Below are positions 1-64,000 of a stretch of DNA of 64,000 nucleotides, piece after piece. Position 1 is the first letter of the stretch; each line of letters begins with the position of its first letter. Source of the DNA: Minisyncoccota bacterium (lineage in GTDB: Bacteria; Patescibacteriota; Minisyncoccia; Phycocordibacterales; PALSA-1337); contig JBAZBL010000006.1 of NCBI GenBank assembly GCA_041671485.1, positions 6,539 to 70,538 of the forward strand, read 5' to 3'. A program made the translations under genes and the position numbers. The notes beneath the pieces were generated by a model, which was not told the origin of the DNA, made no database searches, and saw only the letters and a program-made list of their open reading frames with translations.

Positions 1-2
1 CC

Positions 3-182
3 CTAGACGGTCTATCACTTATCGGAATAAATGATATTGCACTCAAAGTACATGAAGAAGCAATAGAATACGATAAAATATTTAGAGAACTATCCATGAA
101 ATGTACTGCCGAATTGGCACTCCTGTCTATGGATGATATCAAAGAGAGGCATTCTCGATTTCTTGTACGAGAATTTGTTTGA
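3..182 (+). CDS. 3' fragment of an unidentified gene (59 C-terminal codons ending in TGA)
   Basis: Open frame from the window edge reading ...LDGLSLIGINDIALKVHEEAIEYDK...RFLVREFV*. No recognisable motif. Confidence 0.25.
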   Translation, partial: LDGLSLIGINDIALKVHEEAIEYDKIFRELSMKCTAELALLSMDDIKERHSRFLVREFV

Positions 183-187
183 GTATC

Positions 188-1363
188 TTATTCTTTGACT
201 ATGTCTTTCTTGTCTGAATTCTCCGATTCTTCTGCCTCTGCTTCATCACCAAGGGCAGACTTGATATCTATTTTCCAACCAGTGAGTTTTGCAGCCAAGC
301 GTACATTTTGACCACCTTTGCCGATAGCTAGAGACTGTTCGTCTTCGGTAACTGTAACTATTGCCCTACGTTCTTCGTCTATGAGCTCCAAGGAGACTAC
401 CTCTGCAGGCGACAATGCTTCTTCGATAAATAAAGCTGGATCATCATTCCATTCGATAATATCTATCTTTTCGCCAGAAAGTTCGCTTGTGACAGTAGAT
501 ACTCTTACACCTCTTTGGCCTACTAGAGAGCCTATCGGATCGATATGTGGATCGTGAGAAACAACAGCTATTTTGGATCTAGAACCTGCTTCGCGAGCAA
601 TTGCTTTTATCTCAACCACGCCCTGTGCTATCTCTGGAGCTTCGGTTTCAAACAGTTTTGCCAAGAATTTGGGATGTGCTCGAGATAATTTCAAGACAAT
701 ACCTCTGGGGGATTCTTCTACAGCGTATAGGAATGCGCGGATACGGTCACCAGTCTTCCAGCGTTCTGTAGGTATTTGTTCATCATAAGATATGATGCCG
801 AGAGCGCGTCCCATATTTACGAAGACTGTACCACGTTCGACGCGCTCGACTATACCAGCAACAATCTCACCTTCCTTTTGTCCATATTCACTCATTACAG
901 ATACTTTTTCGGCTTCACGAATCTTTTGGATTATGACTTGTTTTGCAGTTTGTGCGGCAATACGGCCAAAATCTGCTTTGACTTCGAGAGGAAATACCAA
1001 TTCATCATTGATCTTTGCATCCTTCTTTATTTTTCTTGCATCTTCCAAGAGCATATGTTGTTCAGGATTGAAACGGATCTTTATATCTTCTACTTTAGTA
1101 TCTTTCAATTCATGATGTCCCATCTCTTCATCTCCTTCCATTATTACTTGATCTCTTTCAACTACGATCTTTACTTGCCAGAATTCTACAGTACCAGAAT
1201 TTGGATCAAATGAAGCGCGTATGATCTGTCCCTTTTTGCCATATTCTTTCTTGTATGCAGTTGCAAGAGACATGGCTATTGCTTCCAATGTTTTTTCACG
1301 CGGAATACCACGCTCTTCTTCGAGTTGCTCTACCACCGAATTGATCACTTTTAGGTCAAACAT
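188..1363 (-). CDS. nusA: Transcription termination/antitermination factor NusA
   Basis: 391 aa. NusA N-terminal domain, S1 domain, then two KH domains. The motifs GQRGVRV...GEKIDII and AIGKGGQNVRLA are typical of NusA. Confidence 0.9.
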   Translation of the reverse strand: MFDLKVINSVVEQLEEERGIPREKTLEAIAMSLATAYKKEYGKKGQIIRASFDPNSGTVEFWQVKIVVERDQVIMEGDEEMGHHELKDTKVEDIKIRFNPEQHMLLEDARKIKKDAKINDELVFPLEVKADFGRIAAQTAKQVIIQKIREAEKVSVMSEYGQKEGEIVAGIVERVERGTVFVNMGRALGIISYDEQIPTERWKTGDRIRAFLYAVEESPRGIVLKLSRAHPKFLAKLFETEAPEIAQGVVEIKAIAREAGSRSKIAVVSHDPHIDPIGSLVGQRGVRVSTVTSELSGEKIDIIEWNDDPALFIEEALSPAEVVSLELIDEERRAIVTVTEDEQSLAIGKGGQNVRLAAKLTGWKIDIKSALGDEAEAEESENSDKKDIVKE

Positions 1364-1410
1364 GATATTTGATTGTTATTTTATTGTTATTAAGTTTTTC
1401 GAACTTGTTT

Positions 1411-1427
1411 ACGAGGTCCGACCCCGT
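1411..1427. promoter_or_regulatory. 17-bp near-palindrome ACGAGGTCCGACCCCGT, copy 1 of 4; sits in the loop of a larger hairpin between divergent nusA and pilB
   Basis: The same 17-mer recurs at 10837, 31111 and 34141. Here it is flanked by the inverted repeats cgaacttgttt / aacaaacaagttcg. Confidence 0.4.
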
Positions 1428-1570
1428 AAGTTTTTAACAAACAAGTTCGCCGACTGGCGAACCCATATACAAATACAAGTATAGGGTATTTGAGAGATTC
1501 TGTCAAATCTCTATAAATATTTCAACAGGGCTTGTTATAGTAATACGTAATACACAAGCGTTTCCGCCTA

Positions 1571-3343
1571 TTGTCTGCTAAAATAGTATCAATGTTTGTC
1601 GAAGATACTCAACTTTATAAATTTATTCTCGATTCTGGTCTTGTCTCAAAGGAAGATCTCGATTTGGCCAAGAAAGAATCCGAGGAAAAGAACAAACACC
1701 TAGGTGATATTTTGGTTGCCCAAGGCAAGATTGGTGCTGACAACTTGCGACGTATGCAAGCATATACTCTAGGCATTCCTTTTGTTGATCTCAAAGATAA
1801 GAAAATTCCTTTTGATACACTTTCCCTCATACCAGAGCCAATAGCAAGAACGCACAATATAGTTGCTTTCAAAAAAACAGATACATCCCTAGAAGTGGCA
1901 ATGCTCGATGTCAATGATCTTTCTGCAATTGACTTTATAAAGAAAAAGGTTCGCCTCAAGATATTGGCTCGACTTACGGACTCTGATTCGATCAAAGAAG
2001 CTCTTGTTCAATATCAAAAGAGTTTGAAAGCGGAATTTGGAGATATTATACAAAAGGAAACAGAATCACTTCAGATGATATCAGAAAATAAAGGGAAAGA
2101 TGCTTCTTCACCTGAAGATCTGAAGAAAATAGCAGAGGATTTGCCGGTAGTTCGTATAGTAGATACTCTCATCAAGCATGCAATAATACAAAATGCTTCT
2201 GATATCCACATAGAGTCAATGGAAGAACAAGTACTTGTTCGATATAGGATAGACGGACTTTTGCATGATGCCATGATGCTTCCCAAGCAGGCAGGTCCAT
2301 CTATAACTGCACGTATCAAGGTGCTTTCAAACTTGAAACTCGATGAAAAGCGTTTACCACAAGATGGACGTTTCAAAGTTGATATGAATAAAGAGAAAGT
2401 ATCATTTCGTGTTTCTATATTGCCTACATATTATGGAGAAAAGACTGTTATGCGCTTATTGCGTGATAATATATCTGGTTTTACATTGGAATCTCTAAAT
2501 TTCCACGGAGAAGGATTGGATAGGATTCATAAAGCACTAAAGAATACAACAGGTATGATATTGACTACTGGACCAACCGGCTCTGGCAAGACCACAACTT
2601 TGTATACAATGTTGGACATATTGAATACAATAGATGTCAATATTTCTACGATAGAAGACCCTATAGAATACCAATTGGCAAGGATCAATCAGACACAGGT
2701 TCGTCCAGAAATAGGATTTTCATTTGCTCAAGGTATCCGTACTCTAGTCCGACAAGATCCAGATATAATAATGGTTGGTGAAATAAGAGACAATGAAACT
2801 GCCGCTCTCGCAGTCAATGCTTCACTTACAGGACACCTTGTCCTTTCTACATTACATACAAATTCTGCCGCAGGCGCTATACCTCGTTTGCTCGATATGA
2901 AAGTAGAGCCATTTCTCCTTGTTTCTACACTCGATATTGTTATTGGTCAACGTCTCGTACGCAGACTCACTGATACAAAAGAAAAATACAAATTATCAAA
3001 GGCTGAATTTGCACAATTGGAAAAGATAATTGATAAAGATCATGTTCTTTCTACATTGAAGGAAGACAAAATAATCAAACCAAGCGATTCTTGGGATGAT
3101 ATTCCTTTCTGGAGGGCAGTACCAGCCGGAGATGATGATGGTTTCAAGACCCGCGTTGGTATACATGAAGTTCTCCAGATGACACAAACTATCAAAGATC
3201 TCATAATGAAAAATGCAACAGCAAATGATATAGAAATACAAGCCAAGAAAGAAGGAATGTTGACTATGCTCGAAGACGGTATTTACAAATGCGTTGCAGG
3301 TATGACGACCATAGAAGAAGTATTGAGAGTTGTGACTGAATAA
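1571..3343 (+). CDS. pilB: Type IV pilus assembly ATPase PilB (GspE family)
   Basis: 590 aa. Walker A GPTGSGKTT, GspE N-domain, Asp box and His box are present. pilC follows directly. Confidence 0.9.
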   Translation: MSAKIVSMFVEDTQLYKFILDSGLVSKEDLDLAKKESEEKNKHLGDILVAQGKIGADNLRRMQAYTLGIPFVDLKDKKIPFDTLSLIPEPIARTHNIVAFKKTDTSLEVAMLDVNDLSAIDFIKKKVRLKILARLTDSDSIKEALVQYQKSLKAEFGDIIQKETESLQMISENKGKDASSPEDLKKIAEDLPVVRIVDTLIKHAIIQNASDIHIESMEEQVLVRYRIDGLLHDAMMLPKQAGPSITARIKVLSNLKLDEKRLPQDGRFKVDMNKEKVSFRVSILPTYYGEKTVMRLLRDNISGFTLESLNFHGEGLDRIHKALKNTTGMILTTGPTGSGKTTTLYTMLDILNTIDVNISTIEDPIEYQLARINQTQVRPEIGFSFAQGIRTLVRQDPDIIMVGEIRDNETAALAVNASLTGHLVLSTLHTNSAAGAIPRLLDMKVEPFLLVSTLDIVIGQRLVRRLTDTKEKYKLSKAEFAQLEKIIDKDHVLSTLKEDKIIKPSDSWDDIPFWRAVPAGDDDGFKTRVGIHEVLQMTQTIKDLIMKNATANDIEIQAKKEGMLTMLEDGIYKCVAGMTTIEEVLRVVTE

Positions 3344-3392
3344 TCTCAAATTTAAAGCTAATCCGCCGATAGGCAAATCAAATCTTATAAAT

Positions 3393-4613
3393 ATGGCACA
3401 CTTTGTATTCAAAGCAAAAAAAAGAGATGGTGAAATATATGAAGGTGAGCAAAATGCCACTGATCGATTTGAACTTTATAAACTCATACGAGAAGATGGC
3501 GGAGAGATAATATCTGTAAAAGAAAAAGGAGAAAAAGGCCGTATAATCAAAAACCTTTCAGCAATAAAATTATTTAATAGGGTAAAGACTATTGAAAAGA
3601 TCAATTTTGCACGGAATCTTGGTTCAATGCTCGAAGCGGGCCTTGCTCTATCTAGAGCCATATCTGTTTTGGAAAGACAGACAAACAATAAATTCTTTTC
3701 AAAAATAATCAATAACGTCAATACAGAGATCCGTAAAGGCACAACTTTTTCGGATTCATTGGCAAAACATCCAAAAGTATTTTCTCAATTGTTTATTTCG
3801 ATGGTTCATGCAGGAGAACAGTCTGGAACATTGGCAGAATCATTGAAAGTGGTATCTATACAGATGAACAATTCTTATACTCTCGAAAGGAGAGTGAGAG
3901 GTGCTCTCATCTATCCATCAATAATAGTTTTCATAATGGTTCTCATCGCTATCCTCATGTTTTTATTTGTTGTGCCAACACTTTTGAAAACATTTACAGA
4001 AATGAATGTCACATTACCTCTAACAACAAGGATTGTACTTGGTATAAGTGAAGCTTTTCAGAATTATGGCTTATTGATTCTCATTGCTTTCTTGGCCATA
4101 TCAGGCGGGCTTTATTGGTTTTCAAAACAATATATAGGCAAAAAGATTATACATTTGGGAATATTGAAAATACCAATCATTGGTTCTCTAGTGCAGGAGG
4201 TAAATGCGGCGCGTACAGCAAGAACATTGTCATCACTTCTAAAGGCCGGTGTTCCAGTCGTAGAATCAGTAAGTATCACTTCGGAAGTTGTGCAAAATAT
4301 ATATTTCAAAGCAGTTTTATGCAAAGCAGAAGAAACAATAAAAAAAGGTGAATTGATGTCACAAATATTCAATGAAAATTCAAAACTTTATCCTGTATTT
4401 ATGGCTGAAATGATGAGCGTTGGTGAAGAGACAGGACAGATTGCAGAGACTCTCATGAATGTAGCAACATATTATGAAAATGATGTTGAACAAAAAACAA
4501 AAGATATGTCTACGATTATCGAACCAGTACTCATGGTTATCATTGCAAGTGCGGTAGGATTCTTCGCAATATCTATGATATCTCCAATGTATTCATTGGT
4601 AGATGCAATATAA
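3393..4613 (+). CDS. pilC: Type IV pilus platform protein PilC (GspF family)
   Basis: 406 aa with two T2SS-F domains and three TM segments. Directly downstream of pilB. Confidence 0.9.
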   Translation: MAHFVFKAKKRDGEIYEGEQNATDRFELYKLIREDGGEIISVKEKGEKGRIIKNLSAIKLFNRVKTIEKINFARNLGSMLEAGLALSRAISVLERQTNNKFFSKIINNVNTEIRKGTTFSDSLAKHPKVFSQLFISMVHAGEQSGTLAESLKVVSIQMNNSYTLERRVRGALIYPSIIVFIMVLIAILMFLFVVPTLLKTFTEMNVTLPLTTRIVLGISEAFQNYGLLILIAFLAISGGLYWFSKQYIGKKIIHLGILKIPIIGSLVQEVNAARTARTLSSLLKAGVPVVESVSITSEVVQNIYFKAVLCKAEETIKKGELMSQIFNENSKLYPVFMAEMMSVGEETGQIAETLMNVATYYENDVEQKTKDMSTIIEPVLMVIIASAVGFFAISMISPMYSLVDAI

Positions 4614-6385
4614 TGAAAAAAGGATTTACTCTAGTTGAAGTGCTCGTCGGTTCTGCTGTTTTTGTGGTAGTAGCTATAGCGGCATATGGTGCTTATGCTG
4701 GCGTATTCAAACTAGCAAATCTAAATCAGATGAAAGTTATTGCTGTGCAACTAGCCAATGAACAGTTTGAAATTGCAAGGAATATGACATATGACGATAT
4801 TGGTATAGTGAACGGTATACCAAATGGCACTTTACAGGGTACACAAACACTTACAAGAGCTGGAATGACATTTACTGTTACTAAGATTGTGCGCAATATT
4901 GATTTGCCTACTGACGGACTCATAGGTGGTACACCAAATGATCTTACGCCAGCTGATAATAAATTGATGCAAATAACTGTATCCTGTGCATCCTGCCAGA
5001 ATTTTGGACCCATAGTTTTGTCTGGTCAGATTGCACCAAAAAATGTTGAAGCAGTTTCTACAAATGGTTCCTTGAGAATACAAGTTCTCGATGCAAGTGG
5101 AAATGGAGTTCCTAGTGCAACAGTACGTATAGAATATACAGCTACAACAAGCCCTGTAATAATAAATGATACAACAGATAATAGTGGAATATTGCAGATC
5201 ATAGACATTCCACCCGCTACAGCGGCCTACAATATATATATATCCAAATCAGGATATTCTAGTGATCGTACTTATGCACCTACTCCTCAAAATCCAAATC
5301 CAGACAAACCACCAGCTACGGTTGCTGCACAACAGTTGACTCAAATAAGTTTTGTTATTGATGAATTGAGCAAGCTTTCTTTCAGTAGTGTTACACCATC
5401 ATGTGAAATTGTTCCAAATTTTGATTTTAGTCTAAAGGGTGACAGATTGATAGGTCAAGAATTATCAAGATATTATGTCAATGTTTCAACTAATTCTTCT
5501 GGTATATTAAATATGGATCCTATAGAATGGGATTCCTATACAGTTACACCCAACGATGGTGCTTATGATCTTGCTGGTATCAATCCACTAAATCCTATAA
5601 GTTTAAACCCTGGTAGTACTCAATCAGTGCAATTGATAGCAATTCCTCAAAATACCAATAGTTTACTCTTTACGATCAAGGATAGTTCTACTGACCTACC
5701 ACTATCTGGTGTACTTGTTAAATTATATAGATCTGGGTCTTTGATAGGATCCAAAACTACTGGACAGGGTCATTTGGATCAAGCTGATTGGTCAGGTGGT
5801 GGAGGGCAGGTAGGATTTGTTGATTCAACAAAATATTGGAGTACAGATGGCAATATTGATACTTCATCTGGAGGAAATATTCTCTTGAGAAAAATATTTG
5901 AAAATTATAGTTCAAATGGAATGCTAGAATCATCTACTTTCAATACTGGTACATCTAGTAATTTCTACAATATATCTTGGAGTCCTGGTATACAACCATT
6001 AGTTACTGGACAGGATAGCGCGCGCTTGCAATTTGCTACAAGTCCATCTTCTACACCAGCAATATGGAATTTCTTTGGTCCAGATGGTACAGCGACAACT
6101 TATTATGTAAGTCCAGAATCACCAATCAACAATATACATAGTGGTGATCAATATGCACGTTATCGTGTATATCTTTCAACTATTACAGCGACATCAACAC
6201 CAAATATATCAAATATTTCTTTTACATATACATCCGATTGTATACCTCCTGGACAGGTCATATTTTCGGGTCTATCTAGTGGTACATATACAATAGAAGT
6301 ATCAAAAAGTGGATACTCTACATATTCGAGAGAAATATATCTGGAAAGTTCATGGCAAGAAGAGCAAGTCCTTCTTGGACCATAA
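4613..6385 (+). CDS. Giant prepilin-type protein (590 aa) with carboxypeptidase-regulatory-like beta-sandwich repeats
   Basis: N-terminus MKKGFTLVEVLVGSAVFVVVAIA matches the class III prepilin cleavage/methylation motif G|FTLVE. The C-terminal part has repeats such as RIQVLDASGNGVPSATVRIEY and SGTYTIEVSKSGYSTYS (CarboxypepD_reg-like). Confidence 0.7.
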   Translation: MKKGFTLVEVLVGSAVFVVVAIAAYGAYAGVFKLANLNQMKVIAVQLANEQFEIARNMTYDDIGIVNGIPNGTLQGTQTLTRAGMTFTVTKIVRNIDLPTDGLIGGTPNDLTPADNKLMQITVSCASCQNFGPIVLSGQIAPKNVEAVSTNGSLRIQVLDASGNGVPSATVRIEYTATTSPVIINDTTDNSGILQIIDIPPATAAYNIYISKSGYSSDRTYAPTPQNPNPDKPPATVAAQQLTQISFVIDELSKLSFSSVTPSCEIVPNFDFSLKGDRLIGQELSRYYVNVSTNSSGILNMDPIEWDSYTVTPNDGAYDLAGINPLNPISLNPGSTQSVQLIAIPQNTNSLLFTIKDSSTDLPLSGVLVKLYRSGSLIGSKTTGQGHLDQADWSGGGGQVGFVDSTKYWSTDGNIDTSSGGNILLRKIFENYSSNGMLESSTFNTGTSSNFYNISWSPGIQPLVTGQDSARLQFATSPSSTPAIWNFFGPDGTATTYYVSPESPINNIHSGDQYARYRVYLSTITATSTPNISNISFTYTSDCIPPGQVIFSGLSSGTYTIEVSKSGYSTYSREIYLESSWQEEQVLLGP

Positions 6386-6394
6386 TATAAAAAA

Positions 6395-7024
6395 ATGAAG
6401 TATAAACAATATTATAATAAAAATTATGGCATGACTCTTGTAGAAGTATTGGTTGCTCTTGCTATATTTGTAGTTATTATGGGTGCAGTTATTACATTTC
6501 AGATAAATGTATTTTCATATGAACGTACTGCTTCTGGATCTTTCATAACTGTTCAAGATGCACAAACTATATTGAAAGTTATGGGTAAAGAATTGCGTAT
6601 GGCTTCACAAGGAGGTGATGGTTCATATGCCATACAGGGAGCGAGCACAAGCACTGTTACTTTCTTTGCTGATATCAATAATGATAATAAAAAAGAAAAA
6701 GTTAAGTATTATTTTTCGAAAAGTACTTCATCTATACTAAAGACGACTACTTTACCAACAGGAAGTCCTGCGACATATAGTAATATAAACACTTCTACGA
6801 CTACTATTATGGTGAATGTTCGTAATGCTACATCAACACCAATGTTTGAATATTTCGATTCAGACTATAATGGTAGTGGAATAGCTTTGACACAACCAGT
6901 TGTAAATACTTCAATACGTTTGATCAGGGTCAATATTACATTGGATACAGATCCAAATAAACTACCAGAACCGAGAACATATTCAACACAAATAACACTC
7001 CGTAATCTAAAAGATAATTTATGA
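6395..7024 (+). CDS. Prepilin-type minor pilin
   Basis: 209 aa. GMTLVEVLVALAIFVVIMGAV N-terminal methylation motif. Confidence 0.7.
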   Translation: MKYKQYYNKNYGMTLVEVLVALAIFVVIMGAVITFQINVFSYERTASGSFITVQDAQTILKVMGKELRMASQGGDGSYAIQGASTSTVTFFADINNDNKKEKVKYYFSKSTSSILKTTTLPTGSPATYSNINTSTTTIMVNVRNATSTPMFEYFDSDYNGSGIALTQPVVNTSIRLIRVNITLDTDPNKLPEPRTYSTQITLRNLKDNL

Positions 7025-8457
7025 TTAGAATATATAATAAAGGAGATATTCTCGTTTCGGTTTTAGTCTTTTCTGCTATAGCAATTACTATCACTATAGG
7101 ACTTGTAAATTGGGGTTCTATATTATTGAAAAGTGTTCGTACTTTGGCAGATAAAGGACAAGCATTACAAATTGCCGAGGCCGGAATTGATTATTATCGA
7201 TGGCATCTAGCTCATATGCCAGAAGATTTCATGGATGGTACAGGACAAACTGGACCATATATTCATGAATTCAAAGATAAAGATGGCAATCTAATAGGTA
7301 CATATACTCTTACTATAACTCCTCCATCAATCGGTTCAACTGTTGTAACTATTGTCTCCAAAGGAGCGCTCAATTCAAATCCGAATATTACAAGAAGTAT
7401 CAAAGCTATATTGGCAATACCTTCTTGGGCTCAATATGCTAGTGTAGCAAATGATAATATGCGTTTTGGTTCTGGCACAGTAATTTATGGACCAGTACAT
7501 TCGAATAAAGGTATTCATTTCGATGGTATAACATATGGATTGATGTCGAGTGCTCTCACAACATATGTAGATCCCGATTATGGAGCCAATCGTTGGGCCG
7601 TTTATACGCTTACTAGTCCTTCTGATCCAAACCCTCCAACACCACTACCTTTGAAACCAAATATATTTACTGCAGGCCGTAAAATATCTGTACCAGCCGT
7701 TGATTTTACTGGGCTTACTGCCAATCTGGCTCAATTGAGAACTTTGGCCCAATCAAATGGTATTTATTTGAGTCAATCTCAATACAAAGGGAAATCAGCG
7801 CTAGGTTATCATATTACACTCAAAACCAATGATACTTTCGATGTTCGTGTAGTAACTGCTATAAATAATCCACCAAACAGTAGTTGTTGGAATCTTCTCA
7901 ATCAAAATCAGTGGAGTACATGGAGTATCAAAACCGAGCAATCAGCAGTCAACTATCCAATACCTACAAATGGTATTATCTTTGTGGAAGATAATGTTTG
8001 GGTAGACGGACAGATAAATACTGCAAGATTGACCATAGCAGCTGGGAAATTGCCAGATCCAGGAGCATCAAAATGGTCTAATATCATAATTAATAATGAT
8101 ATTTTGTATACAAATCATGATGGTAATGATGTGATCGGTCTTATTGCTCAAGGAGATGTAAATATCGGTCTTTCTAGTGCAAATAGTCTCGATATTGACG
8201 CAGCTCTTGTTGCACAAAATGGTCGTGTAGGGAGGAATTATTATTCATATTATTGCGGTTCTTCTTATATTCGATCAGATATAAATCTGTATGGCATGAT
8301 CGCTACAAATCAGCGATATGGTTTTGCATATACAGACGATACTGGTTATCGTGATAGGAATATATCTTATGATCCAAATCTCCTATATAGTCCACCACCG
8401 TCATTTCCACTCACATCGAGCTATTATTCTACATTATCTTGGCAAGAAATTAACTAG
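7021..8457 (+). CDS. PilX-like minor pilin / pilus-associated protein with N-terminal TM helix
   Basis: 478 aa. Hydrophobic N-terminus ILVSVLVFSAIAITITIGLV. Last gene of the pilB-pilC-pseudopilin operon. Confidence 0.5.
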   Translation: MIRIYNKGDILVSVLVFSAIAITITIGLVNWGSILLKSVRTLADKGQALQIAEAGIDYYRWHLAHMPEDFMDGTGQTGPYIHEFKDKDGNLIGTYTLTITPPSIGSTVVTIVSKGALNSNPNITRSIKAILAIPSWAQYASVANDNMRFGSGTVIYGPVHSNKGIHFDGITYGLMSSALTTYVDPDYGANRWAVYTLTSPSDPNPPTPLPLKPNIFTAGRKISVPAVDFTGLTANLAQLRTLAQSNGIYLSQSQYKGKSALGYHITLKTNDTFDVRVVTAINNPPNSSCWNLLNQNQWSTWSIKTEQSAVNYPIPTNGIIFVEDNVWVDGQINTARLTIAAGKLPDPGASKWSNIIINNDILYTNHDGNDVIGLIAQGDVNIGLSSANSLDIDAALVAQNGRVGRNYYSYYCGSSYIRSDINLYGMIATNQRYGFAYTDDTGYRDRNISYDPNLLYSPPPSFPLTSSYYSTLSWQEIN

Positions 8458-8503
8458 CTTATTGCTAACTGACGATATATTGTGATTATGCTAAAATGTC
8501 CCT

Positions 8504-9268
8504 ATGAGTAAAAAGCTTATAGTAGGCAATTGGAAGATGAATCCAGGAACATTGGTTGAGGCAAAGAAAATAGCTGGGAAGATAAAAAGAATATCCAAAA
8601 GACTTCAGAATTCAGAAGTAATCATATGTCCACCACTTCCTTTTATTACAAGTTGTGTTTCCAAGAAGAATACAAATAATTTTCATGTTGGTGTTCAGAC
8701 AGTATCTATAGAAAAGGAAGTTGGTCCATTTACTGGGGAAGTGAATGCAAAGATGATGAATAGTATAGGTGCAGAGTATGTAATAGTTGGACATTCTGAA
8801 GAAAGGAAGAGGGGCGATAGCAATGAAATAGTCTCAAAGAAATTGATAAATACTTTGGATGCTGGATTGATATCCATCGTCTGCATAGGAGAAAAAGTCC
8901 GTGACGAAGGAGGTTTATATCTAGAAGAATTAAAAAATCAAATAAAAGAAAGTATTGCAAATATACCAAAGAAATTTGCTAAAGATATAATTATTGCTTA
9001 TGAGCCAATATGGGCAACTGGAGCACAAGAGTCAATGGTGCCTGAACAAATATTTGAAATGTCACTTTTTGCAAAAAAGGCCTTTTCAGATATTTTTGGT
9101 GCCGAAAACGGTCTCAAAGTAAAAGTTTTGTATGGTGGGGCAGTGAACTTCCGGAATGCAGTAGATATCATAAATATAGGCAAGGTAAATGGACTTCTCA
9201 TAGGTCGTGAAAGCGTCAATACTCCAGGATTTATAGAGCTTATTAAGGCGGTGGATAAAATTGCATGA
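8504..9268 (+). CDS. tpiA: Triosephosphate isomerase
   Basis: LIVGNWKMN N-terminal signature, catalytic region AYEPIWAIGTG-like (AYEPIWATGA), GGAVN. Confidence 0.9.
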   Translation: MSKKLIVGNWKMNPGTLVEAKKIAGKIKRISKRLQNSEVIICPPLPFITSCVSKKNTNNFHVGVQTVSIEKEVGPFTGEVNAKMMNSIGAEYVIVGHSEERKRGDSNEIVSKKLINTLDAGLISIVCIGEKVRDEGGLYLEELKNQIKESIANIPKKFAKDIIIAYEPIWATGAQESMVPEQIFEMSLFAKKAFSDIFGAENGLKVKVLYGGAVNFRNAVDIINIGKVNGLLIGRESVNTPGFIELIKAVDKIA

Positions 9269-10398
9269 AATTTATCAAAGAAATTGAACACCTAGAAGGT
9301 GTGAAAGTACTTGTCCGCGTTGACTTCAATGTACCAATAAAAAATGGCATTGTTACAGAAGATCTACGTATCCGATCTGCATTAGGAACGATAGACTTTC
9401 TCACTTCAAAGGGTGCAAAAGTTATCCTCATCAGTCATATTGAAGTTTTGGATGGAGAAGATAATTCTCTAAAACCCATTGCAGAACGTCTCATTGATCT
9501 AGGAGAAAAAGTTGATTTTATACCAAATATTCGTGAAGCATATGACTTTATAGAAAATCATATGAAAAATGGTGAATGTATTCTCTTGGAAAATCTCCGT
9601 AAATTTGATGGTGAAAAGACAAATGAAGAGAAGTTTGCAAAAGAATTGGCGTCTCTAGGTGACATATTTGTAAATGAGGCCTTCCCAGCATGTCACAGAG
9701 AGCATGCTTCTATAGTTAGTGTGCCAAAATATTTACCAAGTTATGCAGGCCTACAGCTCGAAAAGGAAATTGCCAATCTATCACTCGCTTTCAATCCAGC
9801 ACATCCATTCCTTTTCATATTGGGAGGTGCAAAATTTGAGACAAAATTATCACTATTAGAAAGATTCATTACAGTTGCCGACAAAATATTTATAGGGGGT
9901 GCTTTGGCAAATGATTTCTTCAAAGCAAAGGGGTATGAGATAGGGCATTCTGTTGTATCAAAGGGTAATTTTGACTTATCTCCTTTTATAGGCAATACAA
10001 AGATAATGATTCCTACAGACGTAATGACAGAAAAAGGCGAGTATAAAGCATTAGATGGATTGGATAAGGATGATAAGATCGTAGATATTGGCCCAAAAAC
10101 TTTGGCTCTTTTGGAAGCAGAAGTAAATATAGCCAAATTTGTTTTGTGGAATGGTCCACTTGGTATATATGAAAAAGGATTTGATGGACCATCTATAGAA
10201 TTGGCAAAGACAATGGCAAATTTATCTTCTTCTGGTGCTACATCAATAGTAGGTGGAGGTGATACTATTGCTACGATAGAATCTCAAAATATTCAAGATA
10301 AATTTACTTTTCTTTCAACTGGAGGTGGTGCAATGCTTGAATTTTTGGCAAAGGGGAGTTTGCCTGGGATTGATGCTTTGAATAATTCAGATAAATAA
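9265..10398 (+). CDS. pgk: Phosphoglycerate kinase
   Basis: 377 aa. RVDFNVP N-terminus and conserved nucleotide-binding region. Start overlaps the tpiA stop (ATGA), consistent with translational coupling. Confidence 0.9.
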   Translation: MKFIKEIEHLEGVKVLVRVDFNVPIKNGIVTEDLRIRSALGTIDFLTSKGAKVILISHIEVLDGEDNSLKPIAERLIDLGEKVDFIPNIREAYDFIENHMKNGECILLENLRKFDGEKTNEEKFAKELASLGDIFVNEAFPACHREHASIVSVPKYLPSYAGLQLEKEIANLSLAFNPAHPFLFILGGAKFETKLSLLERFITVADKIFIGGALANDFFKAKGYEIGHSVVSKGNFDLSPFIGNTKIMIPTDVMTEKGEYKALDGLDKDDKIVDIGPKTLALLEAEVNIAKFVLWNGPLGIYEKGFDGPSIELAKTMANLSSSGATSIVGGGDTIATIESQNIQDKFTFLSTGGGAMLEFLAKGSLPGIDALNNSDK

Positions 10399-10419
10399 AT
10401 TTTTTGAGAGACAGAGACT

Positions 10420-10806
10420 TTATTTTTCTATATTTTTGGAGATTTTTTCTTTATTGCCAATAAAGTCTTTTGCATCGCCATTTATTTCTTTGTTTGGGAA
10501 TACCCATATATGAGCATGAGGTATTTCATCCCCAACTATTTTGCTAAGTATCCAGTCTGTATCAAATGCTTTCATTTGGGCTTTGGCGATTTTCTGTGCT
10601 ACCCCAAAGTATTCTCCTATATTTGGTGAATTACTATTATCACTCGGTATATCCCAAACCCAACGATAATGTTTTTTTGGTATTACTTGGGTATGACCTG
10701 GCGTATGTGGATTGATATCCAAAAATGCAATATAATTTTCATCTTCATAGACAATATGAGCAGGAATTTCTTTATTGGCAATTTTACAGAAAATGCAGTC
10801 TTCCAT
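10420..10806 (-). CDS. HIT-family (histidine triad) hydrolase
   Basis: 128 aa with the HIT motif HAHIWVFP (HxHxHxx). Confidence 0.8.
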   Translation of the reverse strand: MEDCIFCKIANKEIPAHIVYEDENYIAFLDINPHTPGHTQVIPKKHYRWVWDIPSDNSNSPNIGEYFGVAQKIAKAQMKAFDTDWILSKIVGDEIPHAHIWVFPNKEINGDAKDFIGNKEKISKNIEK

Positions 10807-10836
10807 ACATAAATGATAACATTTTGTCGTTAAATT

Positions 10837-10853
10837 ACGAGGTCCGACCTAGT
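10837..10853. promoter_or_regulatory. 17-bp palindrome ACGAGGTCCGACCTAGT, copy 2 of 4; lies between divergent HIT and recJ, 30 bp upstream of the recJ start
   Basis: Second copy of the 17-mer also found at 1411, 31111 and 34141. Confidence 0.4.
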
Positions 10854-10882
10854 AGTTTACTCTCTATGGTATACTCACTTTT

Positions 10883-12757
10883 ATGAAGTATTTGATTTAT
10901 AGACAATTGAGCAATGATGAGCAAAAAAAATTGAATTCATTTTCACCACTTATTGCACATCTACTATTTCATAGGGGCGTTATAGATAGTGTTTCAGCAG
11001 ATAAATTTCTTAATCCTGATTATGATAGGGATATACATGATCCAACACTATTGAAAGATGCCGATAAATCAGCTGATAGGATCATTCAAGGTATAAAAAA
11101 AGATGAAAAGATAGCTATTTATGCTGACTATGATGCAGATGGTATACCAGGAGCAGCTATTTGGCATGATTTCTTCGACAGGATTGGTTTTAAAAACTTT
11201 ATTATTTATATTCCACATAGACATGATGAGGGTTTTGGCATGAATGTAGAAGCAGTCGAACAGTTGAATGATGCTGAAGTGAAGTTAATAATTACTGTTG
11301 ATTGTGGTATCTCTGATGTATGTCCTGTGGCAAAAGCAAATGAATTGGGTATAGATGTTATCATCACGGATCACCATGAATCTCCTAGTAAAATGCCAAA
11401 AGCTTTTGCAATAGTTGATCATAAACAAGATGATTGCAATTATCCTGATAAAAATCTATGTGGAGCAGGAATTGCATATAAATTGATACAATTGATCCTT
11501 TCAAAAGAGCGCTTTGGTCTCAAAGATGGACTAGAGAAATGGTTATTGGATCTTGTTGGTATGGCAACTCTCTCTGATATGGTTCCTCTCACTGGTGAAA
11601 ATAGGGTATTTGCTCATTATGGTCTTACTGTATTGAAGAAGGGCCACAGGAAAGGTCTTAGAAGATTGTTTGAAAAGCTTCGTATAGAACAGAGACATAT
11701 AAATGAAGATGATATTAACTTCATGATTACACCACGTATCAATGCGGCCTCGCGCATGGGTATGCCAAGGGACGCTTTCAATCTATTGATTGCAAAGAAT
11801 GATGAAGAAGCAGATAAGTATGCGGAGCATTTGGATCATATAAATAGCAAGAGGAAAACGGCGGTGGCAGTACTAGTAAAAGAAGTCAAGAAAATTATTC
11901 ATGAAAGGTTTCTTGATGTCTCATTATTAAAGACGGATGAGAATGGGCAGGACACTACCTCCTTCGGCGACGAATCGCACCTCCGCCAACTGGCGGATAA
12001 GTCGCCTCAGGAGGTGTGTCCTGCCCATTCCCACAAGGGTTTAATTTTATCAAATACAAAATTACCAAACGTAATTGTTCTAGGTAATCCAAATTGGAGA
12101 CCATCACTTTTGGGTTTGGTTGCAAATAGTTGTGTACAAGAATTTGATAGGCCTGTTTTCCTCTGGGGAAGAGATGGAGACAATACTATCAAGGGCTCCT
12201 GCCGATCGCGAGGTAATACAAGTGTTGTCGAGATTATGAAGGCTGTGCCAGAAGGAATAATATCGCAATTTGGTGGACATAAGAATTCTGGAGGATTTGC
12301 TGTATTTGATGATAAGATATATTTCTTGGACAAATATCTTAATGAGGCATTTGAATTACTTATAAAGAAGTCAAAAGAACAAGAAAATGTTGATATATTG
12401 GAGAAATATATTGATGCAGAATTATCGATTGATGAAGTCAATATAGATCTGTACAATGAAATTGCCAAATTGGCGCCATTTGGTTCTGGCAATCATAAAC
12501 CAGCCTTCTTATTTAGGAAGATAAAGCCTGTATCAATAAAGCGCTTTGGTAAAGGCAATGAACATATAAGAATGGATTTTAGTAGATCAAATAGGACAAA
12601 AATTTCTGCTATTTCATTCTTTGGAATAGAGAATGAATGGAATAATATAGTTCGAGAAAATGAATCAATAGATCTTGTGGCTTCACTCGAGAAATCTTGG
12701 TATAGGAATAGTCCGGAGTTGCGATTAAAAGTAATTGATGTTTTCATTAATCCATGA
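10883..12757 (+). CDS. recJ: Single-stranded-DNA-specific exonuclease RecJ
   Basis: 624 aa. DHH motifs IYADYDADGI and ITDHHE, plus a DHHA1 domain. Confidence 0.9.
   Translation: MKYLIYRQLSNDEQKKLNSFSPLIAHLLFHRGVIDSVSADKFLNPDYDRDIHDPTLLKDADKSADRIIQGIKKDEKIAIYADYDADGIPGAAIWHDFFDRIGFKNFIIYIPHRHDEGFGMNVEAVEQLNDAEVKLIITVDCGISDVCPVAKANELGIDVIITDHHESPSKMPKAFAIVDHKQDDCNYPDKNLCGAGIAYKLIQLILSKERFGLKDGLEKWLLDLVGMATLSDMVPLTGENRVFAHYGLTVLKKGHRKGLRRLFEKLRIEQRHINEDDINFMITPRINAASRMGMPRDAFNLLIAKNDEEADKYAEHLDHINSKRKTAVAVLVKEVKKIIHERFLDVSLLKTDENGQDTTSFGDESHLRQLADKSPQEVCPAHSHKGLILSNTKLPNVIVLGNPNWRPSLLGLVANSCVQEFDRPVFLWGRDGDNTIKGSCRSRGNTSVVEIMKAVPEGIISQFGGHKNSGGFAVFDDKIYFLDKYLNEAFELLIKKSKEQENVDILEKYIDAELSIDEVNIDLYNEIAKLAPFGSGNHKPAFLFRKIKPVSIKRFGKGNEHIRMDFSRSNRTKISAISFFGIENEWNNIVRENESIDLVASLEKSWYRNSPELRLKVIDVFINP
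11941..12030. repeat. 90-nt GC-rich palindromic element inserted in frame inside recJ (adds 30 codons)
   Basis: Perfect 15-nt inverted arms gaatgggcaggacac / gtgtcctgcccattc. Nested inner stems cctcc..ggagg, ggcgac..gtcgcc and ccgcc aact ggcgg. Much GC-richer than the surrounding coding sequence. Confidence 0.6.
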
Positions 12758-13245
12758 AGTATATAATTTTTACAGATGGTTCTTCTCGAGGCAATCCAGG
12801 GCGTGGTGGCTGGGCAGTCGTTATTATTGAGGATGATTCTATGGTTATTGAACTTGGTGGCAGGGAAGACAAGGCTACGAACAATAGGATGGAATTAACC
12901 GCAGCAATTGAAGCTCTTTCACAAACATCAAGAGATGCAGATATAACTCTATATACAGATTCATCTTATCTCATAGGTGGTATCACAAAATGGGTTAAAG
13001 GATGGAAGAAAAATGACTGGAAAAGAGATATTTGGCAGAAAGATATAAAAAAAGATGTTTTGAATAGAGATCTTTGGGAGAAACTTGATGAATTGAATAT
13101 GGTACGAAATGTTAAATGGAATTATATAAGAGGACATACTGGTAATCATGGAAATGAAAGATGTGACGAAATAGCAACTGCTTTTGCAGATGGTGAAAAA
13201 ATCAGTCTTTTCGAGGGGAAAATGGAAGTCTGGCAGAAAAAATAG
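12754..13245 (+). CDS. rnhA: Ribonuclease HI
   Basis: 163 aa. TDGSSRGNPGRGGWAVVI plus DEDD catalytic residues and GHTGNHGNERCDEIA. Confidence 0.9.
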   Translation: MKYIIFTDGSSRGNPGRGGWAVVIIEDDSMVIELGGREDKATNNRMELTAAIEALSQTSRDADITLYTDSSYLIGGITKWVKGWKKNDWKRDIWQKDIKKDVLNRDLWEKLDELNMVRNVKWNYIRGHTGNHGNERCDEIATAFADGEKISLFEGKMEVWQKK

Positions 13246-13259
13246 GTATTATCGAGATC

Positions 13260-13286
13260 TATTACCGAGATCCGATCTCGGTAATA
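13260..13286. terminator. 27-nt perfect palindrome immediately after the rnhA stop
   Basis: tattaccgagatc c gatctcggtaata. A partial direct repeat tattatcgagatc precedes it. Confidence 0.35.
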
Positions 13287-13296
13287 ATACCGAGTC

Positions 13297-13443
13297 CCCG
13301 AGGCCCGCCTTCGGCGGGGTAGGCCTCGGGAGTGGATTTTATCATTTCTTCAGCAGAATTTTATCAGGATTTTATCTCATTGTGATATCGTGCAGGTTGT
13401 GGAGGTTTCGTTGCGCAGGTCTACCCTGCGCAACGAAACCTCC
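13297..13443 (+). repeat. Composite repeat element, copy 1: GC hairpin (ggtaggcctcgg type), 42-nt AT-rich motif with three ATTTTATC repeats, TGaTAT box, then a REP hairpin
   Basis: Same layout at 17004-17157 and 42798-42916 (reverse strand). The 42-nt motif lies at 13337-13378 and the REP unit cgcaggtctaccctgcg at 13414-13430. The element ends 10 nt before the comEC start. Confidence 0.7.
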
Positions 13444-13453
13444 GCAAAAACCT

Positions 13454-14827
13454 ATGAAGAAAGGCGTGTTTATATTCTGGTTTATTATCATCGGAATCAC
13501 AGTTTTCCGTCTGGTATTTTCTTATGCATCAAATATTTCTATTACAAATGATTGTATGAAAGAGAAGGTGACTGGAATGGGTATGATTACCGAAGAACCG
13601 GAGCGCAAAGAAACTGGGCAAATCCTAATAATCAAAGTAGATGAATTATTAACAAATGAAGCAGATAAATGTTCTAGTGATATATTGATTCGTGCAAAGA
13701 CAAAATTATATCCACGATTTTCTTTTGGAGATCACATCAAATTTATTGGTAATTTATCTGAACCATATAATTTCTCTAGTAATGATGGTAGAACATTCGA
13801 TTATCGTAATTATCTAGCCAAAGACGACATTTATTTTGAGATCAAAAGTGCAATAGTAGAGAAGATCAATGAAGAAAAATCATTTTCAATAAAAGGATCA
13901 CTATATAAGATAAAAAGAAGATTTGTTTCAAATATAGAGCAAGTATTGGGAGAACCTCATTCTGCATTTGCTGCTGGTTTGGTGGTTGGTGAGAAGGGTT
14001 CGATAGGGAAGAGTTTACTCGATGATTTTAGGATTACAGGATTGATACATATCGTCGTTCTGTCTGGCTTCAATATCACAATCATTGCCGATGCTATCAG
14101 GAAACTTCTGTCGAGATTGCCTAGAATGTGGGGTATTTTGCTTGGTGGCCTAGGTATTATTCTCTTTGGAATAATGGTTGGTGGTGGAGCTACGGTTATA
14201 CGTTCTTGTGTTATGGCGAGCATTGCTCTATCTGCCGAATTGGTTAGGCGAGATTATAGTGTTGTACGTGCACTTGTATTTGCAGGAATGATAATGCTCA
14301 TACAAAATCCTATGATCTTATTTCACGATCCATCTTTCCAGCTTTCTTTCTTGGCAACACTGGGTTTGGTCATTCTCGCAAGGCCGATAGAAGATAGACT
14401 GACGTTTTTGCCAGAGAAGTTTGGTTTTAGGAGTATAATATCTGCTACATTTGCTACTCAAATATTTGTATCACCATTTATTCTCTATATGATGGGTCAA
14501 TTGTCTATTATTGGTGTTGTAGTCAATGTCTTGGTCTTGCCATTTATACCTATTACTATGCTAGCTGTATTTCTCGTAGGTATTTCTGGCTTTATTTTTG
14601 AACCCATATCACAATTTTTCAGCTATTTCGCATACGCCCTTCTCTCTTATGAACTCAATATGGTCGAATATTTCGCAAAAATACCCTTTGCCTCATTCAA
14701 AATCCCCGCATTTTCATTCTGGTGGGTTGTGGGGTTTTATCTGGGGTTTTCAATAATCTTTTACTATTTTTATCGGAGAAATAGAGTGAGGGCAGAGAAT
14801 AATATGCTCATTACCTCGACCCATTGA
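13454..14827 (+). CDS. comEC: ComEC/Rec2 competence membrane channel (N-terminal DUF4131 + competence domains, no MBL domain)
   Basis: 457 aa and polytopic. The ORF-track start at 13184 only translates the upstream repeats. ATG 13454 begins MKKGVFIFWFIIIGITVF. The Competence-domain core GLIHIVVLSGFNITIIADAI is present. Confidence 0.75.
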   Translation: MKKGVFIFWFIIIGITVFRLVFSYASNISITNDCMKEKVTGMGMITEEPERKETGQILIIKVDELLTNEADKCSSDILIRAKTKLYPRFSFGDHIKFIGNLSEPYNFSSNDGRTFDYRNYLAKDDIYFEIKSAIVEKINEEKSFSIKGSLYKIKRRFVSNIEQVLGEPHSAFAAGLVVGEKGSIGKSLLDDFRITGLIHIVVLSGFNITIIADAIRKLLSRLPRMWGILLGGLGIILFGIMVGGGATVIRSCVMASIALSAELVRRDYSVVRALVFAGMIMLIQNPMILFHDPSFQLSFLATLGLVILARPIEDRLTFLPEKFGFRSIISATFATQIFVSPFILYMMGQLSIIGVVVNVLVLPFIPITMLAVFLVGISGFIFEPISQFFSYFAYALLSYELNMVEYFAKIPFASFKIPAFSFWWVVGFYLGFSIIFYYFYRRNRVRAENNMLITSTH

Positions 14828-14887
14828 CATTTTAGTCAATATGTATAATATAGATTTTAGAACACCTTAACAAAAAGGATACAACAT

Positions 14888-15598
14888 ATGTCTGAAAAGT
14901 CTGAAAGTTTGTACGAATTGGTTCCCCACAAAGGAGATTCTCCTTTGAGAGTGGAACTGAACAAAGGAGTCGCAAGACTTCAATCTGCGCAAAACACTCA
15001 ATTCCGTCCCCACGTCTGTTTAAACGGTGAGGATGGGATTAAAGTCATTCAAAGAATAGTTGCTGATCCGGAAAAAGCAAATACTGCATACTGGCTCAAT
15101 GACTGTTTCATTGTCTCTGGAGATGATGTATGGCTCAATACGAGACTAAGCATCTTCCTGGATTCAATTGGTTCTAGCAATCATGTATTGTTGAGTCCAC
15201 AACAGACTGGCTATATCGTGGGCAATCTTCGGGAAGAATCCAAGAGGATTGTCGTTGAAAAGGTCAAGACATGGTTCATTGGGAAAGTCTTACCAGGTGT
15301 GCAAAAGGGTCTAGATACTATCAAAGAACAGTTTGAGAAAGGGGACCCTCTCATTGCAAGTGACCATAGAAATCGGATATTTGATATCCATGGTGGATGT
15401 TCTATGGAGGATATTCCTTATACCGAAACTGTTGTTGCTGGAGAGGAACTCTTCTGGTCAGTTGTTCATGGAAACAGTCTTTATAGTTACGGTTGTGATG
15501 GGTACAATAATGCCGATGAAGTCATAACTGGACGAAGGAATGAGCAGAGAGCTGCGGTTGGGGAGTTTTTGGGAGCTTTTCGCGCAATTAGGCGCTAA
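14888..15598 (+). CDS. Hypothetical protein; local GC higher than surroundings
   Basis: 236-aa ORF with no recognisable motif. Followed by a weak terminator-like hairpin. Confidence 0.45.
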   Translation: MSEKSESLYELVPHKGDSPLRVELNKGVARLQSAQNTQFRPHVCLNGEDGIKVIQRIVADPEKANTAYWLNDCFIVSGDDVWLNTRLSIFLDSIGSSNHVLLSPQQTGYIVGNLREESKRIVVEKVKTWFIGKVLPGVQKGLDTIKEQFEKGDPLIASDHRNRIFDIHGGCSMEDIPYTETVVAGEELFWSVVHGNSLYSYGCDGYNNADEVITGRRNEQRAAVGEFLGAFRAIRR

Positions 15599-15805
15599 TT
15601 GTCAGTTCTGTATGAAAGCGTTTTACTCTGTGGTAGGGCGCTTTTTCTTTTCCAAACAATACTGATTAGATCAAAAACCAATGTAATATCGCTTCTTCTG
15701 CTTTTCTATTTAAAATTACTTCTAAGGCTATAGTATGAACCTTCAAAGAGGGGTTGCAATTAGCCTGCAAATTCACTCCTCACAATTTGACAAGACTAAT
15801 GATAT

Positions 15806-16321
15806 ATGCTACCATCTTGGGTAGGAGTTTTATTCCAAATAATAACAACCATCAACAAAAGGAAATGGATGAAAGATTTTTTCGACATTAGCGATCAGGA
15901 GGAATTCAAGCAGTGGGCAGATGAAATCTGTGCACTTGCTCAGATTCCAACTCAACATTCTGATGTTACGGCATATTACAGGAAATCCATCGAGGAATGG
16001 TATTGCATAGAGACATGGCAACGCGAGGAACTCATGGAGTCTTACGAGAAATGGTTATCAGAGCTTGCTGCTGATTCGTCAGCATACTGTTCTGTAAAAC
16101 TTTCGGTGGGTGAGTTGAGAAACTTGTCTATCGTGGATCTCGACAACTTTAGCTCCTATGTCATAACTTTCTTGCCATCCAGAGTTGTTCATGAACGTAA
16201 CGAGGCTGAAGGTCTAACCGAAGAACACACAAAAAGAGCATTGGTCAAGTTCCAGAAGTTGCTAAATGATGCTCTAGAACGAGAACGAATACTCGACGAA
16301 ATCTCTAAGATTGGTCAATAA
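15806..16321 (+). CDS. Hypothetical protein (true start probably 15869, MKDFF...)
   Basis: 171-aa ORF. A TTGACA (15787-15792) / TACCAT promoter-like pair overlaps the first ATG. An AAAGGA Shine-Dalgarno precedes the ATG at 15869. Confidence 0.45.
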   Translation: MLPSWVGVLFQIITTINKRKWMKDFFDISDQEEFKQWADEICALAQIPTQHSDVTAYYRKSIEEWYCIETWQREELMESYEKWLSELAADSSAYCSVKLSVGELRNLSIVDLDNFSSYVITFLPSRVVHERNEAEGLTEEHTKRALVKFQKLLNDALERERILDEISKIGQ

Positions 16322-16435
16322 CTGATTTGGGGATTCAATACAATCTAACTGCAATCTGGAATATGGTTGCAGTTGTTTTTTGTCTTTTTCTAAACATCAA
16401 CCCAAAATCTATGTAATGTCACTTATTCTGCTTTT

Positions 16436-16981
16436 CTATTTGAAATTCTTCTCCACCACTTCCCAATTCAAATTTTCGAAAAAGTCATCCACATATTGCT
16501 TCTTGCCACTCGGCTGATAGTCAGCAACATAGGCATGTTCCCACATATCGAGGGCGATGATGGGGGACAGGCCTGTTAAGTGGCCGATGTGCTGTTCATC
16601 CACCCATTGATTGAATAGGCGTTTGGTATGTGGATCATAATACAAGAAAGCCCAGCCGATACCGCGGGTTAGGGCAAGACTCTTGAATTGGGTCAGCCAA
16701 TTTTCAAAAGAATTCCATTCTTGAGCGATGGTTTTTACCAAAGGACTATTTGAGTTGAATGGAGTTGAGCCGCCTTCAAATTGCGTGAAATAATATTCAT
16801 GATTTCTCATACCATCAAATTCAAAAGCGAAACGGCGCTGGAGTTCATTATCACCAGTTTTTTCTAGAATTAAATTGGCATTTTTCACATAACCAGCATA
16901 AAGCTTGAGATGCTCTTCTATATTCTTGGTCGAAATGCCTTTTAATACAGGAATACTGAACTTTTTTTCATTGAATGCCAT
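16436..16981 (-). CDS. sodA: Fe/Mn superoxide dismutase
   Basis: 181 aa with the C-terminal signature DMWEHAYV. The N-terminal His ligand region is atypical. Confidence 0.8.
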   Translation of the reverse strand: MAFNEKKFSIPVLKGISTKNIEEHLKLYAGYVKNANLILEKTGDNELQRRFAFEFDGMRNHEYYFTQFEGGSTPFNSNSPLVKTIAQEWNSFENWLTQFKSLALTRGIGWAFLYYDPHTKRLFNQWVDEQHIGHLTGLSPIIALDMWEHAYVADYQPSGKKQYVDDFFENLNWEVVEKNFK

Positions 16982-17003
16982 AGTGGTATTGTAACATATG
17001 TTT

Positions 17004-17157
17004 TTCCCGATGCCTACTCTCGGAGGTCGTCGATTTTATCATTTCTTCAGCGAAATTTTATCAGGATTTTATCTCGATATGATATGGTGCAAGTTGCGGA
17101 GGCCTTGTTGCGCAGGGTAGACCTACGCACAACGTGCGTAGGTCTACCCTGCGCAAC
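17004..17157 (+). repeat. Composite repeat element, copy 2: degenerate GC hairpin, 42-nt ATTTTATC motif, TGaTAT box, then a REP doublet
   Basis: 42-nt motif at 17034-17075. REP doublet cgcagggtagacctacg (17111-17127) and cgtaggtctaccctgcg (17136-17152). Ends 10 nt before the ATG at 17168. Confidence 0.7.
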
Positions 17158-17167
17158 GAAAACTACC

Positions 17168-18094
17168 ATGCTCAAACGAATAATTATTTTCATAGTAATC
17201 TTTGGTCTTTTATCTGGTGCTGTTTTCTACATATATCATCTAGAAAACCGCGCGCAATTGCTCGAAATATTCGTTTTTAATATTAAAAGTGGTAATTCTA
17301 TATTCATTCGCACCCCAAATGATAAAAGGATACTCGTAAATGGTGGTTCGAATTCGCAAGTCTTGAGAGAAATAACAAAGATTTTGCCTTTTTATTCACG
17401 TCGTATAGATATGGTTATTGCTACAAATACAGAAGGCAAGAATGTTGCGGGGCTGATTGACATTCTAGGTCGTTATAAAGTCGATCGAGTCATATTATCA
17501 GCAATTACTTTGCAATCCATAGGTCTTTCGACAAGTACTGATCTCATATATGAGACTTTTTTGGATTCGATAAATATTCCAAAAAGGGAAGTTAGTGCTG
17601 GAGAATCGATAGTGTTGGACAAATCAAATGGGAATGATGATTTTGGAGAAAATGATATAGTTGCCGATATTTTATTTCCAGTATCAGCCGACACATTTTC
17701 CTATTCAAAGACAAGTGATCCAGAAATTGTTCTAAATATTAATTTTGGCTCAACAAATATATTGCTAGTCGGTAACACCACGCCAAAGATTCAAAAGTTC
17801 ATCACTTCGACCGCTGAATTGGACAGGATTATGAATAATACCAATGTATTGGTAATTTCTAATAATGCTTCGAAGACAAATTTGGCAAAACAAATGGTTG
17901 ATGAATTTAAGCCCAAATATGTAATCTATTCAAAGTTATTATCAAGTGGCAAGACGGCAAATGGTTCAATAGAAAATACCAAAGATGATCCACTTCTCGG
18001 CATTCCCGAAGCAAATAGATATAATATAAAAGAAAAAGGATCCATAAGGATCATTTCTGATGGCTCTATTGTAAGAGTCGAAGAGTCTAGATGA
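17168..18094 (+). CDS. ComEC C-terminal-like metallo-beta-lactamase-fold domain protein (degenerate; HxHxDH absent)
   Basis: 308 aa. VFNIKSGNSIFIRTPNDKRILVNGG resembles the ComEC MBL region LDVGQGDAILI...ILIDGG. The His motif is replaced by ATNTEGKNVAG. The ORF-track start at 17084 translates the REP. Confidence 0.5.
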   Translation: MLKRIIIFIVIFGLLSGAVFYIYHLENRAQLLEIFVFNIKSGNSIFIRTPNDKRILVNGGSNSQVLREITKILPFYSRRIDMVIATNTEGKNVAGLIDILGRYKVDRVILSAITLQSIGLSTSTDLIYETFLDSINIPKREVSAGESIVLDKSNGNDDFGENDIVADILFPVSADTFSYSKTSDPEIVLNINFGSTNILLVGNTTPKIQKFITSTAELDRIMNNTNVLVISNNASKTNLAKQMVDEFKPKYVIYSKLLSSGKTANGSIENTKDDPLLGIPEANRYNIKEKGSIRIISDGSIVRVEESR

Positions 18095-18329
18095 TGCCTG
18101 CAGTTTTGAGCGCACGGAAAGCGCCATTTTTCTCTATTGTTCGTAATCCTCTTGCTGATACGTTCATAATAACAGTTTTCTTCAATTCTGGTATATAAAT
18201 ACGCTTTTTCTGTAGATTTGGGTAACGACGAATAGAACCACAAGGATTGAATTGTGTTGCGCGAGTTCTATTGGAATAACGGCCTCCAGAAATCGAACCC
18301 CTCTTTGTTATTGCGCATATTTTTGCCAT
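18087..18329 (-). CDS. rpmB: 50S ribosomal protein L28
   Basis: MAKICAITKRGSISGGRYSNRTRATQFNPCGSIRRYPNLQKKRIYIPELKKTV...SARGLRTIEKNG matches the L28 family. Lies inside the longer ORF 18087..18410. Confidence 0.8.
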   Translation of the reverse strand: MAKICAITKRGSISGGRYSNRTRATQFNPCGSIRRYPNLQKKRIYIPELKKTVIMNVSARGLRTIEKNGAFRALKTAGII

Positions 18330-18354
18330 GATAGTTGGTGAGAGATATGTTATC

Positions 18355-18984
18355 ATGAATGAAGTAAAAAGGCAAAAAATGTTTACCATAATCTCTATAA
18401 TAATCCTCATAATGTCTGTAGTTGTCCATGAATTGGCTCATGGCTTCACTGCCAATGCTATGGGTGATCCAACTGCTCGTTTGCAAGGCCGACTGACTCT
18501 CAACCCCATCTCTCATATTGATCCAGTTGGTTCAATAATAGTGCCACTCATCACATCTCTTTTTGGTTTTACTTTCGGCTGGGCAAAACCAGTGCCTTAC
18601 AATCCTTATAATATAAAGAATAAAAGGATGGGTGAATTCCTGATAGCCGCAGCAGGTCCTGGTTCCAACCTATTATTGGCACTCATATTTGGTACATTTA
18701 TCAGATTTACTGCTGGAATTCCGGGCTTTAGTTCATTTATAGAAATCTCTTCATATATAGTCATAATAAACATTATTTTGGCCATATTTAACCTCATTCC
18801 TTTGCCACCACTTGATGGATCAAAATTATTATTTGCTATTTTGCCAAATCAATATGGTCGTGCACGTATGACGCTCGAAGCCTATGCGCCTTTTTTCATT
18901 ATCATTGTAGTCTTCTTCCTCTGGCAGGCTATAGTGCCTATAATTCCTTTTATTTTTGGGATTTTTACTGGGGTTAGTTTTTGA
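18355..18984 (+). CDS. Peptidase M50 family membrane zinc metalloprotease (site-2-protease-like)
   Basis: HELAHG zinc motif in the first TM helix, polytopic, LDGSKLL. Start chosen downstream of the divergent rpmB start. Confidence 0.75.
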   Translation: MNEVKRQKMFTIISIIILIMSVVVHELAHGFTANAMGDPTARLQGRLTLNPISHIDPVGSIIVPLITSLFGFTFGWAKPVPYNPYNIKNKRMGEFLIAAAGPGSNLLLALIFGTFIRFTAGIPGFSSFIEISSYIVIINIILAIFNLIPLPPLDGSKLLFAILPNQYGRARMTLEAYAPFFIIIVVFFLWQAIVPIIPFIFGIFTGVSF

Positions 18985-19094
18985 GGATGTATGGCTGTTG
19001 CGGAGGTGCGAGGTCGCACCTCCACAAAAAGAGTAGCAAATTTTGGACGATTGTGATATATTCTGACACAGAGATAGAGAAAGGGATAGTAATT

Positions 19095-19298
19095 ATGAAT
19101 GATAAAATTTCCGATGAATTGGTCGATCTTATAAGATCAACCAGAAAGATCAAACCAAGAGAACTTTGTGACTTGGCGGTCAACAGAGGTCTTGTGGAAG
19201 TAAGTGTCAAGGATTGTATAGCTTCCTTGATCGAAAGAAACAAAATTCAATTCGACAGGGATTGGTCACTGTTCATCAATCCTAGGTGGGAATCGTGA
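19095..19298 (+). CDS. Small hypothetical protein (67 aa)
   Basis: MNDKISDELVDLIR... Preceded by a palindrome ggaggtgcga g gtcgcacctcc, a TGaTATATT extended -10-like box, and a GGGATAG Shine-Dalgarno. Confidence 0.3.
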   Translation: MNDKISDELVDLIRSTRKIKPRELCDLAVNRGLVEVSVKDCIASLIERNKIQFDRDWSLFINPRWES

Positions 19299-19558
19299 GT
19301 TTTGATGAATTATGAATAACGAAACAGGCAAGTTGAACTCGGACGCCGACGACGACTTGCTTTTTTTATTGAAAATTGTTAAGATTCTTCTACTGCTAAT
19401 ATTTGGCATGTTTATTATAGAGGCAAGAATGAGTAATCAATTTCGGCAAAACTCAAGCCGTAATTTGGTGAAGAATTCAGTATTGCCAACGGTTTGTAAA
19501 AAGCATTTGTCCATATTCGTAGATTTGTAAAATTCGTTAATTCGTATATATAGTTTAT

Positions 19559-19978
19559 ATGCCAACAATAAATCAACTCATAAAGAATTCTCGCAAGCGT
19601 TTCAAGCGCAAGTCAAAGTCTATTGCTCTCACTCGAACATTCAATTCGATAAAAAATCGTCCAGTCTTTTTCCCATCTCCTTTCAAGAGAGGAGTATGTA
19701 TCAAAGTAACTACTAGAACACCAAAGAAACCAAACTCTGCTATAAGAAAGATTGCTCGTGTTAGACTGACAAATGGCATGGAAGTAACCGCATATATTCC
19801 GGGAATGGGGCATACACTGCAGGAACACTCTGTAGTTCTATTGCGTGGTGGTCGTGTCAAGGACGTAGGACTAAGATATTCCATAGTGCGTGGTGTTCTC
19901 GATGCTACGGGCGTAGAAGCTAGGAGAAAAGGTCGAAGTCAGTATGGTAATAAGAAGCCAAAGGCTGCAAAAGTATAA
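19559..19978 (+). CDS. rpsL: 30S ribosomal protein S12
   Basis: KRGVC...[11 protein letters not shown]...[32 protein letters not shown]. Carries about 12 extra residues near the N-terminus. Confidence 0.95.
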
Positions 19979-19982
19979 ATAT

Positions 19983-20453
19983 ATGCGCAGGAAAATAAAT
20001 ATAAAAAGAGAATTGAGACCAGATGTTGTATTCGATTCTGTAAAAGTCTCAAAATTCATCAACTATGTTATGCAGGAAGGCAAGAAGAATATTGCTCGAA
20101 CTATTGTTTATGATTGTCTCGACTATATAAAAGAACAAACAAAAACAGAAAATCCAATAGAGATTCTCGATGCAGCTCTCCGAAATACTACACCTATGAT
20201 GGAAGTACGATCGAGACGTGTCGGTGGAGCAAATTATCAAGTTCCTAGAGAAGTTCGTCCAGAGAGGAAACAAGCATTATCTATAAAGTGGATTATCAAT
20301 GCTGCACGATCCAAAAAGGGCAAGCCAATACATATAAAACTTGCCGATGAAATCATTGCTGCATCAAAGAATGAAGGTGAAGCAGTCAAGAAGCGCGAGA
20401 ATGTCCACAAAATGGCAGAATCAAATAAAGCTTTTGCTCACTTTGCTTGGTAA
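19983..20453 (+). CDS. rpsG: 30S ribosomal protein S7
   Basis: Conserved S7 core EVRSRRVGGANYQVP. Start placed after the rpsL stop. Confidence 0.9.
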   Translation: MRRKINIKRELRPDVVFDSVKVSKFINYVMQEGKKNIARTIVYDCLDYIKEQTKTENPIEILDAALRNTTPMMEVRSRRVGGANYQVPREVRPERKQALSIKWIINAARSKKGKPIHIKLADEIIAASKNEGEAVKKRENVHKMAESNKAFAHFAW

Positions 20454-20459
20454 TTTAAT

Positions 20460-22604
20460 ATGAATCGCGATTATCCATTAGATAAAGTAAGAAATTTCGG
20501 CATTATTGCCCATATTGACGCTGGTAAGACGACTACTAGCGAAAGAGTTTTATTCTATACGGGTATGACACATAAGATAGGTGAAGTACATGAAGGTGAG
20601 ACTGTGACTGACTGGATGGAACAAGAGAGAGAAAGAGGTATCACTATAACCGCAGCTGCTATCACTTGCTTTTGGAATCCTACATATATGCCCTCGACCG
20701 ATATTTCCAAGAAAGTCCGTTTCAATATCATAGATACTCCTGGACATATTGACTTTACTGCTGAAGTCAAAAGGTCACTTCGCGTTCTTGACGGAGCAGT
20801 TGTAGTATTTGATGGTGTTGCTGGTGTAGAACCACAATCAGAGACAAATTGGCGTTATGCAGATGAAGGCGAAGTACCGCGACTTTGTTTCATCAATAAG
20901 ATGGACAGAATGGGTGCATCTTTCGAATTTTCATACAATTCTATATTGGAGCGTCTAAACAAAAATGCAATAAGATTTCAGATACCTATAGGCCTAGAGG
21001 GAGATCACAATGGTGTAGTAGATCTACTCCGTATGAAGGCATATTATTTCGAAGGCGAAATGGGAGAAAAAGTCGTAGAAAAAGAGATACCGCCTGAACT
21101 CCTAGAAGATGCAAAGAAATATCGTGCAGAAACTATAGAAAAGATAGTAGATCATGATGATGGTTTGATGCATAAATATCTCGAAGGTCAAGAAATAAGT
21201 CTCGAAGAATTGAAACCAGTCATACGTAAAGCGGTTATAGCAAATAAAATTTTCCCTGTCTTTACTGGTTCTGCATTGAAAAACAAAGGAGTTCAATTGG
21301 TTCTTGATGCAGTTGTTGACTATCTTCCTTCTCCACTCGATATGCCTCCAGTAAAAGGTATCAATCCAGAAACAGGAGAAGAAGTCATACGCCATGCAAG
21401 TGATGAAGAACCTTTTTCTGCACTAGCATTCAAACTTCAAAATGATCCTTTTGTAGGACAGCTCACATTCTTTAGAGTCTATTCAGGTACAATAGAAGCT
21501 GGAACATATATATACAATTCATCAACAAATAAAAGAGAGAGACTCGGTCGCATCGTACGACTTCAGGCCAATGAAAGAGAAGAAGTCAAAAAAGTTTTCT
21601 CTGGAGAGATAGCTGCGGCAGTAGGACTCAAAGATACACTTACATCCAATACTTTTTGCGATGAAAACAATCCAATAGTACTTGAAGTGATCAAATTTGT
21701 AGAGCCTGTTGTATCACTCCGTATAGAGCCAAAAACAAAAGCAGATCAAGAAAAAATGGGTCTTGCTTTGCGCAAACTTTCCAATGAAGATCCAACTTTC
21801 AAGATTTCAACAAATTCTGAAACAGGCGAAACTATCATTTCTGGTATGGGAGAACTACATCTAGAGATCATGGTTGATCGTATGAAAAGAGAATTTACTG
21901 TAGAAGCAAATGTAGGTGAACCTCAAGTTGCATATAGAGAGACGATTCTCGGTACTGCAGAAGCAGAAGGCAAATATATCAAACAAACTGGTGGTAAAGG
22001 TCAATATGGTCATGTCAAACTCAATATCAAACCTATGGAGCCAGTACAAGAAGGCAAGAAAAAGTCAAAAAATATTCATAGACATGATGATTATGAATTC
22101 GTTGATTCGATCAAGGGTGGTGTTATCCCACAAGAATTTATCCCTGCCGTTGAAAAGGGTGTAAAAGAAGCGATGGATAGGGGTATTGTTGCTGGTTTCA
22201 AGATGGTAAATATTTCCTGTGAATTGACATATGGCTCATATCACGACGTTGACTCATCTGAAATCGCATACAAAATAGCAGCTTCAATGGCATTCCAAGA
22301 CGCTGTCAAACGTGCCAAGCCAGTTCTACTAGAGCCAATAATGAAGCTCGAAGTTGTAGCACCAGAAAAGTATATGGGTGATATCAACGGCTCTATTGCT
22401 TCAAAGAGGGGTACTATCGAAGGCAGTCAGCCAAAAGGCCAAGTACTCTCTATCATTGCAAAGGTTCCTCTTGCAGAAATGTTTGGCTATACTACACAAC
22501 TACGTTCTATGACTTCTGGTCAAGGCAGTGCAATGATGGAATTTGACCATTATGAGGTTGTACCAGCGAATGTGGCGTTGGAGATTATAGAGAAGAGGAA
22601 GTAG
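20460..22604 (+). CDS. fusA: Elongation factor G
   Basis: 714 aa. G1 AHIDAGKTT, DTPGHIDF, NKMD, and domains II-V. Confidence 0.95.
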   Translation: MNRDYPLDKVRNFGIIAHIDAGKTTTSERVLFYTGMTHKIGEVHEGETVTDWMEQERERGITITAAAITCFWNPTYMPSTDISKKVRFNIIDTPGHIDFTAEVKRSLRVLDGAVVVFDGVAGVEPQSETNWRYADEGEVPRLCFINKMDRMGASFEFSYNSILERLNKNAIRFQIPIGLEGDHNGVVDLLRMKAYYFEGEMGEKVVEKEIPPELLEDAKKYRAETIEKIVDHDDGLMHKYLEGQEISLEELKPVIRKAVIANKIFPVFTGSALKNKGVQLVLDAVVDYLPSPLDMPPVKGINPETGEEVIRHASDEEPFSALAFKLQNDPFVGQLTFFRVYSGTIEAGTYIYNSSTNKRERLGRIVRLQANEREEVKKVFSGEIAAAVGLKDTLTSNTFCDENNPIVLEVIKFVEPVVSLRIEPKTKADQEKMGLALRKLSNEDPTFKISTNSETGETIISGMGELHLEIMVDRMKREFTVEANVGEPQVAYRETILGTAEAEGKYIKQTGGKGQYGHVKLNIKPMEPVQEGKKKSKNIHRHDDYEFVDSIKGGVIPQEFIPAVEKGVKEAMDRGIVAGFKMVNISCELTYGSYHDVDSSEIAYKIAASMAFQDAVKRAKPVLLEPIMKLEVVAPEKYMGDINGSIASKRGTIEGSQPKGQVLSIIAKVPLAEMFGYTTQLRSMTSGQGSAMMEFDHYEVVPANVALEIIEKRK

Positions 22605-22694
22605 ATAAATCACGCTTGACACCGTTTATATAATGTATATTATGTAACTATAGGTGCAAAAAACACAGTATTTCTGCCCCTAAAGGTTCAAAAA

Positions 22695-23828
22695 ATGCAA
22701 ATCCATCGAAAAATGGCTGAAAATATAGAGAATTGGCTGTTTAAAGGCAAGGTCATTATTCTTTATGGACCTAGACAGGTTGGTAAAACTACTTTAGTCA
22801 AAGAATTAGTTTTGAAACATGGTGATGATCGAAGTTATATAAATTGTGAAATATTGGAAAATCAACAAGCTTTGGCAGTACAAAATCCTGCAAAACTCAA
22901 AACATTTTTGGGACCAGGCAGGTTTTTTGTCTTTGATGAAGCACAAAAAGTTGATAATATAGGACTTGCACTCAAATTACTCATTGACACTTATCCAGAT
23001 CTGCAGGTTATTGCAACAGGTTCTTCGAGTTTCGATCTATCAGCAAAGGTCAATGAACCACTTACTGGTAGGTCAATAGAATTCAAATTATATCCGATCT
23101 CCTATGAAGAGATATCCGATGGTAAACAAGAATGGGAAATCAGTGCAGTCATGGAATCAATGTTGGTGTATGGTTCGTATCCCGAAATTATCAAGAATCA
23201 ATTCAAGGATGCCGAAACAGCTCTAAATAATATTTCTTCCAATTATCTATTTAAGGATATTTTTGAATATGAAGGTATCAAAAAACCAAAATTACTCACA
23301 AATCTTTTGCAATTATTGGCTCTACAGGTTGGCAATGAAGTCTCTCTAAATGAGTTGTCAATCAAGCTAGAGACTAGTCGCAAGACAGTCGCCAAATACA
23401 TTGATCTGCTCGAGAAAACATTTGTAATCTTTACATTATATCCTTTGTCACGAAACCCAAGAAATGAGATTGGTCGGAAAAATAAGATCTACTTTTATGA
23501 TCTGGGGATAAGAAATAATCTTATAGGCAGGGTTATACCTTTATCAAAAAGGGAAGATATTGGTGCTTTGTGGGAGAATTTTTGCGTGGTAGAAAGGAAA
23601 AAATACTTAGAATGTCGTATGCGTTATGGCAATCAGTTCTTCTGGAGAAATACGCGTGGCAAAGAAGTTGACTATATAGAAGAGGGTGGTGGAATATTCT
23701 CTGCTTATGAATTCAAATGGTCAGAACAAAAAACAAAATTTCCAAAAGATTTTATCGAGACCTATAAACCAAAAACAGAGCTTATACACAAGGGAAATAT
23801 AAAAGAATTTTTATTAGACCGTGCTTAG
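22695..23828 (+). CDS. AAA+ ATPase of the DUF4143 family
   Basis: Walker A GPRQVGKTT, Walker B FVFDEAQ. The DUF4143-like C-terminal region is common in small genomes. Confidence 0.7.
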   Translation: MQIHRKMAENIENWLFKGKVIILYGPRQVGKTTLVKELVLKHGDDRSYINCEILENQQALAVQNPAKLKTFLGPGRFFVFDEAQKVDNIGLALKLLIDTYPDLQVIATGSSSFDLSAKVNEPLTGRSIEFKLYPISYEEISDGKQEWEISAVMESMLVYGSYPEIIKNQFKDAETALNNISSNYLFKDIFEYEGIKKPKLLTNLLQLLALQVGNEVSLNELSIKLETSRKTVAKYIDLLEKTFVIFTLYPLSRNPRNEIGRKNKIYFYDLGIRNNLIGRVIPLSKREDIGALWENFCVVERKKYLECRMRYGNQFFWRNTRGKEVDYIEEGGGIFSAYEFKWSEQKTKFPKDFIETYKPKTELIHKGNIKEFLLDRA

Positions 23829-23981
23829 TTGTGTCCGATAGTAGACCTCGAACATAATATGTGGATAAGAGAGTTTTGCAAGTTGTCGGGGGGGTATACT
23901 ATATATGGGTAAGCGGAGCATATCGTAACTCTGCACTTTGCTGTTATTTGTACTCTATTAGTATTAGTTAATCTTATTTAA

Positions 23982-26900
23982 ATGAAAAAAATAATATCTT
24001 TCGTCCTGCCACTCACAATCTTTGTATTTGCTATAGTTATTGTGGTTATGCCGAACAATGTTTCTGCGCAGACTGCCGTTGAGTGTCCTGTTGGGTATAC
24101 ATGTACACCGATTACAGTTACTCCTGTTGCACCATCGCCTATTCCAGTTCCGATTCCTCCTACGACAGTTTATCCATCATGTTATGTATTCTCAACTAAT
24201 CTTCAGATCGGAAGTAAAGGTGCTGATGTTGTAGCTTTACAGACATGGCTGATTGAGCATGGTTTTGATATTCCAGCTATCACGCAAGAGTTTGCATCTA
24301 AGGGATATTTTGGTCCCGCGACTGCTTCAGTGGTCAAAAAATATCAGGCCAGTGTAGGTATAGAGTCAACAGGATACTTTGGTCCGGAGACTAGAGCGAG
24401 AGTGAATGGGGAGTGTGGTGGTGGGATTGTTCCGACTTCAAATATATTTACTTTTATTAGTCAAAACATAGCATCCAATGCGGGTGTAGTAGATGTTGCA
24501 TCGAGTTCATTGACAGGAAAAGTTGTGTTCAAGATGAAAGCCATAGGTGGAGATATGACAAAGCCAGTTGCTAGTGATTTTGATGTTGTTTTTAGTAGTC
24601 CTTCTGTGGTAATACCGATACAACCAATTATTACAGTTACTCCAAATGATACTGCAATAGCAGAGAGTGGCGAATATACGGTTATTATTGCTGGTACATT
24701 GTATTCAAACAATCCATCTGTACCAGCAGGCTCAAATATTTATCAGATGCTGATTAAAAGTGCAAAGTATCATATCATTGGAAAAACAGTATCTAGTCAG
24801 TTAACTCCATATCTCAAAACTACTCAAGCATCACTGTTCAAAAGTGGTTCAAGTTCTACACAATCTTCTGTAATTATTTCTCAAAATTCTATTAACTTTT
24901 CTGCTAATCAGGGTGATACTCAGTATCAGCAAAAGTCATTGACAATTACTAACACAAGTAGTACGAATATTAGTTTCAATATAAGTGTACCCAATCAGCC
25001 AAGCTGGCTTAATGTATCATATAACACAAATACGATGATCGCCTACCCAAACAGTCCTGTTGGGATTGGAGCATCACTTGATCCAAAGAGTCTATCAGTT
25101 GGAACATATAGCACAAACATAATTCTAACTGGTAATTTCCAAGGCTCTCCTATAAACATTCCGGTTAAAGTAACCATCTTGCCACAATCAGCTACTTCTA
25201 CGACAAACCCTGAAGTTTCGGCTTCACCTGCGAGCGTTTCCTCTGGTGGCACTAGTTTTATCAGATTTACTATGCCTGCAAATACGGTGTCAGCCACCCT
25301 AACTCTCTCTTGTCCTTTTGGTGTTTCTGTTAAGGGTTATGACAGTATGAGAAATATAGTTGGTTCGGAGGAACTCTGTAGCAAAAATCAGAATATAAGC
25401 ATTTATGCAAGTGGTGAGGAAATAATGTTGACAAATACTTCTTTGGTGAGTACTAACATTGTTGTCGCTAATTTCTCTGTTTATACACTAGACAATCCAA
25501 ACTATGCTCGAACTGTTTCTGTGAAGATTACTGTAGCTCCTACTCAAGCCACTCAACCCTCCATCACCGTCTTGAGTCCAAATGGAGGAGAGGTGTGGAG
25601 TATTGGGAATAAATACACAATTAAATGGTCAAGCACAAATTTGAAGCAAAATAATGTTCGTATTGGTATTGTAGATTCACGTTCAGGAGTCAATGCTGGC
25701 GGAGACATAGTAGTTACTCCAAATACAGGAAGTTACATGTGGACAGTACCACAAAGTATTGGAAATATTGATTTCACCTCAAATACTTTACCTATTTATA
25801 AAATAGCAGTTTCTTCAGAGAATGTTGTCAATGGTGATTTTGCCGCAGATCTCAGTAATAAACCGTTCACCATCACTTCTCAAACCACTAAACCATATAT
25901 CACTTCTGTCGCAGGCAAAGCCGCTGGAAATGGTGAAATTGATGCTGGTGGAACAGTTGGCATCCAAGGAACAAATCTTCTTGGATATAAAGACAGCACG
26001 AATGTGTATATAGGCGGGCAAGTGTGCACGATTACACAGTTGAGCAACACGTTAATCTATTGTACTGCTCCTTCTACATTGCAGGTTGGTAGTGTCTATG
26101 ATCTCTACATAAATACCACAGGAATGGGTGGTGACAAAGTTACTAGCAATATAGTAAAAGTGAAAGTTCTAAGTAATGTCTCCAAGCCCTCTATCACCGT
26201 CTTGAGTCCGAATGGGGGAGAAAGTTTTGTGGCAGGAGGCAATCTTACTGGATCATTTGCGTCAAATAATCTTTCTGTAGGTAATACTTACGAAGTTGCT
26301 TTAGTTGGTCAGGGATATGATAGAGATATAGGTTATGGTCTCATCACTTCTACATCTGTTGATAAGCAATCTCTATCTGTAAATATTCCAAATGATGTTC
26401 CTGCAAAAGAAAATTATTACCGTGTTCGTTTGGTAGTTGGATGCAATAATTCAGGAGAATTATGTGTACAGGATCAAAGTGATCGTAATTTTACCATCAC
26501 TTCTTCAAATACTAAACCCTCCATTACCATCCAAAGTCCAAGAGGTGAAGAAACATATAAGATTGGCGATAAAGTAAAGGTTAAATGGGAAACAAGAAAC
26601 ATCTCTTCAAATGCCTACTTAGACATAATTCGTTTGAGGAATCTCAATCTTCAACAAGAATACTCACTTGCTTCACCTGTAATAAATGATGGCAATGAAA
26701 CTGTGACGATACCATCTGTGCCAGCGGGAACATATACTCTTGAAATCAAATCATCTGTTAAAGGTTACGTGGATGCTATTACGGGATCAAGCGGAAAATT
26801 CACAATAACTTCTCCAAATTCTCAACCCTCCATCACCGTCTTGAGTCCAAATGGGGGAGAGATATATAGAGTGGGAAACAGGGTAAATGTAAATTGGTCT

Positions 26901-28451
26901 ATTGGTGGTTCAATCCCTACCTCTTGGCCAACAGATAATGTAGGTCGCCCTCAGGTTATAATTGATTTATATACAAGTGGAGGTAATTTTGTTCAGCATC
27001 TTTCGGCTTTGCATGGTGGAGGCCCGACATTTCCATTTGATATACCAAATGTGTTACCGGGTAATTATGTAATTAGAGTGTGGGCTGTAAATAACCTTCC
27101 ATATTTTGGACAAAGCGGAACATTTACCATCACTTCAGCGACTCAAAATATACTAACAGTTTCAGTCGCACCTTCATCTGTACAGGCGGCATCTGCAGGA
27201 ACAAGTAATGTTGATCTCTTAGATGTGGATCTTAATGTGAACACTGGCGTAGCAAATATTGCTGGCATAAGTGTTACTGATATTTCTCCGAATAACAAAA
27301 CAAATCTTACAAATCTATGGCTTTCAGGTAGCAATTTGGCGGGGGCAAGAATTACTGGTGTAACTAGAAGTATCCCTCTCGTTAATAGTACGTACCCGAA
27401 TGCAATGCAATATGATTTTGATTTTCCAACTACTATCAATATCATCGCTGGTCAGCCACTACACCTTCATGTAATGGGTGATGTAACTTCTCGAGCAAGT
27501 GGCTATATACAACTTCAATCTTCTGGCGTGGGATATAACGATTCGACTTTAAAGGTAAATAGTGTAGGTCAGTATGGAAATAGAATTCAAGTATGTCAGT
27601 TAGGACAATTTTGGAACGGTTCGTCATGCGTTATCTCAACTCCTGCCAACCGCCCACCTGTCATAAGTGGTGGCACATTCCCAACAACACTAAATGTTGG
27701 TGAGACTGGAACATGGAGGGTGAATGCAAGTGATCCGGAGAATGGACCTATAAGTTACGAAATAGATTGGGGTGATACTGGGGCAGGGTCAGCTACGCCT
27801 CCTCTATTAGAGTCTCCCCTTGTAGATACTCATCTCTATTCTTCTGCGGGCACATATACAGTGAAGTTTACAGTTACAGATAATGGTGGACTATCAGCAC
27901 AGACGACTGCTACAGTACAAATAAACAGTCAAACAACCTCTACTGTAACCCGCGAAGCGGTCCGTCAGCTCTATCTTACATTACTTCGTCGCGAACCAGA
28001 TCAGCAGGGTTGGGACTATTGGATGAAGTATTCTAGCAATATTGATGTGATCAAACAGGCTATTATGAATACCACTGAATATCGAAATCTACAATTGCCA
28101 ACAGTCACTCTATCTGCCACTTCTGTTGCCAGTTCAGATGCAGTAGCCAAGTCATACACCGTGAAATGGTCTTCAACAAATATGAATTCTTGTACTCTAA
28201 CGACGAATGCTACGAAAGGAGATGAAGATTCAGATAATTGGTCAGGATATATTGGTCCAGTGAATACCTCTGGCAGTATTACTGCTCCTGTTTCTGGTTC
28301 TCTTACAGTAACAGTTACTTGTACTGGCTCTGCCGGTAGTACTTCAAAGAGCGTTACTCTGACTGGGAATCAAGCATATGCACCAAGTAACAGTTTGAAT
28401 GCCGCGATCTGGGATGCTATTAGAGAATATTTCAGGAATGGTGGGAGGTGA
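23982..28451 (+). CDS. Giant secreted/cell-surface protein (1489 aa)
   Basis: Signal/TM N-terminus. PG_binding_1-like module GSKGADVVALQTWLIEHGF...YFGPATASVVKKYQ. Repeated PSITVLSPNGGE... modules, three with near-identical nucleotide sequence at about 25555, 26185 and 26823. PKD domain EIDWGDTG...GTYTVKFTVTDNGG. DUF4214-like REAVRQLYLTLLRREPDQQGWDYW. Confidence 0.8.
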   Translation: MKKIISFVLPLTIFVFAIVIVVMPNNVSAQTAVECPVGYTCTPITVTPVAPSPIPVPIPPTTVYPSCYVFSTNLQIGSKGADVVALQTWLIEHGFDIPAITQEFASKGYFGPATASVVKKYQASVGIESTGYFGPETRARVNGECGGGIVPTSNIFTFISQNIASNAGVVDVASSSLTGKVVFKMKAIGGDMTKPVASDFDVVFSSPSVVIPIQPIITVTPNDTAIAESGEYTVIIAGTLYSNNPSVPAGSNIYQMLIKSAKYHIIGKTVSSQLTPYLKTTQASLFKSGSSSTQSSVIISQNSINFSANQGDTQYQQKSLTITNTSSTNISFNISVPNQPSWLNVSYNTNTMIAYPNSPVGIGASLDPKSLSVGTYSTNIILTGNFQGSPINIPVKVTILPQSATSTTNPEVSASPASVSSGGTSFIRFTMPANTVSATLTLSCPFGVSVKGYDSMRNIVGSEELCSKNQNISIYASGEEIMLTNTSLVSTNIVVANFSVYTLDNPNYARTVSVKITVAPTQATQPSITVLSPNGGEVWSIGNKYTIKWSSTNLKQNNVRIGIVDSRSGVNAGGDIVVTPNTGSYMWTVPQSIGNIDFTSNTLPIYKIAVSSENVVNGDFAADLSNKPFTITSQTTKPYITSVAGKAAGNGEIDAGGTVGIQGTNLLGYKDSTNVYIGGQVCTITQLSNTLIYCTAPSTLQVGSVYDLYINTTGMGGDKVTSNIVKVKVLSNVSKPSITVLSPNGGESFVAGGNLTGSFASNNLSVGNTYEVALVGQGYDRDIGYGLITSTSVDKQSLSVNIPNDVPAKENYYRVRLVVGCNNSGELCVQDQSDRNFTITSSNTKPSITIQSPRGEETYKIGDKVKVKWETRNISSNAYLDIIRLRNLNLQQEYSLASPVINDGNETVTIPSVPAGTYTLEIKSSVKGYVDAITGSSGKFTITSPNSQPSITVLSPNGGEIYRVGNRVNVNWSIGGSIPTSWPTDNVGRPQVIIDLYTSGGNFVQHLSALHGGGPTFPFDIPNVLPGNYVIRVWAVNNLPYFGQSGTFTITSATQNILTVSVAPSSVQAASAGTSNVDLLDVDLNVNTGVANIAGISVTDISPNNKTNLTNLWLSGSNLAGARITGVTRSIPLVNSTYPNAMQYDFDFPTTINIIAGQPLHLHVMGDVTSRASGYIQLQSSGVGYNDSTLKVNSVGQYGNRIQVCQLGQFWNGSSCVISTPANRPPVISGGTFPTTLNVGETGTWRVNASDPENGPISYEIDWGDTGAGSATPPLLESPLVDTHLYSSAGTYTVKFTVTDNGGLSAQTTATVQINSQTTSTVTREAVRQLYLTLLRREPDQQGWDYWMKYSSNIDVIKQAIMNTTEYRNLQLPTVTLSATSVASSDAVAKSYTVKWSSTNMNSCTLTTNATKGDEDSDNWSGYIGPVNTSGSITAPVSGSLTVTVTCTGSAGSTSKSVTLTGNQAYAPSNSLNAAIWDAIREYFRNGGR

Positions 28452-28487
28452 TTATTGACAAACAGTTTTGACCTCCGTAGCTTGTGC

Positions 28488-28514
28488 AAAACCGCATTCT
28501 TTAAGGCGGTTTTG
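28488..28514 (+). terminator. Rho-independent terminator after the giant surface protein gene
   Basis: aaaaccgc attctttaag gcggtttt followed by a T-run. Confidence 0.5.
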
Positions 28515-28608
28515 CTTATAATCAATTTAAGGTCACATTTTGTGACCTTAAAACAGATATAATTAATAAAATTGGGTTTTGGTAGATTTTATCAAAAATT
28601 TAGGAGTA

Positions 28609-28650
28609 TTTTATCATTTCTTCAGCCAAATTTTATTTGGATTTTATCTC
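28609..28650 (+). promoter_or_regulatory. Third copy of the 42-nt AT-rich ATTTTATC-triplet motif, without flanking REPs; lies 23 nt upstream of ORF 28673
   Basis: ttttatcatttcttcagccaaattttatttggattttatctc. Followed by the palindrome ttggtca gtaa tgaccaa. Confidence 0.5.
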
Positions 28651-28672
28651 TCTCTGATACAGTTGGTCAGTA

Positions 28673-29068
28673 ATGACCAATAAATGGCGTAATATAGTTG
28701 GGAATGCAAGAGAAAAATACAAGAAAATGCAACCTGTTGCATGTCCAGCCTTTGGTGGTGAACTAGTGTATTTCAATAAACATGGATTCAATCATCTCAT
28801 AAGAAAAGGTCGAAGATTTCGCAAAATAGATGTCCAAATTGATCGCATTCAATTAATTGGAACAGCTATCGATACCCTGCAAAGATCTTCTACGGTTTAT
28901 CGTTATCGTAAGGTAAATACTGTAAAATCAGTAATGCAGTTCTGGGCATTCGAAGACGATCTCATAATAGATAATAAAAAAGTATCCATAATAGTCGTTG
29001 TCAGAAAAATGAACAATGGTAAAATTCATTTTTTTAGTATATTCAAGAGAAAACACAAAACCCCCTAA
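28673..29068 (+). CDS. Hypothetical basic protein (131 aa)
   Basis: ORF with the conserved AT-rich motif upstream and a terminator overlapping its stop. No recognisable domain. Confidence 0.45.
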   Translation: MTNKWRNIVGNAREKYKKMQPVACPAFGGELVYFNKHGFNHLIRKGRRFRKIDVQIDRIQLIGTAIDTLQRSSTVYRYRKVNTVKSVMQFWAFEDDLIIDNKKVSIIVVVRKMNNGKIHFFSIFKRKHKTP

Positions 29069-29076
29069 GGGGTTTT
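29057..29076 (+). terminator. Perfect hairpin terminator aaaaccccc taa ggggtttt overlapping the stop of ORF 28673
   Basis: 8-bp GC-rich stem flanked by A-run and T-run on either side. Confidence 0.6.
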
Positions 29077-29305
29077 GTAGATCTGCCACCAGCATTTTAC
29101 CGATAACATCAACTTGAGATTAATCTCAATGACATGCAGATCAACAACTTGCCACCAGCTTTAGCCGATAATATCGCCATGGAATCAATCCACCAACCGC
29201 AAGCTATATACTGGTATGCTATCAGAAAATCATAAAAAGTCAAGCCCATGAAATTACTAGATGGATCTATTTTACCACCACTTCATTCATGGTATTATCT
29301 AATAT

Positions 29306-30505
29306 ATGAAAACAGATATAAATAAAGAAAAAATAGAAGAACTTTTTGCTCGTGGCACGGTCGTAGAAATTCTGCCTACAAAAGATGCATTTATTGAAAA
29401 GTTGATGAAGGGCGAAAAATTGAGGATATACATAGGCGTAGATCCAACAGCCGAAGCTTTGCATTTGGGGCATGCCAAAAACATCATGTTTCTAGAAGAA
29501 TTACGACAACTAGGCAATGAAGTTATATTACTTTTTGGTGATTTTACTGCGCGTATAGGGGATCCAACAGGCAAAAGCACTACACGCAAGCAATTGACAG
29601 AAGAAGAAGTCAAGAAAAATGTCTCAAAATGGCTCGATCAAGTGAAGCCACTCATAAATATTGAAGACAAAGAAAATCCAGTAAAGATAATGTACAATTC
29701 CGAATGGTTGGGCAAATTAACATTTGCAGAAATTGTTGACATTGCTTCCAACTTCACAGTTCAACAAATGATAGAGCGTGATATGTTCGAGAAGAGGATA
29801 AAGGATGGCAATCCTATCCATTTGCATGAATTTATGTATCCACTTATGCAAGGTTATGACAGTGTAGCTATGGACGTAGACGCAGAATTGTGTGGTACAG
29901 ATCAGGTTTTCAATGCATTGGCTGGACGTACGCTTCTGAAGAGATATAAAAATAAAGATAAATTTGTTATTGCACTCAACCTAATTGCCAATCCAAAGAC
30001 AAGGGAATTGATGTCCAAGAGCAAAGGCACTGGAGTATTCATAAATACATCTCCAAATGAATTGTATGGAGCTATTATGGCATTGCCAGATCCAATGATA
30101 GAGCCACTATTTATCAATTGTACGAGGATACCCCTGAATGAAAAAGAGTCAATAATGAAATTGGGACCAAGAGATGCAAAAGCATATATAGCACTAGACA
30201 TCGTAAAGAGATTTCATGGCAAAGAGAAAGCCGAAGGTGCGGCAGAAACATTTGAAAAGACTTTTGCGAAAGGTGGTGTGCCAGACGATATTTTGGAAAT
30301 TGTCCTGAAAGATGGTGATGTTCTATCTGATGTTTTAGTCAAGGCTGGAATTGTGCCATCGAAGACAGAATGGAGGAGACTGGTCACAGATGGTGCTGTG
30401 AGGAAAGAAGATGATTCTAAAGTTGATGATATAAATTATCTGCCAAAGGAGACTACTATTCTAAAGATAGGGAAACGCAGGTTTGTGAAAGTGATTGTTC
30501 AGTGA
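29306..30505 (+). CDS. tyrS: Tyrosyl-tRNA synthetase
   Basis: GVDPTAEALHLGH (HIGH motif), KMSKS-like LMSKSKG, C-terminal S4 domain. Confidence 0.9.
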   Translation: MKTDINKEKIEELFARGTVVEILPTKDAFIEKLMKGEKLRIYIGVDPTAEALHLGHAKNIMFLEELRQLGNEVILLFGDFTARIGDPTGKSTTRKQLTEEEVKKNVSKWLDQVKPLINIEDKENPVKIMYNSEWLGKLTFAEIVDIASNFTVQQMIERDMFEKRIKDGNPIHLHEFMYPLMQGYDSVAMDVDAELCGTDQVFNALAGRTLLKRYKNKDKFVIALNLIANPKTRELMSKSKGTGVFINTSPNELYGAIMALPDPMIEPLFINCTRIPLNEKESIMKLGPRDAKAYIALDIVKRFHGKEKAEGAAETFEKTFAKGGVPDDILEIVLKDGDVLSDVLVKAGIVPSKTEWRRLVTDGAVRKEDDSKVDDINYLPKETTILKIGKRRFVKVIVQ

Positions 30506-30514
30506 ATATCTGGT

Positions 30515-30713
30515 CCCCGAGAATAATTGTCATTCTGTGAATCGAGGACTGTTTGAGCGACTATAAATTGCTTGATAAAATGCGTATGTTGTGGGAATTG
30601 CTACGATACTAAGGCATTTCTAATGCCGAAGTATCGAGCAATTCAATAGCATTTTATCTAGCAATTTAAGGAGCGAGTTCCGCAGATTCACAGAATGACA
30701 ATTATTCTCGGGG
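30515..30713. repeat. 199-nt element bounded by perfect 29-nt inverted repeats, with nested inner hairpins (MITE-like or structured RNA)
   Basis: ccccgagaataattgtcattctgtgaatc (30515-30543) and its reverse complement (30685-30713). Inner stem gaattgctacgatact / agtatcgagcaattc encloses ggcatt tcta atgcc. Fills the whole tyrS/comF convergent spacer. Confidence 0.6.
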
Positions 30714-30719
30714 ACATTA

Positions 30720-31397
30720 TTAGTGTGCTAGAGAAATACCTAAAATTCTTTCAAATCCACTTTTTTGTAGTGTATCAATAGCTTCTTTCATCGTACTACC
30801 GGTAGTGATTACATCATCAATGACAATAATTGGTATTTTATTTTGATTTGTGTCATTTTTGATTTTATCTGCAAATATATCATCCACAGAAAATATTCCC
30901 TTTGCATCTGTCAGTCGGTCAGTACGATCTTTGAGTGTTTGCCGATCGGCATGATGAATACGTCTCAAAAGTTCTTTTTCAATCACAAATCGTTTTTCTG
31001 TATCAAGCCTTGCAATTTCATCGGCCAATAATTCACATTGATTGTATCCACGTTCGTTTTTCCTCCTTTTTGTTATTGGTATAGGGATTATGATTCGTGT
31101 ATTCTCTTTTACGAGGTCGGACCTCGTGATCTCAATAAGCTTGCTATAAAGTGCATAACCACCTATCTCTGTCGCTCGTTTAGACTTCTTGTATTTGATA
31201 TTCCATATCAATCTTGTGACACGATCATCTTTATAGGCAAAGGTGGATCTCATATTTGTAAAAGGAGTTTCTGGAGCGCGAGGTAATATCTCCAATGCCT
31301 GTTCTGGCGATAGAGAAAACAACTCTTTTTCTGATTTTGTAGAAGGAAAAAGAGCTTCTAGCATTGTCTTATATATGGTAGTCAGAAAAGTTATCAT
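30720..31397 (-). CDS. comF: ComF-family competence protein (phosphoribosyltransferase fold)
   Basis: C-terminal PRTase motif IIVIDDVITTGSTM. Conserved ComF region IIIPIPITKRRKNERGYNQ. Confidence 0.8.
   Translation of the reverse strand: MITFLTTIYKTMLEALFPSTKSEKELFSLSPEQALEILPRAPETPFTNMRSTFAYKDDRVTRLIWNIKYKKSKRATEIGGYALYSKLIEITRSDLVKENTRIIIPIPITKRRKNERGYNQCELLADEIARLDTEKRFVIEKELLRRIHHADRQTLKDRTDRLTDAKGIFSVDDIFADKIKNDTNQNKIPIIVIDDVITTGSTMKEAIDTLQKSGFERILGISLAH
31111..31127. promoter_or_regulatory. 17-bp palindrome ACGAGGTCGGACCTCGT, copy 3 of 4, the most symmetric copy; lies inside the comF coding region (encodes ITRSDLV)
   Basis: Identical core to the copies at 1411, 10837 and 34141. Confidence 0.35.
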
Positions 31398-31450
31398 AAG
31401 TTAATCACTTCTACTTTTACACTTTTGGAGTTAAAATATCAAGTATAATT

Positions 31451-34141
31451 ATGAAAAAATATTTTGTTATTGTTTTCTCTGCAGTTTTTATCTTTTTGGA
31501 ATTGTATTTTTTGCCGACAGATGCACTTGCACAATGTTCAGGAAGTCCTGATCTTGCAACTCATGCGAGTGAACAGATTGACAGTAGAATAAGCCAAGCA
31601 TCTTCAGGGACTGGTCTCAATTTATTTTCTGATTTTATGTCAACTCTCAATATGACCGGCGCACAACTTGTTTCTCTCACCGATAAACCAAACTCAATGC
31701 AAGAGAACATTGATTCATGGGCAAAGAAGGGAATACCTCTTGATTTTACTGGAGTAGCTACATGGAACGATTGGAATGGATCATCAAATCCTGTTTATCA
31801 GGGCGCGGCTACTCTTATTACACCTAGACATTTTGTAACTGCTACCCACATTAAACTACCCGTTGGAACAAAAGTCACATTTATCAAACCAGATGCGAGT
31901 ACTACTACAAGAATAGTTACTGGTTTTGAGAATATACCAAATAGTGATGTGACTGTAGAGGTGCTTGATAGCGATGTTGATCCCTCCATAAAGTATTACA
32001 AAGTAATAGATATTACAACTTTTTGGAGTCTTCTATCTAAGAATGTTCTTGAAGGGTCTTCAGAAGTTCCAATTGCTGTTTTTAACCAAGGACGACAGCC
32101 TTTTATACATTCCTTGGGTGTAAATTTGGCAAATCCATATAATAAAAATCCATACAATAGTATTCCGCATTATCCAAGTTCTATAAGAGCGAGTTTTAGT
32201 TCTTATGTAGGACCTGGTGATTCTGGTCAACCGGGATTTTTGATTGTTGAAGACACGCCAATACTTCTTTTTGTAAATACAACTAATACTGAAGGGTCAA
32301 ATGTTGGTTCTCGCATTACAGAGATCAATCAAGCTATCAATTCTCTGGGAAGTGGTGGTTATAGCGCAACTCTATATAATTCATCTTGTTTTACAAAATA
32401 CCCGATTACTCCTACTGTCACTTCTATTTTAACAGACGTTGGTTCTATTAGTTGTCTCCAAAATACGCCAACCTGTAGAATGACAATATTTGGTATTGGA
32501 TTCACATCTCAAAATAATACAGTTAAAGTTGGTATATTAGATATTGGTAATATCTCCTCATATAATAATGGTACTGCGATTGATGTTAATATTCCAACTG
32601 ATTTATCTGCTGGTACTTACAATGTTGTGATCTCTAATAGCGAGGGTACATCAAATCCAAAAATATTCATGATGCTAAATAATTCCTCATTTCCATCTAT
32701 CACATCTGTCTCTCCTTCATCTGGTCCAATGGGTTCAACAATCACTCTAATAGGTGCGAATTTCTCAATAAGTGGTACAAATAATATAAAATTTGCACCT
32801 ACTACAGGTTTTAAACCTGAAATTTCTCTTCAATCTACAAATGTAACTCAAAACGGAACTCGTCTTACAGCAACTCTTCCAAACGAAGATTATCCTGTAG
32901 GTACAGTATTTACTATTTGGATTGATAATGCCGAATTTGGCTATAGCGATGAAAATTCATCATATGAGAGAAATCCTAAAACATTTACTGTAGCTTTACC
33001 ACCACCAGTAGTAGAACAAGACACTACTCCTCCTGTTCGAAGTAATGGATTACCATCAAGCACTCTATCAGCCACAACAAATTCTACGAATGTCTCTCTT
33101 AGTACAAATGAATCAGCTGTCTGTCATTGGAGTAGTGGACCAAATAATACTTTTGATCAGATGTCAGGCAGATTTAACAGTTCCAATAATGGAACATCTC
33201 ATTCTGTGAGCGTTACTCTAACTCCTGGTAATTCATATAGTTATTACATAAAGTGTCGTGATCAAGCAGAGAATACAAATACTCAAGATTTTCCTATATT
33301 ATTTGCTGTTGCTAGTTTGCCAGCCGAAGAAAACCCTCCTTCCGATACTACTCCTCCAAATATCTCTATCAATTCTCCATTAAATAATGAATCGTTCGTT
33401 GAGGGTACAAAGACTATCAGTGTTTCTACTTCTGATAATGTGGGTGTAGTCGGTGTTCAATATTATCTAGATGGGACAAGGCTAGATTCCGAAAAGACGA
33501 CAGCACCTTGGACTATTACAAAAACTTTTACTCCTGGTACATACAGTATATATGCAATTGCTCGTGATGTGGCTGGTAATCGCAAGACATCAAATACTAT
33601 TATATTTAATGTAACTAAAAAACCAGTTGTTATTGTCCAACAACAACCAATCATTAATCCTCCAATTATAAATCCTATAAACACTCAACCACCAGTCATG
33701 CCTATTCAAGAAAATGATGAAGTTCCATTCAAGGCCGTTGCTACAGAGATCAATCGCAACCTTGCCCTAAATGATGAAGGTGAAGATGTTCTCCTATTAC
33801 AGAAAGTTCTTAATAAGCTTGGCTATGAAGTTGCTACCAATGGTCCTGGCTCTATTGGTAAAGAAACGACATATTTTGACAATAATACAAAAGAAGCACT
33901 TGCGAAGTATCAATCTGATCATTCTGAAGAAGGGATAGTATCTACTGGCATACTAGATAATGTAACTATGGCTATAATAAATGTCGAAGCAGAAAAGTTG
34001 ATCAAATACACAGAAGATGAAGCAACTTCTACAGATCAGATTCTGGATAAAAGAGTAGAAATAACATCAGTAGCGACTTTCTTTCTGTATATATTTGATA
34101 CATTAAGATTATGGGGATCTAGTATCATCAACTTGTTTTGA
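31451..34141 (+). CDS. Large secreted surface protein (896 aa) with Ig-like repeats and a C-terminal peptidoglycan-binding domain
   Basis: Signal peptide, Ser/Thr/Asn-rich repeats, Big-like modules (DTTPPNISINSP...YAIARDVAGN). PG_binding_1-like LNDEGEDVLLLQKVLNKLGY...EALAKYQ. Confidence 0.7.
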   Translation: MKKYFVIVFSAVFIFLELYFLPTDALAQCSGSPDLATHASEQIDSRISQASSGTGLNLFSDFMSTLNMTGAQLVSLTDKPNSMQENIDSWAKKGIPLDFTGVATWNDWNGSSNPVYQGAATLITPRHFVTATHIKLPVGTKVTFIKPDASTTTRIVTGFENIPNSDVTVEVLDSDVDPSIKYYKVIDITTFWSLLSKNVLEGSSEVPIAVFNQGRQPFIHSLGVNLANPYNKNPYNSIPHYPSSIRASFSSYVGPGDSGQPGFLIVEDTPILLFVNTTNTEGSNVGSRITEINQAINSLGSGGYSATLYNSSCFTKYPITPTVTSILTDVGSISCLQNTPTCRMTIFGIGFTSQNNTVKVGILDIGNISSYNNGTAIDVNIPTDLSAGTYNVVISNSEGTSNPKIFMMLNNSSFPSITSVSPSSGPMGSTITLIGANFSISGTNNIKFAPTTGFKPEISLQSTNVTQNGTRLTATLPNEDYPVGTVFTIWIDNAEFGYSDENSSYERNPKTFTVALPPPVVEQDTTPPVRSNGLPSSTLSATTNSTNVSLSTNESAVCHWSSGPNNTFDQMSGRFNSSNNGTSHSVSVTLTPGNSYSYYIKCRDQAENTNTQDFPILFAVASLPAEENPPSDTTPPNISINSPLNNESFVEGTKTISVSTSDNVGVVGVQYYLDGTRLDSEKTTAPWTITKTFTPGTYSIYAIARDVAGNRKTSNTIIFNVTKKPVVIVQQQPIINPPIINPINTQPPVMPIQENDEVPFKAVATEINRNLALNDEGEDVLLLQKVLNKLGYEVATNGPGSIGKETTYFDNNTKEALAKYQSDHSEEGIVSTGILDNVTMAIINVEAEKLIKYTEDEATSTDQILDKRVEITSVATFFLYIFDTLRLWGSSIINLF

Positions 34142-34157
34142 CGAGGTCTGACCTAGT
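34141..34157. promoter_or_regulatory. 17-bp palindrome ACGAGGTCTGACCTAGT, copy 4 of 4; lies 45 bp upstream of pilM, flanked by gtttt / aaaac
   Basis: Shares the core with the other three copies. Confidence 0.4.
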
Positions 34158-34201
34158 AAAACATCGTTGCTTCTTTCTTTTTTTGCTTATACAATATAGT
34201 T

Positions 34202-35299
34202 ATGTCGTTTTTCTCTTCATTTTTCAAGAAAGAAGTCAGCGTTCTAGGACTAGATATAGGTTCTTCGGCTATCAAAATAGTACAGATCAAGAAAAAACGG
34301 GGAAGAGCCGTTCTAGAGACTTATGGCGAATTGGCACTTGGTCCTTATGCAGGAGTAGAGATAGGCAGAGCAACTAGTCTACTAACAGAGAAGATAATAG
34401 AAGCAGTAAAAGATATATTACGTGAAGCAAAGACAACTACAGTATCGTGCGGTTCAGCATTACCACTATCTTCTAGTCTCATAACCTTTATCACAATTCC
34501 TGCTGTTTCAGAAAAACAGATTGCAGATGTTATAGCACTAGAAGCACGTAAATATATACCAGTACCACTTAGTGAAGTCATGATTGACTATTCTATAGTT
34601 CCACGCGAAGAAGCATATGCTACAGAAGACGAGACGACCAAAACAGAAAAAGCAGGTAGAGACGTACTTGTAATTGCAGTTCACAATGAATATATCAATT
34701 CGTATCAATCAATATTATCAGGCTCTGGTCTTGTGCCTAGCTTTTATGAAATAGAGATTTTCAGTTCGATCCGTGCTGTTATGGACCAAGGTCTTAGTAC
34801 AAGTATGATTCTCGATTTTGGCGCACGTTCTACCAAGCTATATATCGTAGAGCGTGGAATATTGCGTTCATCACATATCATCAATAAAGGCAGTCAAGAT
34901 ATCACTCTTGCATTGTCAAAAGCATTGTCTATATCTATAAGCGAGGCCGAAAACCTAAAGCGTGTCCGTGGTTTGAAAGGTGGACCAGAATACAAAGAGC
35001 TGACAGAGATCATAACTGTAAATCTTGATTATATATTTTACGAGGCAAATGCTACACTTTTGAGCTATCAAAAGAAATATTCCAAGAATGTAAGTAGAGT
35101 CATACTTACAGGTGGTGGAGTTTTACTCCAAGGATTCACTGATTTGGCAAAGGTCGGTTTCCAAACAGAAGTTTTGTATGCAAATCCATTTGCAAAACTA
35201 GATACACCAGCATTCCTGGGAGAAGAATTTGCAAAAGCAGGACCAGAATTTGCAGTTGCTATAGGTATTGCATTACGTAGATTGTCGGAAGTTGAATAA
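34202..35299 (+). CDS. pilM: Type IV pilus assembly protein PilM (actin-like ATPase)
   Basis: 365 aa. LGLDIGSSAIKIVQI N-terminus with an FtsA/PilM fold. Followed by membrane proteins in pilN/O/P positions. Confidence 0.8.
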   Translation: MSFFSSFFKKEVSVLGLDIGSSAIKIVQIKKKRGRAVLETYGELALGPYAGVEIGRATSLLTEKIIEAVKDILREAKTTTVSCGSALPLSSSLITFITIPAVSEKQIADVIALEARKYIPVPLSEVMIDYSIVPREEAYATEDETTKTEKAGRDVLVIAVHNEYINSYQSILSGSGLVPSFYEIEIFSSIRAVMDQGLSTSMILDFGARSTKLYIVERGILRSSHIINKGSQDITLALSKALSISISEAENLKRVRGLKGGPEYKELTEIITVNLDYIFYEANATLLSYQKKYSKNVSRVILTGGGVLLQGFTDLAKVGFQTEVLYANPFAKLDTPAFLGEEFAKAGPEFAVAIGIALRRLSEVE

Positions 35300-35349
35300 G
35301 TTTACACAGGGTAGACCTGCGTATATACGCAGGTCTACCCTGTGTAAAC
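35300..35349. repeat. REP doublet (REPIN-like) placed just after the pilM stop
   Basis: gtttacacagggtagacctgcg tatata cgcaggtctaccctgtgtaaac, a 50-nt perfect palindrome. Confidence 0.8.
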
Positions 35350-35396
35350 TTATTCACAGCGTAAAAAGACTTTATATCTGATATAATACACAAAGT

Positions 35397-36071
35397 ATGG
35401 AGACAAAATTCCAGACTTCTTTTATTCCAAGAAAGCCACTACCTTCTATAGGTGGTGTTGGTGCAAATGCAGGTGTCGGACTTGCACCACATAGGCCGAG
35501 ACATTCAAATAGTGTTTTCTTCAATCTCGCTTTATTGCTGTTTATCATATCTCTTGGTGCAGGAGGAGGAATGTTGGCACTCAAAAGTATGACTCTATCT
35601 TCGCAAGAAGGTCTCAAGACACAACTTTCCGAGAGAAGAAAACAGTTCAACCCTGATCTTATCGAAGAATTAAAACGCATAAATGTCAAAATAGACAATT
35701 CGAAACAAGTCGTAGAGAATCACCTCATATTATCCAATATATTTGATGTGATAGGAAGATTGACCATAGAAAAAGTCAGATTTACAAATATGGATCTTTC
35801 AGTTGATAGAGAACATTCAAATGATATAAAAGTATCTCTAAATGGTTATGGCACGAGTCTTGCTGCTGTAGCATTCCAATCTGATGTCTTGAATCAGCTT
35901 CAAGAATATGGTCTGCGCAAAATCGTAAAAAATCCAATGATTTCAAATCCAACATTGGATACTACTGGTAATGTCAATTTTGGATTTTCAGCATCTATAG
36001 ATCCTACAAGCCTCCGTTATACTGATGCATCAATATCTTCTACAACAGGAGATCAATACAACAATGAATAA
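35397..36071 (+). CDS. PilN-like membrane protein (hypothetical)
   Basis: 224 aa with a single TM helix (LALLLFIISLGAGGGMLAL), in the pilN position. Confidence 0.45.
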   Translation: METKFQTSFIPRKPLPSIGGVGANAGVGLAPHRPRHSNSVFFNLALLLFIISLGAGGGMLALKSMTLSSQEGLKTQLSERRKQFNPDLIEELKRINVKIDNSKQVVENHLILSNIFDVIGRLTIEKVRFTNMDLSVDREHSNDIKVSLNGYGTSLAAVAFQSDVLNQLQEYGLRKIVKNPMISNPTLDTTGNVNFGFSASIDPTSLRYTDASISSTTGDQYNNE

Positions 36072-36645
36072 AAACGTTATAGCAACAATTTTATTTGTAC
36101 TTGCAATCGGGATTTATTTCTCATTTACTAGTAATAAATGGACAGAGATAAAGGCAATACGTGTTGTAAACAATCAATATTCCGAAGCCATTGCAAATTC
36201 TGACAAACTGATCAAGGTTCGTGATAAAGTCCTAAAAGAATACAATGCCTTGTCTGCCGAGGACAGAGATCGTTTGGACAAGATGATACCAAATACAGTA
36301 GATAATATTCGTCTCATCATTGATCTAAATAATGTTGCTTCAAGGCGTGGTATATCACTCAAAAATGTCAAAGCTGATACTTCGGAAGCTATTGGTGGAA
36401 CAGTTTCAAACTCTATTCCTAGTTCTATTGGCAATCGTGGAGAATATATTCCAACCCCTGTTCTTGATGAGGTCAATATATCATTTAGTGTTAGTGCATC
36501 ATATGAAAAATTTATAGATTTTATGCGTGATCTAGAGATCAATTTGCGAGTAATGGACTTGACCCATCTCTCTGTATCTGTAAATGAAAGTGGTATATAT
36601 GATTATGGTGTAGAGTTGTCAACTTATTGGTTGCGTCAACAATAA
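36064..36645 (+). CDS. PilO-like membrane protein (hypothetical)
   Basis: N-terminal TM helix then a coiled-coil region. Start overlaps the upstream stop (ATGAATAA). Confidence 0.45.
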   Translation: MNKNVIATILFVLAIGIYFSFTSNKWTEIKAIRVVNNQYSEAIANSDKLIKVRDKVLKEYNALSAEDRDRLDKMIPNTVDNIRLIIDLNNVASRRGISLKNVKADTSEAIGGTVSNSIPSSIGNRGEYIPTPVLDEVNISFSVSASYEKFIDFMRDLEINLRVMDLTHLSVSVNESGIYDYGVELSTYWLRQQ

Positions 36646-36647
36646 AA

Positions 36648-36944
36648 ATGAAAAATCAATCTTCAAAAAAATCATGGTTGATAATCAGTGGTATAATAAT
36701 AATTGCAATCATTGTTTATTTTATGTTCTTCTCTGGAACACCAGACATTGAAGATCAAACAATGTTGCAAATGACAAATGCTGAAGAAACAGGTATGGAT
36801 GTACTATCTCTTTTAAATCAGATTCAATCACTTAGGATAGATTCGGAATTCTTTGATAGTACGGTTTACAAATCTCTTCAGGATTATTCTGTTGCAATAC
36901 CAACACAGGATGTTGGCAGGGACAATCCATTTGCTCCAATCTAA
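36648..36944 (+). CDS. Small membrane protein, possibly PilP-like
   Basis: 98 aa with an N-terminal TM helix. Last small gene before pilB2. Confidence 0.3.
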   Translation: MKNQSSKKSWLIISGIIIIAIIVYFMFFSGTPDIEDQTMLQMTNAEETGMDVLSLLNQIQSLRIDSEFFDSTVYKSLQDYSVAIPTQDVGRDNPFAPI

Positions 36945-37001
36945 TAGATATTGTTCAAAGAATTACATTTATTCATGAATAATGTCTCATGAATCTATAA
37001 T

Positions 37002-38717
37002 ATGAGCATCCTCAATACACTTTTAGACAAAAAATTGATATCCAAAGAGGATATTCGCGCAATACAGAAGCAAATATCTAGCGGAGTTTCCATAGATGAA
37101 GCACTTATATCAATTGGTGTAAAACCAGAAGATATTTTGATTGCTCGTGGAGAATTTTTGAGTATTCCAGTAAGGTCTGTGCCAGAAGGTAGTGTACCAT
37201 TTGAAGCATTGGATTATATTCCAGAAGAATCAGCCACGCATTATAGATTCGTACCAATTGGTCTTAAGGAAGGAATGCTAGAAGTAGGTATAGTTGATCC
37301 TGACAATATGGAGGCGCGTGATGCAATAAACTTCTTGGCAGCAAAAAACAATATACCCTATAAAGTATTTCTAATTACACTGGATGATTTTAATAAGATA
37401 TTGGAATCATACAAAGGCTTGACTGGAGAGGTTTCCAAAGCTCTTACTGAACTCGAAACAGAGCTTTCCGATGAGACAGATACAGTCAAGAAGAAGAAAG
37501 AAGTTAGAGAAGAAAAGAAGCCAGAAGATGAGACTCTTATCATCGAAGATGCACCTGTTGTAAAGATTGTTGCGACAATAGTTCGTTATGCAGTAGAAGG
37601 AGAAGCATCCGATGTACATATAGAGCATGTAAGAGATAAAGTGAGAGTACGTTTTCGAGTAGATGGAATCCTAAATACATCTCTAGTTTTGCCACCACAA
37701 GTGCATTCAGCTGTAGTTGCACGTATAAAAGTGCTTTCAAATATGCGTTTGGATGAGAAAAGGAAGCCACAAGACGGCCGTTTCTCGGCAAGAATTGATG
37801 GTAGGCGTATAGATTTCCGTGTTTCTACATTCCCGGCTTATTATGGCGAGAAGATCGTTATGCGTATATTGGATCAAGCCAAGGGTATTCGTACACTAGA
37901 CGACCTCGGTCTCTCGAAGGAAAATCTCCAATTATTCCGCGATGCTATATCAAAGCCATATGGTCTTGTACTTATCACTGGTCCTACAGGTTCAGGAAAA
38001 TCTACAACTCTATATTCTGTACTTTCAGAGATAGATCGTGAAAGTTACAATGTATTGTCACTAGAAGATCCTGTCGAATATCAGGTAGAGGGAGTGAGTC
38101 AATCACAAGTAAGACCAGAGATAGGTTATGACTTTAGTACAGGATTGCGTACTACACTACGTCAAGACCCGGATATTATAATGGTTGGTGAGATAAGAGA
38201 TAAAGAAACAGCGCAATTGGCTGTTCAAGCTGCTCTTACTGGTCATTTGGTATTCTCTACATTGCATACCAATACTGCGGCTGGTGCAATACCACGTTTG
38301 ATTGACATGGGTGTAGATCCATATCTTATTGCCCCAACTCTGATCTTGGCCGTGGCTCAAAGACTAGTGTCTTTGATAGTTGGTGGTGAAGAAACAAAAG
38401 TCGAGGGAAGTATCAAATTGATGATAGAGCATCAATTTGCTGATTTGCCACAGCAATTCAGGTCGAAGATACCAGTTTCTGATACCGTTCTCAAGATAAA
38501 ACCTAGTTCAGAATGTCCAAAGGGCACACGAGGCCGTATGGCTGTATTTGAGATGTTTCCTATGGACAAAGATATAGAACAAGTAGTCCTCAAAAATGCA
38601 ACAGAAACAGAGATAACAAAGATACTTCGATCAAAGGGTGTATTTTCTATGAAGGACGATGCAATCATAAAGGCATTTGAGAAGAAAATACCATTTGAAG
38701 AGATAAATAAGCTATAA
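37002..38717 (+). CDS. Second PilB/GspE-family pilus ATPase
   Basis: 571 aa. Walker A GPTGSGKSTT. Paralogue of the pilB at 1571. Confidence 0.9.
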   Translation: MSILNTLLDKKLISKEDIRAIQKQISSGVSIDEALISIGVKPEDILIARGEFLSIPVRSVPEGSVPFEALDYIPEESATHYRFVPIGLKEGMLEVGIVDPDNMEARDAINFLAAKNNIPYKVFLITLDDFNKILESYKGLTGEVSKALTELETELSDETDTVKKKKEVREEKKPEDETLIIEDAPVVKIVATIVRYAVEGEASDVHIEHVRDKVRVRFRVDGILNTSLVLPPQVHSAVVARIKVLSNMRLDEKRKPQDGRFSARIDGRRIDFRVSTFPAYYGEKIVMRILDQAKGIRTLDDLGLSKENLQLFRDAISKPYGLVLITGPTGSGKSTTLYSVLSEIDRESYNVLSLEDPVEYQVEGVSQSQVRPEIGYDFSTGLRTTLRQDPDIIMVGEIRDKETAQLAVQAALTGHLVFSTLHTNTAAGAIPRLIDMGVDPYLIAPTLILAVAQRLVSLIVGGEETKVEGSIKLMIEHQFADLPQQFRSKIPVSDTVLKIKPSSECPKGTRGRMAVFEMFPMDKDIEQVVLKNATETEITKILRSKGVFSMKDDAIIKAFEKKIPFEEINKL

Positions 38718-38736
38718 TTTGTGATACAATCTATAT

Positions 38737-39147
38737 ATGGATGAAAATATAAAAAAGAAAATAATATTTGTTGATGATGATAAATTCCTTCTAGATATGT
38801 ATGCAATGAAGTTTGCAAAAGCTGGATATGAAGTAAAAACTGCTGATAATTCTGAATCTGCTCTCAAAATGATTCGTGATGGTTATACACCAGATATTAT
38901 CCTTGCAGATATTGTTATGCCGGGCATGGATGGTCTAGAATTTATAGGGATATTACGTAAAGAGCATTTGGCTAGCGATTCTGTTGTCATTATGCTATCA
39001 AATCAAGGTGCATCTGAAGATATAGAGAATGCCAAGAAGCAAAATGTCAATGGTTATATAATAAAAGCGACTACTATACCATCTGATGTTTTGAAAGAAG
39101 TAGAAAAGATATACAAAGCAGGCCGTCAGGAACAGATACAAAAATAA
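38737..39147 (+). CDS. Stand-alone response-regulator receiver (CheY/PilH-like)
   Basis: 136 aa. IIFVDDD...DIILADIVMPGMDG, conserved Lys. No output domain. Confidence 0.85.
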   Translation: MDENIKKKIIFVDDDKFLLDMYAMKFAKAGYEVKTADNSESALKMIRDGYTPDIILADIVMPGMDGLEFIGILRKEHLASDSVVIMLSNQGASEDIENAKKQNVNGYIIKATTIPSDVLKEVEKIYKAGRQEQIQK

Positions 39148-39166
39148 TATAATATCAATAAAAACT

Positions 39167-40225
39167 ATGGATCAAAAAAAAGAAATTGATGAATTGGTAG
39201 ATCTAATTTTGAAGGAGAATGCATCTGATCTGCACCTCTCTTCTGGTAGGCAACCTATCATACGTGTGGCAGGAGGACTTATACCACTGGTCAAAAAACC
39301 ACAATTGACCGATGAAGATATGAAGCAAATCCTCAATGTATTCCTGACTCCAGAAAATAAAATACTTCTAGAAAAAGACAAAGATGTTGATTTTTCATAC
39401 AGTCTCACAAATGCTCGATTTCGTGGCAATGCATACTATCGTCAAGGGTCTCTATCGATAGCTTTGAGACTAATACCAAAAGCAATCCGCTCTATATCCG
39501 AACTCAATTTGCCACCAATATTGGAGTCTTTTACTAGGAAAGCACAAGGTTTCTTCTTGGTTGTTGGACCAATAGGCCAAGGGAAGACCACCACTCTTGC
39601 TAGTTTGATAGAACTTATCAATCAGACTAGGACAGAACATATCTTGACTATAGAAGATCCAATAGAATATTTATTTGAATCTAAAAAATCAATTGTTGAT
39701 CAAAGGGAAGTGCGTTTGGATACACCAGATTTTCACAATGCTTTGACTGCCATGTTTCGTGAAGATATGGATGTATGTATGGTAGGTGAAATGCGTGATG
39801 TAAATACCATGGCAACGGCTGTTACTGCAGCAGAGACAGGACATCTCGTATTCTCTACATTGCATACGAACAATGCATCACAAACTATAAACCGTATTAT
39901 TGACTCTTTTCCTTCTACGCAACAAGATCAAATACGTGTACAATTGGCAGGCTCTCTTACAGGTATTTTCTCGCAACGTTTGATATCACGTATTTCTGGC
40001 GGTCTCATTCCTGCCTATGAGCTTCTTATCAACAATAATGCTGTGTCAAATCTGATTCGTGAAAAGAGAATACATGAAATACAGACTGTTATAGAGACTA
40101 GTTCTCAAGAAGGTATGGTAGATATGAATCGCTCTCTCTCTGAACTTGTTCGAACAGGGGAAATAACAGTAGAGAGTGCATATATGAATTCGTTAAATCC
40201 AAAAGTATTGGAGCGTATGCTATAG
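39167..40225 (+). CDS. pilT: Twitching-motility/retraction ATPase PilT
   Basis: 352 aa. Walker A GPIGQGKTTT, PilT motifs. Confidence 0.9.
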   Translation: MDQKKEIDELVDLILKENASDLHLSSGRQPIIRVAGGLIPLVKKPQLTDEDMKQILNVFLTPENKILLEKDKDVDFSYSLTNARFRGNAYYRQGSLSIALRLIPKAIRSISELNLPPILESFTRKAQGFFLVVGPIGQGKTTTLASLIELINQTRTEHILTIEDPIEYLFESKKSIVDQREVRLDTPDFHNALTAMFREDMDVCMVGEMRDVNTMATAVTAAETGHLVFSTLHTNNASQTINRIIDSFPSTQQDQIRVQLAGSLTGIFSQRLISRISGGLIPAYELLINNNAVSNLIREKRIHEIQTVIETSSQEGMVDMNRSLSELVRTGEITVESAYMNSLNPKVLERML

Positions 40226-40234
40226 AAAATTATT

Positions 40235-41446
40235 ATGTTATTCAATTATCAAGCATTAGACCAGAGTGGGGCAAAGAAAGAAGGAGCAATTGATGCTATC
40301 AATGTTGATATTGCTATATCATCTCTACAGAGGCGTGGCTTTGTTGTTACTGGTATCAGAGAGGCAGATAGTGGCAGGTCACTCTTATCTAGAAATATTG
40401 CATTTTTTGATCGTGTATCTACGAAAGAGGTTGTTATATTGTCTAGACAACTTGCAACATTATTCGAAGCACAGGTTTCTGCCTTGCGCATATTCCGCCT
40501 ACTTGCTGCAGAAACAGAAAATGCAACATTGGCAAAAAAGTTAACAGAAGTTTCCGATGATTTGCAAAGTGGTAATTCTATATCTGGAGCATTGTCAAAA
40601 CACCCCAAGATATTTTCCCAATTTTATATAAGTATGGTAAAAGCTGGAGAAGAATCTGGCAAACTAGACGATACTTTCCAATATCTAGCCGACTATCTAG
40701 ATCGTACATACGAATTGTCTTCAAAAGTCAAAGGAGCACTCATATATCCTGCTTTCGTCGTATTTACATTCATTACTGTTATGATACTCATGTTTACGGC
40801 TGTAATACCAAAGATAAGTGCTATCATAGTAGAATCAGGCACAGAAATACCTGTATATACAAAGATAGTTCTAGGTATTAGCAACTTTCTTACTAGTTAT
40901 GGATTTGTCATTCTTGGAGTACTTATCATTCTAGGGTTCTTCCTCATACGCTTTATACGTACACCTCCTGGACGATATGCATACGACCATTTCAAGCTGG
41001 AAATACCTTATATTAGTAGTTTATTTAGGAAACTTTATTTAGCAAGAATGGCAGACAATATGTCTACTATGCTATCTTCTGGTATTCCTATGATAAGGGC
41101 TCTAGAACTAACTTCCGATGTTATAAACAATACTGTATACAAAAATATCTTGTCCGATGCAGTAGAGTCGGTAAAAGGAGGACAGACTCTTTCGGATTCT
41201 CTTTCGAATAATCCACGTGAAATACCGGGTATCATGACTCAAATGATGAAAGTCGGTGAAGAATCGGGTGAGCTTGCAACGATATTGAAGACTGTTGCAA
41301 AGTTCTATGGTAGGGAAGTGACTACTGCGATAGACTCTCTAGTTTCTCTCATCGAACCAGCTATGATCGTCCTTTTGGGAGGTGGTGTAGCGGTACTTCT
41401 AGCATCGGTTCTTCTGCCTATTTACAATATTGCAAGTACGCAGTAA
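40235..41446 (+). CDS. Second PilC/GspF platform protein
   Basis: 403 aa with two T2SS-F domains. Confidence 0.9.
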   Translation: MLFNYQALDQSGAKKEGAIDAINVDIAISSLQRRGFVVTGIREADSGRSLLSRNIAFFDRVSTKEVVILSRQLATLFEAQVSALRIFRLLAAETENATLAKKLTEVSDDLQSGNSISGALSKHPKIFSQFYISMVKAGEESGKLDDTFQYLADYLDRTYELSSKVKGALIYPAFVVFTFITVMILMFTAVIPKISAIIVESGTEIPVYTKIVLGISNFLTSYGFVILGVLIILGFFLIRFIRTPPGRYAYDHFKLEIPYISSLFRKLYLARMADNMSTMLSSGIPMIRALELTSDVINNTVYKNILSDAVESVKGGQTLSDSLSNNPREIPGIMTQMMKVGEESGELATILKTVAKFYGREVTTAIDSLVSLIEPAMIVLLGGGVAVLLASVLLPIYNIASTQ

Positions 41447-41510
41447 TTTGTTTACCATTTTTGATTTTTTATCTTTGATTTTTGATTTATATTGTTATCC
41501 CCAATTGCTC

Positions 41511-41541
41511 TTGAATATATTAAAGTCATAGATGTTATAAT
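41511..41541 (+). promoter_or_regulatory. Candidate sigma70-type promoter for pilA: TTGAAT, 19-nt spacer, extended -10 TGtTATAAT
   Basis: TATAAT at 41536-41541 with TG two bases upstream. About 70 nt upstream of the pilA ATG. Confidence 0.4.
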
Positions 41542-41609
41542 ATGTCTTGAACAACCTTGTTTAAGGTCTGTTATTAAAGGTTTTATTATTAATAATTATT
41601 AAATAAAAT

Positions 41610-42101
41610 ATGAAAAAATCATATTCAAGAGGTTTCACTCTTATAGAATTGCTAGTTGTTATTGCCATCATCGGTATTTTGGCGTCAGTTGTGTTGGTGA
41701 GTTTGAATAGTGCGAGAAATAAGGGAAAAGATGCTAGAATCATTTCAAGTGTTCAACAGATTAGAACATTGGCAGAGGGGGGTTACAATAATGGTCTTTA
41801 TCTTGATTTTATTGGCGACAGTGACACAACATACAATGAGACAGTTGCTGGTGCTTTAAATACTGCCGGCCCAAACAATACAGCGGTTGCACAGCTTGTA
41901 GCTGATATGACAGCAAATGCTGGATCTGTAGTTTATATGGTTACTGAGGGTAGTACTAACATTGGTGTATCTGCTTATGCAGTATATGGAGCTCTTCCAA
42001 GCTCTCCATCTGGTTCAACCAAGTATTTCTGTCTTGATTCTACTGGAAAGACTAATCAATATGCTAGTGCTGCTTCAACCGTAACTTGCCCAGCTAACTA
42101 G
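41610..42101 (+). CDS. pilA: Major type IV pilin PilA
   Basis: MKKSYSRGFTLIELLVVIAIIGILASVVLV is a class III prepilin leader and conserved N-terminal helix. Confidence 0.85.
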   Translation: MKKSYSRGFTLIELLVVIAIIGILASVVLVSLNSARNKGKDARIISSVQQIRTLAEGGYNNGLYLDFIGDSDTTYNETVAGALNTAGPNNTAVAQLVADMTANAGSVVYMVTEGSTNIGVSAYAVYGALPSSPSGSTKYFCLDSTGKTNQYASAASTVTCPAN

Positions 42102-42179
42102 TACCTAGAGACTTTCTTTATGCCCCATACGTGGTAAATCATCAAAACCTAGTTTCGGCTAGGTTTTGTGTTTGGGGGA

Positions 42180-42234
42180 GTTTACGCAGGGTAGACCTGC
42201 GGGGGAATCCCCCGCAGGTCTACCCTGCGTAAAC
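42180..42234. repeat. REP doublet (REPIN-like) next to the RAYT gene
   Basis: gtttacgcagggtagacctgcg ggggaatcccc cgcaggtctaccctgcgtaaac, a 55-nt perfect palindrome. Preceded by the pilA terminator aaaacctagtttcggctaggtttt. Confidence 0.8.
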
Positions 42235-42792
42235 TCTAATAATACTACCTTGAGGTCTATTTTCTCCCAAATAGTCTTTATAACTAGAGAATTCGTATTT
42301 CTTTGAGTATTCTATTGCTTGAGCCAAATATTCAGGTTTGGCAGTTTTCATGAGATCTGGTTCATCTATACTATACGGATTCAAGTGTATGTATTGGATC
42401 AAATATCTCAAATATTCATCATTATCAATATGTTTTTCTTTGTATTGTCCTTGAAATATTGTTCCAGAGTGGTCATATTTTCTGTTGTAATACATTGCGT
42501 ATGATGTGCACAGTTTACGAATAAATCTAGTAATACCACCATCAGTTTTTTCTTCTACTCCTATATGAAAATGGTTTGGCATAAGACAATAGGCAAATAT
42601 GTCGACAATTATATCTCGATTATATTGAAACATGTCTAATGGCTTTATACTACGCAGGTCTACCCTGCGTGTATCATTTGCTGTGTAGAGTAGAGTTATA
42701 AATCTTTCATAATCACCCCTATCTAAAAATATTGGTGCTTTATGGGCTCCACGATTGTATATATGATATTTTTCTCCTAATATATGTGACAT
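42220..42792 (-). CDS. IS200/IS605-family Y1 (HUH) transposase of the REP-associated type (RAYT, TnpA_REP-like)
   Basis: 190 aa from ATG 42792 (MSHILGEKYHIYNRG...). HUH motif NHFHIG, catalytic Tyr region YLRYLIQYIHLNP. Flanked by REP hairpins. The ORF-track start at 42828 translates a REP. Confidence 0.8.
   Translation of the reverse strand: MSHILGEKYHIYNRGAHKAPIFLDRGDYERFITLLYTANDTRRVDLRSIKPLDMFQYNRDIIVDIFAYCLMPNHFHIGVEEKTDGGITRFIRKLCTSYAMYYNRKYDHSGTIFQGQYKEKHIDNDEYLRYLIQYIHLNPYSIDEPDLMKTAKPEYLAQAIEYSKKYEFSSYKDYLGENRPQGSIIRVYAG
42653..42669. repeat. Single REP unit inside the RAYT coding region, in frame
   Basis: cgcaggtctaccctgcg encodes part of ANDTRRVDLRSIKP between the first conserved block and the HUH motif. 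Confidence 0.6.
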
Positions 42793-42797
42793 TAAAT

Positions 42798-42916
42798 TTA
42801 CGCAGGGTAGACCTGCGTAAACAACCATATCACACCGAGATAAAATCCTGATAAAATTTTGCTGAAGAAATGATAAAGTTTTTATCCGAGGGTAGGCCTC
42901 GGAGGCCTACCCTCGG
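42798..42916 (-). repeat. Composite repeat element, copy 3 (reverse strand): GC hairpin ccgagggtaggcctc g gaggcctaccctcgg, 42-nt ATTTTATC motif, TGaTATGGT box, REP; directly upstream of the RAYT start
   Basis: 42-nt motif at 42837-42878 (reverse strand). REP cgcagggtagacctgcg at 42801-42817. 31-nt perfect GC palindrome at 42886-42916. Confidence 0.7.
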
Positions 42917-42961
42917 CAAACCGCGGTGGTTGCAACATAAATAACATGTTATAATCCTTGT

Positions 42962-43429
42962 ATGAAAAAGTCTGGCTTTACTCTAATAGAACTTCTAGTT
43001 GTGATTGCTATTATCGCCATATTGACATCCATCGTAATGACCAATTTCTCATCATCGCGCTCCAGGGCGCGAGACGCTAAGAGGGTTTCAGATTTGGGAC
43101 AGATTCAGTTGGCGCTTGAACTTTATTTTGATAGGTGTAAGGAGTATCCAGGTTCATTTTCTACGTCTGCTAATAATGGTTGCCCTTCAGGTATTAGTCT
43201 AATTACATATATTTCACAGATTCCATCATCTCCATCACCAGGATCATATGGCTATCATTTTAATGATAATACTGTTCCTTATAATCCTAATGATTATGTC
43301 TTACATGTAACTCTTGAAAACCAGAATGAAGTCACAATAGATGGAAGACAAAATATTTCAGGTATAGTTTATCCAACTCCATTGCCAACTTGTAATCAAG
43401 TTAAAGAATATTGCATCGGCCCCAAATAA
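42962..43429 (+). CDS. Second type IV pilin
   Basis: MKKSGFTLIELLVVIAIIAILTSIVM prepilin N-terminus. 155 aa. Confidence 0.8.
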   Translation: MKKSGFTLIELLVVIAIIAILTSIVMTNFSSSRSRARDAKRVSDLGQIQLALELYFDRCKEYPGSFSTSANNGCPSGISLITYISQIPSSPSPGSYGYHFNDNTVPYNPNDYVLHVTLENQNEVTIDGRQNISGIVYPTPLPTCNQVKEYCIGPK

Positions 43430-43444
43430 TACCCCTATCTGTAA

Positions 43445-44245
43445 ATGAATACCTCATCACTCATCCTTTCCTTCATCTTCGGTGCTGTGGTCGGTAGTTT
43501 CTTGAATGTTGTAGCAATTAGATTTAATACTGGCAAAAATATAGGTGGTAGGTCGAAATGCATGTCTTGTAGCAAGACACTTGAATGGTTCGAACTTGTA
43601 CCTATATTTAGTTTTATTTTCCAGAGAGGAGCGTGCAAGAAGTGCAAAAGCAAGATTTCTTGGCAATATCCACTCGTAGAATTTATCGCAGGAGCTATAT
43701 TTGTCTTGTTATTCTTCACATTCCCGCCAATATCCTATATTTCTGGCATAACTACATTCATCCAGATATTGTGTGCCTGTTTACTTCTAGTCATTGTAAT
43801 ATATGATATAAAACACAAGATAATACCAGATTCATTTGTATATTCATTTGATATTATTGCTCTTCTTGGCCTATTTATCGGTGGAATTTCTCTTTGGCAT
43901 ATACCTACTTTCTCGCAATTGATAGCTGGTCCACTTCTTGCTATACCTTTTGCATTTCTATGGCTCATATCTGGAGGGAAGTGGATGGGCTTCGGTGATG
44001 CAAAACTTGTACTCGGCATAGGGTGGCTTTTGGGTATAAATGCAGGAATAAATGCAATCATACTTTCTTTCTGGATAGGTGCTATAGTGTCTGTCGCTTG
44101 GCTTTTTGTGAATTACAAAACATTCAAGCGCAATGTTGAAATACCATTTGGTCCATATCTTGTACTTGGAATGTATCTTGTTCTCATATTTGGTATACAA
44201 GTGATCAATCTTGATATTTTATTGACAGCGATTGGTTTTTCGTAG
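43445..44245 (+). CDS. pilD: Prepilin peptidase PilD (A24 family)
   Basis: Tetracysteine CMSC...CKKC, polytopic membrane domain with conserved Asp residues. Confidence 0.85.
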   Translation: MNTSSLILSFIFGAVVGSFLNVVAIRFNTGKNIGGRSKCMSCSKTLEWFELVPIFSFIFQRGACKKCKSKISWQYPLVEFIAGAIFVLLFFTFPPISYISGITTFIQILCACLLLVIVIYDIKHKIIPDSFVYSFDIIALLGLFIGGISLWHIPTFSQLIAGPLLAIPFAFLWLISGGKWMGFGDAKLVLGIGWLLGINAGINAIILSFWIGAIVSVAWLFVNYKTFKRNVEIPFGPYLVLGMYLVLIFGIQVINLDILLTAIGFS

Positions 44246-44247
44246 CA

Positions 44248-44297
44248 GTCCCGCAGGGTAGACCTGCGGGGGATCACGCAGGTCTACCCTGCGGGAC
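44248..44297. repeat. REP doublet (REPIN-like) between pilD and the pseudopilin operon
   Basis: gtcccgcagggtagacctgcg ggggatca cgcaggtctaccctgcgggac. Confidence 0.8.
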
Positions 44298-44320
44298 AGG
44301 AAAAGATGTATAATATAATC

Positions 44321-44959
44321 ATGAAATTACGTTGCGAACTCGGTAGTCGTGCTTTTACACTCATTGAACTTCTTGTATCTATATCAATATTTGTATTTAT
44401 GACAGCACTCCTTCTAGCCAAATATGGCAATTTCAATCAGAGCGTTCTCATGACAAATCTAGCATACGATATGGTTCTCACTCTTCGTACTGCGCAAACA
44501 TATGGTTTGAGCGTTCAAGGAGATACTAGTGGTTCATCACCGACATTTGGGCAGGCATATGGTGTTGCGTTTTGCAAGAATACTTCTTGCAATGGCACAT
44601 CGAACAATCAAAATATGATAATGTTTGCTGATAATAATAAGAATGGAGTATATAATACTGGTACTCCTCCAGATTCTATAGTTGCAAATTATTCTATAAA
44701 GCGTGGAGCAAAAGTACTTGGTTTTTGTGATAAACAAGATGGAAGCGGTTGCATTAGTACTGGTGGTACAAATAGTTCAATAAGCAGTGTTGATATAAGT
44801 TTCCTGCGCCCAGATCCAAATGCAATTATTTGTACTACAAAGAATAGTTCTGTAGATTGTAATAATAATTATATAAAAGTTATCCTACAAAGTAGTGATG
44901 CTTCAAATATTAGAAGTATAGTCGTACGTAGTACAGGACAGATGTCTGTAGAAGAATAA
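44321..44959 (+). CDS. Prepilin-type pseudopilin
   Basis: SRAFTLIELLVSISIFVFMTALLL N-terminus. The first ATG of the ORF is at 44306; the start is ambiguous. Confidence 0.6.
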   Translation: MKLRCELGSRAFTLIELLVSISIFVFMTALLLAKYGNFNQSVLMTNLAYDMVLTLRTAQTYGLSVQGDTSGSSPTFGQAYGVAFCKNTSCNGTSNNQNMIMFADNNKNGVYNTGTPPDSIVANYSIKRGAKVLGFCDKQDGSGCISTGGTNSSISSVDISFLRPDPNAIICTTKNSSVDCNNNYIKVILQSSDASNIRSIVVRSTGQMSVEE

Positions 44960-44960
44960 T

Positions 44961-45566
44961 ATGAAATACCGAGGATTTACACTCATAGAAATGATAGTGT
45001 CTCTAGGGATCTTTTCCGTTGTTGCTGTCATATCGCTCGGAGCATTGATGAGGATAATCTCTGCAAATCACAAAGCACAAGCTATACAATCAGCATTCAC
45101 AAACCTCAATTTTGCCCTAGAATCTATGTCTCGCGAAATAAGAATGGGGGCAAACTATCATTGCGAAGCAGGATTCAATACATATTCTGGAAGTGGCATT
45201 TCAGGTAAAGCATGTGATATCGGCAATAATTCGACAATATTTTTTGAATCATCCAAAACCAAAACATTACAAAGTGGTAATGGTAGTTGCCGTTTGGTAT
45301 ATAGTTATTATTTTAGTGGTTCTGCTCCCAACTATATTCTCAAGAAAGCTCAACAAAGTAATTGTAATGACCCTATAAATAACAATAGTTTTTCAGAAGT
45401 CATTTCACCCAATATAACTATTACAGATTACAAACTAGGAGTAATAAAAGGATCAACTGACAATTATCCCAAAGTCTTTATCCGTATATCTGGCGAAGCA
45501 GGTATAAAAGAAAAAGAAAAGACGTTTTTTGATGTGCAGACTAGTATATCGCAGAGGATTCGATAA
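44961..45566 (+). CDS. Prepilin-type pseudopilin
   Basis: MKYRGFTLIEMIVSLGIFSVVAV. Confidence 0.7.
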   Translation: MKYRGFTLIEMIVSLGIFSVVAVISLGALMRIISANHKAQAIQSAFTNLNFALESMSREIRMGANYHCEAGFNTYSGSGISGKACDIGNNSTIFFESSKTKTLQSGNGSCRLVYSYYFSGSAPNYILKKAQQSNCNDPINNNSFSEVISPNITITDYKLGVIKGSTDNYPKVFIRISGEAGIKEKEKTFFDVQTSISQRIR

Positions 45567-45574
45567 ATAAAAAT

Positions 45575-46093
45575 ATGAAGCAAATATCAAATAGGAAAAA
45601 TAATGTAAGAGGGTTCACCATAGTAGAAACATTGGTGGCAATAACCATTCTTATGATAGCTATTGCAGGCCCACTCGTTGCTGCAAATAGGAGTTTGACT
45701 GCTGCACTATATGCAAAAAATCAGGCAATAGCATCATTTTTGGCAATGGAGGAGATAGAATTGATAAGGTCGTACAAAGATAACACTTCCAATTTCAGTA
45801 CTTTCAAAAATCTTTGTACTTCTGGTAGTTATTGTTATGCCTCATGGGATAATAGCGGTTCAATAGGCTATGGACAGTGTAATCCGATAGCAAATTCTTG
45901 TAAGATATATTTCAATAATAGTTATGGTTATACAAATCTAGCTGTTAGCACAAATACTATATTCAATAGATATTATATCTTTAATGAGATTTCTAGTAAT
46001 GAAGTCAAGGTCACAGCATTCGTATATTGGAATGAAGGCAAAATACCGAGTGAGGTTAGGATTACAAGCTATATGACTGATGCATCACTCTGA
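45575..46093 (+). CDS. Prepilin-type pseudopilin
   Basis: VRGFTIVETLVAITILMIAIAGPL. Confidence 0.7.
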   Translation: MKQISNRKNNVRGFTIVETLVAITILMIAIAGPLVAANRSLTAALYAKNQAIASFLAMEEIELIRSYKDNTSNFSTFKNLCTSGSYCYASWDNSGSIGYGQCNPIANSCKIYFNNSYGYTNLAVSTNTIFNRYYIFNEISSNEVKVTAFVYWNEGKIPSEVRITSYMTDASL

Positions 46094-46098
46094 TCATT

Positions 46099-46635
46099 AT
46101 GACAAATAGGAAAATACAATCTGGATACACATTACTATTTGCTGTTCTCACCGCATCTCTTGTCTTGGGCGTTGCAGCTTTTGTTGCTGGAATTGCTAGG
46201 AAGCAATATATAATATCTGCTACAGCTAGAGATTCTATCTATTCATTTTATAATGCAGATAGTGCTATAGAATGTATCATATCTAGTATGTCTAGTTGGC
46301 CTAGCGCCACTTCGAGTCTTGCCAGTGTTACTTGTAATAATGTTACTACAACATTAGGAGTTTTTAGTGATCTAGGATTAGGAATTCCCTCATTCAATGG
46401 CTCATATAAGGTATATGAAAATATTAATAATATTTCTTTTGGTTTAAATGGTTCAGATGGTTGCTCTGTTTATAGTATAAAGGTTGGATACAATACTGAT
46501 ACTCCACCAATGGAGAAGGTGGTAATAGAAGCAAGTGGTTACAATGTCTGTATCGAGGATCCTACTAGTCCAGGAAACTTTAAACCAGCCAATAGTCGTC
46601 GAACTGTAGAAAGGACTATTCGTCTGACTCAATAA
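46099..46635 (+). CDS. PilX-like or minor-pilin membrane protein (hypothetical)
   Basis: 178 aa. N-terminal hydrophobic helix GYTLLFAVLTASLVLGVAAFVAG. Last gene of the pseudopilin run. Confidence 0.4.
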   Translation: MTNRKIQSGYTLLFAVLTASLVLGVAAFVAGIARKQYIISATARDSIYSFYNADSAIECIISSMSSWPSATSSLASVTCNNVTTTLGVFSDLGLGIPSFNGSYKVYENINNISFGLNGSDGCSVYSIKVGYNTDTPPMEKVVIEASGYNVCIEDPTSPGNFKPANSRRTVERTIRLTQ

Positions 46636-46663
46636 AAATGCCAATTCATGGTATTCTAAAGCC

Positions 46664-48727
46664 ATGAAAACAGTAGAGAAAAAAGCTACAAAAGAGGCAA
46701 AAGAGCGCCTAAATAAGCTCAAAGAGACGATAGAATACCATCGTTACAATTATCATGTACTCGATAAGCAAGAGATTTCAGCATCGGCACTTGATAGTCT
46801 AAAACATGAATTGGCAATCCTCGAGACAAAATATCCAGAATTGATTACCACTGATTCACCATCACAGAGAGTAGGAGGGGAACCACTTCCAGAATTCAAG
46901 AAGGTAAAACACGTCATACCACAATGGTCTTTAAATGATGCCTTTGCTCCAGAAGAAATACAAGAATTTGATGCAAGAGTAAAAAGGTTCTTGATACAAG
47001 GTGGTATAAATAATCCCAAGCCAACATATACTTGTGAGCATAAGATAGATGGACTAAAAATTGTACTTAATTATGAAAATGGTGTACTAAAGCAAGTTGC
47101 AACTAGAGGAGATGGCATTGTCGGTGAAGATGTTACAAATAATGTGAGAACCATAGATTCTGTACCATTGAAGCTCAAAAAACCATTGTCAATCATCGTT
47201 GAAGGAGAAGCGTGGATGGCAAAGAGTACACTTAAAAGCTTGAATAAAGAACGTATCAAAGATAGAGAAGAGCCATTTGCGAATCCTAGGAATCTAGCGG
47301 CTGGTTCTATTCGCCAACTGGATCCGAAAGTAGTGAGAGAAAGGGGGTTAGATTCATTTATTTATGATATTGCGAGGATTATACCACCGCCTGCGACGGT
47401 CGAGGCGGCTACGATCTTGCCGTCAACACAATTGGCTGAGTTAAATCTTTTAAAGTCGCTTGGTTTCAAGGTAAATAAGCACTATAAACATTGCAACAAT
47501 ATTGAAGAAGTCATTGCATATTGGCGAGAATGGCAAAATAAAATGCCAAAAGAGGATTATTGGGCTGATGGTATTGTAGTAAAAGTAGATGAATTGGAAT
47601 ACCAAAAAATTCTAGGATTTACAGGCAAAGCACCACGTTGGTGTATAGCATTCAAATTCCCAAGTGAAGAAGTTACGACTATTCTAGAAGATATTGTCTT
47701 TCAAGTTGGGCGTATGGGCACTATTACACCAGTTGCTATATTGAAGCCAGTGTCTATAGGAGGTTCAACAGTTTCTAGAGCAACATTACACAATGAAGAT
47801 GAAATAAAACGTCTTGATGTTCACATTGGTGATACTGTCATACTCAAGAAAGCAGGAGATGTAATACCAGATATAGTTGGTATTGTGAAAGAGATGAGGA
47901 AGAGCAATTCTAGACCATTCAAATGGCCTACACATATAGCAGGATGTGGTGGGGATGGAAAGATAGAGAGAGTACCCGGTGAATCGGCATGGAGATGTGT
48001 AAATAAAAATTCTTTTGAACAAGAAAAGCGTAAACTTTACTATTTCACTTCTAAACACTGCTTTGATATTGACGGACTAGGTCCAAAGATCATAGATCTT
48101 TTGCTAGAACACAATCTTATTGCAAGCTCAGATGATATATTTACACTAGAAAAGGGCGATCTCGATAGTTTGCCACGTTTTGCGGATAAATCTGCAGACA
48201 ATCTGATAAAAGCTATTGAAAAAGCAAAGAAGGTGACATTGCCAAGATTTTTGGCCTCACTTTCTATCCCTCAACTAGGAGAAGAGACATCATATGATAT
48301 AGCCAAGAATTTTGGAACAATTGAAAATATTCAAGATGCAACAAAAGAAAAGTTTGAATCAATCTATGGTGTTGGGCCAGTAGTTGCCAAGTCTATTGCA
48401 GATTGGTTCAAAAAAAGTGAAAACCGTAAATTAGTTAGCAATCTACTGAAATACGTGAAGATAATTCCCGATGAATCAAATGCAAATGAAGCCAGTCAAA
48501 TTTTCAACGGTAAATCTTTTGTATTTACTGGTACTTTGCCAACATTGGAGCGTGAAGAAGCACAGCAATTAGTAAGAAAAAATGGAGGGAATGTATCTAG
48601 TTCCGTATCAAGCAAGACTTCATTTGTAGTTGCTGGCGATGATGCTGGGTCAAAGTTAGATAAAGCGAGGAGTTTGGGGGTGAATATAATAGATGAGAGT
48701 GAGTTCCTAAGGCTTTGCGCAGGGTAG
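46664..48727 (+). CDS. ligA: NAD-dependent DNA ligase
   Basis: Adenylation motif KIDG (CEHKIDGLK), OB fold, Zn-finger region, HhH and BRCT domains. Stop codon TAG lies inside a REP unit. Confidence 0.95.
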   Translation: MKTVEKKATKEAKERLNKLKETIEYHRYNYHVLDKQEISASALDSLKHELAILETKYPELITTDSPSQRVGGEPLPEFKKVKHVIPQWSLNDAFAPEEIQEFDARVKRFLIQGGINNPKPTYTCEHKIDGLKIVLNYENGVLKQVATRGDGIVGEDVTNNVRTIDSVPLKLKKPLSIIVEGEAWMAKSTLKSLNKERIKDREEPFANPRNLAAGSIRQLDPKVVRERGLDSFIYDIARIIPPPATVEAATILPSTQLAELNLLKSLGFKVNKHYKHCNNIEEVIAYWREWQNKMPKEDYWADGIVVKVDELEYQKILGFTGKAPRWCIAFKFPSEEVTTILEDIVFQVGRMGTITPVAILKPVSIGGSTVSRATLHNEDEIKRLDVHIGDTVILKKAGDVIPDIVGIVKEMRKSNSRPFKWPTHIAGCGGDGKIERVPGESAWRCVNKNSFEQEKRKLYYFTSKHCFDIDGLGPKIIDLLLEHNLIASSDDIFTLEKGDLDSLPRFADKSADNLIKAIEKAKKVTLPRFLASLSIPQLGEETSYDIAKNFGTIENIQDATKEKFESIYGVGPVVAKSIADWFKKSENRKLVSNLLKYVKIIPDESNANEASQIFNGKSFVFTGTLPTLEREEAQQLVRKNGGNVSSSVSSKTSFVVAGDDAGSKLDKARSLGVNIIDESEFLRLCAG

Positions 48728-48757
48728 ACCTGCGTGAACACGCAGGTCTACCCTGCG
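48718..48757. repeat. REP doublet overlapping the ligA stop codon
   Basis: cgcagggtagacctgcg tgaaca cgcaggtctaccctgcg. The ligA stop is TAG 48725-48727. Confidence 0.8.
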
Positions 48758-48784
48758 CAACCTCAAATGTGATAAACTCACAAT

Positions 48785-49078
48785 ATGATAACAGTAAAAG
48801 AAATCGAATATCTAGCAGGATTGGCGCGAATAAAGCTATCAAAAGATGATGAAAAATCATTGGTCAAAGAATTTGACTCTATTTTGGGCTATATAGATCA
48901 ATTGAAGAAAGTCGAAGTCTCTACAGATGTATCTTCTAGAGTTGGTATGGTCAAAAATGTCATGCGTGAGGATAAGGCTTTACCTATTTCTCTGGAAAAT
49001 AGAGAGCAATTGCTGGATGAAGCACCAGATAGAGAAGGGGACTTTATCGCGGTTAAGAAGATAATTGAGCAGGATTGA
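48785..49078 (+). CDS. gatC: Asp/Glu-tRNA amidotransferase subunit C
   Basis: 97 aa. Typical GatC sequence (LARIKLSKDDEKSL...LGYIDQL). Confidence 0.85.
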   Translation: MITVKEIEYLAGLARIKLSKDDEKSLVKEFDSILGYIDQLKKVEVSTDVSSRVGMVKNVMREDKALPISLENREQLLDEAPDREGDFIAVKKIIEQD

Positions 49079-49083
49079 GAAAG

Positions 49084-49158
49084 TGTGTCATCCTCGCGAA
49101 AGCGAGGATCCACAATGTTATGAAAGACATGGATCCTCGCTTTCGCGAGGATGACACA
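49084..49158. repeat. 75-nt palindromic double-hairpin element filling the gatC-gatA spacer
   Basis: gtgtcatcctcgcgaaagcgaggatcca ... tggatcctcgctttcgcgaggatgacac. Each arm contains its own cctcgc gaaa gcgagg hairpin. Confidence 0.6.
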
Positions 49159-49170
49159 AAATAAATTATT

Positions 49171-50613
49171 ATGAAAATAGATTTAAAAGATCTGACAATA
49201 GAAAAGACTCACGAACATTTCAAAAATGGTGATTTTACTTCTGTAGAGTTGACTGAAAACTATTTGGATGAAATAGCAAAGAAAAACAAAGATATAAATG
49301 CGTATCTGGAAGTATTCGATGATGCTATAAATGCAGCAAAACAAGCTGATCTAATGTTGAATAGTGATAAGAGTAATGTTTTGACAGGCATTCCTTGCGC
49401 AATAAAAGATAATATTTTGATAAAAGGCAAAATTGCAAGTGCCTCTTCCAAAATTCTCGAAAAATATAAAGCTACATACAATGCAACTGTGATATCGAAA
49501 CTGGGCAGAGAAAATGTTGTTTTCTTGGGCCGAACCAATATGGATGAATTTGCTATGGGTGGTTCTACAGAAAATTCTGCATATGGCGTGACTAAGAATC
49601 CATACGATACAGAAAGAGTGGCTGGTGGTTCATCGGGCGGGTCTGCGGCGGCGGTAGCCATGGACGGAGCATTATTTGCCCTAGGATCGGATATGGGTGG
49701 ATCTGTACGTCAACCGTCAAGCTTTTGTGGCGTTATTGGGCTAAAACCGACCTATGGTGCTATTTCTAGATATGGTTTGATGTCTGTGGGTTCTTCTCTC
49801 GATCAGATAGGACCAGTAACAAAAACAGTTGCTGACTGTGAAATAGTTTTCAATGCAATAAAAGGAATTGATGAGAAAGATGGAACTACTTTAATACCAA
49901 ATAACAAGCACCAATTTCCAAATAAATCACAAAATACAAATTACAAATCTATAATCGGTGTGCCGTATCATTTCTTGGAGGGGGATGGAATAGATAAAGA
50001 AGTTATATCTTTATTTAATAAAGCTATTGATACATTCAAAGCAAAAGGATATGAAGTAAAAGAAATAAAGTTACCAAATATAGCATATTCTCTGATGGCT
50101 TATTATATTATCATGCCAGCAGAAGTTTCTTCGAATATGGCACGTTTTGATGGAGTAAAATATGGACTACATATAGATGGCAAAGATATAATAGATGACT
50201 ATCTAGAAACTCGTCATTCTGGCTTTGGGAAAGAAGTGATAAGAAGAATACTTCTAGGCACATATGTACTTTCTTCTGGTTACTATGATGCATATTACAA
50301 TAGGGCAAATGCAGTGAGACGCATGATAACAGATGATTTCAAAAAAGCTTTTGAATCTGTAGATATTATAGCTACACCGACTACACCAGGTCCTGCATTC
50401 AAGATAGGCGAAAAGACAGATGATCCAATGAAGATGTATCTAGAAGATATATTCACTGTTACAGCCAATCTGACTGGACTACCAGCTATATCTATACCAT
50501 GTGGCTTTATGAAAGAAGGTGGTAATGATCTGCCAGTCGGTTTACAACTAATGACTAGACATTGCGAAGAAGATACTCTATTTGAAGCTGGAAAAGATTA
50601 TTCTTCGAAATAA
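49171..50613 (+). CDS. gatA: Glu-tRNA(Gln)/Asp-tRNA(Asn) amidotransferase subunit A
   Basis: Amidase signature GGSSGGSAAAVA and Ser-cisSer-Lys triad context. 480 aa. Confidence 0.9.
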   Translation: MKIDLKDLTIEKTHEHFKNGDFTSVELTENYLDEIAKKNKDINAYLEVFDDAINAAKQADLMLNSDKSNVLTGIPCAIKDNILIKGKIASASSKILEKYKATYNATVISKLGRENVVFLGRTNMDEFAMGGSTENSAYGVTKNPYDTERVAGGSSGGSAAAVAMDGALFALGSDMGGSVRQPSSFCGVIGLKPTYGAISRYGLMSVGSSLDQIGPVTKTVADCEIVFNAIKGIDEKDGTTLIPNNKHQFPNKSQNTNYKSIIGVPYHFLEGDGIDKEVISLFNKAIDTFKAKGYEVKEIKLPNIAYSLMAYYIIMPAEVSSNMARFDGVKYGLHIDGKDIIDDYLETRHSGFGKEVIRRILLGTYVLSSGYYDAYYNRANAVRRMITDDFKKAFESVDIIATPTTPGPAFKIGEKTDDPMKMYLEDIFTVTANLTGLPAISIPCGFMKEGGNDLPVGLQLMTRHCEEDTLFEAGKDYSSK

Positions 50614-50630
50614 ATTGGTATAATATAACC

Positions 50631-51218
50631 ATGGAATCAGAACTAAAATTACCTGCAATAGACTATGCACCATTCATCCAATCTACTAGTAAAACCATAG
50701 TCAATAGTTATCCATCTGCTGTCGAGACAGCAAAAGATATTGGAGGTATATTGATAGGAATATGTATACCATTATCAGTTTTTTTTCTTATAGTTATAGT
50801 CTATTGTGTCGAACAATTGAAAAGGATTAGGAATAAAGAAGCAGAAATGTTCGATCTCAAAGTTGTGCCGATATACGAAAAGAATACAGGGTCAAATCCT
50901 GGCATGGTAAAGCGTTGGGAAAGTGCAAAGATCCATATTGCTTCAAATAATCCAAATGATTGGCGTCAAGCAATAATTGATGCAGATATTATCTTGGATG
51001 AAATCTTGACTCAAATGGGCTATCAGGGCCAAACAGTCGGAGACAAGTTGAAGAGGGTTGCAAAAGGAGATTTCAATACTCTAAATGATGCTTGGGAAGC
51101 ACATAAAGTGAGAAATATGATTGCCCATGAAGGATCTAGTTTTTCCTTGAATGAAAACGATGCAAAAAGCGCTTTCAGTGCCTATAAAAGGGTATTTGAA
51201 GAGTTTTATTATGTGTAG
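50631..51218 (+). CDS. Membrane-anchored protein with a C-terminal HEPN-like (DUF4145-type) domain
   Basis: N-terminal TM helix ILIGICIPLSVFFLIVIVY. C-terminus AWEAHKVRNMIAHEG fits the Rx4H HEPN motif of the DUF4145 family. Confidence 0.45.
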   Translation: MESELKLPAIDYAPFIQSTSKTIVNSYPSAVETAKDIGGILIGICIPLSVFFLIVIVYCVEQLKRIRNKEAEMFDLKVVPIYEKNTGSNPGMVKRWESAKIHIASNNPNDWRQAIIDADIILDEILTQMGYQGQTVGDKLKRVAKGDFNTLNDAWEAHKVRNMIAHEGSSFSLNENDAKSAFSAYKRVFEEFYYV

Positions 51219-51268
51219 TTAGTAAAAATATCCTTGAAATTCTGATGGATTTATGATAATTTTTTTCA

Positions 51269-51625
51269 ATGGAACCGAAATTAGATCCAGTAGAGTATTG
51301 TAAATTATTAAGTTCAACTATTCGAACCGCTTATAATGCTATAGGTCGGGTATCCTGCCAGATTTTGCAGAAGAATGTGGTTTTTAACGCAAAGGGATTT
51401 CACCTTCCCCTAGCTGTTGCAGTTGTGAGAAATGCAACAGCGATTGATGAAGAACGAGAGGTGATAATTTCTAAAAAAAGAAAAAAAGGCGCAAAGAGAG
51501 TTAAGGCGAAACAGTATGCATTGGTTGCCACGGTTGGTAGAAATAATCCTGTTAGGGTGAGAGTAATTGTTATGGAAGTAGAAAATAGTCAAAATCCTAT
51601 CTTTTGGAGCATAATGAGGGACTAA
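51269..51625 (+). CDS. Hypothetical protein with a Lys/Arg-rich segment
   Basis: 118-aa ORF followed by the hairpin terminator aaaaaccacgatcatttgtggttttttt (about 51627-51655). Confidence 0.4.
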   Translation: MEPKLDPVEYCKLLSSTIRTAYNAIGRVSCQILQKNVVFNAKGFHLPLAVAVVRNATAIDEEREVIISKKRKKGAKRVKAKQYALVATVGRNNPVRVRVIVMEVENSQNPIFWSIMRD

Positions 51626-52095
51626 AAAAACCACGATCATTTGTGGTTTTTTTAGTTGTGCCCGCTTTTCGACTTAAGATATATCTTTTGCCGAACAAGG
51701 CTTACGCCCACGGACACACTCATAGATTACACTATCACACGACATTTGTCAATACCGAAGTGAAAACTACAAGTGTACCCACAAGCTACATAAAGTATAC
51801 CTTAATAGTGAAGAAAAATTAAGGAAATTATTACTGTCAACTGTGGATAGTGATGATATACTGCGTACACGAAAATGTAAAGGGTTTAATATTTTGTTGC
51901 ACAGGTGAGACAGGATTGGAACCAGATTATGGAAAGCATTAGGGGATTGCATGAACTTTCCATTGAATCTCATGTGTAGTTTTTGAATTGTAATCAAATA
52001 GCGTAATGGTGCTTGATTTATAATGTCATATATGTTTGAATGGTTATCCACCCTACGGACTATGTCTATATGTCAGGGAGTGGTAAACTCATCAT

Positions 52096-52440
52096 ATGAA
52101 TATTCAAAGGCCTAAAAATACTAAAGAGCGTGGTACCATCGAATGTCTCGTATACAAAGATGGTGCTACTTATATTGGTGTCTGTCTAACTTTTGATATT
52201 GTAGAGGAAGGTAGTAACCCAACTGAACTGATGAAAAGTATTAAGGAAGCTGCCGAACTGCATCTTGAAACGGTAATACGGGAAAATCTATCTGATGACC
52301 TTTTGAATCGGTATGCTCCTGAAGACTACTGGAAAAAGTATTTTGCAGTTGCAAGAGAAATTGAGAAACCTTCAATAACAAGCACAAACAATCTAACTGT
52401 ATCCCCTTACTATCGTTCTCTAACGGCTCAGATGGCATAA
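52096..52440 (+). CDS. hicB: HicB-family antitoxin
   Basis: YIGVCLTFDIVEEGSNPTELMKSIKEAAELHLE matches the HicB/UPF0150 N-domain. GGGAG Shine-Dalgarno upstream. Confidence 0.65.
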   Translation: MNIQRPKNTKERGTIECLVYKDGATYIGVCLTFDIVEEGSNPTELMKSIKEAAELHLETVIRENLSDDLLNRYAPEDYWKKYFAVAREIEKPSITSTNNLTVSPYYRSLTAQMA

Positions 52441-52441
52441 A

Positions 52442-52681
52442 ATGGCAAAAGGTCTGAATAACTGGTGTTATAAAGACATCTGTGATTTTTTGAAAGAACA
52501 TGGGTTTGAGTTTCTTGAATATCGTAAGGGGTCTCATGAGGCTTGGATTAATCGTACTACCAATGCAGTCGTGGAAATAAACGTCCATGGCTCGAAGAGT
52601 TTTGCTATCCGAACCCTTGAGACAATGATTCGTCAATCTAAAATTGATAAAAAAGAGTGGCGCGACTGGACTACATATTAG
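52442..52681 (+). CDS. hicA: HicA-family mRNA interferase toxin
   Basis: DICDFLKEHGFEFLEYRKGSHEAW...VVEINVHGSK is the HicA/YcfA fold signature. Starts 2 nt after hicB. Confidence 0.65.
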   Translation: MAKGLNNWCYKDICDFLKEHGFEFLEYRKGSHEAWINRTTNAVVEINVHGSKSFAIRTLETMIRQSKIDKKEWRDWTTY

Positions 52682-52766
52682 GAGTTATCTTATGTTGATT
52701 TTGGTATCCTACCTTTACGCTATATGCACTATTACTCAAAATATATGGTAAAATATAGCTATCTAT

Positions 52767-53168
52767 ATGGCTATGACACTAGAAAAAGCAATAACTTTGG
52801 TAGGAAATTATAGGAAAGCGGGTTTTAAGGCTGGCCAAGCTCTTCTAGATACGGGCTATAGTGAAAGCATGGCTCTGAAGAAGTCTGGGGTCACTCTAGA
52901 TCGTGCATATAAGGCTATTGCCAAACATGACCTAGAAACGGCTCTTGAGAGTCCAAATCCGGCACAAGAGTTGTTCCGATTCATTAAGATGAGTGAGTAT
53001 GACATTGTTAGGGAGTACAGAGAGATCATTATGCAGAATGATAACTTTGCCGTAAAACTAAAAGCCTTGACACCTCTGTTGTCGGAGATGGGTATACAGT
53101 GGAATAACGATGCGGGTAAAACCTCAGCTGTTCCGACACTTAATCTTACTGTTTGCAAATTATTATAA
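52767..53168 (+). CDS. Small HTH protein resembling phage terminase small subunits / phage regulators
   Basis: GNYRKAGFKAGQALLDTGYSESMALKKSG resembles the Terminase_2 N-terminal HTH (..AAIRAGYS..TA...G). Weak. Confidence 0.3.
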   Translation: MAMTLEKAITLVGNYRKAGFKAGQALLDTGYSESMALKKSGVTLDRAYKAIAKHDLETALESPNPAQELFRFIKMSEYDIVREYREIIMQNDNFAVKLKALTPLLSEMGIQWNNDAGKTSAVPTLNLTVCKLL

Positions 53169-53278
53169 CTCCAAATAAGAGGGGTGGGGGTAGTCGGTTT
53201 TGATATTTGATATGTGAACGCAAGAAGGGGGTCAGGCGCAAAATCTTCAAAAATAATCAGTTTCCAAGATCACGTCAA

Positions 53279-54073
53279 TCAAATTGAAAACTTTGGGTTA
53301 ATGAGGTACTTCTTGAACGAATTATACAGCCTTAGAACCTCATCCTTTGGTACGCCAGCATCCTCGATAGTCTTTAGTTGAAAGTTACCTTCATCATCGG
53401 CATCGCTAACCCATGCCCGTAATATTCGATCTGGTTTATCTGCAAATAACAGGAAAATATCATAACCCTGACCGATATGTTTGAAGATGGCAAAAGGAGT
53501 AAATCGACTTCTATAGTATGCCTCATCAAAACCATCTAGTCCAAATGTAGTGTCAGAAACAATATGGCATTGTCTCGTCATGTTTTCTGAAAAAATAGAA
53601 ATTTCCTTTCCACTAATATAATCATCAAAGGTTTTTCGTAAAAAAATTACCGGTGGTCTTTTGATTGACTCTTCTTCAAAACCATCTAGATCATCGGCAG
53701 ACAGCTCCACGGCATGATCCGGTATAACAGCTTCTCCGTTAGTTAACTCTTGCAATTTTGTTGGGAAGGATCGAGTGGCTAGGGTTGATGGTGCATCGAA
53801 TTCAAGATTAGGATCAACAGAACTCCCAAACTTACTGATTATTTCCCTCTGCCTATTTTGGAAAGCCAAATAGACGGTAAATTTACATGCTTCATTATTT
53901 AGGCACTCTTCATGTGATAATTTAGAGTAGTCCCTGTCTAGATTAACCTCTTCGCAGGCGGCTTCAGGAATTGATGTTTGATTAGTTATATCTCTTGTGC
54001 CTAAAACAAAATAAGCTCCCACTGCAAAAACAACTATAACAATGGTTATCAAAATACATGGTTTGTTTATCAT
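53279..54073 (-). CDS. Hypothetical membrane-anchored protein (264 aa)
   Basis: N-terminal TM helix ILITIVIVVFAVGAYFVL. No known motif. Last gene of a four-gene minus-strand cassette. Confidence 0.45.
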   Translation of the reverse strand: MINKPCILITIVIVVFAVGAYFVLGTRDITNQTSIPEAACEEVNLDRDYSKLSHEECLNNEACKFTVYLAFQNRQREIISKFGSSVDPNLEFDAPSTLATRSFPTKLQELTNGEAVIPDHAVELSADDLDGFEEESIKRPPVIFLRKTFDDYISGKEISIFSENMTRQCHIVSDTTFGLDGFDEAYYRSRFTPFAIFKHIGQGYDIFLLFADKPDRILRAWVSDADDEGNFQLKTIEDAGVPKDEVLRLYNSFKKYLINPKFSI

Positions 54074-54103
54074 AATGATACTGTTTTACTAATCTTCATA
54101 AGA

Positions 54104-54523
54104 TTATTTCATTACCTTCGGTTTCCAGTCAATAATTGGTTTTTCAGTATTCCATCTATCTAGTCCCTCAAGCTCAGGCATATAGTTTATATCGGTAATC
54201 ATTTTGTATGCTCCTTTTTTACAAATCATTACCCATAATCTTGGCATGAAGATGGAAAAAACCTTTGCATAACTTTTCAATTGTTTTTTACTCCAGAGAA
54301 TCAATATTTCTTGATCGGCAACCCTTTTTCTGAAAGCTTCCGAAAGATTGTGGAAGTCTACTTTATGGGTGATGAATCCAGTTATTTCCATCGGTAATTT
54401 ATTGCATTCTAAAACAACCGACGCGTAGGGGAGAAGATTATTTCCACTTGAAGATAATGGAGTAAAACTAATTACTCTACAAATTTCACCATCAATTTTT
54501 TTCCAATCTTTATTTTTTAACAT
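54104..54523 (-). CDS. Hypothetical protein (139 aa)
   Basis: ORF in tandem, with tight spacing, to neighbouring genes in the cassette. Confidence 0.45.
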   Translation of the reverse strand: MLKNKDWKKIDGEICRVISFTPLSSSGNNLLPYASVVLECNKLPMEITGFITHKVDFHNLSEAFRKRVADQEILILWSKKQLKSYAKVFSIFMPRLWVMICKKGAYKMITDINYMPELEGLDRWNTEKPIIDWKPKVMK

Positions 54524-54545
54524 GTTATTATAGTAGATTTCAATT

Positions 54546-54737
54546 CTAGGAATTTTTCATTGATGAAGATAAGGAGACTACAATAAACTCCGATATTCCT
54601 CCATAAACAAACAGTTTTAACCCAAATTCACGTAGAAAGTCTGAAGACCATATTGGTGCGGAGGTTTCTGCAAAGGCAATACCAGCAACGATGACAATCA
54701 CTAGAATAAAGACTTGCTTTGAAGTAAATGTTTTCAT
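54546..54737 (-). CDS. Small secreted/membrane peptide (63 aa)
   Basis: Signal-peptide-like N-terminus VFILVIVIVAGIAFAETSA. Confidence 0.35.
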   Translation of the reverse strand: MKTFTSKQVFILVIVIVAGIAFAETSAPIWSSDFLREFGLKLFVYGGISEFIVVSLSSSMKNS

Positions 54738-54806
54738 GTTATATTGGCTATAGTTATCGAGGGTATAGCGAGTATCAATATAACTCCAGACAGGAATGAC
54801 AGTATT

Positions 54807-55127
54807 TTACTTGTTTTCATGTTTCACATTAATTAAAAAATTAATCAGCTCATCTTTTGTCTTAAATCTTTTTATGATATCTACTGCAATTTGCTCTATC
54901 GGGCTACCAATAAAGTTTGTTCTTAATACAGGAAAACTTTTTTCAATAAAAGAAGCATTATCACATCTCCAAATAAGTCGCGGAAATATTATTAGGAAGT
55001 GGTCGTATATCTTTATTCCGTTAGATGAATTGCCAATGGTCACTTTCTCTCTACTGTCTAAAAGTACTTCAAATCCACTCGGGTATGTTGATGTACTGTC
55101 TTGAAATTTATGAATTATTCTACCCAT
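54807..55127 (-). CDS. Hypothetical protein (106 aa)
   Basis: First gene of the minus-strand cassette, divergent from ORF 55377. Confidence 0.4.
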   Translation of the reverse strand: MGRIIHKFQDSTSTYPSGFEVLLDSREKVTIGNSSNGIKIYDHFLIIFPRLIWRCDNASFIEKSFPVLRTNFIGSPIEQIAVDIIKRFKTKDELINFLINVKHENK

Positions 55128-55139
55128 TTTAATATTTAA

Positions 55140-55275
55140 GCAAAAAGCCCATCACGGGTAGAGTCCGAAGACTCTCATACAAGTTTCCCTGTATGGCGGA
55201 TTACGCGACCCCATGATGGGTTCTTTATGCGTAATCCGACTTCCTTTCGCCATGCCCCAAAAAGAGGTTTAGGCT
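55140..55275. other. About 135-nt densely structured non-coding region (candidate ncRNA or replication/recombination site)
   Basis: Nested stems gagtc cgaa gactc, ggattacgc...gcgtaatcc, cccatgatggg and atggcg...cgccat. Lies between the divergent cassette and ORF 55377. Confidence 0.3.
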
Positions 55276-55376
55276 ATTTCTAAATATTCAGTTGTAAGTT
55301 AAGCATACAACTCCGTTTAGATATTGTCGAGGTTAATCTAGTGTGTAAAATCTTTGAAAGGTGCTAGCTTATAAGT

Positions 55377-56027
55377 ATGAGAACTGCTGCTTCTGTTTCA
55401 GGTCGTGTCAAGACTCGATCTCGCAAGATAGCTCAAAAATTGATTCTTGATCATCTTATTATTTTGAATAGTAATAGACTTTGGAAATCTTGTTTCTATC
55501 GTAATAGGATAGGTGTGAAAGGTTGGCGAGCTAGAAGAATTGTAAGAATACCGTCACCAAAATCATATAATTGGTTGAAGACCTATTTGGAAAATACTAA
55601 AGGAGAAATAATAACATTATCTGAAGGTGGATATTCTTTTGTACCTATTCCAGAGGGATATCTCATAATTAATGATAGAGGTGAAAACTTTAATATAAAA
55701 AGATTCAAGGCAAGAAAAAATTTCAGTTTGTTTTTATACAGACTTTTTGCTCTTTCTGTTCTTCGGCCAGCTTATGAAGAGTATGAAAAAAAGGAAGCAA
55801 GAAAGAATAGCTACGAAAGGATAGTTGCAAAATCAAAAGAATGCTCGGCTAAGGAGACTCTATCATTTGGAAATACAAGAATTACTGTAGTGCACACAAA
55901 CAAAATGAAAAGAGTTGAGCCTAAAATCATAGGTATCGAAAGTCAATTTGTTAAAAAATTTTGGGATGGAAGCTATGAAGATTATAAAAAATTTAGACTG
56001 AAAGTGAGGAAAGAAGGTCTGATTTGA
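55377..56027 (+). CDS. Hypothetical basic protein (216 aa)
   Basis: Arg/Lys-rich N-terminus. No recognisable domain. Upstream of the replication gene. Confidence 0.45.
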   Translation: MRTAASVSGRVKTRSRKIAQKLILDHLIILNSNRLWKSCFYRNRIGVKGWRARRIVRIPSPKSYNWLKTYLENTKGEIITLSEGGYSFVPIPEGYLIINDRGENFNIKRFKARKNFSLFLYRLFALSVLRPAYEEYEKKEARKNSYERIVAKSKECSAKETLSFGNTRITVVHTNKMKRVEPKIIGIESQFVKKFWDGSYEDYKKFRLKVRKEGLI

Positions 56028-56183
56028 GAGTGTCCAAATGTTTCCCTGTTGCTGATATTATCACGCGTAAAATTATTATAGCGTGTTTTTTTGTTTAGGA
56101 AAAATTGCTGCAAAAGTCCATTGTGCGCTGGGCTGGTGTAGAAGCAGCAATCTCTACCAGTCAAGCGCAGAGTGGATTTTTTT

Positions 56184-56324
56184 ATGCTAACCATCAATGA
56201 ATGTAAAAAATATCTCAGTTCAGAGATTATAGAGAAGACAACTGACGAAAATATTTTACAAATTCGTGATGCGTTATACAAGCTGGCCGAGCTTGCATTA
56301 GAAACATTAAATAACAAAAAATAA
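56184..56324 (+). CDS. Small ORF (46 aa), possible regulator/excisionase-like helper
   Basis: MLTINECKKYLSSEIIEKTTDENILQIRDALYKLAELALETLNNKK. Ends 2 nt before the primase-polymerase gene. Not in the ORF track because it is shorter than 60 aa. Confidence 0.25.
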   Translation: MLTINECKKYLSSEIIEKTTDENILQIRDALYKLAELALETLNNKK

Positions 56325-56325
56325 T

Positions 56326-58158
56326 ATGCAAAAATCAGATGTCAATTTATTAGAGATAGCGTTACAGTATTTAAGTTTTGGTCTATCTATAATACCTGTA
56401 AACGGAAAACAGCCGTGCGTAAAGTGGACAGAATACCAAACAAGGAAACCGACTATAGCAGAAATAACTGAATGGTTTTCACATCCGGATGTGACTGGAA
56501 TAGGGATAATTACAGGTTTGATTTCAGGGATTGGCGTTCTGGATATTGATAATGGATCTGACACATCAAGTCTTCAGTTACCGCCTACAGTTGCCGTTAA
56601 AACTGGAGGTGATGGTCAACATCACTACTATAGGTATCCCTTCAATACGGTCATCAGAAATACAACTGGATTACTACCACATATAGATTTCAGAGGTGAC
56701 GGGGGTTATGTTGTCGCGCCACCATCGATGCACCAATCTGGAAATAAATATGAATGGTTGTTGGACTTTAAGCGCGAGGATTTGGCTGATATTCCTGATT
56801 GGCTTCTAACCCGCTTGGTTGGTGAAAAGAGTCATCCGAACATCACGGATATATTAAGTGGCGTCTCTCAAGGGACTAGAAATGAGTCGGCGACAGTGAT
56901 TGTTGGGAAACTGATTCATCATTTGCCATCCTACGAATGGGAAACTTTAGCATGGCCTTACCTTAGATGGTGGAATGATCGAAATCAACCACCACTAGGT
57001 ATGAAGGAGCTTCGTGTTACATATGAATCTATTATTGGCAGAGAAAATAAGAAAGAGCAAAAGCAAGAACAGACACTAAAGATATTACAGTGGAAAGATT
57101 TTGATCAAGTGAAATTTCCCGAAGCGAAGTGGTTAATAAAAGACCTAATACCGACAGGAACTGTCACTATTATTGCCGCCCCATCGGGGGAAAAGAAAAC
57201 ATGGGTGGGTATGGAGATGTCTCGTTGTATAGCTCTCGGTATACCCTTTATCAACCACTTCGAAACGAAAAAGGGTAATGTATTATATATAGAGCAAGAA
57301 ACATCCCAACGCCTAATTCAAGATCGAGGTAGAAAGTTAGGATTCAATCTTGTGAATGATGGTATTTTCCTTCTTAGCCAAGATTCACTTAATTTGAATG
57401 AAGATCGTTCGATACAGTTGTTACATGAGTTTATCGAGAGAAATCATATAGAGTTTGTGGTTATCGATACGCTTAGAAGTGTTGCGGGTGGGATAAAAGA
57501 AGAAAAAGCAGAGGAAATAAGGATGTTCTTTAATCGTCTAAAGCCGTGGAAGGATAAGGGTATAAGCTATTTAGTCCTTGATCACTGTAGAAAGCCTGCA
57601 AGATTTGAGAGTACACAGGTGCCTAAAAAGGAGCAACTACTTGGAAGCCAAGACAAAACAGCCTCCGTTGAGGTGCTTCACATGATAAGAAGTGAGGAAA
57701 AAAGTAATGAGATAATGTTCTACCCAAAGAAATCTAAAGTTGCAAGGGAAATATCCCCGTTCAAAATTTTGATGTTAGATGAAATCACCGAACACGGTGA
57801 GGTTGTGAGGTTGACATATGGCGGAGAGATTGAAGAAAAAAAGTTGAAAGCAGAGGAGGCGGAAGGCATGATAAAAGCATATCTACTGGAATCCAATGAG
57901 CATAGAACATCTAAAGAGATTCAGGAGGCTCTGGACGGAGAAGCTGGGAAGACTGCCATCGAAGATGCGCTTAAAAAAATGCGAGAAGACAAGGAGAATA
58001 TTGTCCATCATGAAAAAGTTGGTCAAGCGTATAAATATTGGATACCAAAAGATAAACCAGATGAGCTTGATATATTTGATGAGGTTCCTAAGTCTGATTT
58101 AGGAAGTCCGCAGACGCTGCTATTAGAAGCTTCAACTGAGCCACAAATTGCTGCCTAG
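56326..58158 (+). CDS. Bifunctional primase-polymerase (Prim-Pol) N-domain fused to a P-loop RecA/DnaB-like ATPase (mobile-element replication protein)
   Basis: Prim-Pol motifs GIGIITGL..GIGVLDIDNGSD and DFRGDGGYVVAPPS. Walker A AAPSGEKKTW. AAA_25-like region VVIDTL. Confidence 0.8.
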   Translation: MQKSDVNLLEIALQYLSFGLSIIPVNGKQPCVKWTEYQTRKPTIAEITEWFSHPDVTGIGIITGLISGIGVLDIDNGSDTSSLQLPPTVAVKTGGDGQHHYYRYPFNTVIRNTTGLLPHIDFRGDGGYVVAPPSMHQSGNKYEWLLDFKREDLADIPDWLLTRLVGEKSHPNITDILSGVSQGTRNESATVIVGKLIHHLPSYEWETLAWPYLRWWNDRNQPPLGMKELRVTYESIIGRENKKEQKQEQTLKILQWKDFDQVKFPEAKWLIKDLIPTGTVTIIAAPSGEKKTWVGMEMSRCIALGIPFINHFETKKGNVLYIEQETSQRLIQDRGRKLGFNLVNDGIFLLSQDSLNLNEDRSIQLLHEFIERNHIEFVVIDTLRSVAGGIKEEKAEEIRMFFNRLKPWKDKGISYLVLDHCRKPARFESTQVPKKEQLLGSQDKTASVEVLHMIRSEEKSNEIMFYPKKSKVAREISPFKILMLDEITEHGEVVRLTYGGEIEEKKLKAEEAEGMIKAYLLESNEHRTSKEIQEALDGEAGKTAIEDALKKMREDKENIVHHEKVGQAYKYWIPKDKPDELDIFDEVPKSDLGSPQTLLLEASTEPQIAA

Positions 58159-58309
58159 TTTCCTAGTACATATATATGTTATGATTACAATGCTACACAA
58201 GGGATTAGGGACGTTATTTATTTTAATTGAGTCCAAAAGCGGGGTAACAGAACTCTCTTGTGTAGCAACTTGAGACGTCCACTGTTACCCCACTTTTGTA
58301 ATTAAAAAT

Positions 58310-59851
58310 ATGAAAAAAGGAATTATATATGTTCGAGTATCATCGAACGAACAAGTACAAGGTACAAGTCTCGATAATCAAGAGAGGGCTTGTTTGGAAT
58401 ATGCGGAGAAAAATAATATTGAGGTGGTAAAGATTTATATTGAGAAAGGGGAATCGGCAACTGCCGCCAATCGTACCGAATTTCTGAAGGCACTGGAGTA
58501 TTGTCGAATACATAGTAAAGAGGTGGAGTCTTTCATTGTTTGGAAGATCGATCGCTTCGCCCGTAATACCACAGACCATTTTGCAGTCCGCGCTAAACTA
58601 ACTCAGTACGGTGTTACTCTCCAATCAGTTACTGAACCAATCACAAATGATCCTAGCGGTAAACTGATGGAGACACTTCTTGCTGGATATGCAGAATTTG
58701 AAAACGATATACGTAAGCAGAGGTGTATTGGTGGCATGCAAGGCAGATTACGTGAGGGAATCTGGTGCTGGTCGCCTCCAATAGGGTATACAAACTCTAT
58801 GAAGATGAAAGACAGAAAGAAAACCTTACCGGATGTTCCGGATGAAGAAAGATTCTACCTGATTCAAAAGGGATTAAAACTATATAAAGCCGGCAATCAC
58901 ACTATTACAGCTCTTGCCCAAGAGAGTAGTAAATGGGGACTTAAAACTCGAACTGGTAGGCCAATGAGAAAACAGTTATGGGATACTATTCTCACCAATA
59001 AATTCTATGCTGGTATCCTCGTCGATCCGTGGAGCCTTGAAGAACAACAAGGACAACATAAGCCTATGATTACTTTAGAAGATTTCAATCACATCCAGAT
59101 GATAAAAAAGAATTTGTCCAACAACGCCACCGCTTCACGACTCTCTACCAATCCCGATTTTCCACTTCGCCGTTTTGTGTTATGTGAATGTCATCATCTC
59201 TATACCGCCTCGTGGAGTACCGGCCGAAGTAAAAAATATGCCTCTTACCACTGTCACGGCAAGCAATGCGTACATTTTGGTCACACTGTTGCCAAAGATA
59301 CGCTCGAAGATGAATTCTATAAGCTTTTACAAAAGGTAGCTCCACAGACTAAGTTCCTTAAACTGTTTGAACGGATCGTTATAGAGACCTATAAAAACCA
59401 ACATACTCTTGTTAAGCAGGAAAAGGATCACTATGAGCGAAATCTATCCAAGTTGGAAGCACGTAAGAAAGAATTGATGGAAATGAGAATAAGCCGTGAG
59501 ATTTCAAAGGAAGACTATAAAGATCTTAAAGATGCTTTGGATAATCAGATTACCAGTCTCCATATCTCAAGAAATGAAGCTCAGATAGAAGAATTTGATA
59601 TGGAGATCGCTATAGCTCACACTACGAAGCTGATCGGTGATGTTGCCAATCAATGGAAGCTTATGAGTCCGATTCAGAAGCAAAAACTTCAGAAATTGGT
59701 GCTACCACAAGGGATCACCTACCAAAAATCGACCGGTACATTTGGAACCGCCATTCTGTCGCCTGTATTCAAGCTTAATGAGACATTTACGGCTATGCCG
59801 TCCGAACTTGTTGCGGGGGTCGGAATCGAACCGACAATCTTCAGGTTATGA
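58310..59851 (+). CDS. Large serine recombinase (phage-integrase-type resolvase/invertase family)
   Basis: Catalytic N-domain IYVRVSSNEQ...DRFARN. Recombinase domain. Zinc ribbon CECHH...YHCHGKQC. Coiled-coil C-terminus. The last 41 nt overlap tRNA-fMet on the opposite strand. Confidence 0.85.
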   Translation: MKKGIIYVRVSSNEQVQGTSLDNQERACLEYAEKNNIEVVKIYIEKGESATAANRTEFLKALEYCRIHSKEVESFIVWKIDRFARNTTDHFAVRAKLTQYGVTLQSVTEPITNDPSGKLMETLLAGYAEFENDIRKQRCIGGMQGRLREGIWCWSPPIGYTNSMKMKDRKKTLPDVPDEERFYLIQKGLKLYKAGNHTITALAQESSKWGLKTRTGRPMRKQLWDTILTNKFYAGILVDPWSLEEQQGQHKPMITLEDFNHIQMIKKNLSNNATASRLSTNPDFPLRRFVLCECHHLYTASWSTGRSKKYASYHCHGKQCVHFGHTVAKDTLEDEFYKLLQKVAPQTKFLKLFERIVIETYKNQHTLVKQEKDHYERNLSKLEARKKELMEMRISREISKEDYKDLKDALDNQITSLHISRNEAQIEEFDMEIAIAHTTKLIGDVANQWKLMSPIQKQKLQKLVLPQGITYQKSTGTFGTAILSPVFKLNETFTAMPSELVAGVGIEPTIFRL

Positions 59852-59882
59852 GCCTGACGAGCTACCGTTACTCTACCCCGCG
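59811..59882 (-). tRNA. Initiator tRNA-fMet (anticodon CAT)
   Basis: Cloverleaf with a C1·A72 mismatch and an A11:U24 pair, both initiator hallmarks. Anticodon loop CUCAUAA. T-arm GTCGG TTCGATT CCGAC. Close to E. coli tRNA-fMet. Confidence 0.85.
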
Positions 59883-59984
59883 ATGTTCTAACTATTTTGC
59901 CACAATTGATGTAGTTGCGCAAGTGAATAAATTTAGATATTGTATAGCTTGAGTATTAGACATGGTTTTTGCTCGATATTCAAT

Positions 59985-60058
59985 GCCGGCGTAGCTCAGG
60001 TAGTTAGAGCATAGCACTCATAAAGCTAAGGTCGCAGGTGCAAGTCCTGCCGCCGGCA
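59985..60058 (+). tRNA. tRNA with anticodon CAT (elongator Met or lysidine-modified Ile2)
   Basis: Acceptor GCCGGCG/CGCCGGC. Anticodon loop CUCAUAA. One A·A mismatch at 31-39. Confidence 0.7.
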
Positions 60059-60185
60059 CAATAGTTTTCGTCAGTATCTTGACTTTCGTAGAATATTTTT
60101 GCTAGAGTATCTTTAATACTTGCTTGCGACCGATGGAGTTGCGCCCAGATCGGTCTATCGCAGAAGCGATGGTGAGCACTATGAC

Positions 60186-60214
60186 AAGCCCCTTACGGGG
60201 CTTGTGCGCTTTTT
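60186..60214 (+). terminator. Rho-independent terminator after the CAT tRNA
   Basis: aagcccc ttac ggggctt followed by gtgcgctttttg. Confidence 0.5.
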
Positions 60215-60281
60215 GTTGATTTTATCCATTACACTAAAGAAGTGTTTGTGACCATTATTCAATTGTGGTATTTTTCTAGTA

Positions 60282-60965
60282 ATGCCAATATACAAAAAGG
60301 TTAATAAAGATTTTTTCAAAGTATGGACTCCAAAGATGTCATATATACTGGGATTCTTTGCTGCTGACGGTTATATGACTCTAAACAAAAGAGGTGCTTA
60401 TTTTTGGAATATTCAAATTACAGACAAAAAATTATTAGAGGATATCAGACGAACAATTGGATCCAATCATAAAATCAGTGTTCGTATTGGAAAAGTGAAT
60501 GAAAGACCTTTGTATCGTTTACAGATTGGTAGCAAGAAAATGTACTATGATCTATTGGCTTTAGGATTTAATCAGGGAAAAACAAAGAGTTTGGCTGTTC
60601 CAAATGTTCCAGCAATATATTTTAGAGATTTTGTCAGAGGTTATTTTGATGGTGATGGTAATGTTTGGAGCGGACATATTCATCGCAATAGACCTAGTAA
60701 TACATTGATTATTACTGTGGTATTTACTTCCAGTTCATTTCAATTTTTATCGGAAATAAGGCGAAGATTACGATTGTTTATGATATTTAAAGGAGTTTTA
60801 AGTAAGGGGAAAGGTAATTATTATAGGTTAGTTTACAGTATTCGTGACTCTTTGAAATTACACGATTTCATGTATAATCATCCTATACTTGCAAAGGATG
60901 ACATTTTTCTTCAAAGGAAGAGAATTATATTCGAGAAGTACTTAAAGATACGAATGCGGCCGTAG
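60282..60965 (+). CDS. LAGLIDADG homing endonuclease (double-motif)
   Basis: Two LAGLIDADG motifs, LGFFAADGYM and GYFDGDGNV. The TAG stop overlaps the first 10 nt of tRNA-Asp. Confidence 0.85.
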   Translation: MPIYKKVNKDFFKVWTPKMSYILGFFAADGYMTLNKRGAYFWNIQITDKKLLEDIRRTIGSNHKISVRIGKVNERPLYRLQIGSKKMYYDLLALGFNQGKTKSLAVPNVPAIYFRDFVRGYFDGDGNVWSGHIHRNRPSNTLIITVVFTSSSFQFLSEIRRRLRLFMIFKGVLSKGKGNYYRLVYSIRDSLKLHDFMYNHPILAKDDIFLQRKRIIFEKYLKIRMRP

Positions 60966-61029
60966 CGAAACTGGTTATCGCACCGCCCTGTCACGGCGGG
61001 GATTGCGGGTTCGAGTCCCGTCGGCCGCG
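60956..61029 (+). tRNA. tRNA-Asp (GTC)
   Basis: Anticodon loop CUGUCAC. T-arm GCGGGTTCGAGTCCCGT identical to E. coli tRNA-Asp. Discriminator G. Confidence 0.9.
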
Positions 61030-61106
61030 CATAGGAAATCACTCAACATTCTGTTTTATTACGTCCACCAAAAGAGTGCTATAATTCACCATAGAAAGAG
61101 GTTCAT

Positions 61107-61535
61107 ATGAGAACGTTAACAATGCTAGTTGCAGTGATCAGTTTCACTCTATTTGCCAATGCTGGCGAAAAGAGATCTGGGCTGGAGGGTGAGATGCCCA
61201 ATAGCTTGACGAATCACATTCTCGCAGTCGAGATGTCCAAAGGTGGGTCTTTGGAACCAATTGACACAAAAGATTTCCACAATATGATCATTCAGTACTT
61301 GGTAAGAATGAATACGAATGAGACTTTTGGTCCTTTGTGGAAAGGTATGGAATTTGAATCCGAAAGTTTCTACATCGGCTGGAAGCAGGGCCGAGATGAA
61401 TTTCGGTTCAACTTCCTGCCAGTGACAAGACGAGGATTTCGAGCGGGTGGTATGATAGTCAGTGAATATCCGCTTGCACCAAACAATCTTCGAGATTGTT
61501 ACTTTGTCGGTCTATTTGTCTCGCGACATTTTTGA
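61107..61535 (+). CDS. Hypothetical secreted protein (142 aa), markedly higher GC
   Basis: Signal peptide MRTLTMLVAVISFTLFANA. Followed by the terminator gcggtcgtgttcggaacacgaccgc plus a T-run. Confidence 0.45.
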   Translation: MRTLTMLVAVISFTLFANAGEKRSGLEGEMPNSLTNHILAVEMSKGGSLEPIDTKDFHNMIIQYLVRMNTNETFGPLWKGMEFESESFYIGWKQGRDEFRFNFLPVTRRGFRAGGMIVSEYPLAPNNLRDCYFVGLFVSRHF

Positions 61536-61562
61536 GGACTAGCGAGACAGGGTGGGGAAGAT

Positions 61563-61596
61563 GCGGTCGTGTTCGGAACACGACCGCTTTTATTTC
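61563..61596 (+). terminator. Rho-independent terminator
   Basis: gcggtcgtg ttcggaa cacgaccgc then ttttatttc. Confidence 0.6.
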
Positions 61597-61673
61597 GATT
61601 GAAAAGCTGTGATTTCTGTATTATGATGCAATGACTGCCAATGTAACTCTTTTGGTGGTAGATATATAAATAT

Positions 61674-61746
61674 GCCAAGATAGCTCAGTTGGTAGAGCAC
61701 GCCATTGGTAATGGCGAGGTCCCGAGTTCAATCCTCGGTCTTGGCT
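61674..61746 (+). tRNA. tRNA-Thr (GGT)
   Basis: Anticodon loop UUGGUAA. Canonical cloverleaf close to E. coli tRNA-Thr(GGU). Confidence 0.9.
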
Positions 61747-61851
61747 CCCCACTCCGCCTCACCCCTTATGGGTTGAGGCTTCGCGGGGCAAGCCCACAAT
61801 GTAGTTGTGCTTGCACCGCGAAGCTCCGACTGGAAGGAGGAGCGAAGTGGT

Positions 61852-61924
61852 GCCAAAGTAGCTCAGTTGGTAGAGCATCGCTTTCGTAAAGCGAGGGTCC
61901 CCGGTTCGATCCCGGGCTTTGGCT
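61852..61924 (+). tRNA. tRNA-Thr (CGT)
   Basis: Anticodon loop UUCGUAA. Canonical cloverleaf. Separated from the first Thr tRNA by a GC-rich structured 105-nt spacer. Confidence 0.9.
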
Positions 61925-61966
61925 CAAAATAGATCAAAGATAAAAGGTCAAAGATCAAAAATATAG

Positions 61967-62866
61967 ATGGACAAAGAGAAAATACAAAAGAAAATAGCAG
62001 AGCTCGAAAGTGCAATGAATGCACAGGACTTTTGGTCTGATAAAGTAAAAGCACAAAATGTAATTAGCGAAATAAAGAAACTCAAAGAGGATCTCGAAGG
62101 TGTAGGTAAATATGATAAAGGTGATGCTATATTATCTGTCCTCTCTGGCGCTGGTGGCGATGATGCAGAAGATTTTTCTCAAATGCTTGTTAGGATGTAT
62201 AACAAATATTCTGATTCAAACAATTGGGTTTGGTCTGTAATTCATTCAAATGAGAATGATCATGGTGGATATAGGAATATAACAGTAGAAATCTCTGGAG
62301 GTCTGACCTCCGTAGGTTTGGGTCCATATGGCATATTGAAGAATGAATCTGGAGTACATCGCTTGGTACGAATTTCGCCATTCAATGCAAATGATAAAAG
62401 GCATACATCTTTCTCTATGGTAGAAGTATTGCCAAAGTTTGAAAAGACTTCTTCTCATGATATTGTCATTTCAGATAATGATATAGAGATATCTATTGCA
62501 AAGTCAGGAGGTCCAGGAGGCCAGAATGTAAACAAACGCGAGACGGCAGTACGGATATTGCATAGACCAACAGGTATATCTATACACGTTACGTCAGAAC
62601 GCTCACAAGCTCAAAACCGTGAAAAAGCCATGGATATTCTACGAGCAAAACTGTGGAAGCGTATGGAAGATGTGAGGATAGCAAAAGAGAAGGGTATGCA
62701 AATATCTTCTACTACATCTATAGAATGGGGCAATCAGATAAGGTCATATGTATTGCATCCGTACAAAATGGTAAAGGATCATAGGACAGAGTATGAGACA
62801 AATCAGGTTGATAAAGTATTGAATGGTGATATAGAAGCATTTATCGATGCAGAAAAGATGCTATAA
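61967..62866 (+). CDS. prfB: Peptide chain release factor 2 (N-terminally short; no programmed frameshift site)
   Basis: SPF tripeptide (RF2-specific) and GGQ motif. Begins 42 nt after tRNA-Thr, so there is no room for an upstream frame-0 segment. Confidence 0.85.
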
Positions 62867-62874
62867 TTAGTTGA

Positions 62875-63555
62875 ATGATATATTACGATAAAGTCACAAA
62901 GATCTATCCAGACCACTCTGTAGCACTAGAAGATGTAACTTTTGGTGTTGAACCCAAAGAATTTGTCACAATCGTCGGTCATTCTGGTGCTGGCAAAACA
63001 ACATTGATGAAACTTCTTATTGGAGAAGATAGACCAACAAATGGCATTGTCTTCTTCGAATCATCTGATATTCATAGATTGAATAAAAGGGATATGAGCA
63101 AGATAAGAAGAAGGATTGGTACAATATTTCAGGATTATAGGCTAATACCATCAAAGACAGTATATGAGAATATTGCTTTTGCCATGGAAGCAGCAGGTAG
63201 GAAAGATGATGAAATATCAGCCGATGTACCTCATGTACTTGAGCTCGTTGATCTAGCCCGTAAGATATGGAATTTCCCACATGAATTGTCAGGGGGCGAA
63301 AGACAGCGCGTAGCTATTGCTCGAGCAATAGTCAATCAACCAGATATAGTTATTGCCGATGAACCAACGGGCAATTTGGATCCGTCAAATACTTTTGAAA
63401 TTGCAAGAATTTTGAAAAAGATAAATGAATTGGGTACGACTGTCATACTCACTACTCACAATAAAGGCATGGTTGATGCTATAGGAGGTAGGATTATCAC
63501 CATGGAAAGGGGTAAAGTAGTCAAAGACAGTAAAGATGGCAAGTATTTGTTATAG
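62875..63555 (+). CDS. ftsE: Cell-division ABC ATPase FtsE
   Basis: Walker A GHSGAGKTT, ABC signature LSGGERQR, Walker B IVIADEPTGNLD. Confidence 0.9.
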   Translation: MIYYDKVTKIYPDHSVALEDVTFGVEPKEFVTIVGHSGAGKTTLMKLLIGEDRPTNGIVFFESSDIHRLNKRDMSKIRRRIGTIFQDYRLIPSKTVYENIAFAMEAAGRKDDEISADVPHVLELVDLARKIWNFPHELSGGERQRVAIARAIVNQPDIVIADEPTGNLDPSNTFEIARILKKINELGTTVILTTHNKGMVDAIGGRIITMERGKVVKDSKDGKYLL

Positions 63556-63590
63556 ATCAAAGATTAAAAATCAAAAATCAAAAATTATCA

Positions 63591-64000
63591 ATGTTTACTA
63601 TTCTCAAACGTATAACTAAGACAGGCTTTGTAAATTTCTGGCGTAATGGCTTTTTGTCATTTGCAGCGATTGTAGTCATCACATTGTCTCTTTGTGCTTT
63701 TGGAGCGCTTATATTTGGTAGTGCATTTGGTAGGTCATTCCTGAATGATATAAAAGAAAAAGTTGATATAAATGTTTACTTTACTCTATCAACACCAGAA
63801 TCCGATATAGTTGCTCTCAAAAAAGATATAGATGCTCTGCCAGAAGTAGCAAAAACAGAATATATATCAAGAGGTATGGCTCTTGCTACATTCAAGCAAA
63901 AATGGCAAGACAATGCTCTTATAATGCAAGGACTAGATGAAATAGGTGACAATCCTTTCCCAGCATCTATAAATATAAAAGCAATTGATCCAGGGCAATA
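63591..64000 (+). CDS. ftsX: Cell-division permease FtsX (5' part; continues beyond the window)
   Basis: Open frame to the window end. N-terminal TM helix LSFAAIVVITLSLCAFGALIFG then a periplasmic domain. Directly downstream of ftsE. Confidence 0.75.
   Translation, partial: MFTILKRITKTGFVNFWRNGFLSFAAIVVITLSLCAFGALIFGSAFGRSFLNDIKEKVDINVYFTLSTPESDIVALKKDIDALPEVAKTEYISRGMALATFKQKWQDNALIMQGLDEIGDNPFPASINIKAIDPGQ

Follow-up and report, generated by a model that had tools for sequence, protein, structure and literature searches.

A free-standing LAGLIDADG homing endonuclease family seated beside tRNA-Asp in Paceibacteria, with a candidate target in the tRNA gene

The window, a 64-kb stretch of DNA from a CPR-type (Paceibacteria) genome that was analysed as a whole, contains a LAGLIDADG homing endonuclease gene (HEG) that is real, free-standing and located between two tRNA genes. 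The HEG family is class-wide in Paceibacteria and is seated immediately 5' of the single tRNA-Asp gene, where it is dispensable and forms a patchy presence/absence polymorphism at one fixed site, with decayed copies. The explanation that we favour, with moderate confidence and from comparisons of sequence, is a selfish HEG that would spread by homing, intronless or collaborative, with the tRNA-Asp gene as its target, and would have a target-mimic operator.

An intact two-domain endonuclease gene between tRNA-Met and tRNA-Asp

The first-pass annotation had described a 227-aa ORF with two LAGLIDADG motifs lying between tRNA-Met(CAT) and tRNA-Asp, and this description held. The ORF matched the Pfam profile LAGLIDADG_3 (PF14528) over two stretches at 53.8 bits (cutoff 22.5), with the motifs LGFFAADGY (D29) and RGYFDGDGN (D125). 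An AF2 model of the protein (pLDDT 86.7, pTM 0.86) exhibited two alpha-beta-beta-alpha-beta-beta-alpha halves, and the best Foldseek matches to this model were I-Tsp061I, I-AniI, I-DmoI and I-SceI, with the I-OnuI family also matched (probability 1.00). Helices, profile score and fold all place the protein in the LAGLIDADG superfamily as a monomeric, two-domain enzyme. The gene has its own start codon and no fusion to a host protein. The acidic residues of both motifs showed no variation in an alignment of 25 family members, and the catalytic motifs were kept in 78 of 79 family loci. Values of dN/dS, computable among clade mates only, were ~0.07–0.12 in the HEG clade of the window; dS was saturated (pS > 0.75) in pairs with the window copy as a partner. 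The window copy is an intact, ordinary member of the family under purifying selection and comes from a sub-clade that has neither the operator nor the intron described below.

Searches with Rfam at gathering and permissive thresholds (57000–64000, E <= 1) detected no group I intron or other non-tRNA family around the gene, and no group I core was found in the leader or the gene itself. With both flanking tRNAs intact and no intron or intein around the ORF, the earlier view of a free-standing gene was upheld. The final 10 nt of the ORF (GCGGCCGTAG) are also positions 1–10 of tRNA-Asp, and the TAG stop codon forms bases 8–10 (UAG) of the tRNA. The leader contains hairpins and a putative terminator, as first proposed: its folding was stronger than that of shuffled sequence (z = -3.2), and the terminator-like hairpin (60184–60205) is followed by a T-run to about 60215. 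This leader is 77% identical to the one retained in the closest relative, L201. The putative -10 element is assigned on homology only, since a generic promoter scan gave no call there; its positional match to the TGnTATAAT-N6-start arrangement of the family would imply a leaderless or near-leaderless mRNA.

Table 1. Coordinates of features at the endonuclease locus of the window
Feature	Position	Strand	Basis or remark
Serine recombinase ORF of inserted element	58310-59851		Overlaps 3' part of minus-strand tRNA(CAT)
Initiator-like tRNA(CAT), C1:A72 mismatch, first tRNA of conserved cluster	59810-59882	-	ARAGORN and Rfam tRNA, 66.1 bits
tRNA-Met(CAT), conserved left neighbour of endonuclease cassette	59985-60059	+	ARAGORN and Rfam, 63.5 bits
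Leader, 222 nt, unusually long for the family	60060-60281	+	Hairpins and terminator-like hairpin
Putative extended -10 element TGgTATTTT, 7 nt before ATG	60266-60274	+	Homology with family TGnTATAAT-N6-start
Free-standing monomeric two-domain LAGLIDADG HEG	60282-60965	+	ATG start, TAG stop, 227 aa
tRNA-Asp(GTC), uninterrupted	60956-61030	+	ARAGORN and Rfam, 67.2 bits
Candidate recognition region within tRNA-Asp, GGTTATCGCACCGCCCTGTCACG	60973-60995	+	One mismatch to canonical GGTTAG-N8-CCTGTCACG

A family fixed in position and patchy in occurrence

Homologues of the window HEG numbered 2,801, were of uniform length and 44–75% identity, and were present in at least 481 species genomes. The order tRNA-Met, ORF, tRNA-Asp was observed in nearly all of 80 loci, with a plus-strand tRNA-Met upstream of the HEG in 69 of 81 (median distance 81 nt). 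The 10-nt overlap with tRNA-Asp that had been pointed out in the window is not due to chance, because the ORF stop lies within tRNA-Asp in 63 of 77 intact related loci, 42 of them with exactly the same overlap. Across the family the stop codons fall within bases 8–23 of the tRNA, and the first 10–12 nt of tRNA-Asp recur at the ORF end even in loci with a small insert between ORF and tRNA. No description of a tRNA-Asp-linked LAGLIDADG family was found in the literature searched. Neither the class-wide family nor the tRNA-Asp introns of ~45% of relatives nor the promoter copies of tRNA-Asp sequence had been part of the first-pass annotation.

Spacing between the two tRNAs was compared in relatives, as had been suggested, and relatives without the HEG had short spacers: 18 Paceibacteria-type loci had the same tRNA pair, no HEG and 22–128 nt between the tRNAs. 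Sampling of relatives by means of the neighbour gene of the window also yielded sites without the HEG in L203 and L208 and a HEG-less place for P0129. In L201, whose neighbour protein is 92% identical, the HEG is reduced to its leader and ~30 codons at the 3' end, whilst the copies of L022, L054 and L074 appear disrupted. L014 and L019 differed by 19% in GatA, 5% in tRNA-Met, 24% in tRNA-Asp and 40% in the HEG, a pattern that would suit exchange of tRNA-Asp and HEG as a module. In Mantel tests the HEG was weakly and positively correlated with gatA, prfB and the 213-aa neighbour (r = 0.29–0.48, as compared to 0.53–0.82 for controls), the correlation with ftsE was -0.16 (n = 14), and tRNA-based tests were weak and do not discriminate. 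Co-phylogeny is no decider, because the tree is star-like and the distances are saturated; the conserved position and the weak positive correlation with flanking genes are compatible with substantial vertical inheritance. A vertically inherited, non-mobile gene had been named at the outset as the contrary outcome and was not borne out: the position is indeed conserved, but some close relatives lack the gene and the nearest of all has a decayed copy. A phage vector was rejected, as viral contigs held distant relatives only (<= 38% identity, 1/80 near tRNAs) and no viral matches to the intron core pattern were obtained.

Introns and variant alleles in the adjacent tRNA-Asp

A group I intron was present in the adjacent tRNA-Asp of 36 of the 80 related loci and missing from 44. 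This intron is ORF-less, about 200 nt in length and downstream of the HEG ORF, and the exons were canonical in 24 of the 36 loci. Other tRNAs of the cluster also bear introns in relatives. For tRNAs of unnamed phyla, a 2020 preprint reports group I introns of new types.

Canonical uninterrupted tRNA-Asp was rare beside the HEG, occurring in three of 80 loci (i.e. L017, L051 and L053) and in none of the 38 operator-bearing loci. The HEG was absent from all of 120 canonical intronless tRNA-Asp loci taken from metagenomes. L017 is the sole exception in the main clade, and its motif 2 (FDGDGNVW) is replaced by LSVKSIFQ, the sole such loss among 79 sequences; L051 and L053, which speak against the favoured explanation, have intact HEGs of a distant clade. 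Eleven sister pairs on the HEG tree differed in intron state, and in nine of these the intron-bearing side had canonical exons and the intronless side a variant tRNA-Asp, with no pair showing the reverse. The empty-site sample was chosen for the canonical allele, and its 0/18 result hinges on the overall frequency of the HEG. Part of the allele diversity of tRNA-Asp is background, because variant alleles also occur in the HEG-less L203 and L208 and these lineages also differ in the D-loops of further tRNAs.

The mismatch in the tRNA-Asp of the window is a G to T change at 60978 (i.e. G22 to T), which is compensated in the D-stem as GCGA/TCGC, and the L201 allele is identical. Ten intronless loci, the window among them, are only one base off the canonical tRNA-Asp site. 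A single-position difference such as that of the window would be tolerated by many LAGLIDADG enzymes, which speaks against the favoured explanation.

The introns raise the question of whether the protein is a LAGLIDADG maturase, encoded beside its intron and aiding the splicing of group I introns in the tRNA cluster. Such a role would suit the introns in further tRNAs of the cluster and the presence of the bifunctional I-AniI and the bI3 maturase among the structural neighbours. We nevertheless consider it very improbable, since the window gene is intact and under purifying selection in a locus devoid of group I introns, the tRNA-Asp intron is missing from 44 of 80 HEG-positive loci, and the catalytic residues are invariant. 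Furthermore, the introns have the size of self-splicing tRNA introns, and exon rather than intron DNA is mimicked by the promoter motif. An intron-encoded endonuclease or maturase was also rejected, the intron being missing from the window and, in relatives, ORF-less and downstream of the ORF.

A copy of tRNA-Asp sequence in the promoters of relatives

The HEG promoter of 38 of the 80 loci contained the arrangement TGGTTAG-N8-CCTGTCACG-TGnTATAAT-N6-start. The GGTTAG-N8-CCTGTCACG part copies the D-loop-to-anticodon-loop sequence of tRNA-Asp with the same spacing, keeps a constant distance of 15 nt to the start codon and matches tRNA-Asp at 13–15 of 15 specified bases. The mimic includes CCTGT|CACG, the point at which the intron splits tRNA-Asp. 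Reading of the motif as an RNA mimic of the anticodon arm was rejected: the hairpin had 58% paired cells, which is the level of shuffled sequence, and no covariation, indicating that the motif is conserved at the level of DNA sequence. No such operator is present in the window, where the best upstream match has six mismatches, and no second copy of a target-like site was found within the 64 kb.

Conservation of a DNA motif within the promoter of the gene would suit a regulator, and the family might accordingly be regarded as a domesticated, mainly vertical LAGLIDADG protein with a host function (e.g. as a DNA-binding regulator of the tRNA operon) that is no longer mobile. Occupation of one locus throughout many Paceibacteria lineages, the uniform length and identity range, a dN/dS of about 0.1 with saturated dS, the positive correlation with flanking genes and the absence of the close family from viral contigs are all in keeping with domestication. 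It is, however, unlikely to be the explanation. The gene is missing in close relatives of the same synteny, is mostly deleted in the closest and has many empty sites; both catalytic acidic residues are invariant; closely related hosts have HEGs that are 35–40% divergent; and canonical tRNA-Asp is avoided beside intact copies and tolerated beside the copy with a dead motif 2. Domesticated regulators of the WhiA type have lost the catalytic acidic residues and gained an HTH domain. A WhiA-like regulator was rejected here, because the catalytic residues are retained and Pfam detected LAGLIDADG domains alone in the window protein, with no HTH domain.

The tRNA-Asp gene as candidate cleavage target

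Homing into the tRNA-Met/tRNA-Asp spacer had been proposed for the window gene. Occupancy of this spacer is indeed polymorphic, but cleavage is unlikely to be aimed at it, since no conserved sequence is shared by the empty-site spacers. The comparisons point instead to a target within the tRNA-Asp gene that extends from its D-loop to its anticodon loop. In a variant of the spacer proposal, a free-standing HEG would cut either the spacer or the 5' junction of tRNA-Asp, so that insertion destroys the target and no special allele is needed. Target self-disruption is the commonest HEG logic, the cassette sits exactly in this spacer, empty sites exist, and the right junction is placed with extreme precision, the stop falling in bases 8–23 of tRNA-Asp and the first 10–12 nt of the tRNA being copied at the ORF end even if a small insert intervenes. 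Against this, spacers of 22–128 nt without conserved sequence leave the 5' end of tRNA-Asp as the sole conserved candidate, and the promoter mimic of the D-loop and anticodon loop, the rarity of canonical uninterrupted tRNA-Asp beside intact HEGs and the dead-enzyme exception L017 all go unexplained. We therefore judge cutting at the spacer or junction to be improbable.

Under homing against the tRNA-Asp gene, the enzyme would recognise the canonical bacterial gene over ~23 bp that stretch from GGTTAG of the D-loop to CCTGTCACG of the anticodon loop, and would cut in the variable middle of this site. A HEG-bearing chromosome would survive because its own tRNA-Asp is no substrate; in the window, the G22T allele is a possible self-immunity variant. 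The break in a susceptible genome would be repaired from the HEG-positive copy through homology in the conserved tRNA-Met and in tRNA-Asp and downstream sequences, with tRNA-Met the probable upstream homology arm of the cassette. As the HEG starts only ~20–30 bp from the break, it would be copied in along with the resistant tRNA-Asp allele, a process that would amount to intronless homing or, where resistance is due to the intron, to collaborative homing. In many lineages the extended -10 element lies 6 nt from the start codon, from which a leaderless HEG mRNA is predicted, and the uncleaved target copy in the promoter is probably an operator for autorepression. As the stop codon lies inside tRNA-Asp, processing of a co-transcript by RNase P would strip it from the message, which may further limit enzyme output. 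That Paceibacteria bear a class-wide chromosomal gene-drive module, composed of a free-standing LAGLIDADG endonuclease and a resistant tRNA-Asp allele, is a tentative extension that may well fail.

Comparison with known systems and implications

Collaborative (trans) homing is described for F-CphI of cyanophage S-PM2, a free-standing endonuclease beside a psbA group I intron that is ORF-less, and for T4 mobE with the I-TevIII intron (Zeng, Bonocora and Shub 2009; Bonocora and Shub 2009; reviewed in PMC3984707, PMC2790892, PMC6083498). The likeness is that the predicted recognition site would span the intron insertion site, the intron would protect the HEG-bearing genome and both would travel together; such a pairing is found in the 36 intron-bearing loci and not in the window, where tRNA-Asp is uninterrupted. 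Unlike these phage systems, which have Endo VII-like or HNH enzymes, the present family is LAGLIDADG, resides on a cellular (CPR) chromosome with a tRNA gene as target, and has the intron in only about 45% of loci and sequence variants in the rest. Intronless homing is exemplified by SegB, a free-standing T4 endonuclease between tRNA genes (PMC2988022; Brok-Volchanskaya 2008, cited there). The shared feature is a free-standing HEG within a tRNA cluster; a target in the neighbouring tRNA region of HEG-less relatives, resistance of its own genome by sequence polymorphism and co-conversion of flanking markers would also be common to both under the favoured explanation. SegB differs in being a phage GIY-YIG enzyme with a tRNA intergenic target, whereas the Paceibacteria ORF encodes a LAGLIDADG protein of bacterial chromosomes, has a predicted target in the tRNA-Asp body and physically overlaps the tRNA.

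I-TevI is a transcriptional autorepressor with a homing-site-like sequence (15/20 bases) overlapping its own promoter (PMC2988022). The candidate operator of relatives likewise overlaps the promoter of the endonuclease, with its 13–15 of 15 specified bases. In contrast to the family enzyme, I-TevI is an intron-encoded GIY-YIG protein with separable binding and catalytic domains, and the window copy has no operator motif, a candidate I-TevI-type operator being found in 38 of 80 relatives. No LAGLIDADG autorepressor was found in the literature searched. Endonucleases of CPR rRNA introns and insertions belong to the same superfamily and occur in the same bacterial radiation; their genes lie within the intron or insertion, whereas the Paceibacteria HEG has a promoter to itself and lies outside any intron, 5' of the exon. 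The study of CPR rRNA endonucleases makes no mention of tRNA loci. In one of the compared systems the endonuclease targets the anticodon region of a tRNA, and this region bears a group I intron, as would be the case here.

If the gene-drive reading is true, Paceibacteria would provide the first example of collaborative homing in a cellular (non-phage) setting, with hundreds of lineages representing every stage, from susceptibility through invasion with an intron or with a variant tRNA to decay and loss, and possibly the first LAGLIDADG enzyme to repress its own promoter through a target mimic. [quoted passage not shown] In Paceibacteria the process would have been replicated in nature hundreds of times independently, always at one essential tRNA gene and with each state readable from sequence. 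Endonuclease pressure would maintain the tRNA intron and, in a tRNA that is essential and present as a single copy, diversify the D-loop and the anticodon loop; this would show that a genomic parasite can drive tRNA sequence diversity. The introns and the unusual D- and T-loops would explain why tRNA-Asp is often missed or odd in CPR annotations. RNase P processing would generate a non-stop HEG message and throttle a toxic enzyme, and the family would provide a LAGLIDADG scaffold whose 23-bp target can be predicted.

The inserted element upstream of the cluster

The overlap of the recombinase gene with the initiator-like tRNA, noted in the first-pass annotation, was confirmed. No convincing att-type direct repeats were found for this neighbouring inserted element, and Pfam gave no matches for the downstream 142-aa ORF or for the segment that replaces the HEG in L201. 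A minus-strand tRNA(CAT) ahead of the cluster is also present in L201, L203, L208 and L289–L292.

The homing endonuclease gene and its tRNA cluster

Every element described in the first-pass annotation at this cluster is present in the window, since the ORF of the homing endonuclease gene (HEG), the tRNAs, the recombinase overlap, the leader hairpins and the absence of an intron were each recovered. The HEG is single-copy within the window. Its final codons (ATG CGG CCG TAG) are drawn from tRNA-Asp bases 1-10, and U8-A9-G10 of the tRNA thus serves as the stop codon. Compared with shuffled sequence, the 222-nt leader folds more favourably (z = -3.2); it includes a terminator-like hairpin. A search for group I introns, as suggested in that annotation, detected tRNA as the only Rfam family near the HEG, even at E <= 1. 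A 142-aa ORF downstream has an N-terminal hydrophobic segment and no Pfam match, and among 80 related loci was found in the window only.

Features of the HEG locus and the adjoining stretch (window positions)
Feature	Position	Strand	Remark
Neighbour gene, 213 aa	50631-51218		
Stretch of about 8.6 kb	~51220-59851		between neighbour gene and tRNA-fMet
Match to Rfam LOOT RNA (RF03000)	55160-55275	-	inside 8.6-kb stretch
Prim-Pol/AAA_25 protein	56326-58158		within 8.6-kb stretch
Large serine recombinase ORF	58310-59851		Pfam Resolvase + Recombinase
Initiator-like tRNA(CAT), tRNA-fMet	59810-59882	-	overlapped by serine recombinase ORF
tRNA-Met(CAT)	59985-60059	+	left neighbour of HEG
Terminator-like hairpin	60184-60205		in HEG leader, followed by T-run
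HEG ORF, 227 aa	60282-60965	+	between tRNA-Met(CAT) and tRNA-Asp(GTC)
tRNA-Asp(GTC), uninterrupted	60956-61030	+	right neighbour, overlaps HEG end
142-aa ORF	61107-61535	+	between tRNA-Asp and two tRNA-Thr genes
Strong terminator-like hairpin	61563-61587		downstream of 142-aa ORF

The HEG protein was matched by Pfam LAGLIDADG_3 (53.8 bits, cutoff 22.5) and gave weak sequence matches to solved LAGLIDADG enzymes (E about 0.04-0.2). A confident AlphaFold model, obtained with 25 homologues as input (pLDDT 86.7, pTM 0.86), has two halves, each alpha-beta-beta-alpha-beta-beta-alpha. Its best structural matches were without exception monomeric LAGLIDADG homing endonucleases or maturases, namely I-Tsp061I, I-AniI, bI3, I-DmoI, I-SceI and the I-OnuI family. 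Both catalytic motifs are intact; the acidic residues closing each LAGLIDADG helix (D29 and D125) are invariant in the alignment, as are beta-sheet residues including Y31, T33, N35, W42, Y78, R79, Q81, W129, T149, S150 and R182. NCBI annotates the exact protein as a LAGLIDADG family homing endonuclease from a Candidatus Paceibacterota MAG.

A family with a fixed position

In a protein search 2,801 homologues were retrieved. Those listed (120) share 55-75% identity with the query and measure 204-270 aa, most being close to 225 aa; the named sources belong to Paceibacteria groups, e.g. Kaiser-, Taylor- and Yonathbacteria. Relatives are present in at least 481 species-representative genomes. The order tRNA-Met(CAT) (+), ORF, tRNA-Asp was kept almost throughout the 80 loci fetched for comparison (numbered with the prefix L), and the neighbourhood ligA-gatC-gatA-213-aa membrane protein-tRNAs-...-tRNA-Thr-tRNA-Thr-prfB-ftsE-ftsX in about half of them and in the window. 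The HEG stop codon lies inside tRNA-Asp in 63 of 77 intact loci, with overlaps of 10 nt in 42 loci, including the arrangement of the window, or of 15, 21 or 23 nt, spanning three different reading registers.

Other inserts were observed in these clusters. At four loci (L029 4666-4748, L040 1132-1214, L034 1466-1570 and L009 1076-1400) the ORF end copies the first 10-12 nt of tRNA-Asp and is followed by a 61-82-nt insert, tandemly repeated in L009, after which the real tRNA-Asp begins with the same 12 nt; the junction looks like a small insertion with target duplication. Long spacers between tRNA-Met and the ORF (L010, L011, L040, L052 and L065) contain, within the first ~100 nt after tRNA-Met, a terminator hairpin and then a degenerate tRNA-like segment (e.g. 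gtcggggagtcccaatgggtattgggacgtgtggggatcgaagccc), which may be a remnant of integration at tRNA-Met. In 11 related loci there is a second ORF family, about 226 aa in length and usually some 430 nt upstream of the HEG (e.g. L073 1622-2302). Its members combine an N-terminal HTH (Pfam HTH_38/HTH_23) with a LAGLIDADG-like stretch, GLGLYWGEGYK, and may represent a further insert of the endonuclease type. Distant relatives of the HEG protein were found in at least 529 stretches of viral contigs (IMG/VR); the 80 loci kept (L209-L288) show 26-38% identity, mostly over about 200 or more residues, and only one lies near tRNA genes.

Patchy distribution, decay and selection

Metagenomes were scanned for uninterrupted tRNA-Asp with the canonical sequence (GGTTAG-N8-CCTGTCACG, 15 specified positions from D-loop to anticodon loop). 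At least 120 loci matched, a sample conditioned on the canonical allele, and none of the 120 listed carried the HEG. The same Paceibacteria tRNA pair was clear in 18 of these, all without the HEG. Comparison of tRNA spacing in HEG-less relatives, proposed at first pass, showed that these empty sites mostly have just a non-conserved spacer of 22-128 nt. Homologues of the 213-aa neighbour gene provided a HEG-independent sample, in which the HEG was missing from L203 (122-nt spacer), L208 (76-nt spacer) and one further place. Decay was evident in L201, whose neighbour protein is 92% identical to that of the window and whose tRNA-Asp is identical: the HEG leader is kept at 77% identity, as are the final ~30 codons with tRNA-Asp at 84%, the remainder of the ORF being swapped for unrelated sequence. 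The ORF is disrupted in L022, L054 and L074, and MAG assembly errors may underlie some disruptions.

In the window's clade dN/dS is about 0.07-0.12, with synonymous sites saturated, indicating purifying selection on intact copies. Distances between HEGs do not fall below about 0.33-0.40, even where host GatA differs by only 19-28%, and correlate positively and weakly with those of flanking genes. Strong selection on intact copies, combined with many absences and with decay among close relatives, is the classic HEG signature and does not fit an essential host gene.

Introns and variant alleles of tRNA-Asp

An ORF-less intron of 194-260 nt splits tRNA-Asp in 36 of the 80 loci (45%), inserted between U35 and C36 (CCUGU/...G/CACG) about 25 nt downstream of the HEG stop codon. 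Rfam Intron_gpI matched one subtype at 82-91 bits and the other at 47-53 bits (E about 1e-9 to 1e-11). That the HEG protein is a maturase is contradicted by the 44 intron-less loci, the window among them. In some relatives, group I introns of about 180-236 nt also interrupt the anticodon loops of tRNA-fMet (L021 3479-3779, L025 2762-3060, L032 1634-1941) and tRNA-Thr(GGT) (L014 6850-7107, L289 2308-2574, L290 2263-2518); all window counterparts are uninterrupted. By comparison of these loci, the tRNA cluster is an intron hot spot. The 3' halves of tRNA-Asp in L006, L008, L013-L016, L021, L025, L031, L033, L042 and L066 have an unusual T-arm, GGGGTCAGCACCC for GGTTCRANTCC, and intron-bearing copies with this arm were missed by ARAGORN.

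State of tRNA-Asp in HEG-positive loci with and without the promoter motif of the HEG
tRNA-Asp	Motif present (n = 38)	Motif absent (n = 42)
Intron	21	15
Intronless, 1 mismatch	7	3
Intronless, >= 2 mismatches	10	21
Canonical, uninterrupted	0	3 (L017, L051, L053)

Canonical uninterrupted tRNA-Asp is thus nearly excluded beside intact copies of the HEG, and the spliced exons are canonical in 24 of 36 intron-bearing loci. Intron and intronless states are interleaved on the HEG tree (NJ, poorly resolved). In 9 of 11 sister pairs differing in intron state, the intron-bearing side had canonical exons and the intronless side a variant tRNA; no pair showed the reverse, indicating that shared ancestry alone does not explain the association. 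The intronless variants are diverse (D-loop +1, GGTTAGTAGC; D-loop -1, CGGTAGAGC; GGTTAA; GGCTAA; C31U; others), and one-mismatch alleles may not be immune. L017, the sole main-clade exception, has an in-frame swap of the second motif FDGDGNVW for LSVKSIFQ, the only such loss in 79 sequences; a dead enzyme beside a tolerated canonical site is what targeting of tRNA-Asp would predict. L051 and L053 come from a distant clade in which beta-strand 1 begins with different residues, and their specificity may differ.

A tRNA-Asp-like motif in the HEG promoter

Allowing up to 2 mismatches, 38 of the 80 loci contain TGGTTAG-N8-CCTGTCACG-TGnTATAAT-N6-ATG/GTG in a short spacer upstream of the HEG, with exactly 15 nt separating the end of the motif from the start codon. 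In canonical tRNA-Asp, GGTTAG forms the D-loop block and CCTGTCACG the anticodon-loop block, at the same 8-nt spacing; the N8 is promoter-like (TATAAT), unlike the tRNA. TGnTATAAT is an extended -10 element, whose distance from the start codon suggests a leaderless mRNA. The motif was absent from empty-site spacers. It is unlike a decaying duplicate, which would lose similarity evenly, and two similar blocks at fixed spacing look like a mimic of a protein-binding site. The blocks shared with tRNA-Asp would fit the layout of LAGLIDADG sites, which span about 22 bp and have two half-sites contacted by the enzyme on either side of a tolerant centre in which the cut is made. A hairpin mimicking the anticodon arm was not supported, as 58% of cells pair, no better than in shuffles, and covariation was absent. 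The operator of I-TevI, which overlaps the promoter of that enzyme and shares 15 of 20 positions with its homing site, mediates autorepression (PMC2988022); the HEG mimic, likewise a target-like sequence within its own promoter, is a putative operator.

Homing into the tRNA-Met/tRNA-Asp spacer, as proposed in the first-pass annotation, or into the 5' junction would account for the precise HEG/tRNA-Asp junction; it leaves the promoter mimic and the exclusion of canonical sites unexplained. A domesticated regulator would explain conservation and the promoter motif and leave unexplained the patchy distribution, the decay, the retention of catalytic residues and L017. From comparison of the loci we infer instead that the enzyme would cut canonical tRNA-Asp genes between the D-loop and anticodon loop, that HEG-bearing chromosomes would be immune via introns or variant alleles, and that repair from a HEG-positive copy would co-convert the HEG and the resistant tRNA-Asp. 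L014 and L019, offered as an example of co-conversion, differ by 5% in tRNA-Met and 24% in tRNA-Asp. The promoter mimic would act as the operator for autorepression. By cleaving at tRNA-Asp +1, RNase P would strip the stop codon from co-transcripts, so that part of the HEG mRNA would be non-stop and enzyme levels low.

The closest analogues are phage collaborative homing (F-CphI/psbA, mobE/I-TevIII), intronless homing by T4 Seg endonucleases, notably SegB in a tRNA cluster, and, for the promoter mimic, I-TevI autorepression (PMC3984707, PMC2988022, PMC2790892, PMC6083498). The present system differs in enzyme family and cellular host, and in its proposed tRNA target and proposed mixed intron/variant immunity. 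LAGLIDADG genes have been described in CPR inside rRNA insertions, with tRNAs unmentioned (PMC11270868), and for tRNAs of unnamed phyla a catalogue of group I introns exists (10.1101/2020.01.27.920355). No description of the HEG/tRNA-Asp association was found in the literature searched.

The sub-clade of the window

The window HEG groups with L001, L002, L017 and L289-L292 (64-75% identity). L289-L292 have short spacers (46-50 nt) lacking the tRNA-Asp mimic and carrying a different promoter-like element that is conserved, with the sequence cttttacaattaa in three of them. Their tRNA-Asp genes are intronless variant alleles (GGCTAA, GGATAA, or GGTTTAG with a UUGUCAA anticodon loop). The last, at L289 2169-2244 (U32, A38), adjoins an intact endonuclease, and its pair of loop changes is unusual in an essential single-copy tRNA. 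Upstream of the window HEG, an extended -10-like TGgTATTTT lies 7 nt ahead of the ATG and the best operator-like match has 6 mismatches. The window tRNA-Asp is canonical at the 15 specified positions save G22 to T, its D-stem being compensated as GCGA/TCGC. As the family-invariant beta-sheet residues are present in its protein too, the window enzyme may still recognise the canonical site, with G22T conferring immunity; for the window itself, this step is the least secure.

A probable inserted element beside the cluster

The 8.6-kb stretch beside the cluster is missing from L201, where the neighbour gene and tRNA-fMet are 11 nt apart. The last 42 nt of the recombinase ORF overlap the 3' part of tRNA-fMet. 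The stretch is probably an integrated mobile element with tRNA-fMet as its attachment site; att repeats were looked for and not found. A similar recombinase of 513 aa was seen in 6 related loci, and one adjoins tRNA-Thr in L208. The LOOT RNA match inside the element scored 72.7 bits (gathering score 46.4).
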